DNA of 64,000 nucleotides from Basidiobolus meristosporus CBS 931.73 (GCA_002104905.1 MCFE01000479.1:1-64000); one strand, 5' to 3'. Positions 1 through 64,000 are shown, counted from the first letter of the stretch. A program made the numbers and translations. Notes: a model not told the origin generated them from the sequence alone.

Positions 1-250
1 TCATGTATCATGGGTACTGGCACAGGTACCTGCCTAATATAGAAGCACTTACTGCTAGTAATCTTACATAAAGTGAGGGATAACTTATCAAATGTGGTAA
101 GCAGGTGTGATAGTCAACCAGCTTATGGGATAGTACTGATCAGGTAAGATAAATGGGATAAAACTAAAATAAGTGTAGTAGAGAAATAGGGAATTAGGAA
201 ATGTGGGAATGAGCACATCTGTCAGTGGGTGTCACTATGACCCCACTTCA
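1..250 (-). repeat. Fragment of the same solo LTR as 3848-4918, inside copy A
   Basis: 1-250 is the reverse complement of about 3848-4097. It ends ...CCCCACTTCA followed by CCGC (251-254), the same LTR end and target-site tetramer as in copy B. Confidence 0.85.
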
Positions 251-254
251 CCGC

Positions 255-1101
255 TGCTGTATTCATTCTCTACTCTATCTTGCATTGTGTGTGGAGAATA
301 TTGGGCCTTGCGTCACCTTTTGGGAGTTTCCTATGGAACAGATGTGTTGGGAGATAGGAATACAAGTCAAGTTGCAGGCACTACCATATCCCAATCTCAT
401 CACAAATATTACCTTTAAGTCTGTCATGGATGTGATGAGTTCGCACATGGAGGATAGCCAGGAAGAGTTGTAAAATACTGAGGACAAAAGCGCATACGGA
501 GACACCTATGCCCATGGAATTAAGAAGCTAAGCAGCCCCAATGCATGGGTAATTGGTTAAGTAATGCAAAGTTGGGTTGGGTGCAACAAGCAACCAATTT
601 CTATTAGGAAAACTCTACCAAGGTATGCTGGATTTCTCTTGGTCATCAGCCAACTTCTACACCATTCAATACAGAATTCACACAGACAAGAGCCAGAGTG
701 CACTTATAAGGGGGACTAAAATCCAGCAGGGAGCAGGAATATATTGGCTAAATACCAAAAAGTTCTTTGCAGATAATCAGGAGGTGTTCATGACAGAAGT
801 GGCAACAACCAACCATATGCTTGCAAGATGTATATATTACCAGCAGTACAAGGTATATGGTAACTTTGCAAGTATCACACTAAAAAGCTGTAAAGTTGAG
901 GTGATGGAAGTATGTCATTTACAGCAGGTGTGCATGTTTTTAGAGGTTAGTAAGCAGGAGGCCATAGTTTCTTTTATTCAAACTACATGTAGAATACCCA
1001 ATGTAGTAGTGGGTAAGCAAACAATGAGGGGTGATTCTGCAGTGGAAAATATGAACTGCACAAGGGGAGGTAGAAAAAGGAAATACCATTTGGTAAATTA
1101 G
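255..1101 (+). pseudogene. 3' remnant of CACTA-type transposase in copy A
   Basis: Translations include HSLLYLALCVENIGPCVTFWEFPMEQMCWEI (DUF4218-like) and the 577-1101 ORF. These match copy B at about 2105-2955. Reading frames are broken. Confidence 0.8.
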
Positions 1102-1493
1102 TATGGTTGCATTGTACAGAACCAGCTGTAGGCCACCATACTGCCAACGTAATGTCATCAGAGTCTTGCTGTGAGGCTGTTGAAATACTGTCAAGTTTCT
1201 TGCCATATAATGCAGTTAGATGTCTTGGCTGGTTGGATCCATTTAAAATAGTGCTGAGCACAATAAGTCCGCAACAATACCATGCAATTATTGTCACAGC
1301 ACCAATCAAATCTTGTCAAGTTTTATCACTCTATTTGGTAGTAAAATTAGCAAAATGCCATTGTGATCCCATCATAAGATTGCTGAGAGGGTCACTAATT
1401 CCAGGCTGCTGGTATTATGATGGTCTCTAAACAGGATCTTGACGGATGATCCAGATCAGATCCACCTGTGGGACCAGATTATTATTCATAGGG

Positions 1494-1712
1494 AAAACAA
1501 GTGGCAAAGAAATGCCAGTTTGCCAGGAGGGTGCAGGTAAAGGACAAGCAAGCAAAAACAATTGCATCAGTGCAGTATTTATTAAGGAGAAAATGGAGTA
1601 CAGTTCATGAAGCACTCAGTTGAAGTAGCAGTGAAAGACTTAGCAGTGATCAAGGTAAAGGTAGAGAGAAAAATGTCTACTCAAGGCAGATATGCTGAAA
1701 CTTGAGCAGAAA
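1494..1712 (+). mobile_element. Internal ORF2 fragment of host copy C, trapped between the termini of copies A and B
   Basis: Homologous to about 12005-12225 of copy B (e.g. GAAGCACTCAG...AGTAGCAGTGAAAGAC...GCAGTGAT...AAAAATGTCTAC). It continues colinearly at 13195. Confidence 0.8.
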
Positions 1713-2104
1713 CCCTATGAAAATAATTTGGTCCCACAGGTGGATCCAATCTGGATCATCCGTCAAGATCCTGTTTAGAGACCGTCATAATAACAGCAGC
1801 TTGGAATTAGTGACCCTACTGACAATCTTATAACAAGATCATGACGGTGTTTTGCAAATTTTACAGCCAAATAAAGGGATAAAACTTGACAATTTTTGAT
1901 TGGTACTGTGACAATATTTGCATAGTATTGTTGCGGTCTTTCAGCACTTTTTTACTATTTTAAGTGGATCCAGTTGGCCAGGACTTCCAATTGCCTTATA
2001 TGGTAAGAAACTTGATGGTATTTTGGTGGCCTCAGAGCAACACTCTGATATCTTTTTCTTGGCAGTATGACAGCCTACCGCTGGTTCTGTATAATGCTAC
2101 CATA

Positions 2105-5100
2105 CTAATTTACCAAATGGTATTTCCTTTTTCTACCTCCCCTTGTGCAATTCATATATTCCACTGTAGAATCACCTTTCTTTATTTGCTTACCCACTAC
2201 TACCCTGGGTATATCACATGTAGCCGGAATCAAAAAAAAACTATGGCCTCCTGCTTACTAACCTCTACAAACATGCACACCTGCTGCAATTGACATACTT
2301 CTATCACCTCAATGTTTCAGCTTTTTAGTGTGATACTTGCAAAGTTGTCATATACCTTGTATTGCTGGTAGCATATATATCTTGCAAACATATGCTTGGC
2401 TGTTGCCACTTCTGCCATGAATACCTCCTGAATGTTGGCAAAGAACTTCTTGGTAATTAGCCAATATATTCCTTCTCCCTGCTGGATTCTAGTCCCCCTT
2501 ATAGGTGCGCTCTGGCATTTGTTTGTGTGAGTTCCATATTGAATGATGTAGAAGTTGGCTTGTGACCACAAGAAATCTGGCATATCTTGGTGCAGTTTTC
2601 CTGATAAGAATTAGTTGCTTGTTGCACCCAACCCAACTTTGCATTACTTAACTGATTACCCACGCATTGGGGCTGCTTAGCTTCTTAATGCCATAGGCAT
2701 AGGTGTCTCCATGTGCACATTTGTCCTCAGTATTTTCCGACTCTTTCTGGCTGTCCTTCATGTGTCAACCCATCACATCCATGAAGGACTTGAAGGTAAT
2801 ATTTTTGATGAGATTGGGATATGGTAGTACCTGCAACTTGACTTGTATTCCTATCTCCCAACACATCTGTTCCATAGGAAACTCCCAAAAGGTGAAGCAA
2901 GGCCCAATATTCACCACACACAATGCAAGATGGAGTAGAGAATATATACAGTAGCAGCAGAGATCTACGCATTCAGCTTCATGTTTGTAGTATAGCCACT
3001 CAAATCCCGTCACAAACTTCTCACACAACAGCTGTAGATGTGTCAAGTTGGCATTGGTGATCTGCTTCTGGATAAATATTCCTACAATGTCCACATATTA
3101 CTCCCAATGCTTCCAATGTACTCTTGGTAGGAATGGCCTTAGAATACCACTTGAATAAATACATATCCAGCTCATCCAGTCTTTGCATTTGTATTGTTGC
3201 ATATGAGTATGAATATTAATTGGAGCATGTGAGAAGTACTTAGGGTAGCTGATACTCTGTAATGTTTTGCCAATTTTTTCAAATTTCTCCGGTATCTCAA
3301 AGTGCTCATTTAGCTTGAAATGCCCCTTGTTCAACTTGGTCATCAGTATAGGGATATTGTTGAAAAGCAAATGCATTGCTCCCAGTGAAAAGCTTTTGCT
3401 CCTACAGATACCCTCTATCTTAAGTATCTCCAGTTTCTGTTTGATTCCATATTCTGGCCAATGGCGTATAGCTTGCCAACTTTGCTGCAATTGCATGCTT
3501 ACTTCTGTACATTTTCTCAGTGGAAAGATGATGTTCTCAGTGCTAGTGTTTGGGTAATAATAATGTGTGTGAGTTATGGAATAAATCCCCTGGATCTCAC
3601 ACATTTGACAGCAATACCGTCCATTGTGCCCAGAAAAACCTGCTATCTTGCTGATGGCTGGGGTATCTCCAGTGCAGATAATAATATGCACTTTTACATG
3701 ATGGCCATTTACCATTATCCCGCTGGAAAGCATACAAAATTCATTCAGCAATGGACACAGGTAGCTATTCAATTTGGACAGTGATTTAGGCCCAGATACT
3801 AGTGAGACTACCATCAGATTGTTTCTCTGATACCGTAAGATGGGCGGTGCAGTGGGGTGACAGTGACACCCACTGACACATGTGCTCATTTCCTTATTTT
3901 CTACTTCCCTATATCTCTACTACACTTATTTTAGTTTTATCCCATTAGTCTTACCCAATCAGTACTATCCCATAAGCCGGTTGACTATCACACCTGCTTA
4001 CCTTATTGCATAAGTTACCCCTCACTTTATGTAAGATTACTAGCTATAAGTACGTCTATATTAGGCAAGTACCCGCGCCAGTACCCATGACACATGATCA
4101 GCCCGTGTCACCATCCCTACCATTTCCATACCATATATGGTATCCCCATGTTACACAGGTTTCAGAATACTGATTCCTGATTGGTTGGATGTGCTGTGCC
4201 TCTTAGAACCTTCCGGCACCTACTTAGAACATTTGTAGGTCATTCTGATGTCATTAAGATTCCTATTGATATCCAGAACCTTCTGGAACACCATGATTAG
4301 TAATCACTTAGCCAGAGAGAAAAGTATATAAGGGAGGCTATCCCTCTACAATAAATCATCATCCCTTTTATCAATATACCGACTTGTTGATTAGTGTGAT
4401 CACTGCTACCTGCTGCTACCTGAACTTCCAACCCTAGACCACAGGACACTCCCAGGAAACCGCGCTGATAGCCAACTGACCTTGGAGGCACTACTTGTGA
4501 GGAATACTCAGAGTAGGTATCTTTTATTATATTTGATTCTTTCCCAAGTTTGTTCTTGTACAGGCAAAGATACTTTTCTGTCTTTGTAAGTATTGACCAA
4601 AGCTGCATTCTTATCAAGTCCCTGCTGGTGGAGTTTACAGTTGTTTTGACTTTGGAAGCTTTAGTACATTGTCATCTCAAAGGACGCTGAACCCAGCACA
4701 TACTTTTGTTAAGACGCCAACTAAGTTGGGGATTGTAGCTCAATAGTTTTCCCTTGACAAGCTTGTGGCTTTATTCCCCTTCACATTAGATTAGAGACAG
4801 AACGCAAGTATTCCTAGCAAGCTTTTGCCAGAGGTTATCGCACCCAGTGAACACCCCACACACAAAACACTTGAGAAGTGTTGGACGTATCTCTCCCTTG
4901 GACTTATACACCACCACAGCGGCAGATTCAGATTGATGAAAATCAGTGGCCAGCAGGATTTGCTGGTAGAGTACTTGTTTAATGAGAATCCATCAAGTGC
5001 TAAAGCAAAGGCATAGTCATACATACCTTCAAAGTAGCCCTTGCTTCTTAGTTTTTTGTAATGTTTGCCATTGAATATATCAGATATGTTTGCGCTTGAT

Positions 5101-5797
5101 TGATACTGAGTGTGGTACTGTATAGCTTTGCAATATTTGTCAGACTGCATCAGCTTCCTCAGACAGGGTATGACTGGAATATATCTGGAGTGTGAACAAT
5201 GTTTTCCCTCAAAGGTGGTGGATTCCTGACAATTTGGACATGTTGCAAAGGTAGCATTTTTGGATGTGAATGCCATGCTACTGTTAACACATTCTGGTAT
5301 CACGACAGTCTCTGGATCATATGTTGCCAGCTGTATGATGGTTGTCCACTTGTACCATGTACATGGTAAGTTGCATCCTGGTATGATTTTGGCAAGAAGT
5401 AGTAATAAATCCTCAAAGCCCCCATTACTGATATTAGTGGAAACACGCCACTTCTCTAACCACAACATTACATCATTCACCAGCAGATGGATTACTGGGC
5501 TCACTTGGCTCCATAAAGTATCCTTTGTGTTTGTTTCAACAGGTGTTGTCTCTTGCATATAGGGATTTGACCAGGTTCATACATGGTACTGTTGTTAGGG
5601 GAGATAGGCTCAAAATCCATCTGTGAACCTTCTTTGTCAGAGCTAATACTCTGCGTGCCATATTCAGAAGGCTGAGATGAGCCTAAAGGCATCACAAACT
5701 CACCTGACTCAGTTTGCGCAAGGTGACAAAGACAGCCAGGTGCCAATATAGAAGTATCAACTGGCCGGCAAGATAATGTTGGTACAGTAGTGACCAA
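2105..5797 (-). pseudogene. Transposase_21 (Tnp2)/DUF4218-type CACTA transposase, interrupted by a solo LTR and frameshifts
   Basis: Motifs SDIFNGKHY, LALDGF, SCWPLIFINLNLP|PILRYQRNNLMVVSLVSGP, CTGDTPAISKIAGFSGHNGRYCCQMC and HLA..IGP..FWEFPME. The reading frame rejoins exactly across the 3848-4918 insertion. Start position is approximate. Confidence 0.9.
3848..4918 (+). mobile_element. Solo LTR, 1071 bp (TG...CA), probably Ty3/Gypsy type
   Basis: Begins TGCAGTGGGG and ends CCACCACA. It is flanked by a 4-bp duplication GCGG (3844-3847, 4919-4922). TATATAA at 4325 and AATAAA at 4350 are on the + strand. No coding capacity. The superfamily is inferred only from length and the 4-bp duplication. 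Confidence 0.82.
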
Positions 5798-5913
5798 TGA
5801 ATGGTCAAATATGACTTGGGTGGCAAAACACTGGCCGTTATCCTTGTAATACTTCCTATGCTGTCTGCTGCTTCATGGCTGAGAGGCTTGCCACAATAGC
5901 CACATGGTCTTTT

Positions 5914-6262
5914 TGTTGTAAGAGTCTTGGAGATATTGGAAGTGATTTGGAGAACAAGTAGATTATGTGGTTTTCACTTAATGATTTATTGAATGTAAAA
6001 GTAGTATTTATACTTTTACCTGGTCTTGGCATTACAAACACGTAGAATAGGTTAAGGAAGGTCCCAAGAACATGTGTGCAAAGTTTGGGGCTGTTTGGAC
6101 AACTTTGAGAATTTTCATGTTCTGGGTACCTGGTATTTTGGTGAAAATATTCTAAGTAAATCCCAACAAGGAATTTGGTCAGTATTTTCTAGGATTTGAA
6201 GGTAATGATCTAAGTGACTAAGTTAGGTGAATATTTAGGTGGAAATACAAATTTTTACAACA
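5914..6262 (-). repeat. Copia 3' LTR
   Basis: Direct repeat of 10250-10598 with 11 mismatches in 349 bp by manual count. The PPT GAGTGGGAG (minus strand) is adjacent at 6263-6271. Confidence 0.95.
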
Positions 6263-6273
6263 CTCCCACTCAG

Positions 6274-9200
6274 CTAAATGTTCATACTGACTAGTCCTAA
6301 TTTTGACCTAAGATATTCAAACTTGTCTCTAGCTAATGGTTTGGTAAATATGTCTGCAATCATTTCATCTGTAGGACAGTAAACTAAGCTAACTAAGTTA
6401 TTCTCTATAGCTTCACGTATGAAATGATGTCTAATATCTATGTGCTTGGTTCTAGCATGAAAAGTTAGATTTCTACCTAATTGTATACATCCTTTATTAT
6501 CTTGAAATAAAGTAATAGGCGTTTTTTGACATAGGCCTAAATCTGTTAAGAGTTTTCTTAACCACATTGCTTCTTTTTTAGCTTCACAGGCTGCCATATA
6601 CTCTGCCTCTGTAGTAGAAAGTGCTACGGTTGGTTGCTTTCTTGAATTCCATGAAATTGCTCCTTTACAGTAAAGAAAGGTGTATCCTGTGGTGGATCTT
6701 CTGTCTTCTAAATTTCGTCCCCAATCAGCATCAGAGTATCCCACAAGATCCTGTTCTGAATCCTTATAAGTGTATCTTAAGCAGATATCAGCAGTTCCTT
6801 TTAGGTATCTAAAAATCCGCTCAACTGCTGCAATATGATCAGATCCATAATTCTGATTATGTTGGCTGACAACTCCCACTGAATATGAGATATCTGGACG
6901 TGTTCCAAGCATGATATACATCAGACTGCCGACCATAGATTGATAAGGAAAGTCAGGGCTTTCAGATGGCACCAAGCTCTCTTGATTTGGTTGAGTTTTG
7001 ACCAAGTTAAGGTTTGTCTCCATTGGGGTAGCTGCCGGTTTACAGTCTTCCATTTTGTACTTCTTTAGTATATCTTGAATATACTTGGATTGGCTTAGGG
7101 TAATAGTCTGGGTACTTCTGTCTATGGAGAACTTAATCCCTAAGTAGTAACTGAGTTCTCCTAGATCGGACATCTTGAACTCCTTAGATAGGCTGGATTT
7201 AGTCTCTTCCAATGTTTCTAGGTTATTGGTGGCTATAATAAGATCATTTACATATAGAGCTAATAGAACTGGATTTGCTCTATCTGGCTTATAGTATATA
7301 CTATAGTCAGCATTACTCCTTTTGAAACTCAAAGATTCCAAATAAGAATCTATCTTGCAATTCCAGGCTCTCGGCGATTGTTTGAGACCATATAGTGACT
7401 TTTTAAGCTTGCAGACCAAATGGGGGTTATCTTGGTCAACAAACCCATCTAGCTGGTCCATATACACGTCCTCATCAAGTTCTCCATTCAAAAATGCAGT
7501 TTTTACATCCATTTGATGAATAAAAAACTTATATTTGGCTGCAATAGCCAATATTAATCTGATGGAATTAAACTTGGCTACCGGTGCAAAGGTCTCAGTA
7601 TAGTCAAGTCCTTTTGTTTGAGAATATCCTTTGGCTACAAGTCTTGCTTTGTATCTTTCAATTGTACCATCAGCCTTGTACTTTGTCTTGAAGACCCATC
7701 TGCATCCAATTGATTTTCGGTTGATTGGTAATTTGACTAAGTCCCAAGTTTGATTTTCCATCAGGGCCTGATATTCCTCAGTCATTGCAGATCTCCAAAA
7801 CTTTGTCTGAGGGCTATTTAGGGCCTCTTTTACAGTCTGGGGTTCATCAATATGGACTGAATAGGCATAGGCTAAGTTTGTACCCTCATTAATATAGTAA
7901 TTTGGGCTATTTCTTGTCCGATTTGATCTCCGGGCATTTGATACTGGAATGATCACTTCTGGGATATTCCTGGGCACTGATTCTGGCTGAACCACGGTTG
8001 TAGAGTCCTCTGGAGTGAAAAAATTTTCATTGTTTTGCTCTGATTCAATCCTGACAATTGGTGGACTTGAGATCAAATTTTTGTCATCATCTGATGTCAT
8101 TTTTTGTGAAAATTTTGAATTTTCATCAAACAACACATCCCTGGACTTGATAAGCTTCTTTGCTTTGGTATTTTAGAGTCTGTATGCCTTACTCTCATTG
8201 CAGTAGCCCAAAAATATGCATTTTACACTTCTTGGCTCAAATTTTGACTGATTTCCGGACAGTTTTTTGGCATATGCTGTACACCCAAATATTCTTAGAT
8301 GTTCTGCACTTGGTCTGTATCCATACCATGCTTCAAATGGAGTAGAATCACAAAGTATTCTGTTATAACTCCTATTTTTAAGGTATACAGCAGTAGCAAC
8401 TGATTCCGCCCAAAAATCATAGGATAATTTTTGATCATGGATCATAGATCTTGCCATATCAATTATTGATCTGTTAGCTCGTTCTGCTACTCCATTTTGC
8501 TGTGGGGAGTATGGTACAGTAGTCTCTTGCTTTATCCCATGAATTTTGCAGAAGTGGATGAAGAGTTTTGAGGTATATTCTCCACCATTGTCAGAGCGTA
8601 TTTTCTTGATTTTTTCACCAGTTTCTCTCTCCACCATGGCTTTAAACTCCCTGAACTTAGACAGAGCTTCTTCCTTTCTCTCCATGAAGTAGACCCATGT
8701 GCATCTTGTATAATCATTAATAAAAGTAATTAAATACTTCATCCCGCCTAAGGATAAATTTTGCATAGGTCCACACAGATCTGAGTGAATTAGATCTAAT
8801 TTTTTCTTAGTTTTGATTAACCCAGAGCTCTTGAACGGCTGTCTGGCTTGTTTCCCATATATGCAGGCTTCACAGTGCTCCAAATTAGCTGGGGGATCAA
8901 TTTTCACTCCAGAAATTAGCTGATCTTTGATCATTCTACGCAAATAATCAAAATTGATGTGTCCAAATTTCCTGTGCCAAAGCGTTGGTGTTTCTTCATT
9001 TAAGTTACTTATATTGGCTTCCAGATATGATGGAATATAAGTCAACTTGTATAGATTCTGATCTCTGATGCCCGAAGCAATATGAGCACCATTTTGATCA
9101 GTGATCCTGCATCCAGAATTGTCAAAACTGAAACTGAGTCCTTCTGCTGTGGCCTTGCTTACAGAGAGTAGGTTCTTGACTATTTCTGGTACATAGAGTA

Positions 9201-10245
9201 CTTCTTTAAAGGTCAATGTATGGCTTCCTTCACTGCTTCTAAGGTTTACTTGGATAGTTCCTTCTCCCACTGCATCAAGTGTTCTATTGTCACCCATGAA
9301 AACCTTCTTAATTGGAATTTCTTGATATTGGGTAAAAAGTTCTTTTTGGTGTGTAAAGTGTTGAGAAGCTCCAGAGTCAATATACCACGTCTGAGAATCC
9401 TTGTTTGTGGTCATATTTAGTGCAGATATGAATAGTCTATCTTCAGTTGTTGCAGCATTTCCATATTCAGGCTTCTTTTGCTGATAATCTCTCTTTTTGA
9501 AACACCGGTCTGATGTGTGTCCTTTCCTTATGCGGTAGTTGCAAAATAGGTTGCTGTTGCCTTTGTAGGGTCTTGGGTACCTCCTTTGTTGGTTATCATT
9601 GCTTATTAAAGCATTTTCTTCTTCCTTCTTATTGGTGCTTGATTTTCTTAATTCTTCATCCAGGAGCCTTCCATATACGTAATTTAAGGTCAAATCTTCA
9701 GTTCTGGACTCTAGGGCTGATACAAGGCCCTGAAACTCGTCTGTCAGGCTATTCAGGATGGTAACTATCACATCCTCATCAGTAGTTGGTACGCCCACAG
9801 ATTCCATCTCATCTACCAGCAGGGTAATTCTGTTAATTAGATTTTTCATTTCTTCTCCTGGCAGCATCTTTGTAGTAAGGAATTTTCTTCTCAGATACAT
9901 TTTCTTGGCAGCTGAACATGACTGGTAGGTGTCTTCTAATGCTTTCCAGGCATTCTTTGCCGTTTTTGCTCTTGAGCATTGAATTAGCAATTTGTCCTTG
10001 ACATTAAGGCAAATGCAGTTAAAGGCACTTTGTTCTTTCTTCTGGTACTTTAAGGCTTCCTCTCCCACGTTTTTAGGAGGGCATTCTTCTCCCATGACAA
10101 TATCCCAAAGGCCTCTTTCTTGTAGCAGCATCTTCATCTTCACCTTCCACACTTGGTAGTTAGATCCATCCAACTTTTCAGCAGAGGGAAAAATTCCAGT
10201 AATAGCAGAAGTAGACATTGCAGAGAGTGACAGCTTGGGGCTCAT
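6274..10245 (-). pseudogene. Copia gag-pol polyprotein (gag, Zn knuckle, protease, integrase, RT, RNase H) with one in-frame stop
   Basis: Motifs WYIDSGASQH (PR), WHRKFGH..CEAC (IN Zn), HSDLCGP/RSDNGGEY/NGVAER (DDE), YKARLVAKGY, QMDVKTAFLNG, KSLYGLKQSP (RT) and YSDADW (RH). ORFs 8173-10377 and 6274-8136 are in frame, separated by one TAA (YRL*NTKAKKLIKSRDVLF). RT YVDD has become YVND, and the knuckle reads CNYR rather than CxxC. Confidence 0.95.
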
Positions 10246-10249
10246 AACC
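10237..10249 (-). promoter_or_regulatory. Primer-binding site GGTTATGAGCCCC (internal/half tRNA-iMet type)
   Basis: Immediately follows the 5' LTR on the minus strand. It resembles the GGTTATG(A/G)GCCC PBS of copia/Ty5-type elements and contains an ATG in frame with gag. Confidence 0.8.
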
Positions 10250-10598
10250 TGTTGTAAGAGTCTTGGAGATATTGGAAGTGATTGGGAGAACAAGCTGATT
10301 ATGTGGTTTTCACTTAATGATTTATTGAATTTAAAAGTAGTATTTATACTTTTACCAAGTCTTGGCATAACAAACACGTAGAATAGGTTAAGGAAGGTCC
10401 CAAGAACATGTGCGCAAAGTTTGGGGCTGTTTGGACAACTTTGAGAATTTGCATGTTCTGGGTACCTGGTATTTTGGTGAAAATATTCTAAGTAAATCCC
10501 GACAAGGAATTTGGTCAGTATTTTCTAGGATTTGAAGGTAATGATCTAAGTGACTAAGTTAGGTGAATATTTAGGTGGAAATACGAATTTTTACAACA
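10250..10598 (-). repeat. Copia 5' LTR
   Basis: Direct repeat of 5914-6262. AATAAA and TATAAA occur on the minus strand. Confidence 0.95.
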
Positions 10599-10798
10599 CT
10601 TTTTTCTCTTCTCTTATGGCATTGAGTCAAGGTAGTCTTGTACATTGGGCAAACAGTTTGACCTTCAACAACATAACGCTATTATATCACTTTTTGGTCA
10701 ATACTCAGGTGAACTTAAGACAGTCATGTATTTGAGACATTGCACCTACATGAATATGTAACACTATTTCCCATTTGGTTTGACTCACCTCCATATAT

Positions 10799-12800
10799 AT
10801 GCCGCCAAAAAATAAAGCAAAGTTGTCTGGTTCTCAACCAAACCCCACTGCTGACGGCAACAGAAGAACGGTTGGAAAACAGCTTGCTTTGACATTCAGT
10901 GCAACAAGCAGGGCTACATCCAAAAAAGGCCCTGTGGACAGTGTGCCCATTAATGGTAATAATGCGGACTCCTCAGGCTCTCAGTCAAGTAGGCAATTGA
11001 GAACCTCTGCAGAGCCACAAGCTGACCATTATGCTCAGGCAGATGAGAATGTAGCAAATGCAGTATCCTCTGTTGAAGATTGGCAAGTGGCCATGATAAC
11101 ATCACCACCACCCGTATTAGCAAGTATGTTGTCAGCTCATACCAAAGTATTAATGAAGCAATTAGGTGCAGTGGCTGATAGGATAGATGCAATGGCCCAG
11201 AGAAATCAGGAAGTAGTCCAGAAACAGGATGAGCGGATAATACATGTAGAGCAATCAATATCCCAGGTAGGGAAAGCAGTATCTTTGCTACAAAGAAGGA
11301 ACTCAAGTAGCTCAATGTCACAGCCAAAAATTGAGCCATTTCCCAATATAACAGCAGAGGAACACCGTACAATCTTTGAAGCACAACAACAGTGCCCAAA
11401 GATAAAGCCCACAGAAAAACCTATCACAGCATGGGAGGGAGACAATGTAGTGTTTATACCAAAGCCTAAAGATCAAAAGATATTGACAATCCATGAAGCT
11501 GTTGAGTGCAATAATGAAGAGTGGGCTAACATACAAGAGGCCGTCATAAGTCTAGTATGCATCACCTTAAGGCCAGCATACCATGGGACCATCAGGAACT
11601 CAAGGCCAAGCAGAATGCACTTGACTTGTTCCATGAGCATTATCCTAGATTCAAATGGGCAAACAGATTTTGGGCCAGCATTTGTATGCTAAGAAAGTAT
11701 CTTAAGAGTAGCAGAAACTATCAAAGGCAGAAGAACAAGGGTGCCATGGCTAAAAACCAGCAGCTTCCTCAAGAGCCTGTTACAAGCAGGGGCAAAAGCT
11801 CCAGACAAGCATCAAAGTGACGTCAGGCAGCTGGAAGAGTGCCAATTTAGGACAAGCAGGCAGATATGGATGCACCAGCACAGCACTCATCAAGGAAAAA
11901 GCGTAGTACTACTCAAGAAGCACCCAGTCAAAGTAGCAGTAAAGGACCTGGCAGTGACAAAAACCAGCCGCTTTACAGGAGCCTGTTACACCTACGGTTG
12001 AGAGCTCAAAACAAGCTGAAAATAAATGTCAGGTTGCCAGAAGAGTGCCAGCAAGGGACAAGCAGGCCAAAACAGATGCATCAGAGCAGAGCTTATCCAG
12101 GAGAAAATGTAGTTCTTTACAAGAAGCACTCAGACAAAGTAGCAGTGAAAGACCTGGCAGTGATAAGGGAAAAAGTAAAGGGAAAAATGTCTACCCAAGC
12201 CTGAGACAGGGAGGCATGCAAAAAAAACTGCAGTTCTCACCAATTAACGCCACAAGCCAGGAACAGACTGAATCCCATCATAGCCAAGAAGAATTACCAG
12301 CAAGAAAACAGCTGTTTTCACAAGAGTTGGAAGTGCAGCCAGGTGAGCTACACTCCAGCAAGGTAGATGAGTTTGCTGAAAAAGGCAATTTGACTACCAC
12401 AGCCTCTACAGCCTCCATTGTTGACAGAGTGGAGATCCCACTGACAGACAAGGCTACAATATCAAGAGCTCAAAAGACTATCACAATGCCTTCAGTGGAG
12501 TTTTGGAACATCAATAGGCACACCAAGAGGTTGCAGCACTTCTTCAAGAGCAGTGCTCAAGAAAACGCACTGTAATACTGCAAGGATTTAGCAAAGACTG
12601 GCAGATGAGGAGCTAGACCTTGCAGTGCTGGCTGAAGACCAGGATGTGTGGGAACCAGTGAATGAACAGTGGCATAAAGCCACTGGGTTCCGCCAAAGTT
12701 GTGGAACCAGAGCGTTACAGCAGAAATACTTATTGAGTGGTGGATTTTAATGGAGTTACTTGTTGAGTGTGGGGTTGGGCTTAATGTTAGTGTAGGGTAT
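10799..12800 (+). pseudogene. Accessory ORF2 of the CACTA-like element (coiled coil, conserved helical block, internal repeats), frameshifted
   Basis: Overlapping ORFs 10799-11692, 11557-11820, 11866-12204 and 12045-12575 read as one protein across frameshifts. The C-terminus MPSVEFWNINRH... is shared with copy C (13457-13837). End position is approximate. Confidence 0.65.
11752..12165 (+). repeat. Two degenerate tandem copies of a ~207-bp unit within ORF2
   Basis: AAAAACCAG..GAGCCTGTTACA occurs at 11752 and 11959. GACCTGGCAGTGA occurs at 11945 and 12151. Confidence 0.8.
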
Positions 12801-13194
12801 AGAGACTTGTATAGGTCAATACAATTGGAAATTGAGGTACAACTGAAGTTTCAATGGAAATAAATCAATTTGTACACATGGAAAGTAAGAGAAACAGTTG
12901 AGTCAGGAAGTAAGGAGTGTGAAAAAGAGGCAATAGCCAGTCAATTCACACAAACATAGGAGGCAATAGAGTGTCCGGGATCAGAAAGTGAGCAAATTGG
13001 CAGGGAACCAATCAAAAGCCACTTATACATTGTTGTGATGAAAAATTTTGACAAAGTTTTTTGTGAAATCTGGGGTGCAATTATTTTTCAACAGTCTCTG
13101 GATGGTGTCCTGACAAGATCAGTACCTCTTAGTCATGGGACATTAACTTTGTGACAGCCTTTTGAAGGGATCATCTCAATAACTTTTCATAGGG

Positions 13195-14163
13195 AAAGCT
13201 ACAGTCCTTATGGATTAATGCCATAAGCCTAGAACAGGCTGAGTTCCATGACAGTCCAGAAGAATTGCCAACAAGACATCAGAAGTTATCACAACTGTTG
13301 GAAGTACAGTCAGTTGAGCTACACTCCAGTGTGGTAGATGGGCTTGCAGAGAATGGCAGTTTGTCTACAACTACCCCTACATCCTTTATTGAAGACAGAG
13401 TGAAGATCCCACTGACAGACAAAGCAACAATGTAAAGTACTCCAAAGACTATTACAATGCCTGCTGTGGAATTTTGGAACATTAATAGGCACATCAAGAT
13501 GTTGCAGCACATCTTCAAGAGCAGTGCTCAAGAAAACACACCTGAATATTGCAAGGACTTATTTCAAAGACTGACAGATGAATTGCTAGACCTTGCTGTG
13601 CTGGCTGAAGACCAGGATGTATGGGAACCAGTGAGTGAACAATGGCCTAAAACCATAGGGCTCCCACTAAAGTCATGGAAAAAGGGTGTTTCAGCAGAAA
13701 TTCTTATTGAATGGTGGATTCAATGGAGTTACTTGTTGAGTATGGAGGAAGACTTAATGTTAGTCTTGGGTATAGGGACTTGTATAGGTCAGTACAATTG
13801 GCAACTGAGTTACAGCAGAAGTTTCAGCAGAAATTAGCCAATATGTATTCATGAAAAGTAAAAATATTGTTTGAGTCAGGAAGTAAGTAGTGTAGAAACA
13901 GATTAATAGCTAATCAATGTACACAAATGTAGGTGGTAATTAGGGTCTGGGATCAGAAAGTGAGAAAATTGGCAGAGAACCAATTAAACGCCACTTATGT
14001 ATTGTTGTGATGAAAAGCTTTGACCAAGTTTTTTGTGAAATCTGAGGTGCAATTTTTTTAATGATCATTGCATAGTGTACTGACAGGATCAATACCTCTT
14101 AGTCATGGGATTTAAATTTTGTGACAGCCTTTTGATGGGATCATTTCAATTTTTTTCATAGGG
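13195..14163 (+). mobile_element. Right part of host copy C (ORF2 C-terminus and right terminus)
   Basis: Diverged direct repeat of about 12225-13194. It ends TTTTCATAGGG at 14163 and retains ORF 13457-13837. Confidence 0.88.
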
Positions 14164-15530
14164 TAAATTACTTATAACTCAAAATGGAGGGAGAGCACCA
14201 ATTGAATATCAGCAAAATGTAATATGAAATCCAAGTATGAGATTTTTTATATCAATATTATCCCATACTTCAGTAATGATGCTGTTACAATGCATGATGT
14301 TTGCTGACTAATAGATCTATATGTGCCATTGCACCCTGGCCTACTTATATGCTCATGGCAATAGGAAATGCTGTATCCAAGAGAAAAGTGTAATAAAACT
14401 CTTGAATGGTTTAACTGAACCTAGGGGACTACTAAATGCAGAGTCTTAGAATTGTCAGAGAGTGGTATATAGCTGGGTTTGGCTAAAAAGGCAACAGAGT
14501 TGGTTGGCTATGCAGGCTAGGCTTGGTATTCATGGAAGTGCTAGATATGCTAGGCTTGGGTAGAAACCAGAATGTAATTGTTGAGTTCTCACTTTTGCTG
14601 AGACACAATCTTAATTTTGTTGAGACACACACTAAACCAAAAGGTTCAGTACACTTAATTTATACTTTTCTGATCAAGTTGAATTAGTGAGTGCCAATAG
14701 ACTGGATTAATGGAAATCAGTTTTGATGTGGATAGGTGCATAAGATAAATGAAAATTGCATCATCAATCAGTTGATGTCTTAGCAACTGCCATGCGGTTG
14801 GATAGATCTCAGATGACTAATCACTTGGAAAGGCTTAGCAGATCAGTTGAGGACATAAAGACCACATGAAAATTGATCAGGTGTGACAGCTAAAAATAGA
14901 TTCTGAGAAGTGATAAAATAAACCATAACTGGGATTAGTTATGTTTGGGTTAGGGAAAATCAGTTAGGGTACTAGATTTTCTAATGGAGTAAAATTGGCC
15001 AAGTTTTCAATGTTGCTGCACAACAGGGAACTTAGACTTGTGGATTTATTGTATGCTTTATGTAGTCAATGTTCAGAGGATTTTGGGAAATCTTCAGGGA
15101 AGTTGGATGTGAAGTTTGAGTGTTTGGGTGCTTCAAAAGTTTGGTAACTTGTATTCTCACTCTTTACAGGGATATGCATTGGCTGGTTATTTACTAACCC
15201 CCAGAACCAATCATGAAATCATACAAGATGCCAAACTAATAACTTGCAACCAAACCATACATCCTGCCAGGTGCCCCGAAATGCTATCAGACACCTGTCC
15301 TAGTCACTTAAATGGAGAGTGGCACAAGATGCACAGAGTTGAAAGCCATTTCCCACTTTCACAGAACTTTGCAAAACTCATGAAACAAATTTGCTGGGGA
15401 AAGTTGAGAATTTGGGATCCTTTGGACCGCTGGAATTTACCAGGGCAGAAATCACCAGCACTTATGGTCCAGGGTGTGTACTAATAGAGTAACTGAACCT
15501 TTTTCCTGGACATCTGTATTGCTGCGTCGG
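14164..15530. other. Unidentified CpG-poor, AT-rich sequence, possibly a decayed repeat
   Basis: Composition matches the transposon block, but no recognisable ORF or termini were found. Confidence 0.3.
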
Positions 15531-17596
15531 AATTTAGTTGGAATGGAGCCTTCACTTCTGGGGATTACTAGAAGATCCCATACATTCTATTTGATCTCCG
15601 GACCTTTTCACTTACCTCTTTAACACTAGTCGATTAGATTGCCTAACCAATGAATATTTATGTTGACAACCTACAAACCATTCGCAGCATTCATGCGCGC
15701 AATATCCCACCCAACCACTGGCATTCTAGCTGGCTATAAGCACCACGAATGAAAGTGGATTAGGATACCATGGCAAGGCTATGTGTGTACCCAAGTTGGG
15801 AATTTTACTCGGGTATATTGCCAACTCACCACATGTCAGTATCTTGGAAACTCGTTTAGCAAGATCTTTACGTTGATTCACATGGGTATTTCGACTTCAA
15901 TCGAGAGAAGCACCACACGCTCCACTGCTCCACACACAAATCGGTACAAACCAAGCATACGGAGATGGGTACTCTAACTCGGCCTTGTTCGAAAGGCGAG
16001 TTCAGAGAATCGAATCATGTGCTATGATCAGTTCAGAAAAATCAGCTGAGTGGGGACGGTATTGGATATCACTAGTCATCCATTTTTCATATCCACAGGC
16101 TAATGGGATTTATTCTGTGATGAGGGCGTTGAAGCTATCCGACGGGTTTAAGGCTTATATCCTCTAATACACCAGTGATGACCGAACAGCTCAATCGCTG
16201 TGGACGAAATGTGGGGCTCCAAAACCATCAAGAAGTGGCAGGAGATCCGAGTACGTTTCGGAGGATATAGTTGGTTTCGAGGATTTCTCTTGGCACATCC
16301 GCATTCCACACATGTCAAGACAGCTTTCGATGGGTAGATTAATGATTCCACCCTACATCATGTGTTGGGTGTTGAGTGGGTTTGTAACGTTGGTACCCAA
16401 AAACTGATCGGGGAATTTCCCAATAAACCTAGGGGAGATGTGGTGGGAGTGAATTCCCCAAACCATGGGACCACTGTTTGGCTCGTCGTAATCTGGGTCT
16501 ATAGTTCCGCTGGGATCCCTGGATAAGCCAAGCTTTTCACCAAGGAGAGAAGATTGGTAGCTTCCTCCAGCCCCTGGAATCTTACATCATTTTCTATTTC
16601 GGATGCCAGCCATTCGTGGCAAATCGGACTAATTGACTGTAAAGGTTCATGGACATATATGGACCCATTCAGCTGTGTTACTCACACTGCCGTGCCACCG
16701 AAGTCTAAAGCCAGATGGGTGGCATTGGGTGAGCATGACTGAGTGTAAGGGTGAGCCAGCAGCTACAGAATAGTGAATCAACCATACATAAGCAAGAACG
16801 GTGCAACCAGCCTACGGGTCACAATCACAGTTGGCCATACTAGCCAGTATACATTGTGTAATCCAAAGGGGGATCCCGAGAAGCTAACGAATTTCTATCT
16901 GTGGGCCGTAGTAGATAGAGTTCCCTGGACCTTATTAGATACATCAAAACCTTACGTGGTTCCATTGTTACATACGAATCATCGTACTCAGCTGCTTTCC
17001 CAATTTGGACACGCATGATAGTCTGAATACTTGGTGCTCTGGCACCAATCACGCGCCAGCGTCGTCTTTCGGAGAAATCTCGAAGCTTGAGAGGCTTTTT
17101 GTGTGCTAATGAGTTTAGCACAGTTTGGGAGTGAGGTTGGTTGGGATCTTTTCATATATACAGATCCATGCGCCGTTTGCAATACTCCTCTGTGATGTGC
17201 AATGGAGTAGCCAAGACCTCCTTCCAAATAAGGCCACCTCTCCCAAATGAGCCTACCTACCTACGGTGAGCAAAGTATTTCTCATACATACTGGATCTCG
17301 CCTGCTGAACATTCCACTTCCTCCTAGGCCGGCTTAAACTGGTAATCATTTTCCTTTAGTAACGTTACCACCGAGTGGTACTTTTTCCGTTGCATTCCGC
17401 TATTTCATGTGCCCACAATCCACTTCCCATCGTGGAAGTTTCATTGAATCGGCGTTCAAACTACAACATTTCATTTATTCGTTTAATCACTGAAGGTTCA
17501 TTGCCTTTCGCTCACTGGCTTAGCTATTAATTTCTCTGCTATTCATATTATCACTACAGAAAGCTATGTTGGACTGAGGAACTATACATGATGCGC

Positions 17597-19768
17597 TCAA
17601 TACTTTCTTTGTTCTTGGATATGTTGTATCCTAGGCTCTTCTAAGTTATACGCGCGAGATCCCCATTCTGGGTTGGGGTCCTTCACCAGGTTGGCGTGAG
17701 CGTCTCCTACATTGCTGCCAGAGTTGGCCTTCAATTTGGCATTTTCAATGTTGTCCATTAGTTGTTCATCCATCTTCATCATGACTTCTTGCATTTTGAT
17801 GGGGACTTGCTCCTCAATTGCCTTCCTGACTTTGGAGTTAATGATCGGGGACAAGATCTTATACAAGAAGTCTCTCTTGGAATCATGAATATTAAGCTTC
17901 AGATCCTTCGCAACGGTACTAATGTCACGCACTTGATAAACATGGTTGCGACCGGTTACGGGATCCGGGGTGGGAGTGGTGTTCAATGTCATATCCATGG
18001 TGATTCCATCATCAGGCATCAAGAGGTCAACATATCCAACATCAGAAATTTTCGGGAAGGTCTTCTTCTTGTAGTAGAAAGCAATGTCTTTGGCTTCTAC
18101 CTGGATATTTGCAAACTTGATGAACACGTTGTTGTGCAAGTTCTGTTGGCTATTAGGATTAGTGTCAATAACCGTGTCGGTCTTAACGTGCACAAAATCA
18201 GGAGCAATGTTGGTACACTTGAGCACGATATTATCCAAAATCATATCAAACTGCTCATCCGAGTTCTCTATACGGGGCAGTGGTAGATACTCCAACTTCT
18301 TGGCAATGACTGGTATCAATTTGGCGAAATCCTTAACGAGATCATATTTGATGGTGGGTTTACCACTCTCATCAAGGAACATGTCTTTAGTCAAGGTTTC
18401 CAAATCACGAGCGAAAGCCTGTGTGGTACGATCATGTTGAAGCGATTGATTGAATTCGGTTGCTTCATTGCTGATGTTTTGGAAATGGCTGCGATACTTG
18501 CGATCCATGATATTTTGCCCTCTGTCAATGAAACTGCTAGCCTCTTTCTTGTATTCTGGTCTGTCCACAAATTCATTCTCGCGGATTGAGCGGTGGAAGA
18601 AGGCCTTGATATCGTCGATAAACGCCTGGAGTTCATGGTCATTCGCAAATTCATCGGTCAGTTTCTCAATTGCTCGGATCAAAGGGTCCAAGGATTTGTT
18701 GCCTGCGAAGTTTTCGACCAATTGCTTGGCATTGGAGCGGGCAATCGAGATGTCGTCTCCACCAGCTTCGCGTTTGGACTGAGCTGTATCGGCAATCTGC
18801 GACTGGACATTGGAGCCGTGAGACTTCAAGGAACTGGCAATTTCGGAGAGCTCATCAATTGCTTGTTGGAATTCCGGGTTCTTCTGAAGCTCGCGGATTA
18901 CAGCCTTTACACGGTTGATCAAATGATCCTCCTGTTGTGAGGAGAGGCGTACATTCTTTAACCGATTCTGGATACCTTCCTGCATGTCCTGCATTGATCC
19001 TTTGGCAGCGTCTGCGGCAGGCATTTTTCCATCCTCTGCCTGTTCCACATATGGCTTGACAACTTTCTTGGCAGACTCATAGAGTGGTCTACCACTTTGC
19101 TGTAATGTCTCCTGGACTCGTTGGCCCGCTTCATCAGCACTAATCTCTTTGTCGTGAGGTATTCCAGATGAATCAGTATGCTGGGTACCTCCGGTTTTGG
19201 ACAAATTCTGACTCTGCTCTGGGTGTTGCGAGACGTTTCCAGCAACGAGTTCTTGGAAGATGGATGTAATATCGTTCATTAAACGACGGAATTGAGATGA
19301 AGTAACCAACAACCATCCAACTCTGGTGACTTTATCAGCACCTTCAGAAAGTAGGTTCTTTGTCTCATCTGCACTACCAGAGAGCTGCTGCTTCGTCTGC
19401 GAGATTTCGTTGCCGGACTGAGCGGCTTTACCGCCTTGCATTGAATGGTAGATGACGTTTTGCAGATTGTCATCAGCATTTTTCTCGGTAAGCAGTTGCT
19501 TGGTGGAATCTAGGAGTTTCTCAGCATCAGCCATAACTCTTCTTCCTGAGGAGCTCATATTCGAAGAGACGTTGTGAAGGGTGTTGTCCTCTTGCACAGA
19601 CTGGATCGCACCAGTGATCTGGGCGGTTGACGGCATTTTGCCTTCTTGAGCGGCTTGCACCATGTTGACAACATGCTCTTTCTTTTGGAGCACTTCTTGC
19701 TCTTTAGTAGCCGGGCGAGCTGAAGGAACGTTTGTAGAGGTTGGGAGAGTATGTTTGTTGTGGTCCAT
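17597..19768 (-). CDS. HAM1/SPAC32A11.02c-like protein (DUF5923 plus DUF4449, BPI/TULIP-like C-terminus), 723 aa, intronless
   Basis: Long clean ORF. N-terminal GKMPSTAQI, helical middle with LLVTSSQFRRL and NFAGNKSLD, and C-terminal YLPLPRIE..D....LDNIVL and DIAFYYKKKTFPKISDVGYVD, typical of this fungal family. Confidence 0.75.
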   Translation of the reverse strand: MDHNKHTLPTSTNVPSARPATKEQEVLQKKEHVVNMVQAAQEGKMPSTAQITGAIQSVQEDNTLHNVSSNMSSSGRRVMADAEKLLDSTKQLLTEKNADDNLQNVIYHSMQGGKAAQSGNEISQTKQQLSGSADETKNLLSEGADKVTRVGWLLVTSSQFRRLMNDITSIFQELVAGNVSQHPEQSQNLSKTGGTQHTDSSGIPHDKEISADEAGQRVQETLQQSGRPLYESAKKVVKPYVEQAEDGKMPAADAAKGSMQDMQEGIQNRLKNVRLSSQQEDHLINRVKAVIRELQKNPEFQQAIDELSEIASSLKSHGSNVQSQIADTAQSKREAGGDDISIARSNAKQLVENFAGNKSLDPLIRAIEKLTDEFANDHELQAFIDDIKAFFHRSIRENEFVDRPEYKKEASSFIDRGQNIMDRKYRSHFQNISNEATEFNQSLQHDRTTQAFARDLETLTKDMFLDESGKPTIKYDLVKDFAKLIPVIAKKLEYLPLPRIENSDEQFDMILDNIVLKCTNIAPDFVHVKTDTVIDTNPNSQQNLHNNVFIKFANIQVEAKDIAFYYKKKTFPKISDVGYVDLLMPDDGITMDMTLNTTPTPDPVTGRNHVYQVRDISTVAKDLKLNIHDSKRDFLYKILSPIINSKVRKAIEEQVPIKMQEVMMKMDEQLMDNIENAKLKANSGSNVGDAHANLVKDPNPEWGSRAYNLEEPRIQHIQEQRKY

Positions 19769-22686
19769 TTTGAATTGTATGATAGCTAGTCAAGGTACCG
19801 TACAAGAATATATATTGAGAAGTCGACCAAGGTCTGTTGACGTCACCTATGTGACGTGAACAGAACGGAAGACTTGAAGTGCACATAAAGACCTGAATAC
19901 CAATGTTAATTGGTGAGAAAAGCATAAGCAGTTTCACCTTCTTTGAATAGCTAAAGCTATGGATCGTATATTCATTGTATTTGACTGACTGTACACTGCT
20001 GGCAGGATTTAACAGCTAATACGGATATCTCCTAGCTTCGCCCCTGTTTGAAATCCTGTTTGGCAGTGAAGCAGTAGGCTAATGCTGTATACTTCGAACA
20101 CCGATCTTTCTCATCAGCCGGCTCACCGTTTGATCAACTAGCTCAATGTTTAATCACTAGGGCCTCAAAATCCGCCGATCTTAGCTTGTCTTCGATAAAT
20201 ACATTCTTCCATTAATTGGATCAAGTATTTGGACATGTCATTCCCAGTCATCAGATTGCTGAAAGCATCGACATGCAACGTCTGCTAACAAGGGGATGCA
20301 TACGTCATTATTACGTACCTCCTCGAGGCAACGTCGCAATTCAAACTCAGTTTCCAACAAGATGGAAGTCGAACTGAATTGGACAAGTAATGTACTGACG
20401 CTTGGAATTCTACGGCAGAAATCAATTGATTGCGCACTTGCAACCTCAGGTCTGTTCATCCTGTCAAGACGCAACGTATCGTTTGGCATTGTAAGCTGAT
20501 CTACTAACAATAAAGATTGGGTTTGCAAGTCAAACCTCCGATTGACAAATCATCCATCATTACCTCCACTAAACAAACGCGACTATTGGAATTGGTCTAT
20601 CTTTAGACACTTGCCAAGTTTGCTGGAGTGTATCGAATTTATGCCACGATGGCCATCATGACCTGGTTTGTTTTATCGCCAAGCATCTGAAAGCACAGGC
20701 AATCTTACAATCTATTTAAATGGTATATTGTCTGGACCTATTCTGCAGCAACCAGAACCCATATGCTGAAAAGTTCACGTGAACTGCGCCCTCAGAAGCA
20801 TTGCACCAAAGTTCAATTGAGGCTAGCTGCATCCCGTAGGCCATAATGTCCCCCAAGGTTCGGTCTTGTACAACTAGTGCTATAGCAGATGCTTCAGAGG
20901 CTATCTGCTGTCAATAAAAGACAGTAGTAATCAACCCACTTCACATGTAGGCTATCAGAAATGCCTGAGAATCGCTTCACCTTGCACCAGCTATTGAATC
21001 CCGGCCAGTTGCGTCAAAAGTGGATGGGGTCTACTCTGCATTTACCTACATATACCATATGTAGTCGGCAGCAGAGTAGCAAAGTCCACATATCTTGCCC
21101 AGATTTCATCCACAATCAGAAGCGTCAGGAGGTACGTCATGAATGGAGAACATCACTACTCGCACCCCAGGCCAGCCAATAGTAGCGATCACCCCTGGCG
21201 CTATTTCTAGCGCATTCCCCAGATAGGAAACAAGCCCATTCACCTATGCGCTCCTGGCAAATAGCTGCCCTCCATGTATGGATTTTCAAGCCTATAGATT
21301 TATCCAGAGGGAACAATCGGGCTTCATTATTCATTCAACACATAGATTAGGCTCCTTAACCATGGAATTTGGAACCGAGGATATGAGGACTATAGACACG
21401 CAACTTGGTTACGACCTAAGAGATCACTACGCCCCGTGGTTGTCAGCCAATTGGATTATCCTGGTGGCATGCAGTCACTCAGATTGTCTGGGATTTTTAT
21501 GACTGTTTTGTGGAAGCGCGGGCCTTGTACATATCGTTGATTTGGATAGGATCATTACTGGTCGTAATTAACATCGTGTCAATATCCTGAATAATGAAAG
21601 TTGTGAATAATTTTTGTCAAGAGGGCTTACTATTGGCACTCAGAACGACTCCTATATTTCTAGAAACAACAAACAATCTGGATTAGCGTATGCTCGCTCT
21701 ATCCCCGTCGGAGATCTTTGTACCTTCTTTCTGTAGAAAGCTTCCCAGCAGCGGTAAACGTTACTATTTAGCAGGTTAAGGTCTCGTTCGTTGACCGATT
21801 GTATGTTCCTCAAAACATCGTGAGTCGGGATTATTAACGAGCCAGAGTCGGCAGTTCGAACTTCGTTCCTGGTACGATGTTTCAAGCAATATTCGCGACC
21901 CAATATTTGTTTCATCGCAACGGATAACCCCCCATATGCATTTTCACGGAATCCATCCGCCATTCACGGCCACTCTCATTGATAGAACTGCCTCCCAAAC
22001 AACCAGCAATGACGCTAGAAGTCCCGTTAAGATCTCAGAGCCATATGCGATTGGGATGCTCGAGGTACCCTGGCATGTGAGACAAAAGCTGGGATTCTCA
22101 TTAGCGACTATATTTATCACTTGCTTGTAGCAACAGAAAATCCTTCCGCGCATTTAGGGATCTCTCAGAACTGAATTTCGGACATTTGCCCTGCAGCCAA
22201 GTTTACAAATTTGTTCGAATCAAATCTGATATTCTGTCACAACGGCATTAGGGGGTGCTGTAGATTAAAGCTCCATGAATGTATCATTCCGCACTGCTCC
22301 TCATACCATCGATGAGACATCTTGATATATAACTCCATGCAACACCACCCAAACCTTAAGCTGTAATTGAGAGGAATTTATGCACGTTGTAGCTAACTGA
22401 CGGTATATATAGAATCCGGCTTCCTCTAAATCTGTCTACAAACACTCCACTAGCCCCGGCCACTTTTGAAATTCTCTAAATTGGTTGCTCCTCCTGGCGA
22501 CTGGCTTCCACTCCACGTTGTTATCATAGTATAGCGATAGAGGGTCAAACATACGCGTGTTGGTTGTAATCTGGCACTGATTTATAGAAGCGGTATTAAC
22601 ACCTCGTGACCTGCCTGACTGCCATATCATTGAAGCTACACGCCAGCTCCCCATTAAGCAGAGATCTTGAATATTTGAACGCAACC

Positions 22687-24152
22687 ATGCTCCCTCTACA
22701 CAGGGGATGGGCCATATGGATGGTGCTTGGCGTGCTGTTATTCTGTAATATTGTCAGCAGCCAACCTCCTAATACTTCCAAGGGTAAGGCTCCTCGAGTA
22801 CACTCAGACACCTCGAGGACCATTCGGCGACGTCAACACGACCCAATTTCCCCCATTGTTTCCCACACACAAGACCCCAACCATCACAATGGACTGCCTA
22901 CCACTGAACAGAATAAGCCCCATGTTACCCACGGGTCTGAGAGTCATGGACATGGGGAAGTAAAGAACCATGGCCATGGGGAAGCAAACAACCAGGGCCA
23001 CGGGGAGGCAAAGAGTCATGAACATGTGGAAGGAAAGCACCATGCACGACCAAAGCAACATCGTGAGGATTCAGACGAGCTTGAAGAGAATCATTTTTTC
23101 TCCGACTTCGCCCCTCATGGATCGATTTTCTTCTATATGTTTACCACTATCACGGCAACCTTAAACATATGTGCATCATCGGCGGTTATCTATATATCCT
23201 ATGTCGACTATCAGGAGATCAAATACCGTAATCGAGAGAAAACCAAGAAACCTCATCTATCCTCCTCCATAAGATTCCCCTTCTACATCGCCATCCTAGA
23301 TCTGTTCCTGGGATGCATCACGCTATTTATGGTGGCCGATACGATGTACTGGGACGAGCTGCCATCCTCGCGTACATGTGCGATCGTAGGCGGGATTATC
23401 TATTTGGGCACGTTTATCGAGATGACTGTGGTCGGAACGGTAGCGATAGTAACCTACCTGCAGCTGGTCCGAAAGGTCGATGTTTATTTGGGGAAATGGG
23501 ATTGGAAGGTCTGGGTTGGGTGTGGGCTCAGCTGTCTTGGAACTGCTATAGCTGGCATTCACACACGAGGCTTCGGGCCCGATTTGTACTGGTAGGTGGC
23601 AGATATATTGCATTCTCTTCAAACCCTTACTAATCTGAGCTTAGGTGCCTGGTTAATGAACACACATACGCTGGCCACGTTTTCCTGAAGCTATTCCTTA
23701 GCGTCCATTACGTGGTTTTATTCATAGTTTTAGTCTGCTACCTGCTGGTCCTTCATGACATGATCTTCAAGCCCAACACTGAGACTCACCTGCACATACA
23801 GCCTGGGAAAGTCAAGCGTACACTGAGCATTCATTCAAGTCATCGTTACAGTACGACCCTCATCAATGCCGTTCAAAAGCATAGAAAGCATACCGAAAAT
23901 CTAGGAATTGCATTATTCCTACACGTATTCCATTTCACACCGGCCATCGTGCATATGATATTGCAACTGAAAGGCTACCATCGTGCTTGGGTGTACGTAG
24001 TTGCTGCCGCCTTTCTGCAGCTAGGCGGGGTGCTCAATGGGGTGGAGGTCTTCATTCATCGAAAGCCAGTCCATCCCAAGTGGAAGATACAGGTAGACGA
24101 ACGGAATTTCGAGGATGACTCCAAATTAGCAGTGAATGAGGCATTCGACTAG
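22687..24152 (+). CDS. Git3/cAMP-receptor-like 7TM GPCR with signal peptide and His-rich ectodomain (exons 22687-23591, 23645-24152)
   Basis: Hydrophobic signal, TM segments with RFPFYIAILD and TCAIVG, and YWC formed across a 53-nt GTAGGT...CTAAT...TAG intron. TM7 reads LGGVLNGVEVF. Confidence 0.85.
22945..23040 (+). repeat. Four tandem 24-bp coding repeats (HGHGEVKN/HGHGEANN/QGHGEAKS/HEHVEGKH)
   Basis: Direct reading of the sequence. Confidence 0.9.
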
Positions 24153-26737
24153 AATGTCTCTGGATGCGGAATTCATAACTCTGGTAGTTCATGAGCTTCT
24201 TGCAATCAAATCTTCTAGAGACACATCGTCTAACCACGCCTTTTGCCGCCTCTAAGTGTCTCTCGACTGATTATTCATCACCCTGACTCGCCACAATAAA
24301 CCATATCAATGAAGTATTTATATATATGTAGGTATATGTATACCAGGCGATGACGCCAATGATGGTACGAGGATGTGCATGCGCGGCAACTGCTTCATGA
24401 CTATTTAGATATTCCTCGACAAAAAAGTAAGCCATTTAGGAGGTCCAGTTTCCACATACAAGGATGAGATGGATCCTATCGATCAACGTACAAGTCCATC
24501 AATATTGTATATACTGATCTGTGGTCCTTGTTTGCCAGGGAGAGCCCCATCCCTTGGCGTGATCATTGAATGAGGCTATTCCACGAAGCCCCTTGATTAA
24601 TCATGATGAGATATCTCGAGCATGCCAAGTTGCGTTCTAGATTCGACTGATCTGTGCTCAACTTGGACCGGCCGTTTCGATAAAGATTCGATCCATTATC
24701 CGCCTGTGCACCAGGGGAATGGCATTAATTAGTCAATAGCCCCTTACGATTCCCAGTCAACCGTAAAGAGCCAAATAGACCCTTCTCTATATTAAAAGCA
24801 CCTGAGGACTGCTATTTGTGACTGTCGCCACGCTTGGAAATCCAATCTCTTTGGCTCCTTGAACGAAAAATAATTGATGTCCCACCTCAATTACCAAATC
24901 TGATGCTGTTCCTGATTGGCGTAAGAGCCTTCCCACGGCCAGAATGAGCAATGTATTGGTATGAAACCAGGCCTGCTGAATAGTGATACATTTGAGGGAA
25001 CTCCCATCAATCCCTCCATCCATGCCTCATGTGAAATGTAATCACACTTTCAACCTTATGTTTGCAGAGCATGGCATGGAATTGCCCAAAGTAATCTGGA
25101 ATTGATTAACTCGGAAAACGGGTGCAACGTTCATTGAGCGATTTTCACCCACAAAGCCTAGGCATGCACTATTTGATGCATACCAGCCCCACCCATCGCG
25201 ACGACACTATAGGCCTGGCAGAGGACGGCTTACATTTCTGTTAGGATCCATTAGATTTTGTACGTACTATTTGGGCAAGCTCTAATGATTCCTGCTATAT
25301 ATGTCGCCTCATGGTTGCGGTCACTAAACCAACCCCAAGCATAATGAATATTACTTCATTTATCTTCCGAAGATGCTGGTTAGTATTACGGGAAAACTCT
25401 CACAGTCAAGATAATCAGGACCACCAAGCCCGATTTAGGTCTATCTCGCCCACTCTTCTAATAAAGTACTGCGTTTGAGCAACCGACAGCCTATGACCCG
25501 CCGGTGTATATTATTTTCGCCTGCACAGTAACTTAGCAGTCCACCTCCCGATCAATACAGGAATTGGAGAATCCTTCATTTCTAGAAAGGCGAATTCATG
25601 CGGCGATTAGCCTATCCCTAGTGCGCACAAGTTGGCTGGCGGCAAAATATTTTGCCTTTTCAATGGCACGTAGTGGGCAGACACACAGGGTATGTCATTG
25701 CTCTGCATGCTGTATCCAACCCGCATGTTTTAGAGGCCTTCAGCTCATCAGCCCTGGCATCGTGGATCTAGACAGCTATCTAGATCGCTTCCTTCCAGAG
25801 GGCACCTCCGCGATTCAAACGGTAACGGGGAGAAGGCGCCTGCATGGGTTGGCCTACCATCCGGCTCTTCCATGCCCGCAGACCCCTCTGCTTCCAAGTT
25901 TGGACGATTGCTTGGTCATCACTTGCGAATGTTATTGCAGCCCATAAACATCGGTGGGATAAGCTTAAATCGAACATTGGAACTTCTTAGCTGGACATTT
26001 GTTTTTTCTTATTTGTGACACAGCGCACCTAATATGGCCGATTTCTCAAATGAAATTTCGTGGGCTTTCGATCTTCTACCTCGAAGTCCATCCACCAATA
26101 AATCGACACTGCTACAGCAAGAGGATCAAGCTTAGGGTTGCACAATGGGGCCACCAAGTGCTAAGTTTGTGGCGTCTCGAATGTGGATAAATTACCCGCA
26201 TGCAGATCATAAGGTTGGTCGGCAAGCTCATCTTGACCATCAATCTCTTGTGGTGCGCGGCTGCCAAATACCCAACGTGCAGCAGAGAATGTCGAGTTGC
26301 CTGTGGCCAATACGCGTTGGAGCACAGATTAAATGGATTTGTGTGATGGAAATTAGTTGGACAAGAAAGGGTCCTTTCATGCGGTAATCAAGTTCAAGTT
26401 GGCTTGTGTCCCAACGGAATCGGCACTTGTTCTTCGACAGCCATGCTGACGGTGCATCGAGTTTTTGGATTTTTTAGCTAATCAGAGCGGTGTGAATCAG
26501 TCGGTGATACGAGCGTCTGACCAAATATCACCTCAATATTATATTTAGGATACCGCTTGATTAGAGGGATGGTGTGCCGTATCTTTACCAAGTCCCGAAT
26601 TTGCTGATCATTGGTAGCTTTGGAACAGATAAAATCACCACCGAAGACCAAGAATCGCCGAAATATCTTGTTTCCCTCCCTTTCCCATTCTCCTCACTGC
26701 GTCCTTCCCATTTGCGCCTGAAGGTGTCGTCGGATTC

Positions 26738-28235
26738 ATGGCATCAACAATCAACACCAATTCCTGGGACTATGATCCTGGGTATGACCTTAGATTAAAA
26801 GGAGACTTCGAGAATAATGCTGTAATGATCATCAATGTGGTCTTGAATTCGGCATCCATACTGTGCGGCTCCTTGGTACTGATCATTTATTTCGCTATAC
26901 GCTCCTTCGAGCCAAAGCTCATGGATCGTGTATCGCTAAGACTGACTGCCGCTATATCAGCTGTGGACGTCCTGAAAGCTGTGGTTTATATTCTTTTTAC
27001 TTTCGTTGCTGTCAGTGGGCCCGCATGTGATTTTTCTGCATGGTACGCTTATCTCTTAGCCTGGTGAGTGTTCTCTTGACTAACATGTGATTTAGGGCGA
27101 TTATCTTCCTGACGAACTACTACATCTTCTTGACATGTATGATTGCTTTCAATCTGCAGTATGTCTTCCTACACAACAAACCCTACCATCCCAGCCTGGA
27201 ACGCATATACTTCATTGCCTCTTTCCTCCTCTCTGTTGCCACCACTGTCCCTGCCTGGGCTGCGGGCAGAGTTGGATGGGATGACAATGTTGGGGTGTGC
27301 TGGTGGAAAAACTATTCTAGTAAGCGTACAAGAGCATGGGAGTGGGGATGCTTCTTATTTTGGGTCGTTGCCTGTTCAATCTACTGCCTCGTGGTGGTGA
27401 TACTGGTGATCACTAAGCTGGAGATGAATCTTCGCAAGCTCGATCGGTTCAACAACGCCATGCCTCTTGGAACCCATGGGTCGTTGGAGGAACGCAGAAG
27501 AAAAACCCACAAGACAATTAAGCAGCTGGTAGCTAGAATTGCGTTGTATACTCTGATTCCAATCGTAACCCAAGGTGGGTTCATTTTGATGGAAATATGG
27601 TTGCAGTTCAAGCACGAAATGCATCCTGGTATCAACTACTGGTCCGTCATCGGTACCGATCTCCCCGGTGAGTGCTGTTTGGTTCCATGGAGAATATCTT
27701 GAGCTAACCTTACGTCCAACCTCCAGGTATACTGAATTTAGTGGCGTTTTTGATGGATCCCGCCCTACACAACTCAGTCAAGGTCGTTCGTGAAAGCCTG
27801 ATCGCCAAGTATTACCACGAGGAGTCCTATCAAAGAACCACTATGCCTTTGAAGAACCAACCGTCATATAGCACCTCCTCGGAGCCCGAATACTATGTAT
27901 CTACCTGGACTCGCTTCATGAGATACTTTGTTCGCTATTTCGTCGGGTCGAAGTGTGATAGTACTGGGTCTACTTTTTACCGGATGTCGTCCAACCACAA
28001 TTCGTCCAACACGGATAGAGTGTGCTACACACCCACCCATCTCCAGGTTGTCAACTCGAACATCAACGGCGAGCCTATCGAGATGAACGACCTAAGAGAC
28101 AGCCCTACCTGGGATCAGAATAGCCACACTATAGGGTTTCTGGAGGCCGATACTGCCCTGGCTCTACAAGACCAGACCAGAACCACTCCCAAGGAAGAAA
28201 AAGAAAAATTGGGAAAATTCATCCGAGGATTATAA
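26738..28235 (+). CDS. Git3/cAMP-receptor-like 7TM GPCR (exons 26738-27042, 27096-27667, 27727-28235)
   Basis: Motifs DRVSLRL, ACDFSAW|AIIF, GWDDNVGVCWW, RIALYTLIP and LPG|ILNLVAFLMDP. Two GT-AG introns (53 and 59 nt) restore the frame. Confidence 0.9.
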
Positions 28236-30149
28236 TTCCCTGTGGCGCCCTGGCACCCTGCCCACGGCCATTCCAACTATCGCCACACCCATTACTATTA
28301 CTATCATGATATTAGACCCTAATAGAGATCAAGTACCGCATTTTTCCATGTACCATAACCTTTTCGAATCATTTGCACATGCATGTTCCACAGCAGCCAA
28401 GAAAGCCTTAATGGACTAATGATAAAAGCTCCGAAAGTGTGATACCCACCATTTACAACGTTTCCCAAACATATCTAGCTCTGCCCAAGAGAATGATAAT
28501 AAAGGTATTCAAGGATCCCACCACCCGCGTTTTCACATGCGTCACATGGAAGTAGTCCAACAACGGCATCCAGTTTCCATCGTGATCGATCATCAACCGT
28601 TGTCGTGTGTGTAACAGTGGACTCCATGATGGTGCACCGATCGGCCATATGGCAGAGACTAGAGTAACGGTACTCATCGTTGGCCAACCCCAAGTTGGTA
28701 ACGGATAGCCATTAGTGGCTCCTAGAGATCCTCCCTTACGTCATGATGGTGATTCAGAGAACTGGTTGGTCATTGGCGTTGATTTATCTTCCATCATGGT
28801 AAGATATACACCGCTCTCCCACTCCGCGTCCAATGTTATCCAGCGGGTCGGCTGATAGAAGATCTGACCTGTGAAGATTGCAAGGTACGAGTCATTCAGA
28901 GTCGAAGACAATCTCACAAGACGAGCCATGTGCCTTACCTTATTCAAGTAGGAGGTCGTATGATTCAACCAAAGGCATCTCGGCACACGTCAGGTATCAT
29001 ACGAGAGTATGCAATGGTGATAAGGCATCTTGTGTTCAGGCTGGAATGGATATGGCAATCCCTTCTATTGGTTGCATTTCAGCATTATGTATTACAACAG
29101 CTTTCACTGATCCGTCAGGACGGCGTGGCTTTATTCGTTTTGATGGACGTTGGGGACTTATCTCAAATGCGGGTTGGAGGGTGTTGATGTCTGGAAGTAG
29201 ATGCAAGTTAGTAGCTGGGGTTGTGATGGTTAGTCATCGGAATTCGGTCAAGTCATGTTGGGAATGTTGAGATCTGCTGGGGTGTGAAGGGGGTATCTAC
29301 TATTATTAAAACGTGTATTCTGCTGCTCTTGCGATCTTCAACATCGAATTACTATATCGGACTGAGATGTCCAGAATCTCGGCCTTTCCATGTCGGAGCC
29401 AGCATTTAGATTTCATATCAATCAATCGGAGAGCAAGGCCCTCAAAGATCTATCATATTTCTATGCTCGTTTGACTGCGTCTTTCCGTATAAACCTCGTT
29501 GAAAACCCCATCCAAAAGACCCATACTTACATGCCAAGTCAAAAAAGATTTTATATGGTCTCTTCTATATATTTCAACCTCACAGCGTGGCTTGCTATAC
29601 CTTTATCTCAGACGGAGCTGCTTCGACAGAGGTGTGTAGGAACAAGGGTGGAGTTGTCCAGTGAAAAGCTTAGCATGATTTTGAAGCATTGGCACTAATG
29701 AGCATAGTTGGATTAATGGCTAGTGTTGTTGGGGATGCCATGGTGCATGGGTAATGAGACAAAACCCTGAGCCAGGGAGATTTGGGAAGATATCCATTCC
29801 TAGGAGAGTATGCATCAGAGTCCATTTTACAGCCTTGATGCTCGGTCTGTTTTCGGTAAGATGCCACGGCGGTTGATTCAGGCCATGTGCCCATCCTACC
29901 ATACTTGTACCAAATTCCCACTACCGAGCCAACAGACACGAAATCAATTCATTTATTGAGTAAAAGCCAGGGATTCTAGTATTAGCGCTCTAGTTTCGAT
30001 TCGATCGCGCTATGGGTAATGAACACGTGCTGGGTAGGAATATGTTCCTGGATAAACCGGATTCTGGGATATACAGTTGGGCGTATTCGTCTGGATGAAT
30101 GGAATAAATAAAGAGTCGAACGACCGTTCGCAAGAGATACTACGAGTGT

Positions 30150-31832
30150 TCAAGAGATGGAACTCAGCTCTTCCACACCAACTTCGAAGAGCACCTGCAT
30201 TCCTAGTATCATATGGGCAGTGATGTGGCAATGGAACACCCACACTCCGGGGTTATCTGCGATAAATCGGATTGCACGCCACCCACACGGGGTTCCCGGT
30301 GCATATTTCAGATCTGGCGAGTCGGTCTCTGGATACACAGAAACAACATCTCTTAGCAACGGGGCCGAGATGGCTTTGACTTGGTTGGATAGTTCTTGGG
30401 GTGAGTAGAGTCCGTTCCCGCCCCCCACATCAAAAAAGGAATGCCCGTGCAGGTGGAAGGGGTGCTGGTCGCAACGACCGGTCGTAGTTGCCGTATTCTG
30501 GATAACAATTTGAATGACTTCGTTCAATTTGACGGGGATGGTTCTTCTGGCACTGTCATACCCATCGGTACGGTTTATCTTTTGATAATCTGGGTATCGG
30601 GACCTTGTTCCATCATACAGGTCGAGTAGTACAGGTGACATGGGCTCCTCAAATGTCAGGTTGTTTAGATACATACGGATAGCCCCGTTGTCAAGCTTTC
30701 GTTGGCCCGTTGTCAATTGGATCTCTCGATCATATGCTTGGGGGAAATCGGGGTGGTTTAGCTGGCTGGGAAGCACATCACGCGGCAACATCTTGAATCT
30801 ATTGAACTCCCACATTGGAGTGCCAAGTGGGACAGCAGGGATTCTTTCTGGGGCTGGCGGGGATCTGATGTTCGGGTCTGGTGAACCTTCGTAGTGGAGG
30901 ATGGAAAGGCCGTTCTCCGGGGTGGATTTGCGGAATTTAGCATTGGCTTTCATGAAGTAGTTGTCGATCGGCTGATTCGCCTCCACCAGTACGGAGTATC
31001 GTTGGCCTGCGTTTATTTCCAGATGCTCCACGCGAACTGGCTTGACGTAAAACCCGTCCACCTCAATCACAGTCATGGTGTGATGTGGTATGACGAAAGA
31101 CAGGTAAGTGGACAGCATGGCGCCAATGATTCGGAATCGGTAAGTAAGCCCGGACTTCACACTGATCACGTCGTATCCACAGCTAGGAGCTTTCGAGGAA
31201 TGCTCTAATTGGGTGCAGTTCCAGTTGTCGTAGGTGTTTCCGTTTGTAAGAATAGAGTGAGGATCACCGATCCAACGGAACGAAGGGGAGAGTAGGCCGT
31301 CTACTATATCGTTGTCCTCTTGATGGTAGAAATCACTCAGCAGAACGATCCTCTCATGGTCGTAATGATACGGTGGCCTGTCGTCCTTATCCTCGATAAT
31401 CAACGCCCCATACGCTGTCATCCCATGGACTGAGGTGTGAGCGTGATAGTAGAAGGTTCCCACTTGGTTGCTTAGATGCATTTCCTGTCGAAACGTGCTT
31501 CCTGGATCAACTGGCCACTGTGTGATAAAGGGAACCCCGTCAGATTGGGGAGTTCCGGTCTGGAGAATCCCATGGAAATGAAGTGTGACCACCTCCGCGG
31601 CCATGCCGTTGTAAACGTTGATCACAAGCGTGTCGCCGGTATGCGCACGCAAGGCAGGGCCTGGAGAGTCGCCGTTAATGAGAACCATGAAGCGCTCGAA
31701 GCAATCCGGCGTTCGATAACCTTCACTGATTGTGAGGTTGTACTCTACTATTCCAGCATGACAAGAAAATAGGCTGGAGATTACAATAACTGTGAGAAGT
31801 AACAGGTTTGTACAATTTAGGCTGGATCTCAT
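30150..31832 (-). CDS. Secreted multicopper oxidase (ascorbate oxidase/laccase-like), 560 aa, intronless
   Basis: Signal peptide and all four Cu-binding motifs: HFHG, YHAH, HPFHLHGH and HCHITAHMILGM (Met axial ligand). Confidence 0.96.
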   Translation of the reverse strand: MRSSLNCTNLLLLTVIVISSLFSCHAGIVEYNLTISEGYRTPDCFERFMVLINGDSPGPALRAHTGDTLVINVYNGMAAEVVTLHFHGILQTGTPQSDGVPFITQWPVDPGSTFRQEMHLSNQVGTFYYHAHTSVHGMTAYGALIIEDKDDRPPYHYDHERIVLLSDFYHQEDNDIVDGLLSPSFRWIGDPHSILTNGNTYDNWNCTQLEHSSKAPSCGYDVISVKSGLTYRFRIIGAMLSTYLSFVIPHHTMTVIEVDGFYVKPVRVEHLEINAGQRYSVLVEANQPIDNYFMKANAKFRKSTPENGLSILHYEGSPDPNIRSPPAPERIPAVPLGTPMWEFNRFKMLPRDVLPSQLNHPDFPQAYDREIQLTTGQRKLDNGAIRMYLNNLTFEEPMSPVLLDLYDGTRSRYPDYQKINRTDGYDSARRTIPVKLNEVIQIVIQNTATTTGRCDQHPFHLHGHSFFDVGGGNGLYSPQELSNQVKAISAPLLRDVVSVYPETDSPDLKYAPGTPCGWRAIRFIADNPGVWVFHCHITAHMILGMQVLFEVGVEELSSIS

Positions 31833-32657
31833 TATTTCTAATCCAGAGTGTGCATCAAGCTATCTTGTATGTTGCTGGTGATATTGATGTCAAGGATGGG
31901 TATTTTCAACGGTTCTAGTTCCTACCTTCTCCGAGATTGATATGTCTTCAAATTAAGAAGAGATACGTAACTACACGAAGAGAATAAATATTTGATGAAA
32001 GGAAGCTGGCGAACTGTCGGTGGGGAGCTAGGTCTATATAGGCAGACAAGGAAGATTCTGGGCATTATTATTTCCTTGACCATCGCAAACATTGTAAACA
32101 TTCAACTGAACTACCCGAGATCGGTAACTATATATTCTTCGCTACTTGTTTGATTTCTGCTAGTAGCGCTTCATTGTACATATTTCATTCGAACACCCAT
32201 TTCCAATAACAAATTGAAGGGTTGTCTCTGTATTTACCGTTGTAACTGGCTGGGGTCGAACATGTGCAGAGCCCCAAGGGAGCGCTTGGGAAAGAATGGA
32301 ACGCACACCACCAAAACACTTGGAATAAATCGTTGCATGCCGTCACAATTGATGGATCAGTGTTCAGTCAGAATAACAGCCCACGAGAAGAGATGATCTT
32401 TAGAGATTTTATATTACAATGAGTAATTACAAAACGCAATGAGAGCAAGGACAACAAAACTATCAACTCGGAAGAGGTACATCTTCATCCTGCTGTCTTC
32501 TGAGAAAGCTCGAAAGGGTTATCACATGAATGAGGGTACGCTGGTGCTTGCTTTTGGCTATAAAATACGATAATGAAAGCAAGAGCAATCCATGCAAAAT
32601 CGGTTAGGGACTAGAAGTAGATGGGCGAAATTGGCTGGCCAGAGGGTTGGATACGTT

Positions 32658-34169
32658 TCATAAGCACACTGGGCCACATTGAAACTTACGCAACCAACAC
32701 TTTCTTCTTGCGTGCATGCGTAGCGAGATCGCTATACAAATGGGTACCGTTTAGCAGAGAGTATTTGCAACTAACAACAGACCCGATTACCTGACTATAC
32801 TCTTCCAAGGAACGTTAACAAACGTCATGCAGCATTTCAGATTAACTGGCTCTTGGAGTTGTTTTTCTAATGTTGAAGGAGAGGAGAGGCGCTTTATAGA
32901 TTGGATTACATTGGCCGGGGAGAACGGGCTTGTGTTTTTGCGACTGTTGGACGAAACGGGACTTGGTGGATAGCTCTTGGTTGCGTTTGGTTGCTCGGGT
33001 TCTTTGTCATCGTGAACTGAGGCAGTGATTGCCACCTGAACGTTGGTTAAGCCCATTGCTTGGCCCCTCTGATCAAGTATGTTATGGATAAGTTACCTGA
33101 GCATGCCCTTTAGCACCTGGACCTCTCATCATCACATACTCGGTGGGCGGTACCGAAGGTCCTAGTGCAAACCTACTCTTTATCTTGTTTGAAGCCTTTT
33201 GACGGTACAGATCTAGGAGGGCTGAATAAGAGGCAGCGCCTTGGAAGAGCGTGATCTTGCCGTCCGAAGTGGTCTTTTTCCCTGAATGATTTCCATTCTC
33301 TGCAACTTCTCCAAAACCTTCATTGTCTCCGTCTGCAACACCAACTGCTAACTCTACGCAAAGATATTCGCCTTCCTTGATAATCAATTGTTCAAACGCA
33401 TCCTCATAGTCCTCGATCACATAATATATCAATGGATAAGAACATTCCCAGTTGGAATCCTTCGTGTTCATACGAGATTTCGATGGCAATGCGTACACAC
33501 GTTTACTGACATGCTTCCACGTGCATGTCATACTGGTCTTGAGGCCTGGGGTGGTGGAATTATCTGTATTGCGTTTGCAAACAGCAACGGTCAAGCTACA
33601 CGGTAACTAAGGTTCAGGTGAATTTGAATTCCACTGGTAGCTAGCTTTCAGGGTGTTATCAAAGAAATACCTGCACAATCAAGTTTAAAAAGAACGTTTC
33701 CCTCCATAAGACTGGATCTTCCAGCGGAGGCATAGGGTTGGGCTGGGCCAACTTTCGTTTGACGAACACAGGGTCCAAGCCTCGGTTATTCGTCTGTCGT
33801 TGCCGGACAAAAAAAAGTAGATCGTCGTTGCGAGAATCGGATTTCTCCAGGAAAAATTCGATGAAATATTCTTCCCATCTGTTCAATAGAAAATCTCTTT
33901 AGAAGGTAGAATGGTTTAAACTAGTGGAACCCAAAGTCTATAAACCAAGCTTGTAATAAAGACATTCCTACTCCGTCGGGTGTGAAAAGAAAGGCTATGT
34001 GATGGATGTTGTACCTTGAGTCTCTGGCATCCTGTTCAGATTCATCTATCTCGGAGGATAACAAGGAACTATAGGAAGCATGGCGCCGAAGTGCATTTGG
34101 AGAATGGCTTGGGACGTCTAATTTCTCCTCGATGAGTCGATTCAGTATCTGAAGAAGGTTAGCTGTCAT
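32658..34169 (-). CDS. KIAA0930: KIAA0930/DUF2045-family protein, multi-exon (ends approximate)
   Basis: Motifs DDLLFFVR, WRETFFLNLIVQ, VYALPSKSRM, SYPLIYYVIEDYEDAF, LCVEL, LFQGAASY, VMMRGPGAKGHAQVAI and LKCCMTFVNVPW, distributed over exons with GT-AG boundaries. Confidence 0.85.
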
Positions 34170-35920
34170 TCGGCTGCAAATGGATTCCCAAGATTATAAA
34201 ATTTCCTATGAAACTTCTCAATTGGTAGACCTCTTCCCACTCGCAAGTACTGTTTTTCGCAAGGAACGAAACAACTTATGTTTAGCTGTTGGGGAGCACT
34301 TTAATGAAAGTGAATGAGTGACAGGGGGTTTCAACGAAGCTTCAAAGTCAAGAGAGAGAGCTATATTGCCTGGTGGAACTAGTTGAAAAATGGTGCACTG
34401 CACGATGAATCTATATTCTCAAGTAATTTAGATGGGTGCTAAATTATAATATACACTAATTTAATGTTGACTGTAGCAGGGAGGGTAAGTAATAAACTAA
34501 CTTATTGAGTTGCCATATATGGATGTGTTCTTTGTTTACCGATGTTCCTCTGTGATACGGACATGGATTGTTATTAAACAAGAGCGTAACACTCTCGAGA
34601 GTGATTCAGTAGAATGTTACTAGCCAATAGCTTCCGTCGGTAAAAAATACTTGTTCCCAACAACATACATATTAGAAGCACAGCATTGTGCACACGATTG
34701 ACAATGATCGTGTGCTAGAGTCGTGATGAATCACTGTTGAGAGATCTAACTGAATTAATGGTTGAAACAAGAATCACGCTATTCTAGTAACTAGGATGTT
34801 ACATTAAGGGCTGGTGATGAATGGCACACATTTTGCACTTGCAGGACGAGATTGGCCTGATCAGCGAAGCTCAACTGCTGCTCAAAACCAATCCTTTCCA
34901 GCGTGCACCAAAATGGCGCTGTTTAACAGAGTGGATCCCATTTACAAGCAGTTGGCCATGTTCATGGTGAGTGTGGGCTGTGTCTGCATTCAGGTGCATA
35001 ACCATATCAGTTGGTTTCATACACCAAGCCGCATTCCTTACTAGTTCGCACTGAGCTGGTGTAGTAGGAAGATGGAAATATGATCAGTATATCATCATTC
35101 AACTCGTTTGAGGTACGCAAACAGGTTCTCTACAAACTTTGCTCAATCTCATGGTTGTGCTTCGCCTCGCCTCATGAAAACGTACTGGTAACTCAATCAA
35201 GCCTCTGCCTTCTGATCTTTGTGGAACTCTGGCGTGCTAATTCCCCAACTATTGTAAATCCACTATATTGATCCCGTTGTAGGAGGTTTTCCCACTAATC
35301 ATTGCTTGTTGATTTGGTGGGTTTTGCTGTCTCAAGCACATCGTTAGGGGCTCCACTGCCGATGCCAGCTCATCCAGATATTGTTGCACCAAGTCCCAAG
35401 TGGACATCCTACATGAGGTGAGCTCGCAAGTTGCGTTCATTGCATTGTTCACAGCCTTAACTGGGTTTCACGGCGTGTTTCTTGCCCCGCATTGAAGCAG
35501 GAGATACTTTCACTGAGCAGTCCTACACTTACTGCTGCTATTCAACATTCACCCAGATGTTCTGGAAAGCATATGAAACTGGTCTATATGTGGAGCGAGT
35601 TTCTTGTTACCGCATACATTGTCCTTGTTGGGCGATGAACGAATCATTCCACTGAATCAACCAATAAATTGATTTACTTGATAACTGGTAAGTGCAGAAA
35701 CCCTTGTACACAATCTAGAGACGTTGTAAGACAATGACAGATCTAGGAGCAACTCTTCAAATTCCAAGAAACGAACGATTAGTACTATAACGACTCACAC
35801 ACACATTCCTTGTTTCCCACTACTCCACAACCCAAGACTGGGAGTGCAGAGCTAGGGAAACACATGGCCAGGAAAATATAGATTTAACTTTGGCTTAATG
35901 GTGGCCCCTAACATACAGAA

Positions 35921-36481
35921 CTATGCTATTTTCTCGGCAGCTGTATAAACGGCTGAAGAGCTCAAAGAATTGACAGTGTCCGACTTGAAAGCGCGGATGG
36001 CCTCCTTGGTTGATTGAAAATCCTCAGCATCCAACCAGTCCGCCTTTGTAGGCTGCGTGTTCCTTGTTGGGCCTTCTGATGGCACTTCCAGGCAACTTGA
36101 TCGAACGCTGTGGATTTTCAAGCCAACTGGATTGTGAATGGTGTCCTGCAGAACAGAGCGAATGGCTTCCTGCGTGTAGACCGAATCCTCCGAAACGCTC
36201 ATCCAATCCTTCTGAACGATGGTTGGGGTGATAGGTTCACATCCTTGGTGCATGTTTCTAGTTAAAGTAGTATTCCGCTGCCCAAAAGTATTGACGGTAT
36301 CCTCATTAATGGAGCGTATGGCTTCCTGCACGTAGTCATGACTTTCATCAGCATCCATCCAATCCTTTTGATTCGCCTGGCTAGCCCGCCTCGTGACGGA
36401 GTACGCCTTGACGCTGCTGATCATGGCGACCGGAGCAGGCCGAGCTAGTCGAGAAGCGATGACTTTGAGCATATGAGACAT
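35921..36481 (-). CDS. Uncharacterised 186-aa protein with a mitochondrial-type presequence and three internal repeats
   Basis: ATG-initiated ORF with a basic/hydroxylated, acid-free first ~35 aa and three DW...EAIR...DT repeats. Confidence 0.8.
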   Translation of the reverse strand: MSHMLKVIASRLARPAPVAMISSVKAYSVTRRASQANQKDWMDADESHDYVQEAIRSINEDTVNTFGQRNTTLTRNMHQGCEPITPTIVQKDWMSVSEDSVYTQEAIRSVLQDTIHNPVGLKIHSVRSSCLEVPSEGPTRNTQPTKADWLDAEDFQSTKEAIRAFKSDTVNSLSSSAVYTAAEKIA

Positions 36482-37329
36482 TAACGATTGGGTTCAACCT
36501 GAGAACAAGGGAGGTTGTCGCAAGGCAGCTAGAACCTGGTTTGGAGGTTGGTTATTTATATCCGGCAGCTGAAAGAACGGGGTACGATCTAGCCAATGGA
36601 ACGGTAAATTTGGTACATGTCGTGCTGGAAATGGGATGATACCGGAAGGTAGGCAAATAGATGGGCTTCCTAATCTCTCCTTGAAGATGCATAAATGGGT
36701 TCGAGATTGCTCCCCTCCCCTCACATAGGGCTTAGGGATTTTCAAGTAAACTTGAATTGAGAAGTTTAGAAACTTCAGAGATTAGATAGCAGCGCCACAT
36801 TCCTTTGTGCTTAAATTGGACATTAGTCAACATTGGTATCTGTTTGATGCTGGTGCTTGGTTGAATTGAGTCACTACCAGAGCAGGGACAAACCTACGCA
36901 ATATCATGTCCAACACATCGCTACTAATTTTAGCTTGACCCACAGCGAGTCTGGTATGGTCCATCGTAGGTGTTCGGAAGATTATACAATTATAGATCGC
37001 CTGGCTTGTGGCTTACATCAAGGCCAGTCCGGCACCCAACCGTTTGCTCTATAGGACGGTTCGACTGTGGTTTGGGGCAGCATATAAAAAACCTGTTCGG
37101 TGGATATCTATCAGTGCGGTATGGCGTGGTTTGAGATTCGTATCACGAATTGACCAAGCATTTTTCACACCCGAAATGTTCGCTCCAGTCAAGTCTACAC
37201 AAATCTTTCGGCACGAGATGATGCTCAAATGATGGCCATGCCTGTTTCATATGTTCCTACTTTATTGCTCCAACATCCTGCCTTGGTACTCGGGCCATAT
37301 TGATCCTCATCTGTTCAGTCGAAGCAGGC

Positions 37330-38548
37330 CTAAGGCTTGATTAGCTTTGTCATAATAAGCTCCTGAGGATTTCCTTTTCTAAGATGTTGAAGGCCAATAT
37401 CAAGAATAGCTCGTGCTTCTGCAGAAAGCTTTTTGCCCTCCCCCGCATCACACCAATTCCCTGACGCTCCTTCAATGATCAACTCAAGCCCGAAATGAGT
37501 ACAGCAGGACTCGTACAGCTCCTCCATATCCAAGGTATCTTTGGTCGAGGCGACGTAAGCCATAAAGAACTCTTGAAGGAGCGCCCGGACAGCATCCTTT
37601 ACAAGCTGATCTTTGGAGGTATGTCCTATTAGGAAGATATGAACTGCGAAATGAGATATCTCGATTCCAGGGGAGCTATATCCGAAAAACTCCCAATCTA
37701 TTAAAGAAAGATAAGGATTTGATTTAGTCCCGGAAATACATTCATCAATATACACCGATCCACTCCAGAAATCACCAAATGTCAATGCCTTCGCATTTGG
37801 CGTGTTTCTATCGATTACTGATTGCCCAAACTCTCTGGCCAGTTGACCAATGGCAGCAGAATCGGGGATTTCAGCATTTTCTAATATCCCTTCAACGCCC
37901 CCATAGACTACATCGGCAAGGACCTCACGAGAAGGTAGATTATCAAATGTCGGGCTAAGTTGTTCCCAATGCCTGTAACCAAATAAATGGATCTGTGCCA
38001 TGTAGAGACCAAGCAGTTTTCCGATATGGCCAGCACGTGAGGGGTCATCAGAAAGGCCGTTGAGCCATTTCTGAATATTGGGATGGTCGCCCATATCTTG
38101 CATGACAATCACATACTTTTCCTGGTCATAATGGAGAATTTCTGGAACACAGATAGTGCTAAACTGTTGCCTCACCGAATCATCAAGATAAACAGGAAGG
38201 GACAAGGCGGCAGGCACATCACGACCAGAAAAAAACGACAAAGCACGTGCCTCGAATTCCTAACCAAACAGAATTTAGAGTCATGTTCGGAGAGAAGAGC
38301 GAAAGGGGGGGGGGGGTTACCGTTCTTTCTTGCGAGAACTTGATCTCCGGATTGGACGAAAGATAAGGTAGGGACTGTTTTATAATCACTGACTTGGAAG
38401 CACCAGATTCCGCCATGGTCAACTGGACTCTCCACACGTAATTAATTAGGCCACCAGTAAGCTTTTGCGCATGGCTGAATGATCCTAGGCTAGCGAGGGT
38501 CGAATTAAGGTAAGAGACGGGATCAATAAGGTCGTTGGCGTGGGACAT
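37330..38548 (-). CDS. APH/choline-kinase-fold phosphotransferase, 5-methylthioribose kinase-like (2 exons)
   Basis: Motifs LTGGLINYVWR, VIIKQS.PY, ERT|EFEARAL across a phase-0 intron, VPEILHYD....IVMQDMG, FGDFWSGS and LIDWEF. Confidence 0.85.
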
Positions 38549-40279
38549 TTACAGATTGTTTACAAATATTTCGAGTTGTTCGTCCAACAAAACCAAGAGC
38601 ATTTATACCTCGAAATACCCCCGCCCCAGAAACCACTTTTCCGCAATCAGCCGTAGTGACGCAAACGCCCATTGATGAATTAAGGTTACGGAAGTGTAAA
38701 ATATTCCCAGACAATTAACCCACATTTATTAATACAGGCTTTTATTGATTATTCTGCTGGATTAGTTGTGAATTTTGATTAAACTTCAATGTGTGAATCA
38801 AACGTGGTTTCCACAGTAGAGCCGGATATGGTGAAAATCCAAAGCTAGACTTCCGTGCCGTACTAATCAAGTCCAGTTGTCATATATCAACATATTTTAA
38901 TCATCTTCCAAAAGACTGCTCATCTACGAGCTTGGCTTATCCTCTACAACTTCACGCTTCTTGAGGGCCTGTGCATATTCTTTTGCGCTATTCAAGGGGT
39001 TCATATCCCCTGATCCATTACAACAACAACCAATCCGCCAACCTTCAAGAGTCACTTTAACCTGGCAGATATTGGATATGAAATACTGCTTTATTCAGAT
39101 GAGCTGTTCGATACGTGTGGTGAATTCTGGAATGCAATTTAGGAGCACTGAGAGACCAAATGGGACTAATTCTACTCCCTAGGTCATGTGTGGCGAGAGG
39201 GTATGGCCAATGTTGTTCATATGCACATTTATTATTTGTTTACTCAATATTGACTCCAAGATTAATCTTCATTGGCAACAATGGTGGCCTGCACAATTTA
39301 CCCGACGGTGCACTTACCACACTCTTGCCCAAGAGGCCAACTAATACCTTGTTATCTCGCACATTTCAATCATATCATATTCTTGGGCAGGATCTCAATA
39401 CTTTTTCCACCATGCCACACGCCATACATCTCTGGTATAATTCGAGATCACACCCAGGCTCTTCAATTAATTCCCTGCGCATGCAAGGTTTATATTGTTC
39501 GTATACCGGAGCCAACATTGGTCAATACACCCTGCTGGTGTGTTGAGAATGCCTCTACTCTAACCGGATATCGCCAATTCCTCGGGGTGCACAACATCGA
39601 GCACTACCTGGGCAGGGCAAGAAAGACGACATTCATGCCTGGAGTCTGAACAATGTGTATGGTGATTTTGGGGTTGCGTGGTATTGCTAGATCGTTGACG
39701 ACTCCCTACTGCGAATTCTTGAGCATTTCTGAAAGTAGCACGAGGAGGTGCTTAGCTAAATGTTTCACCATTCTATTTTTACACCGGGTGATGGATGCAA
39801 ATCACCCATTACCCGACACGTAGAGTACCATGCTTTTCAATGTGCTAAATATAAATTGGTGTAAGGCAGATCTATTCAGGGCTAGTTACTCGAAAACACC
39901 GTTGCGTAGTGTGGGATAATTGTATGATTCTGTTCATCCTGCCCTTCCATTGCCTGGAATATTCAGCGAGGTACCAGCTCAGTCCAATGGATGCCCATCA
40001 CCCATCGGGATGATGGCCACTCCCCCATTCTTAAGGAACTTGAATTTCGATCCCTTTTTAGCCAGGTCACTGAATCCTGCTCCTCCGGGAGTTCACCTAA
40101 TTGGATACACTTTTATTCGGAATGGGTGGGGATTTCTCTCACCAGTCTCGAATATTTTGATTCATGGGTGATTTAGTAGAAATTTGATGTTTATCACGCG
40201 TACGATCAATATCGTAAATTCCATATATCATTGGCATCGGAAGCACTTCGCAACTCTAGTTGCCCACAAGAAACTCACT

Positions 40280-41637
40280 ATGTGGGAGATACTTCTACGG
40301 GTTGTTGCCATAGGTGTGTTGTACTATGCCAGTTTTCATGTCACCACCAAATATCCATCGCTCGAACGGTGTAACTGGATTCCATATGTAACTGGGTCGT
40401 TAATATTGTGCTTGGGTTACTACGTGTATAAATCCCTTTTCTCGGCACCATTTGTTTTCGTCAATCCCTCACGCAAAAGATGCAGAGTACGCTCCTGGAA
40501 TAGATTGCAACGTGTTACGTCCTCGCAATGTCGAAATGTTCTCCGTCTCTTCTCTCTATCCAACCTACGCTTGCTCTTTACTATCCTTACGCGAATTCGG
40601 ATCTTTTTCTTCTCGGGCCTTCAAAAAGTCGCTATTCCCGTGGAAGATTTTCATATACCCTCGTATTGGATTGGGGAATCTGAAGTACTGACCCATTTCT
40701 CTCCCAAAAGCCTTGATTTTATCATACTCTATGCGCATGGTATTCCACAGCTATATTTCAAGCTTACACTTAGGCTGAATTCTAACTCTTCGACTTGTCC
40801 CTCAGGCGGTGGCTTTTGTGTAGGAAATGCCATGATGCATGTACCTACCCAACTGGAGTGGTTGGCTGAAGTCAAGAAACGTCACGCTCTGACTGGCTGT
40901 ATATTTTCGCTTGAATACGGTAGCCACCTTATCGATAGCGCGTCTACTCCGCAAGAAACTTCCTCACTAACCCTCACTCCTTTAAATGTAGGCCTGGCAC
41001 CAGAGTGTATTTTCCCAAAGCCTATCTATCAAATGAAAGAGGCATACGAGTATTTGATCAACTCACTAAACATAAGCCCTTCCAAAATCATTCTCGGTAT
41101 GCACATCACACTCTTTAGATGAGTGCACCACAGTTCTTGGAGCTAACCATCCTCGTTACAGCTGGTGACTCTGCTGGTGGAAACATTGCGATCTCTAGCG
41201 CAGTCCGCATACGAGAGGCAGGGTTGCCCATGCCTGCAGGAATGATACTAATATCACCCTGGGTGGACCTTGATTCTGACTCGGAATCAGGGCTCCAAAA
41301 CCGAGACTTCGATATTCTTACTATCGAGTCGCTCGCAAATTGGGCTCATCTGTATATGGGGAAGAAGCCATTGGTCTCCGGATCACCGTTGTTTGCAGAT
41401 CTCGCAGGACTTCCGCCCATGCTGATCTTTGCTGGAGGCAAGGAGTTGATCATGGATGATATTCTGGAATTCGACCGTATGGTGACCCGCTGTGGTATCT
41501 ATGCTGACTTCGTGATTCTCTCAGATATGGTTCACTGCTGGCCGCTGTTCAAAGAATTCACGGGAGACAAGTTGCACCAAATGGCCACCGACATGATTGC
41601 CAAATTTGTGAATAGCTCGCTGAGCAAAGTGTTTTGA
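40280..41637 (+). CDS. Alpha/beta hydrolase_3 (HSL family; Say1-like steryl/acyl hydrolase) with N-terminal TM segments
   Basis: HG|GGF, Y|GLAPE and L|AGDSAGG are assembled across introns 40740-40805, 40920-40991 and 41097-41161. Also has ISPWVD, GGKE and HCW. Confidence 0.88.
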
Positions 41638-42237
41638 TATTGACAGCCGTTGACACCCTGGTGACCATCTCCGTCTCCTAGCGCCAGTGCGCAGCAAGCG
41701 TGTTCGCTCTCGTCGACTCCCCTTTTTGACATTTTATTCCCAAACTTTTGATCCGAATTGAATCTCTCTTGCATTCCATTCTGTTCACGTATAGCCATTT
41801 CTTCATGCAAACAATTTCCATGTATTCCTATTTTTCCATCAGGCCCTCACTGAACCACTGTTCTCGGATATTTAGCTACCTCTTCCCCCCAGCCTCCGCC
41901 GACCAGATGACACGTTCCCACGCAACTATGTTAAATTATTCCCTTCGTGCTATAGATAACCGGTATATTTTTCCAACCAAGCTTCTAGAGTGCTTTGGCT
42001 TGGCCAGATAAATGAAGCTATCGATTAAAATCCACGAAACACTACATTGTTGGCACATGCCATCGTCGTACTAAATCCACAATACCCTTGCTGCCTGATC
42101 AGTCAGTTTGATTCGGTAGATCCGGATGTTGGCACAACTATTGGTACCGGAGAAATCTACCCTATTAGTCGAAGAATCTATTTTCATAAAACCACTGACC
42201 TGGCGAAATTCTACTGTTTGCCTTGTCGCTTACTCAC

Positions 42238-43230
42238 ATGCACCTGAGGAACTTTTTTTCGAAGAGCGGGGCTTCTTTTCGCCTGAAAACCAATGGTCTC
42301 TCCTCCCTCGTCGCCCTGGGAAACCCCGCCGTCTTCCCGATTCACGAATGCGGTGCATTTCAGCGACAGATACGTTTTCGTGGTGCAAAGGCTGTCAAGC
42401 AGGTTCCCCAGTCCCTTCGCGGAACAAATAGCACCCAACTCGCCCCTGCTTGGGGTTTGGCCAACCTGTTGAAACGGAAAAAAACCTCCGGCACAAAGGA
42501 TTCCAACGCTGCCAAAGTGCCCACCGTAGGTAACAAGCCCCCAAGGCGTAAGGTATTGACGGTTTACGCACCCAAGCCTATACCGCAGCGTCGAGAGAAC
42601 CTTGCAAGTGCCAAATCAACAGAACTCACCCCGACCTACTTCAAGGAGCTGAAAAGTCTACCTGTGTATCTCATCAAGAATGAGCAGCAGCTGGAAAAGG
42701 CCATGAACTTATTAATCTCCACTTTCTCCAACAGCAGGGGTAAGCGGCCATATGTTGGTTTCGATACCGAACATCCAAACAGTGGGAAAGTGGCGGTTGT
42801 CCAGTTTGCTAACGACCAGATCGCACTGGTCATACAACTTCGATTCATCATGGAAAACAACGGGAGGGTATTCCCCAAAAGTTTAAAAGACCTTCTGGAG
42901 AACAAGAAAATCCTGAAGGTTGGGGTCAACTCAACTGGGGATGCCGTTTCGCTTGAAAGAGCATATCAAATACAATGCAAAGGGATTAGGAACATAGAGG
43001 ACCTTGCCCGCGAAACAGGCCTTGAACGACAAGGACTAGGCCTCAAGCGATTGTCCATTGAGTGTAGAATTGGCATGGGAGTAATCAAGCAGAGCACAGT
43101 GCGTAAACAATGGAACGCCCAAACCTTGCTCAAATCCGAGATCTTGTATGCCGTCAAAGATGCACTTGCCAGCTACCGCATTTTCAGCCGACTATTAAAC
43201 AACCCCGGAGGCACTAGACGAAACGCATAG
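42238..43230 (+). CDS. WRN/EXD2-type DnaQ 3'-5' exonuclease, intronless, with an Arg-rich N-terminal extension
   Basis: ExoI VGFDTE, ExoII KVGVNSTGDA, GLKRLS and ExoIII YAVKDA. Confidence 0.88.
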   Translation: MHLRNFFSKSGASFRLKTNGLSSLVALGNPAVFPIHECGAFQRQIRFRGAKAVKQVPQSLRGTNSTQLAPAWGLANLLKRKKTSGTKDSNAAKVPTVGNKPPRRKVLTVYAPKPIPQRRENLASAKSTELTPTYFKELKSLPVYLIKNEQQLEKAMNLLISTFSNSRGKRPYVGFDTEHPNSGKVAVVQFANDQIALVIQLRFIMENNGRVFPKSLKDLLENKKILKVGVNSTGDAVSLERAYQIQCKGIRNIEDLARETGLERQGLGLKRLSIECRIGMGVIKQSTVRKQWNAQTLLKSEILYAVKDALASYRIFSRLLNNPGGTRRNA

Positions 43231-43625
43231 AGAAAACACTACCAAAACATTCACTCCCTCTGGATGGCTGTACCCCCACATCCTCACAATTCATGTATCG
43301 CATTCATATCATCCCAACCCACCTTCACATAGAACCCTGATCGATTAAAAACCAACCACTCCCAACACCAAATGGAGTATCCAAAGCAATTGAACATGCG
43401 TTACCATGGCCAACTAAAGATCAGGTTGGTTTAGTTTAAAACTTGGTGGTATACTGGTTTAACACATGTCGGGGCTGACAATTGGACAACGCGAGAACCA
43501 CTAATGTCTCTTTCGCCATTTAAAAAAAGGAGTCTCCTCGGATGGTAACTGATTTATATCCAACAGAAAAAATATAAGGTGGCGACCGAGTGATCTCTTC
43601 AGAGGGAGAATAAGGGGTGGGGCGG

Positions 43626-44213
43626 TTATAACTTGCCGCGACGGTTTTGCTCCCACCTGGCCAACAGAGCCATTGTTTTTTCAACCCCGCCAGCTTTCTT
43701 AAATATCTCCTCGAATTGTTGTGAGAGGATTAGGTCTCCCTGGATCTTGAGTCTTCCGGTTACGTAGCCCTTGATGCCGTTGAGTCCCCCGGTGGCAAGA
43801 TTCACCAAATCCCTATCCTCCAATTCAATTCTAACCGATGGGAAGTTTGCGCCACCAGTAGTTTTGACGGGGACATTGGAAGGCCGCGTTTTCGATATTT
43901 CCGGGTTTTGGTCCCAACCTAATTAACGCGTTCTTAGAGTCGATTTCTAGCTGAGAGAGGAACAACCTACCTACCACGAAGCAAAATATACCTGAGGTGG
44001 TTGCAGCATATAAGACAATTGATTAGTAAGTAGGTGTTGGGCCACTAACGCGACTAGCAAGGGCACATACCACTCAGCTCTTTTCTGGCCCTTTCTGGTT
44101 ACAACCACGATAAATAAGCCCTGCATGTTTCCAAGCATATCCGGATTTGTCTTGAACTCTTTATCAAATGCGGGTAGTAACAGATCCGCCATCAATGGAC
44201 TTTCCTGGCTCAT
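43626..44213 (-). CDS. Stand-alone SCP2 sterol/lipid-binding domain protein (3 exons)
   Basis: AEW|YILLRG|W assembled across two introns. C-terminal DLVNLATGGLNGIKGYVTGRLKIQGDLILSQQF is typical of SCP2. Confidence 0.8.
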
Positions 44214-46254
44214 TCTCTACAAAAACAACGCTGGTCAAGGGTGAAAGGTATTCAGGTGAAATCCGGCCTCATCAGCGACTGCTATTTATTTCGCCAGTCA
44301 CGGCGGGATTCATGCCCCCTTGACTAGCCATGACCCCATGAGCATGTGTTTACTACCAACGACCAGTTTATTAGAGCGCTTGCTTGAATCAATCATAGTT
44401 CTCTTCCTTGTTGACATGTGATGAAGGTTTTTTGTGAGCGAAACTCTGCCAATAGAGAGACCCTTGCTGCTAGGACTTGATAATTGTCAAGTGTTGATGA
44501 CCATGATTGGTTTCAGGTATGATGACCCTAGGAAAAGCATGATTTGGTATTCAAGTCCGGTCGCAAGAATGCTTGTTTGGACTCAGATGAGTGACCATTT
44601 TTTGGCCGAATTTAAATCGCCAAGAGATGCCTGCACTTAATGCTACTCCATGCTATTGCTCCAATATAACCAGCCTCCCACCATGTTGTCTGATCACATC
44701 GTGGGCTGCGTTACTTCTACATAGGACACTTGATTTAGAGTGGCGGTCATTCAATGAGTGAGGGGGTGCATAAGCCGCGGTACATATTGGGTGGCCCAAA
44801 AGGTGGGCTTGAATAAATGGTAGCGCCTGGCTCTGACCAGAAAACTTATAATAACCTTAATAAAACCTCAACCAAGAGCCTGGAGCCTGGTGTCAAGTGA
44901 GATATTAACCCCACAAATGGATCTCCTACGCCGTGTATGTATGGAATCACAAGCAAGCCCTTTCAAACTAGCCACGGAACGCTTGTGCATTGGCGCTTTA
45001 CTCAAGTTTATATGGTGTTGATTTACATGTGCGTAACTTTGTGCATAAACTTAACTCAGGTGCCAAAGCAGTTCCATAGGCGGAATCCCTACAAACGCTA
45101 CATTGTATTTGTGTAGGCCACCAACTTTCAAACGTCAATGCGTAAAGGTGAACATCCCGTAACCCGAAAGCTGGCTCAGCTGGTGTGTCGAGAGGCTGTT
45201 CCTCGTAACAGCCGACATTTGAGCAGTGCCAACTCCAGCCCTTGAGTCAATCTCGATTTCTTTCCAAGATGGAATACGCATATATGCTTGAAATGATTTT
45301 CATCGTCGTCACCATTACCAAATGGATGTGATCTTCGAAGCTGAGCAATTTGACAATAATGGGCAACCCCACCCACTCTAGACCCCTGTGAGGACCACCC
45401 GTGGAGGACTAGAGGTTAAATTTTAGCTTGACACCTCAAGATTACGTTGCCTATTATGAACGGCAACAACGTTACGTTCATCGGAAGCAGAAAGCCCTTT
45501 CCTCTGCAGATGGAAATCCCCACTGGGAGCCGATTTGCTCCGTGGAATACAACGGATGAATTTGGATTAGCTCTTAGGCAGAGGCTAACCTTGATACTAA
45601 CACTGCTTGATAGACCTGACCGAAATGCCACCCAACAAGATCACGTCTGGCCAGCAGCAGAGCACGATATTCGTAGGTCCTCAAGAGGTTGGGGGATTGG
45701 GGATAGGCAGAACTTCAGGGTTGGTTGGCGAGTTCGAACTCTGTCAACATAGGTTGGCTGGCTCTTGTTACACCAATACACATCGTGACACAATGGATCA
45801 AGATGAACCATATCTTGCTCCATTTAACAAGCAATTGTTTTGTGCAGGTGGGAGACACTGGTCGCTGGTTCAGCTGGCTTCATGGGTATCCTGCACCCGC
45901 TTGCGCAATTCCATCCATCTCGCTCTATTCAAGGGTCCGTCCTAATTGACATTTGAAATCAACCCCCTGATAGGCTGAGGCGCTTTTTGGGGGATATCAT
46001 AAAATGCCATATTCAGAAAGGTTACCGAAAGATAGATGTTCATCTGGTACTGCGTGAGACTTCACTGTACTTATACAGGCGCTCGATAAATTACGGTAAT
46101 CCGCCATCGCAGTATTAATAATCAACGCGAATTCCGATAAATCCTGAATACGTAATATGATTTCTGGAAAATTTCCTATCGAGTTGTATAAATAATATGC
46201 TAGCTTCACGGGGGAAGGCTTGTCAAAGGTTGGAGATAGTTGAATTATTACACC

Positions 46255-47776
<1,522 letters not shown>

Positions 47777-48418
47777 GCATGTTTGTCTACTTTCTGCAAT
47801 CAACCCATCAATGCGATTTGTTAAATATGTTGGCAATAAGTAAACACAAAGTTCTATAGTTGCAACCTTCAAATCAAGCGAAAGCGGAAGTAGTCGAACA
47901 AATGGATATCCGAATTCAATATAGCATCAGCAGATCCCATATGCGTGTGCTGATGGATTCTGTCCAGTTGCGTGGGAAATCAAAGATTAATCGAAATTCT
48001 GGAAAGATTACCTGGACTTCCTGCTTTCCAATCCACTCTGCTGGTTATATTTACGGAACCACGCCATTGGATTGAGGAGGACAATTTAATTCCAATTGAG
48101 TCAAGCGCCGTGAATCCACCAGCTACATGGTGATGAATTTAACATAGCGTTACCCACCAGATTGGCCCAGCACAAATGATGATTAACTCTGCGTTGGCGA
48201 AGAGTGCGCCCTATGCATTGATTGGTGTGGAGTGCGCTGAGCTGTTGACATGATGTTTGTGTGTAAAGAAGAATATCAAACATACTGTTGTTTACCAAGT
48301 TGAAAGTCACTGAGACGGTGATCATTTGCCACAAGGCAAACCTCGAGAGTATAAATTAATAACCTCTGAACGGTGGATATGTCAACCTTGAAATCATTCT
48401 CCTTATCTGTGAAATTTA

Positions 48419-48910
48419 ATGCGCTCCATGAAAGTCTTCTCGTGTTTTCTGTTCGGCTTCATCCTCGTCTCATTCACCCACGGTGGAGTTACCGTTTATC
48501 TCCCGGATGCTGGCAAAGAAAATACATGCGAGAACACGGTGACCTATAACCAATGCCGTTATAATGCGTTGGCAATGAGTTGCTCAGACACGGATCAGTT
48601 GTGTAATTGTAAACAGGCGCAACGCTTTGTACAATGCTTCCCGTTCTGCACCAAGGACGCGGGAATCTCTGCTTTGGAAACTGCACAAAAGGGGGAGGTA
48701 GACAAATTTTGCCACGGCCTGCCTGCAAGTTTGACTTCCCTCCTGCCAGCTGCCACGATGCAGTCGTCAGCGAGCTCTCAACCCTCGAGCACATATCCGC
48801 TAAGTAGCACTCCCAATTCCATTCTTAGCGCTGCACCTAACCCTGCTGGGAACATGATGGCAGGATCCCTATTGCTATCATGCATCCTACTGGTTTTAAC
48901 ACTGATGTAA
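48419..48910 (+). CDS. Small secreted, probably GPI-anchored 8-Cys protein (CFEM-like)
   Basis: Signal peptide, 8 Cys including DQLCNC, a Ser/Thr/Pro-rich stalk and a hydrophobic C-terminal tail. Confidence 0.8.
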   Translation: MRSMKVFSCFLFGFILVSFTHGGVTVYLPDAGKENTCENTVTYNQCRYNALAMSCSDTDQLCNCKQAQRFVQCFPFCTKDAGISALETAQKGEVDKFCHGLPASLTSLLPAATMQSSASSQPSSTYPLSSTPNSILSAAPNPAGNMMAGSLLLSCILLVLTLM

Positions 48911-50289
48911 CAATGTAGGCATTCAAGTTGCCTTGTATCCTATAACCATTTAGTGAATTTGTTGGCCAAGTCATGTATTCCATAGTTGTAACCACACCAT
49001 TGAAAATTATTGTCTAAACCAGATCTGTCTACCTCAAATGAACGCGATCTATGAACATCCCTTCCTAACGTGTGATTCGATTGGATCGAGGGGGGGGGGT
49101 GAGAGTTACTCTGTGCAGTGACGTATATTGGTGGTCTGTCACGCCATATACACCCTCTCTAAAATAAAACCAATACAGTTGTGCTGCACTCATGAAACTT
49201 TGGTCCGATTGACACAAACCGATGTCTCAAGCAGTTGCTCAGTGCAACGAAAACTCACTGGTTGTGTATTGGTTACGACTATCACTGATAATGTTGGCCA
49301 TCGTTGTAAGCTCGATGTCATGCATGCGTATTTGAGAGAACTGCTGTTGATAACAGTGCCGAAGAAACTAATGGGCTAGGAAGCTTACGGGGTGAAGAGA
49401 TGACTCCAAATTTATTTGTAGCGTGGCGGCATCCATCCGCTGTAGATCTCCCTGGAATCCTAGGTTGGGAGATACATCAATCTGTAGATATTCAGGCTTG
49501 TTTTAGAAAAGCTAGTTTGATGTCAGCATACCATTTTCTTGCTTCAAGAATCACCGGAAACAGAGATGCTACCTTTGGTACGCGGCATAGGGGCTTGAAC
49601 CAGCGAAATTTCCAGAGATTTGCAGTGAGGTATCTCACCACACCGTCTAGGAAGCCTGGATGATTTACCGAATGAATAAAAATACCAGCCAGTGTTGGGG
49701 CTCATGAGAGTGGAAAGTACGCTCAACTTGAAGGGTTACCCGGAAGGCCCATCTGAATCAGGGGTTTGGAACTCCGACCAGCACAAGCAAATGGGTTGAA
49801 TGGAACGGAGCGGGATTTCTCGGTGAATTAATAAAAAAGCTGGTGAAAAGCAAGATACTCCGCCGACATCTCTATCACCTGACAAATGTAGTCATAAAGT
49901 AGGCATCCTAGACAACTAACATCAATCGGCTACGAGCCTCGAGAAGATCGATAAAACAATGTAATTGCTCAAGATTGGGTTCAGGTACTTGCATTCTGTA
50001 TGCGATTCACGATCGCGCAAGTGAGGGCTGACCATCGATGTGGTGGATGCATGCCAAAGAGTTAGAAGGATCGATCAGCAGTTGGTTTAATCGATCGGCA
50101 GTGAGTTGGATCGAGAGCAATTATCAACTGTGTTGCGATTAGACCGATCCATTTGATTTCAGAATTATGAGATGGGTTTTCAGGAGTCCTTGCCAAATCC
50201 CACTTCCATATTTAGTGGCCTACATTACGAGCAGTATATAATCCAATTGATGGAACAGGCCGTGAATCTAATCCTTCATCTCACAAATA

Positions 50290-51039
50290 ATGAATGTCCA
50301 ACCTCAACTGTATCCTTCATATAAGATGACGCACCCAAACTCGGGCATCAATATGGGCATGGGCCTAGCTGGTGGGATCAGGGCAGTGGGAAGAGCCACC
50401 CCTCCATGTTTGGCAAAATCCAACATCGTCGATTCTGAAAGAGAAATCAAACGTCGCAACCGGCTCAACCCACAACAGGTCAGCCGATTGATCCAAGTGT
50501 TTAGACAAACCACGAAGCCGAGGACTGAGGTGCGACGAAATCTTGCCAAAGAGCTCGGAATGCACCACCGTGCTGTTCAGATCTGGTTCCAAAACCGTCG
50601 CCAAAAGCTGAAGAAACAACTTCAGCAGGCATCCGCCATCAATTCAAGCCAGCTTCTGAAGGGATGTATACTTGACCCTAATGGTGTATTACAGAGTTCG
50701 TTGGATGTTCTCTCCTTCAATTGCTTCGAAGACAGCTTTGCATTTCGCACTCAGAATCACACCGACTTCCATCGATCGCCACCACCATCATCATCACCCC
50801 CCTCCTCGTTCCCTTCAAGCGATCGGTCGTCCATCTCACCCCTACTTGAGAGTCCTGATAGCGATGGTTTGCATATGTTGATAAACCCTTCAGGTGATTG
50901 TTTGGAGTATAATCCAGTGGGGAGCTTGGAAGGTAATGAAGCTCGGCAAAGTAAAGAGATGCTTTCCAGCGCTAATCCATTTAACGATATACAGCCCTGT
51001 GCGAAACAATCGCCTTTGCCAAGCCAGAGTACAACCTAG
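50290..51039 (+). CDS. Homeodomain transcription factor, 249 aa
   Basis: KRRNRLNPQQ...LAKELGM..RAVQIWFQNRRQK (Q50 homeodomain) followed by a Ser/Pro-rich tail. Confidence 0.92.
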   Translation: MNVQPQLYPSYKMTHPNSGINMGMGLAGGIRAVGRATPPCLAKSNIVDSEREIKRRNRLNPQQVSRLIQVFRQTTKPRTEVRRNLAKELGMHHRAVQIWFQNRRQKLKKQLQQASAINSSQLLKGCILDPNGVLQSSLDVLSFNCFEDSFAFRTQNHTDFHRSPPPSSSPPSSFPSSDRSSISPLLESPDSDGLHMLINPSGDCLEYNPVGSLEGNEARQSKEMLSSANPFNDIQPCAKQSPLPSQSTT

Positions 51040-52913
51040 AATGCGGTTCACTAGGCGCTATTGAATCTGACGCCCTCCAATGGTCAGTACCAGTTGAATC
51101 TCAACAGCCGGACTACTTGATATCCAGCGAACATTCAAGGATGAACCCTACGTTCCAGGTGAAGAAAGCTGAGGTGCCCATTGGCTACGACAGCCTCGTT
51201 GAATCTGGTGGAGCCTACCTTCAAGTCCCAGAGCCTTTACTGACGAGAGTAGGCACGCTAGCAGCTCATAATGCTCCGAAAAAGCAGGTCTCTCCCAACA
51301 TATTCTTTCCAGGGGAACCCCAAGCACAAATTTATACCATAGACCCCACATCCTATGGTATATCCACTGTCAACCACACGAAGTTTAGCCTTAATCCTGG
51401 TAGATTCACTAACTTCGACTCAACTTCAGTTCAATAGTGATGTCCAGAGGTGGGGCTAGTTCAGCTCATGAAAATGCAAACGCAAATGTGGTTCGTTCCT
51501 TCTGCGGTATGCTCAACAAGACACACTAAACATGTAGAATTCTCACTTCATAAACCATACATTCATCATCGGAATCTGATCTGCAGTTGCGGATTTGCGT
51601 CGAACTCGCCGGTATTACCGGTGTAGTATGCTTTCGTGTGTTTGCATACCATATAGCCTATATGCTGCTAGTTCGTTTATTCCAAACCCCTGGTATATCT
51701 CAGTTCATTGAGGATTCTTCAATGTTCAATTCTATAGTGTCCAAACTATAATAAACCTAGCTCAACCGATAGCTACGTGCTACATGCATCAAGCACATTG
51801 AGAATCGCTCTCTATCATTAGGTCCATACACAAACACCCGTGATAACGAGCTTGGTGGTTGCTGCCATCCATTTGACCAATAAAAGCGACGTACAAGGGG
51901 CGTATACAGTTGATCGTATGCATCGGAGATGTTGCAAATTATGCATCATGTAGTCGCCCCACTGCTGATTAGTAACCAGTTCAATGTTCATTAGTTAAGG
52001 TGTGATGCTTACCTCCCTAAACCAAAAGAAAATGCCTGTTGTGACTATTTCTATTGAACCTGCATAGTCAACTAAAATCGGATGCCGTTTGATGGTACTA
52101 TTGACAGCACCGATAAACAGTTTTTGCTACGCTCGGTGTGAGGTTCTACTCGGAAGCAGCGATGTCTGTCGCACTGTTGCATTCGATGGAAATTTCAATC
52201 TTCGGTAATGATTGTTCTAGGTCGAGTCTTTGAGCAGGCGGGGATCTATCAGAGTGATAGCTGTGCTGCAGTCCACGATCAGCCCAAAACCTGATCTATC
52301 AGAGTTACACTGAAATCACCATTCTTGAATATGAGCTAAATTTAGGATACGTGTAGGGGCTGGGAAGAATCAGGATGGGGATTTTCCATAGCTCGTTAAA
52401 GTATCGAATCGGGTGTTCCCTTCAAACTGGACAGCAGAGTCAGACGGGCTACGCTACAAACGAACACTGTTCTTGGAAGTCGATAGGATCTATGTGTGCT
52501 GTGCAGTACTGAGGACATCCGCTAGCCTCATCTCAGGTGTCTATTCTACCCAACTGAGGACTCGACAGCCAGACATAGTTCTGATCCAGCAAGTTCACCG
52601 TTATGCTGGTTATGGAATTAAGCACACATTGTATTTATGCAAAATATGGTTGCAACAAGGTTTCGCCATGGAAATCTCAGAGCGAACAGGTTTTGAGGTG
52701 CCAACGTATTTGCCGATTAATAATAGAATACCGTGAACTGGTTTTTTCCCAGTTTATGATGGAATAGAAGCGCAAGAGAAGCTTTGGAATGGTTAGTGGT
52801 GTAACATAATAAATAAGGGAAATATGGTTCACCAGAGATAAAATCAAATCCTTTTAATAGCGAGCAAATGGCCAGTGCCAAATTTTGCAGTGTTAGCTTG
52901 CACTGAGTTTGTC

Positions 52914-53850
52914 ATGTCTGCCTATTCCTACATCTCTATTTCAACCGCTGGCGAAGATGGTGTAGAGCCTACTTTCATTTATCTATCCGCAAGTTTCAAC
53001 GAAGTGATTGGTCACGCAGATGAAGAAATGGTTAACAAGAAAGTGAAATTTGTTTTTCCAAACAAGTCTTTCTGGTACTCCTCTTTACGTTGCTTATCAG
53101 ACCTTCAGGCGTTCGGCACCATTTTGTACAATAATATCAAAACCGAATACGGCGATATTCTTTTGCAAACAGTTATGTTTTGTTGCGAAGGAAAGCATAT
53201 ATGCATCAATAGAAGACTTGGCGAAGAAGATTTCGCAGAAGGATTCTTGCTGGGTAGGCTTTTTCAGAGACTGCCTTCTTTCCTTTTGGCTAAATTTCCC
53301 TTATCCAAGAAAGCACTTGTATGGCAGAGTCTATTGTATGTGTCGACCATGAAGATATCTACATTGGGGTATGAATTACATTACATATTTGAGCGCATTC
53401 TTGGCATTTCTAACCGCTTTCCATCCCAAGACTCAGGAAGGTATGCTCAGTATAAAAGGTGAAATTTATCAAGCCATCGCTGCCTCAATTCCCCCATTCC
53501 CGATCAATCAACAACGCATCGGGTTCATACTTAATCATTTTTCCGAGCACTGTCCCATCAGCTACTGTGTTGGGGACCCGGAGAAAACACTGGGGATATG
53601 CAGAAAAAGCCTCCTTGGAACTTCGTTCTACAGTTACGTTGAGAGTAGTGAGCTCGACATGGTAGAGGAAGAAATAAGAAACATGAAAATCGGGAAATTC
53701 CGCACGTTAGTCACCCAAATCGAATTCACTTTTCTTTCTCCAAAAGGAAATCTGGATATCAATGCAGGCATTTGCTATTCCAGTGATGGGATCGTAGTAG
53801 TTTTAATGTTGCTCGATCCTTTTGAGTTTTTCTTAGACAAGGCTCTTTAA
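52914..53850 (+). CDS. Tandem-PAS-domain protein without an output domain (intron boundaries around 53250-53430 uncertain)
   Basis: PAS-like block 1 is FIYLSASFNEVIGH..EEMV. Block 2 is FILNHF...ISYCVGDPEKTLG....LLGTSFYSYV...SSDGIVVVL. Confidence 0.7.
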
Positions 53851-54112
53851 TCGGACTTCACTCAGTTATCGCTTTGTATATTTCTGTACATACCTTCGAC
53901 CCTTTCCTAATTGTCTCTTATTAGAGCATTTCGCAGAGATCGGAGGTTCTTGTAAATAACTAATCACTTGGGTATAGCAACCATAAACGCACAAAACATA
54001 TATCTTGGTGTTGATATGAGACAGCTCACAGCATTCTCAGTTTATTACATTGCCATAAGTTTCGGTCTTCGTTACGTGGTCCTGATGGTTTATGCCATGG
54101 GGTGTATGCACA

Positions 54113-57100
54113 CTAATTGTGCATGAGAGAGGGGTGCTGCTCACGAAGACTTGTTGCAAGCTTCAAGAAGTGTTGACTCAAGTCCACTTCGTTTATGGCA
54201 TTATGGAAGCCGCAGGGGACCTGGGCATTGTCCTGCATATCCAAAACATTCTTCAGCTTGTTGGATCGAATGGATGCATTGTACTGCGCTTGGGCGATGT
54301 TGGCCATCTCCTTCAGAGACGAGCTGTAGGTGGTAACGGGTGAAAATAAAATGGAATAGAATCCTGTTGGGTATCTGGAGCATGTTTAGCCACAGGAACT
54401 GTGGAAGCATTGGAGTCATTGTAAATTACCCTAGCGATGCGAGCTTCTCAAAGAGATCGGAATAGTATTCCCTTCTAATCTGACATTCTCCATCAGAGAG
54501 GAAGATTATGGTAGGCAACCTAGTATAAGGTTTGTAAGTTCCACAAATGCACTTGAGGTATGTTTTTTGATCTAGCGCCTTACATCCTGGGATCCCAGTG
54601 GGTTTGGATCAATTCGCTTGCTGTTTTCATTGCGCTATCGTAGTTGGTTCCCGCAGGCCTTAATCTTTCACTTAGAAGGCGTTCAATCACTTCTTGCGCA
54701 TTCAATGTTGTGTCATGATTGAGCTGGATCTGAGATACACTGCTAAATAGCACGATTGATATGGCATCCCGGCCATCTGTTCCCTCGGACCACGTGGCTT
54801 GCCGAGATTGAAGAAATCGAAAGGTGGCGTCAAGTACGGCACCAAACCTATTGTTGAACGCTCCTACCAGGCGATTATACAATGGGGATCCGAATAAGGG
54901 CCCAAAATCACCGACAAACATCGAGCTGGACATATCCAAGCACAGCACAATATGATACCTGGCTTTTTCGGATACAGGGTTGGCGCAGTCGAAATGATGG
55001 CCATCAACTACAAGTGGCAGAGAAAATTGAGCACGATGGCTGAGATGGGGAAAAGCCAAATGTACCTGAAACATATCCTCTTCCCAAGGGACCAAGGTTT
55101 GCTGGATCCATAGGAGAATGGAACATACGAAGTGTGCAGTACGATCTACTAGAGTCCTGAGCTTTATGCTTTTCATCGGGACAATAGGCATCACAGCGTG
55201 CGAATAATTCTTGTTTTTCTTTGCCATACGGGTCTGTAGGAAGAGAAAGAATTGTGTTATTGAGTGTCGGCATAGCCTCAACAAGATTCAATACCTTTGA
55301 ACCCAGTTCGATCCCAGAAAAGTTTGTGCGTTATAAAATCTTTTGGGCGTTCAGGGTGTGGCTTAAGTTGCCCAAGAATATGCTTGCGTTCTTTGTCTAT
55401 ACTCTTCACAGCGTGTGTGGCGCCGATTTCGCAATACTCTATATGGGCGTGTGGCCCAAATTCCTGGCAATACTTTACAATGATTGAGCTTAGATGGCAC
55501 GCAGGTAGATGCAGTTTTTACTTACCATATTACACAGAAAGCATGAGCCACTGTCGCCAACGTTGAATGTATGAGATCGTAGTTCGAATTCGTCATCTAC
55601 CGCTGAGAATCTCGTGTTCACCATGTTCCCATGTCTAGTCTCATGTAGCTTTTGCGGATGACCAACTGGAAGTGTGCAAAAGTATTCGCAGTTGGGACAC
55701 TGAAAACAGTTATAAGTTGCAGGGCTCTCCCTCGAGGGGTACTTCTGGGTAAGCTTACCTTCTTTTGGCAGTAGTGGAAGGGATTGCTATCGGCGGAATG
55801 TTGATGGCTTCCTGGATGTGTGTACTTGCCACTGGGGATTTTTATACAACACCGCAACTTGTGAGCAATTTGAGTGTACTATAATAGATCAAACGTCAGT
55901 TTAGGAGCGTGGAAGCATGAAGCCTATTGACATACCTTTGTGTACATAAAACTGCCATGCTTGTTGGAGTACATCTCCTCAGCGATCTGAGGCTCGAGTT
56001 TGATCTCACAAATCCCTTCTGCCTCGCACAGTTTGGAACATGAATGCTCGTTGCTGGTAGTTCAAATATGAGTCACTACGAATCGATAAACTCTACTTCC
56101 TGACTTACCCGCAAAAATGATGCGCATCATCCGTTAATGCGTGGAAATGATCTCGACTCTTACAAGTAAGATTGCACCCTAACGGGCAAGAAATGGGGCA
56201 CGCTGACTGATTCTCGCATTTATGAATATCATGCGGTGTTTCAGAGGGAATGACGCAGAGATTGTTGCAGTTGAACACGGACGAATCGTGTTGTACTATG
56301 CCTTGCAGCGAACAAGGCTGTCCAGAAACGTTAGCAAGAAGTTGAGTACAGAGTAAGGAAGTGACTTACCTCCCCGCAGAAATGAACGCTTGACTGACAC
56401 AAATGCTCGTTACCATCGTGGTTTGCAGGCCTTGCACAGGTTTTTAAGCAATTTCTCTTGCTGTGTAGAGCGCAGGGTGCACCACATAAATGGATTGAAG
56501 TATCACATACGTGAGCTTCATCATGCCCCGCACGAAGTCCACAGAGTACCTCACTGACAAGTAGCTCTGACTCGTGCTGATCTGAAAATGAACAACCGTG
56601 GTGACATTCATGATCAGTACAACAGTCATGGTCCTCGTCGTGAAATTTGTTCAGAAGGCAGCGCAAGCTGCATTGGGAACATGTCAAACCACAAATCTCC
56701 CATCTTCTTTCGAACTTGGATATGCTTTCACTGAAATTATGCTGCAGTGCAGATATATCGCTGTTATCCGGAGGAAACCTATCGATATTCTGGTTGATCC
56801 AGGTGCTGATACGTTCGCGTCGCCTTGTCACCAGCCGTTGTATCAAAGTGGCGAATACCTCGAACCACTCCATATCTGATTTTGGCCATTTCTGTCGATC
56901 AAAGATGTTGTCGTTGACCCAATCACGAATGGGTTGACTCATCCCTTTGAATGGCTCTTCTGAGCTCAATACTAAACCCGAGTCGCAAGGCAATTCCACT
57001 TGAAGCACGCTGCCGTCCTTGCTTAAGCTGTGCTCAAAGATTTCGACCTCTTCGCCCAAGATAGTACCATCATCATAGTTCTGTAGATGCTGTTAGCCTG

Positions 57101-60100
57101 GAGGCAAGCAAACTATGGAGGTCAAGTTGACCACAAACCTTCAATGGTTCACTGAATGGGCTCAGCTCTTCTGTTCCAGTGGCAATCGCATGGTCTAAAA
57201 ATGCAGCAAGGCTCTTGGTTCGGATTTGGATAATATTGTTGTCCAAAGATGACCAGTCACAAATTTTCATCTTGCACATGAGAACCTAGGGTATTTCATG
57301 ATAAACTATAAGCACCGAGAGTATCAATGATTATGCTACATAGCCTCACCTTGATATTTTGCAGAAATTGCCGTGCGTTGTTGTGAGTAATTTTTTGCTG
57401 ACTTAACATCTGACCGATACTGTTGAATGTGGTGTAAAACTGGGGATCGTTGAATATGGGCCATGGCAATATGCTGAGCCGGGATCCATGCAGCTTTGTG
57501 ATGAAATTATCTTCTCCTTCTTTCGAGACGATCTGAGAAAACTTGGACTGGAACTCGCGTACAATTTCTGAACGGTCGCTAGCAGGAACATCTCTGATTA
57601 CAATGACCATGTGGGAGTGAAATAGCGACGGGTTTTGGGCAGGATCGAATATGGTGGCTCCCGATTGGAACCTTTGGAAAAGATCATGAATATCCCTGCC
57701 AATAGCAAAATCATTCTTGAATAGAATCATGTTCGAGATGGCTGCATTGAACAGGTTCATCAACACATCTTCTTGGGGTGTTCTTTCGATTGATTTCAGT
57801 CCCTCGAAATCCAAAAGAACGCAGAGGTATGGCCCATTTTGATCCTTGGTTGGGGTGAGAGATAGCCAAATGCCCTCAGTACATCTGGTGGCTGCACCAG
57901 CAAATGAAGAGTCCGCTAAATGGTTAAGTAGAAAGCTTTTCCCAAGTGACTGGCTTCCCATGGAACTTACAACCTTGACCGGATAGTCGCAGTAATACGA
58001 GAAAATCGATTCGTACCAGCCTAATGTACAGTTGGCTGTTAGCGTAGGAATGTCGCCACCTACCAACTGGTCATCGAAACTGTGGCAAGAAACCCCGTCT
58101 TTCAGAGGGACGAACTGATTATCCTTCGCAATTGCTATTTGGATAGGTAGAAGACAGCCAAGTTGAATTAGCCACTTGCCACAGTAGTATTGGTTAAACC
58201 AACTTTCAGGCAGATTTTTGAGGTCAACAGTTTTCATGTTGACGATCTCTACGCTGAATTCATTTTTCAGCTTATTCATTGGTTTTCTGGTATCGCTGTC
58301 CAGGCTTTGTATCTGTCTGTTCATGTAGTTTTTGAAGAATTCCTCATAGTCGTATTGTCCTCGATTGTTCGGTCTGTGTTGAGTGTTTGTGCCGATTCTC
58401 AGGACCTGATTAATTTTCTGCGCTACAAGTCCACTCTCCTGCTCGATAAAGCTGTTCACTGGGTAGCGTTCCCACATAGCCTTGTAGCAGTCAAGAAGAT
58501 CATTGACCTTCGATGGGGCTTCATAGTGGTATATGTTGAACGTTTGGAGTTTCTCGAGCGATATCCACGTGTGCTCACTTACAAACGAAGCTCGTAAAAG
58601 AGTATCTGAGAAGATTTCCTCAATTTTCAGTCGATTCCCAACGAATATTATATAGCCATTCGGTTGCATATTGCTGGTGAACATCGTATCTTCGCCATGT
58701 ACTGAAATGCCGTTTTCCAAGCCTTCGTCAAAGGCGAGAGATATCTTCCCGCTAAACGTCCTGGTCGCAAGTTTCTCCCTGAACTGCCATTTGTTTCTTT
58801 CGAGAGTGATACCCACATACGCCGAAGTGAAAATGGATTGTTCCACATTGAAGCCAATAATATGGATCTGATGCCCTCCCACCATCGATGCTGATATCGA
58901 CTCCAGCGAATTGAAGTTGGGAGGCAGCTGGATTTTGCGTACTTTCTCGCTTTGGCCAAAATCACCCCAAAACCACACGTAGACCATTAATTTGCCTATT
59001 TCTTTCGAGTCGCAGCTTTGATCCTCATGGGTAGCAGATTCATCATTGGCATCAGTTAGCATAGTCAAGTCCTCCTTCGTACAACCCCTCCTGGTTGGCT
59101 CGAATTCTTCCAAAAATGCCAGCAGGCAAGATCCATCTGAAGTCGATACGACACGAACAGCGTTGCTGGGAATCATCATGGAATTCGGTAGGATTTGATG
59201 TTGAATCATGCTGTAAATGCGCGCCTTTCCACTGCGCTCGATAAAGCATAGCTCTTCGCTTCCAGTGGGAAATAGCAAATGAGTAATGTCTGGGATTTGA
59301 TAATCATACCAGGCCTTGATCTGAATGTCGTTGTATCGGCTGCTAAGGGTTCCGGATGCCTCATCGAATATGTAAATATTTGCCTAATGGTGAAGTTAGG
59401 GTTTCCGCCGAGTTTTCCCCAAAGTAGTGCATTTAGAAATTCGCATACGTACCTTCGCATTGGATTTATCGTAGATTGCAACCAGCTGGCTGGCCTCGTT
59501 AATGGCTATCATCACATGATCCGGGTGTATGTGAAATTTCTTGAGCAGCCTATCTTCTTTGATATTACTTCCTATGGTTGAAGCTGCGGCATAGTACACC
59601 TTCAGAGTGGATTCTGTATACGACGCGATGAATGCGAGGTATTTCCCGTTATTTGTCTGGTAGATGCATCTATAGGGATATGCCTGGTTAGCGGAGCAGA
59701 TGGCAGGGCTCGCCGATTTCGAGTTCACTCACTTGAGACATTCCTCTTTGTAGGGCAGCTCAATGTAACTTAGCGTTTTCTTAGACGAGTTGCCCTCGAA
59801 CTGAGGAATCAGGACCTTCTCATTGCCTTGCTCTAATTCTCGAATATCTGATGCCTGGACATAGGTTAGATGAAGGTAGTAGCGAAGAATGTCCGGCTGC
59901 TTAGTTTCTACAGAGTAAGCAATGCTCTGGCGGTGTTGGTATATATCAAATCGCTTAAGTTTAAATTCGCGATCGTTGCTGGAAAAATGCTCTATCAACC
60001 GGCCAATGGAGTCGTCCACATACTCATGCTCTAGTTGGGTAAGAGCAGATAGCGATTCAGCCTCTAATTTTCGGATCTGGCGTTGCATCATCGTTTTCAG

Positions 60101-62691
60101 ATCCTCTACGACCTCATCAACTATTTCCTGGCAATATTCGGTCAATATATCGTTGAACAGCTTCATAAACGCCTCCATCACGTTGGATTCCACAGCATCC
60201 TCATCGACATTCATGGCCCAAGCGTTCAAGAGCAGAGCAATAAAGTCGGCATCGGGCATGTTGCGTGCTTTGCCCTTATTAGTGGGTTGTTTTTTGCCAT
60301 GCTTGAAAATGTGGATCAAGCCTTGCGATAGTTGTGAGACCCAGTCTGTGATCCCTTTGGAGGAGGAATCCTTCTTTATAATGTTTAGAATTATATTGCT
60401 GAACGGTTCAGTATCCTGTTCTTTGTAGACGTCGTATGCCAAGATATATTCCTTCTTTTGCTTTCTCCACTTTGGATGCCTGATATTTCGGAGTTTTTTC
60501 TCAATGCTGGCGACAATAGAGGTATCTTGCCCCAGCAGAACTATATTTTTAGGCATCGGGTTAGTGTTGTGGTGTGGCTCTAGTATAGATCGATTAGGGA
60601 AGTTACATTGGGATGATTCGTGGAATGAGGCCTCCTGGAGGTCAAGCGGTTCGGGGCTGTTAATTGGACTGTCAGTGGTGAGTTCACAGGCAGCTTCCGT
60701 GTTTGGCGCATATTCCTCGTCATTAGTCTTTTGATCGCTCATATTGATATCAGGAAAATCAATATTTTCGGCCGAATCATCTGCGCTTGAGTTGGCTTCC
60801 ACGATATCTCTGTCATCATTGATGGCAATAGGGAAATCCTCTAGAGGGTTGAAGTATTGATACCATGCACTTGGAGAGGATTTACATGTCAGTAGAGTGA
60901 TGAATGGCTAAATCCTAGCTGCACTTACGGATATATACTACGTAAGAGATGGTTGGTTACCACTTCCGCATGACCCCTTGTAGAGTTCAGCAATTCTCTG
61001 CACTTATGGTTGGTTTCCTCTCTCTGGGCATTTCCATCCTGTTCTACTTGAGTGATTTTCGCTTTATGCTTCTCAGTTAGGTCGCTTATGGGGTTTTCAG
61101 GTAATCCGGTGCAACATTCGACAAATGACTTGCGTTCTTGGTAGCTTAGAGACGAATCTATTGCCAAGCGATATCTCTCTCCGACCAGTTTCTGATATAG
61201 GAATCCTGGAACCTTTTCCTTGTTAAAGAGAGTTGTATTATGATTGTTCTCGACAATCTTTGATGCAATGAATTCACAAGTGATAAAACCCTGCTTTGTC
61301 TCCGAATCCACCACTCGTGGCGACAAATGCTGCTGAATGCCATCCGGGATTAATGTTGACGGATCAACCGGTGTTGAATAATTCTTTACTGGGATCTAAG
61401 GTAAATTGCTCAATGCTTGCGCTCAAAGGCAAGAAAGTATAAGTCATAGTCACCATAAATCCAGTAGATACTTGAAAATCCTCTTTCTGTTCTTGAGTTT
61501 TCTTCACTTCGAAGGTGAAGCATGTATCGAAGGTTTGGTGTTCTTGCCCAGATTCGAAATCGAAGTTATCTAGATCATCCTCAGATAATAGGCAGAGCTG
61601 TTGTTCGGTAAGTTTACACAAGTATCTAAGCAACAGTAATGTCAGTGATGATTATTAGACCCTAGATTGATCATCCAGTACCTATGAAACACAATACAGT
61701 TTTTCTTGGTGTGGCTCGTAGCCTTGTCGCTGTAACATTGTGGCTCAGGCCAATGTATAACAAATCCTCGTAAATCGCTTGAAGAGTTGTCAAGTAAGAG
61801 GTATAATCCTGAGCGAAGCCCCTTATCTTGGTTGTTGTTGGTATTGAAACCGTCATATTCATAAGTGAGGTCACCATCAGGTAACAGTAATGACGATTCC
61901 GCTTCCGTGACTGCACCCAGATTCGTGATAAACTTCCTGAGTGTTGGCCGATTCCCGTAAACTCCAAGCAACTGTATTGTCCTGCGATCAAGCGAACGGT
62001 AATTGACATGAGTAAGCTCAGCATAACTACCTGCTACGATCCTGTTGCACAGGTTCTCAAGGCAATCTTGAGCCATTATAACTTTGTCCACTGTTTCAGT
62101 TTAAGTGATTCAATACTGTGTAAGAGAAATACCCATTTTTTGAGATAACCTACCAAGCCCGCCACTGCCAACATCCTTATACAGGTCAAGAAGTCGATAC
62201 ATTCCTGAGATTTTCGATACAGCGTCCCAAGGGTGTAGTTCATTGTTGAACAGGTTATCTTCTGCCACGTCCCCACCTTCACTAGCGTAGTCATTAAATG
62301 TGTCAAATATTGAAAACAACTCTTCGCCGGCTGAAGTCTGCCCTGCTTCAGTTTCCTTTCCTGGTCGGCTTTCCATATCTAACCTGTCATCCACATCATG
62401 TCGTCTGCCGACGACTACTTCTGCATCTTGAGGACTAGCTTGGTTGACTGAGTTCGAAGCTGATAAATATTTAGTGTTTTCATCAGATTCGATTAGGTCA
62501 GAGTCTTGCATATTCTGTTGGTGTTGATAACTGACATCAGCGAGGTAAATGTCACTATCTGAATGGTTGCCAGCCGCTATCGCCGAGGAAGCAAATTGGC
62601 CTGCATCGTTATGCACTGGTTCAGGTGGCTCGTGATTGAAGCTACCCTCATCATTTTCGAGCCAAACTATATATTTTTGATGAGTATTCAT
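54113..62691 (-). CDS. Very large (~2,500 aa, ~18 exons) VLIG/GBP-type GTPase with Cys/His-rich repeats and a C-terminal VWA domain
   Basis: G1 GSQSLGKSFLLN, G2 RCTEGIW, G3 DFEGL and G4-like VIRD. Repeated C-x3-C...H..H.C units. VWA MIDAS DMSSS, GTNY and FLSDG. Exons join in frame through GT-AG introns, except one ambiguous junction near 60.85-60.94 kb. The start codon is uncertain. Confidence 0.85.
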
Positions 62692-64000
62692 CTGCAAGGT
62701 TCATATTACTCCAGAAAGGATTTACCATACTGATTAGCAGACTCTTCAATATCATTCACGACTTCACAGTCAAGGAAACTACTAGAATCCGAGATACTTT
62801 CGATATCTCCATTTTCTGACGGTAAATAAGACATACAAACTTGAAGAGAGGAGCCTATGTTAAGAAACATTGCCGAACGATTGTGGACCTTTATAGAAAA
62901 CATCTTCTGAAGCTTATTGGAACGATTGCGGCCAAATCAATTCATTGGTACATCATAGCAATGCCCTTTGCCTTCTCTTACACTACGTGTGCTGATCTTA
63001 GCTTTAGAGATCATTGATCTGTTTCTCCTAAATCCGGACTGTTTCTTGCTATCAGCACCAAGTGTAAAACTACATCGGATGTGATTTGAGCGGCATAGAG
63101 TAGAGATGGTTCACTAATTGAGACAGATGCCACGTAACATCGCAGCGATTATGGATGTGCTCAATCCCTTGTTGTTTGATGTGGCGCAATCCATATCTCT
63201 TGGCAGATTCTACTCCGCAATGAAAATGGGTATAGCTAGAGGATTGAATTTACAGAATGGTGAGCTAAAGCTCAATGGTGCAGTCTGGTATTACTGCGTG
63301 GGATTATAACCCATGATGACGGTTCAGGGACAAGTCAGCTTTTAGGGTTAGGCTAAGCCTGTGAAATGTGTTTGAAGCGGCTATCTATTTCGAGTCAAGT
63401 CGATCATTTTATGTAGGTTAGGGCACCAACAACATGTTTCTTATTGAAGGAAACTCCCTCTAACGCTGTAAATGTGCTGGGCGCCAACACTAGAGGCCCA
63501 TCTGATTCCACAGCCACTATGACTCGGATTACCTGGGGAAAGAACTGGCTATTGTCTCTCTAGTACGGATACCACTTGATGTTGAAAATGCTATTACTCA
63601 TACACTCATGCATAAACGGTCATATCCTACTACAAGACCTCCAATCGCATGAACAATTATCATATTTACATTTTGATCATGCTAGTGGTGTGGACAATTG
63701 TTGAGCTTCCTGTCATATATTATGTAGCTGGACTAGGCATTGGGTGAAGCTTGGTTGGCAGATTTGGATTTCCTGCATTGATGTTTCAGGTGAAAATAGC
63801 ATAAATCATGATTAAAGTTATGTTGGAGGTTTGAGGCTCAACATTAAACCATTTCCCTTATCATGAATGTATGCCACGCACATTGATCTGTCAGTGTTGA
63901 TATGATTGATTGAAGTTGCTGAGAGCAAAAATTATCATTCGACTCTCATAATTGTCATGATCAGTGTCCATCTGGATGCAAACAACATTCAGGTAATATC

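What the first reader, a model, noticed from the sequence alone, without database searches (positions are those of the whole stretch)
54113..62691. Giant GTPase-Zn-repeat-VWA gene: candidate fungal cell-autonomous immunity or allorecognition machine
Seen: manual splicing gives one continuous ORF of about 2,500 aa. In order it has an acidic N-terminus, a conserved block (GLVDKVIMAQDCLENLCN), a beta-rich region, a GB1/RHD3-clade GTPase (GSQSLGKS, RCTEG, DFEG, RD), a helical region, roughly 450 aa of Cys/His repeats (e.g. CGLTCSQCSLRCLLNKFHDEDHDC, CPNCEYFCTLPVGHPQKLH) and a VWA domain with an intact MIDAS. Known: the G motifs resemble animal interferon-inducible very large GTPases (GVIN1/URGCP) and GBPs. 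The Cys/His units recall NFX1-type zinc fingers. Inference: this is a sensor-effector protein that binds foreign or damaged targets and oligomerises on GTP. I know of no functional characterisation in fungi.
Basis: partly seen in the sequence, partly recalled or inferred. Interest (0 to 1): 0.8.

Follow-up and report, generated by a model that had tools for sequence, protein, structure and literature searches.

The report
Giant GBP/VLIG-like GTPase with zinc array and VWA
This is a real 2,552-residue gene of the fungus Basidiobolus meristosporus; it belongs to an unstudied family of giant GTPases, found in many eukaryote groups and not only fungi, that combines a GBP/VLIG-like motor domain with a unique zinc-binding array and a metal-dependent adhesion (VWA) domain.

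Summary
Window 62834-54113 (minus strand) carries one 19-exon gene. Its exons match the deposited protein K493DRAFT_306093 of Basidiobolus meristosporus CBS 931.73 (2,552 aa, "VWFA domain-containing protein") at 100%.

The GTPase motifs G1-G4 and the MIDAS residues are invariant in 35-36 relatives. The ~440-aa Cys/His array has 58 invariant Cys/His. It has no Pfam match (zf-NF-X1 included) and no structural match. The G domain lies between GBP, RHD3/Sey1 and URGCP/VLIG; of the solved families, GBPs are closest.

New findings:
- The conserved N-terminal domain is predicted to adopt a P-loop-less GBP/atlastin-like fold. That gives a two-LG-like layout like the one predicted for human GVIN1.
- The family is not fungus-specific. 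It occurs in a red alga, a malawimonad, oomycetes, a foraminifer and a dinoflagellate, and some members carry SAM or B-box/RING N-termini.
- The fungal tree follows the species tree, duplications are modest, and selection is purifying.

An immune role remains possible but untested. Allorecognition is not supported. The same stretch was noted once before in this scan (s1-222213).

The parts
54113..62834 (-). Whole gene: 19 exons, 2,552 codons plus stop (annotated K493DRAFT_306093 = P0207)
   Evidence: Exact exon-by-exon mapping of P0207 to the window. The collinear orthologue P0064 matches from 62076 to 54116.
62251..62834 (-). Variable acidic N-terminus (aa 1-175; 40 D/E against 6 K/R), including annotated exon 1 (62834-62727) and intron 1
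   Evidence: Low occupancy and identity in the family alignment; composition; sequence and splice sites.
61532..62214 (-). Conserved N-domain core (aa 188-375): alpha/beta fold resembling a GBP/atlastin large-GTPase domain, but without a Walker A motif; holds GLVDKVIMAQDCLENLCN and the invariant G-x-Y-G
   Evidence: AF2 model with pLDDT about 90 over residues 13-190. Foldseek top hits are atlastin-1, GBP1/2/5 and RNF112. VIA gives Z 7.2 for GBP1, 6.8 for ATL1, and 6.3 for RNF112, GBP2 and Sey1. Alignment shown.
60515..60862 (-). Second acidic, poorly conserved linker (aa 560-675)
59750..60514 (-). Helical region (aa 676-930)
   Evidence: Family alignment. No Pfam match apart from a chance-level hit.
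58508..59749 (-). Beta-rich, probably beta-propeller-like region (aa 930-1300); the fastest-diverging part between paralogues
   Evidence: Weak WD40/propeller Pfam hits. The nearest language-model clusters are DCAF17, VID27 and RIC1 propellers, which is a lead only. Paralogue identity by region.
57154..58507 (-). Conserved pre-G segment plus GBP/RHD3/VLIG-type G domain (aa 1301-1730); G1 at 57935-57958, G2 at 57872-57886, G3 at 57800-57811, G4 at 57590-57598
   Evidence: Pfam; PDB profile searches; invariant motifs.
56706..57153 (-). Helical region after the G domain (aa 1731-1860)
   Evidence: Family alignment.
54991..56705 (-). Cys/His array (aa 1861-2300): 41 Cys and 41 His, of which 58 positions are invariant across 35 relatives; family-specific
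54116..54990 (-). VWA domain with complete MIDAS (D2319-x-S-x-S at 54922-54936, T2415, D2445)
   Evidence: Pfam VWA_2; MIDAS residues invariant in 36/36; PDB profile hits to the CLCA1 and ITIH4 VWA domains.

Best explanation
Shown: this is one real gene. It encodes a soluble 2,552-aa member of an ancient, uncharacterised eukaryotic family of giant dynamin-superfamily GTPases with a fixed domain order. The order is: variable acidic or adaptor N-terminus; a P-loop-less fold resembling a large-GTPase domain; an acidic linker; a helical plus beta-propeller-like region; a G domain with all catalytic motifs, placed between GBP, RHD3/Sey1 and URGCP/VLIG; a short helical region; a ~440-aa zinc-type Cys/His array found only in this family; and a C-terminal VWA domain with a complete MIDAS. 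Inferred mechanism: as in GBPs, atlastins, RNF112 and, by prediction, GVIN1, GTP binding drives pairing of G domains, and hence dimerisation or higher assembly with a conformational stroke. The MIDAS site clamps an acidic residue of a partner, or of the protein's own acidic linkers as an autoinhibitory pseudo-ligand. The rigid Cys/His array links the motor to the clamp. The faster-evolving middle region and the exchangeable N-terminus would set target or adaptor specificity. Most likely biological role (weakly supported): a non-essential GVIN/GBP-like assembly machine for surveillance or defence, rather than a housekeeping membrane fusogen.
For: Gene and family. Collinear core of about 1,150 aa at 38-45% identity across fungal phyla, and 30-33% in Galdieria, Gefionella and unidentified eukaryotes. 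G1-G4 and MIDAS invariant. G-domain affinities: Pfam GBP, RHD3 and URGCP each hit 33-34 of 35 members; PDB profile E-values are GBP5 4.7e-10, GBP1/2 about 5e-9 and Sey1 1.5e-7, with atlastin not detected. N-domain fold. The GVIN1 preprint predicts an N-terminal domain, flexible linker, LG domain, helical linker, second LG domain and C-terminal domain, with dimers formed through the LG domains. RNF112 shows G-domain dimerisation in an ATL/GBP-like GTPase that carries a RING. No transmembrane segment. Variable N-terminal modules (SAM; three B-boxes plus RING). Tandem or clustered paralogues. Fastest divergence in the middle region.
Against: No experiment and no expression data; no RNA run was listed. 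The N-domain match is only middling (Z about 7, Foldseek E about 1e-2), and profile-profile comparison with the true G domain found nothing. No outgroup phylogeny with GVIN1/URGCP could be made. The strong conservation, species-tree-like phylogeny and purifying selection fit a conserved cellular task as well as defence. No effector domain was found. The ligand of the MIDAS site is unknown.
Confidence: 0.55

Rival explanations
1. One reading: a fungal cell-autonomous immunity or allorecognition sensor-effector that binds foreign or damaged targets and oligomerises on GTP.
For: GBP/VLIG-like G domain. Human GVIN1 now has a reported antibacterial coat function. Tandem or clustered duplicates occur in Glomeromycotina, Boletales and Russulales. 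The family has a patchy distribution, with no Ascomycota among the hits. The middle region and the N-terminal modules are variable.
Against: The gene is a single syntenic copy in Basidiobolus. The tree follows the species tree with only 2-5 copies per genome. dN/dS is 0.22 overall and never exceeds 0.6 in any window. No death, nuclease, lipase or pore domain was found. The family is not fungus-specific. No induction data exist.
Confidence: 0.25
2. A GTP-regulated ubiquitin-system scaffold or E3 ligase, RNF112- or TRIM-like, in which the Cys/His array and/or added RING modules carry ligase activity and the VWA domain binds substrate.
For: Non-fungal members carry three B-boxes and a C3HC4 RING ahead of the same core. 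RNF112 sets a precedent for a RING joined to an ATL/GBP-like G domain. The Cys/His array is large and invariant.
Against: The window protein has no RING, B-box, AN1 or CHY pattern and no Pfam zinc-finger hit. In RNF112 the ligase and GTPase activities are independent. The Cys/His model matches no solved ligase fold.
Confidence: 0.12
3. A housekeeping membrane tether or fusogen of the Sey1/atlastin kind.
For: The RHD3_GTPase profile hits, and one Tulasnella member exceeds its cut-off (45.7 against 42.4 bits). Sey1 is detected by the profile. The core is deeply conserved.
Against: There is no hydrophobic segment (best 19-residue Kyte-Doolittle mean 1.45). The window protein is below the RHD3 cut-off (32-34 against 42.4 bits). 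GBPs score better than Sey1 with the broad profile, and atlastin is not detected. The family is absent from the Ascomycota hits, whereas Sey1 is universal in fungi (established knowledge). The architecture is entirely different.
Confidence: 0.05
4. A gene-model artefact: two or more neighbouring genes merged by manual splicing.
For: No RNA evidence could be obtained for this locus. The 5' end is ambiguous.
Against: Independent annotations in dozens of species give the same 2,000-2,600-aa architecture. Transcriptome ORFs in Gefionella, and an intron-less 2,491-aa ORF in a metagenome contig, span the G and VWA domains. There are no in-frame gaps, and all 18 introns are canonical.
Confidence: 0.03

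Closest known systems
Vertebrate very large inducible GTPases (GVIN1/VLIG-1) and URGCP
   Same: Giant size, with the G domain in the middle of the protein. The Pfam URGCP_GTPase profile hits 33 of 35 members (best E 2.7e-12). Sources label several relatives 'VLIG-type G domain'. GVIN1 is predicted to have two LG domains separated by a flexible linker and a helical linker. Here a degenerate LG-like fold, an acidic linker and a helical region precede the active G domain.
   Different: All members score below the URGCP cut-off (31-39 against 55 bits). The first LG-like fold here has no P-loop. A Cys/His array and a VWA domain are not reported for GVIN1. There is no interferon system in these organisms. 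Common ancestry was not tested, because no VLIG sequence could be fetched.
Guanylate-binding proteins (GBP1-5)
   Same: They are the nearest solved family by profile (GBP5 4.7e-10). Pfam GBP scores above its cut-off. The G1, G2 and G3 motifs and an (R/K)D-type G4 are present.
   Different: Only the first ~80-120 residues of the G domain align. There is no GBP C-terminal helical domain and no CaaX box. The protein is four times larger and has unrelated flanking domains.
Sey1p/RHD3 and atlastins
   Same: The same GB1/RHD3-type G-domain superfamily. Sey1 is detected at 1.5e-7 to 3.9e-7. The N-domain model superposes on atlastin-1.
   Different: No membrane anchor. Below the RHD3 cut-off. Atlastin is not detected by sequence. 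The family has a patchy distribution rather than a universal one.
RNF112 (ZNF179)
   Same: A zinc-binding module fused to an ATL/GBP-like G domain that dimerises in the transition state. It is among the structural hits of the N-domain. Non-fungal family members carry a RING.
   Different: RNF112 is about 630 aa, membrane-anchored and animal-specific. The window protein has no RING.
Midasin/Rea1 (and MoxR-VWA pairs)
   Same: By analogy only: a large NTPase motor combined with acidic linkers and a C-terminal MIDAS domain that grips a partner.
   Different: That motor is an AAA+ ATPase, not a GTPase, and there is no homology outside the VWA fold (midasin E 0.09).

Membership tests
Dynamin superfamily, GB1/RHD3-type G domain | G1 GxxxxGKS, G2 Thr, G3 DxxG, G4 (R/K)D | tested here: met
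   GSQSLGKS, RCTEG, DFEG and IRD are present. All four motifs are invariant or nearly so in 35 relatives.
GBP (PF02263) | Score above the Pfam gathering cut-off across the GBP N-terminal domain | tested here: inconclusive
   Scores of 29.3-30.9 bits exceed the 21.1 cut-off, but only profile positions 18-95 of 264 align.
GBP | C-terminal helical GBP domain and, in many members, a CaaX lipid anchor | tested here: not met
   No PF02841 hit. The C-terminus is ...SLMHN.
RHD3/Sey1 (PF05879) | Score above the gathering cut-off (42.4 bits) | tested here: not met
   The window protein scores 32.6-34.2 bits. One Tulasnella relative reaches 45.7.
RHD3/Sey1/atlastin | C-terminal transmembrane hairpin | tested here: not met
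   The highest 19-residue hydropathy mean is 1.45, and it lies inside globular domains.
VLIG/URGCP (PF25683) | Score above the gathering cut-off (55 bits) | tested here: not met
   The window protein scores 30.8-31.8 bits. The best score in the family is about 39 bits, in Gefionella.
VLIG/GVIN1 | Two large-GTPase domains in one giant chain (as predicted for human GVIN1) | tested here: inconclusive
   The N-domain model resembles GBP/ATL G domains at Z 6.3-7.2 and Foldseek E about 1e-2. It lacks Walker A, and hhalign against the true G domain finds nothing.
VLIG/GVIN1 | G domain groups with animal VLIGs in a phylogeny | not tested
   Reference sequences could not be fetched. The broad search returned only family members.
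VWA domain with MIDAS | Pfam VWA above cut-off, and DxSxS...T...D present | tested here: met
   VWA_2 scores 31.7 against 27 on the exon alone, and 46.9 in the orthologue. D2319, S2321, S2323, T2415 and D2445 are invariant in 36/36.
NFX1-type zinc finger | Pfam zf-NF-X1 hit, or the pattern C-x(1-6)-H-x-C-x3-C(H/C)-x(3-4)-(H/C)-x(1-10)-C (pattern recalled from memory) | tested here: not met
   No Pfam hit in any of 35 members at E<=1. The full pattern has no match. Only the first half, C-x(2-4)-H-x-C-x3-C, occurs, four times.
RING / B-box / AN1 / CHY zinc fingers | Consensus Cys/His spacing or a Pfam hit | tested here: not met
   No pattern match in P0207 and no Pfam hit. RING and B-box do occur in non-fungal relatives.
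Fungal NLR-like (STAND) immune receptors | NACHT or NB-ARC NTPase with an N-terminal effector and C-terminal repeats | tested here: not met
   There is no NACHT, NB-ARC, HET, HeLo or TIR hit in any exon or in full-length relatives.

The most novel reading that the evidence does not exclude
This family is the non-animal counterpart, and possibly the ancestor-like form, of the vertebrate GVIN/VLIG giant GTPases. On this reading it is a machine as old as the last eukaryotic common ancestor, with two LG-type folds (the first now degenerate), that assembles on GTP and grips targets through a zinc array plus a MIDAS-VWA. It would be kept as a dispensable cell-autonomous defence or surveillance coat in fungi, oomycetes, red algae, Rhizaria, dinoflagellates and malawimonads, with lineage-specific adaptor heads (SAM, B-box/RING).
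Probability: 0.2. Interest if true: 0.85.

Novelty: new variant of a known kind. Interest (0 to 1): 0.62.

Why it matters
Interferon-inducible large GTPases (GBPs, and now GVIN1) are central executioners of cell-autonomous immunity in vertebrates, but the origin of the giant VLIG class is unknown. A conserved, pan-eukaryotic giant GTPase family with a comparable layout and two extra conserved modules (a 58-ligand Cys/His array with no known fold, and a MIDAS-VWA) gives a concrete, testable candidate for that origin. It also opens a new branch of the dynamin superfamily to study in tractable microbes such as Phytophthora, Serendipita, Rhizoctonia and Galdieria. Even if the role turns out not to be immune, a ~290-kDa GTPase-MIDAS machine kept intact across many eukaryote groups without any known function is a clear gap.

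Tried and rejected
- RNA evidence: the look-up of sequencing runs listed no run, so read laying was not used and the exon chain and 5' end rest on annotation and homology.
- Language-model atlas search with the GTPase exon gave no usable hit.
- Cys/His array: PDB sequence searches with the exon and with the family profile found only chance hits. Pfam found nothing. Foldseek, VIA-wide and the ESM Atlas found nothing outside the family itself. RING, B-box, AN1 and CHY patterns gave no match.
- N-domain against the true G domain by hhalign: no signal.
- Short metagenome 'proteins' that looked like stand-alone G domains (P0045-P0062) proved to be exon fragments of intron-bearing eukaryotic genes. 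This gives no evidence for prokaryotic relatives.
- I tried to fetch GBP, atlastin, Sey1 and URGCP sequences for an outgroup tree with a 540-aa pan-eukaryotic profile at E<=10. Only family members came back, so no outgroup phylogeny was made.
- P0192 is not on record for a contig look-up.
- A search for positive selection in a young paralogue pair found none.
- I considered and rejected a Sey1 orthologue, an NLR-type receptor and a merged gene model (see rivals and membership tests).


Full report

**1. The observation**

Stop-to-stop scanning of the minus strand shows a chain of open segments from about 62.8 kb down to 54.1 kb. Short GT..AG introns with fungal-type donors (GTAAGT, GTGAGT, GTATGT) link them.

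Exon-wise Pfam gives a large-GTPase signal in the 695-aa exon 57299-59383: GBP 29.3 bits (cut-off 21.1), RHD3_GTPase 32.6 and URGCP_GTPase 30.8. It gives VWA_2 at 31.7 bits (cut-off 27) in 54583-55287.

An exhaustive HMMER search with the GTPase exon found 1,020 relatives. The best was a 2,363-aa Basidiobolus ranarum protein at 76% identity. A search with that protein returned P0207, 'hypothetical protein K493DRAFT_306093 [Basidiobolus meristosporus CBS 931.73]', 2,552 aa, named by UniRef 'VWFA domain-containing protein'. P0207 maps with exact matches onto 19 exons of the window, 62834..54116, with the stop at 54113-54115.

All quoted motifs sit at verified coordinates.

The only discrepancy is the start. 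The annotation begins at ATG 62834 and removes a 59-nt GT..AG intron. Further in-frame ATGs lie upstream. The B. ranarum contig ends 222 nt before its annotated start, so it cannot decide the question.

**2. One gene or several**

- Independently annotated relatives keep 560-820 residues between P-loop and VWA.
- Full-length relatives from Endogone, Auriscalpium and a chytrid have the same layout.
- Transcriptome-derived ORFs of Gefionella, and an intron-less 2,491-aa ORF on a metagenome contig, span both domains.

A merged model is very unlikely.

**3. Anatomy (P0207 numbering)**

| Residues | Region |
|---|---|
| 1-175 | acidic, variable (40 D/E against 6 K/R) |
| 176-560 | conserved N-domain |
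| 560-675 | second acidic linker |
| 676-930 | helical |
| 930-1300 | beta-rich |
| 1300-1470 | conserved pre-G segment |
| 1470-1730 | G domain |
| 1730-1860 | helical |
| 1861-2300 | Cys/His array |
| 2301-2552 | VWA |

There is no hydrophobic segment that could span a membrane.

*G domain.*
- G1-G4 are invariant or nearly so in 35 relatives.
- Pfam GBP, RHD3_GTPase and URGCP_GTPase each hit 33-34 of 35 members, with best E-values of 2e-7, 3.9e-10 and 2.7e-12.
- With the fungal profile, GBP2 and Sey1 tie in the PDB at 3.9e-7.
- With a pan-eukaryotic profile, GBP5 (4.7e-10) and GBP1/2 (about 5e-9) lead Sey1 (1.5e-7), and atlastin is not found.

The domain belongs to the GB1/RHD3-type clade, is not a Sey1 or atlastin orthologue, and is at least as close to GBPs. 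Its relation to VLIGs could not be tested by a tree.

*VWA.* The MIDAS residues D-x-S-x-S, T and D are invariant in 36/36. The nearest solved VWA domains are those of CLCA1 and ITIH4.

*Cys/His array.*
- It has 41 Cys and 41 His in 446 residues, and 58 positions are invariant plus about nine nearly invariant.
- No Pfam family hits any of 35 members, zf-NF-X1 included.
- The strict NFX1 pattern does not occur. Its first half, C-x(2-4)-H-x-C-x3-C, occurs four times.
- There is no RING, B-box, AN1 or CHY spacing.
- An AF2 model (pLDDT 73; 80-95 over residues 60-290) has little regular secondary structure apart from a long hairpin.
- That model matches nothing: Foldseek best E is 1, VIA best Z is 2.6, and the ESM Atlas returns only the family's own fragments.
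- Caveat: the model is above 400 residues and was not searched domain by domain.

*N-domain.*
- No Pfam or PDB sequence match.
- The AF2 model (pLDDT about 90 for residues 13-190) is an alpha/beta fold.
- Its Foldseek hits are almost all atlastin-1/3, GBP1/2/5 and RNF112 G domains (best E 8e-3, probability 0.90-0.95).
- Its best VIA matches over that part are GBP1 (Z 7.2, 121 residues, rmsd 3.3), atlastin-1 (6.8), RNF112, GBP2 and Sey1 (6.3), and SMG9 (6.1).
- Z of about 7 is not compelling alone, but two methods point to the same superfamily.
- At the strand-loop-helix position where a P-loop would sit, the family keeps an invariant G-x-Y-G (GVYGNRP here, GIYGSKSEI in Agaricomycetes). No member has GxxxxGK[ST] there.
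- hhalign against the real G domain finds nothing.

I read this as a degenerate large-GTPase-like domain, with probability about 0.6-0.65.

*Beta-rich region.* Only weak WD40/propeller leads.

**4. Distribution and evolution**

Full-length fungal members (2,000-2,600 aa) occur in Basidiobolus, Endogone, Glomeromycotina, many Agaricomycetes and the chytrid Phlyctochytrium. No Ascomycota appeared in any list.

Outside fungi, the same collinear core (30-33% identity over about 1,100-1,260 aa, plus weaker N-domain and beta-region matches) is present in the red alga Galdieria, the malawimonad Gefionella and unidentified eukaryotic contigs. The G module is also found in oomycetes (Phytophthora, Pythium, Aphanomyces, and Lagenidium with its VWA), the foraminifer Reticulomyxa and the dinoflagellate Effrenium. 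Several of these are auto-named 'VLIG-type G domain-containing protein'.

N-terminal additions differ between lineages. Gefionella has a SAM domain, and the unidentified eukaryotes have three B-boxes plus a C3HC4 RING.

A tree of 59 fungal C-terminal cores (1,127 columns) recovers Agaricomycetes, Glomeromycotina, Endogone and Basidiobolus as clades, with order-level structure like the species tree. Paralogues arise by genus- or family-level duplication. This was a quick search with LG+G4, and the program gave long-branch warnings.

Copies are often adjacent or clustered, judging by neighbouring locus tags. In Scleroderma, two genes lie convergently 3.7 kb apart and a third lies about 100 kb away.

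In Basidiobolus the gene is a single syntenic orthologue. The downstream 280-aa gene and a homeodomain gene are shared.

Between paralogues the helical and beta region diverges fastest. For the Scleroderma pair, dN/dS is 0.22 overall and 0.01-0.06 in the G domain. It peaks at 0.5-0.6 around residues 376-600. dS varies from 0.01 to 0.77 along the gene, which suggests gene conversion.

**5. Interpretation**

The invariant catalytic and MIDAS residues, kept across very distant eukaryotes, say that both GTP hydrolysis and metal-dependent ligand binding are essential to whatever the protein does.

By analogy with GBPs, atlastins and RNF112 and the GVIN1 prediction, the G domain most likely pairs on GTP. 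The VWA would clamp an acidic residue of a partner, or of the protein's own D/E-rich linkers. The zinc array would act as a rigid connector or binding surface.

Several features fit a GVIN/GBP-like surveillance machine better than a housekeeping fusogen:
- the patchy distribution;
- the local duplications;
- the exchangeable N-terminal adaptor modules;
- the faster-evolving middle region;
- the lack of a membrane anchor.

None of this is evidence of immunity, and the strong purifying selection and species-tree congruence speak against allorecognition. The RING and B-box variants keep a ubiquitin-linked role open.

**6. Literature**

Searches for VLIG, GBP, VWA or NFX1 in fungi, and for dynamin-superfamily evolution, found no description of this family. 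The GVIN1 preprint (10.1101/2025.03.24.645074) and the RNF112 paper (PMC12012479) are the nearest functional references.

**Verdict.** This is a real gene, already annotated, and its function is uncharacterised.

Noticed in passing
window 62668-62903: The start of the gene is ambiguous. In-frame ATGs lie at 62903, 62870 and 62834 (the annotated start).
   Followed up: partly
window 52905-53895 (+) and 50290-51039 (+): The two genes downstream of the giant gene are syntenic with B. ranarum. One is a ~280-aa protein with no Pfam match, the other a homeodomain gene (Homeodomain 56.7 bits).
   Followed up: partly
L001:1-222: The B. ranarum orthologue (K7432_007905) is annotated from an internal Met because the contig ends. 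The preceding exon end (LDLYKDIGSGGL) and part of another intron are visible upstream, so the deposited 2,363-aa protein is truncated at its N-terminus.
   Followed up: yes
L004:10001-28434 and L005:10001-18424: Scleroderma citrinum has two family genes in convergent orientation 3.7 kb apart and a third about 100 kb away on the same contig. Synonymous divergence between two of them swings from 0.01 to 0.77 along the gene, which looks like mosaic gene conversion.
   Followed up: partly
L002:8001-9410, L003:8001-9410: Metagenome 'proteins' of 380-500 aa that hit the G exon are exon fragments of an intron-bearing family gene from an uncultured eukaryote. They are not stand-alone GTPases.
   Followed up: yes
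L006:10001-17476: An intron-less 2,491-aa family member carries three B-boxes and a RING ahead of the conserved core. It sits on a 372-kb contig of an unidentified eukaryote, beside a reverse-transcriptase ORF.
   Followed up: partly
P0207 aa 1865-1888 and 2118-2140 (window 56622-56693 and about 55645-55770): The Cys/His array contains an internal repeat of the unit C-x3-C-x2-C-x3-C-x5-H-x(3-4)-H.
   Followed up: no
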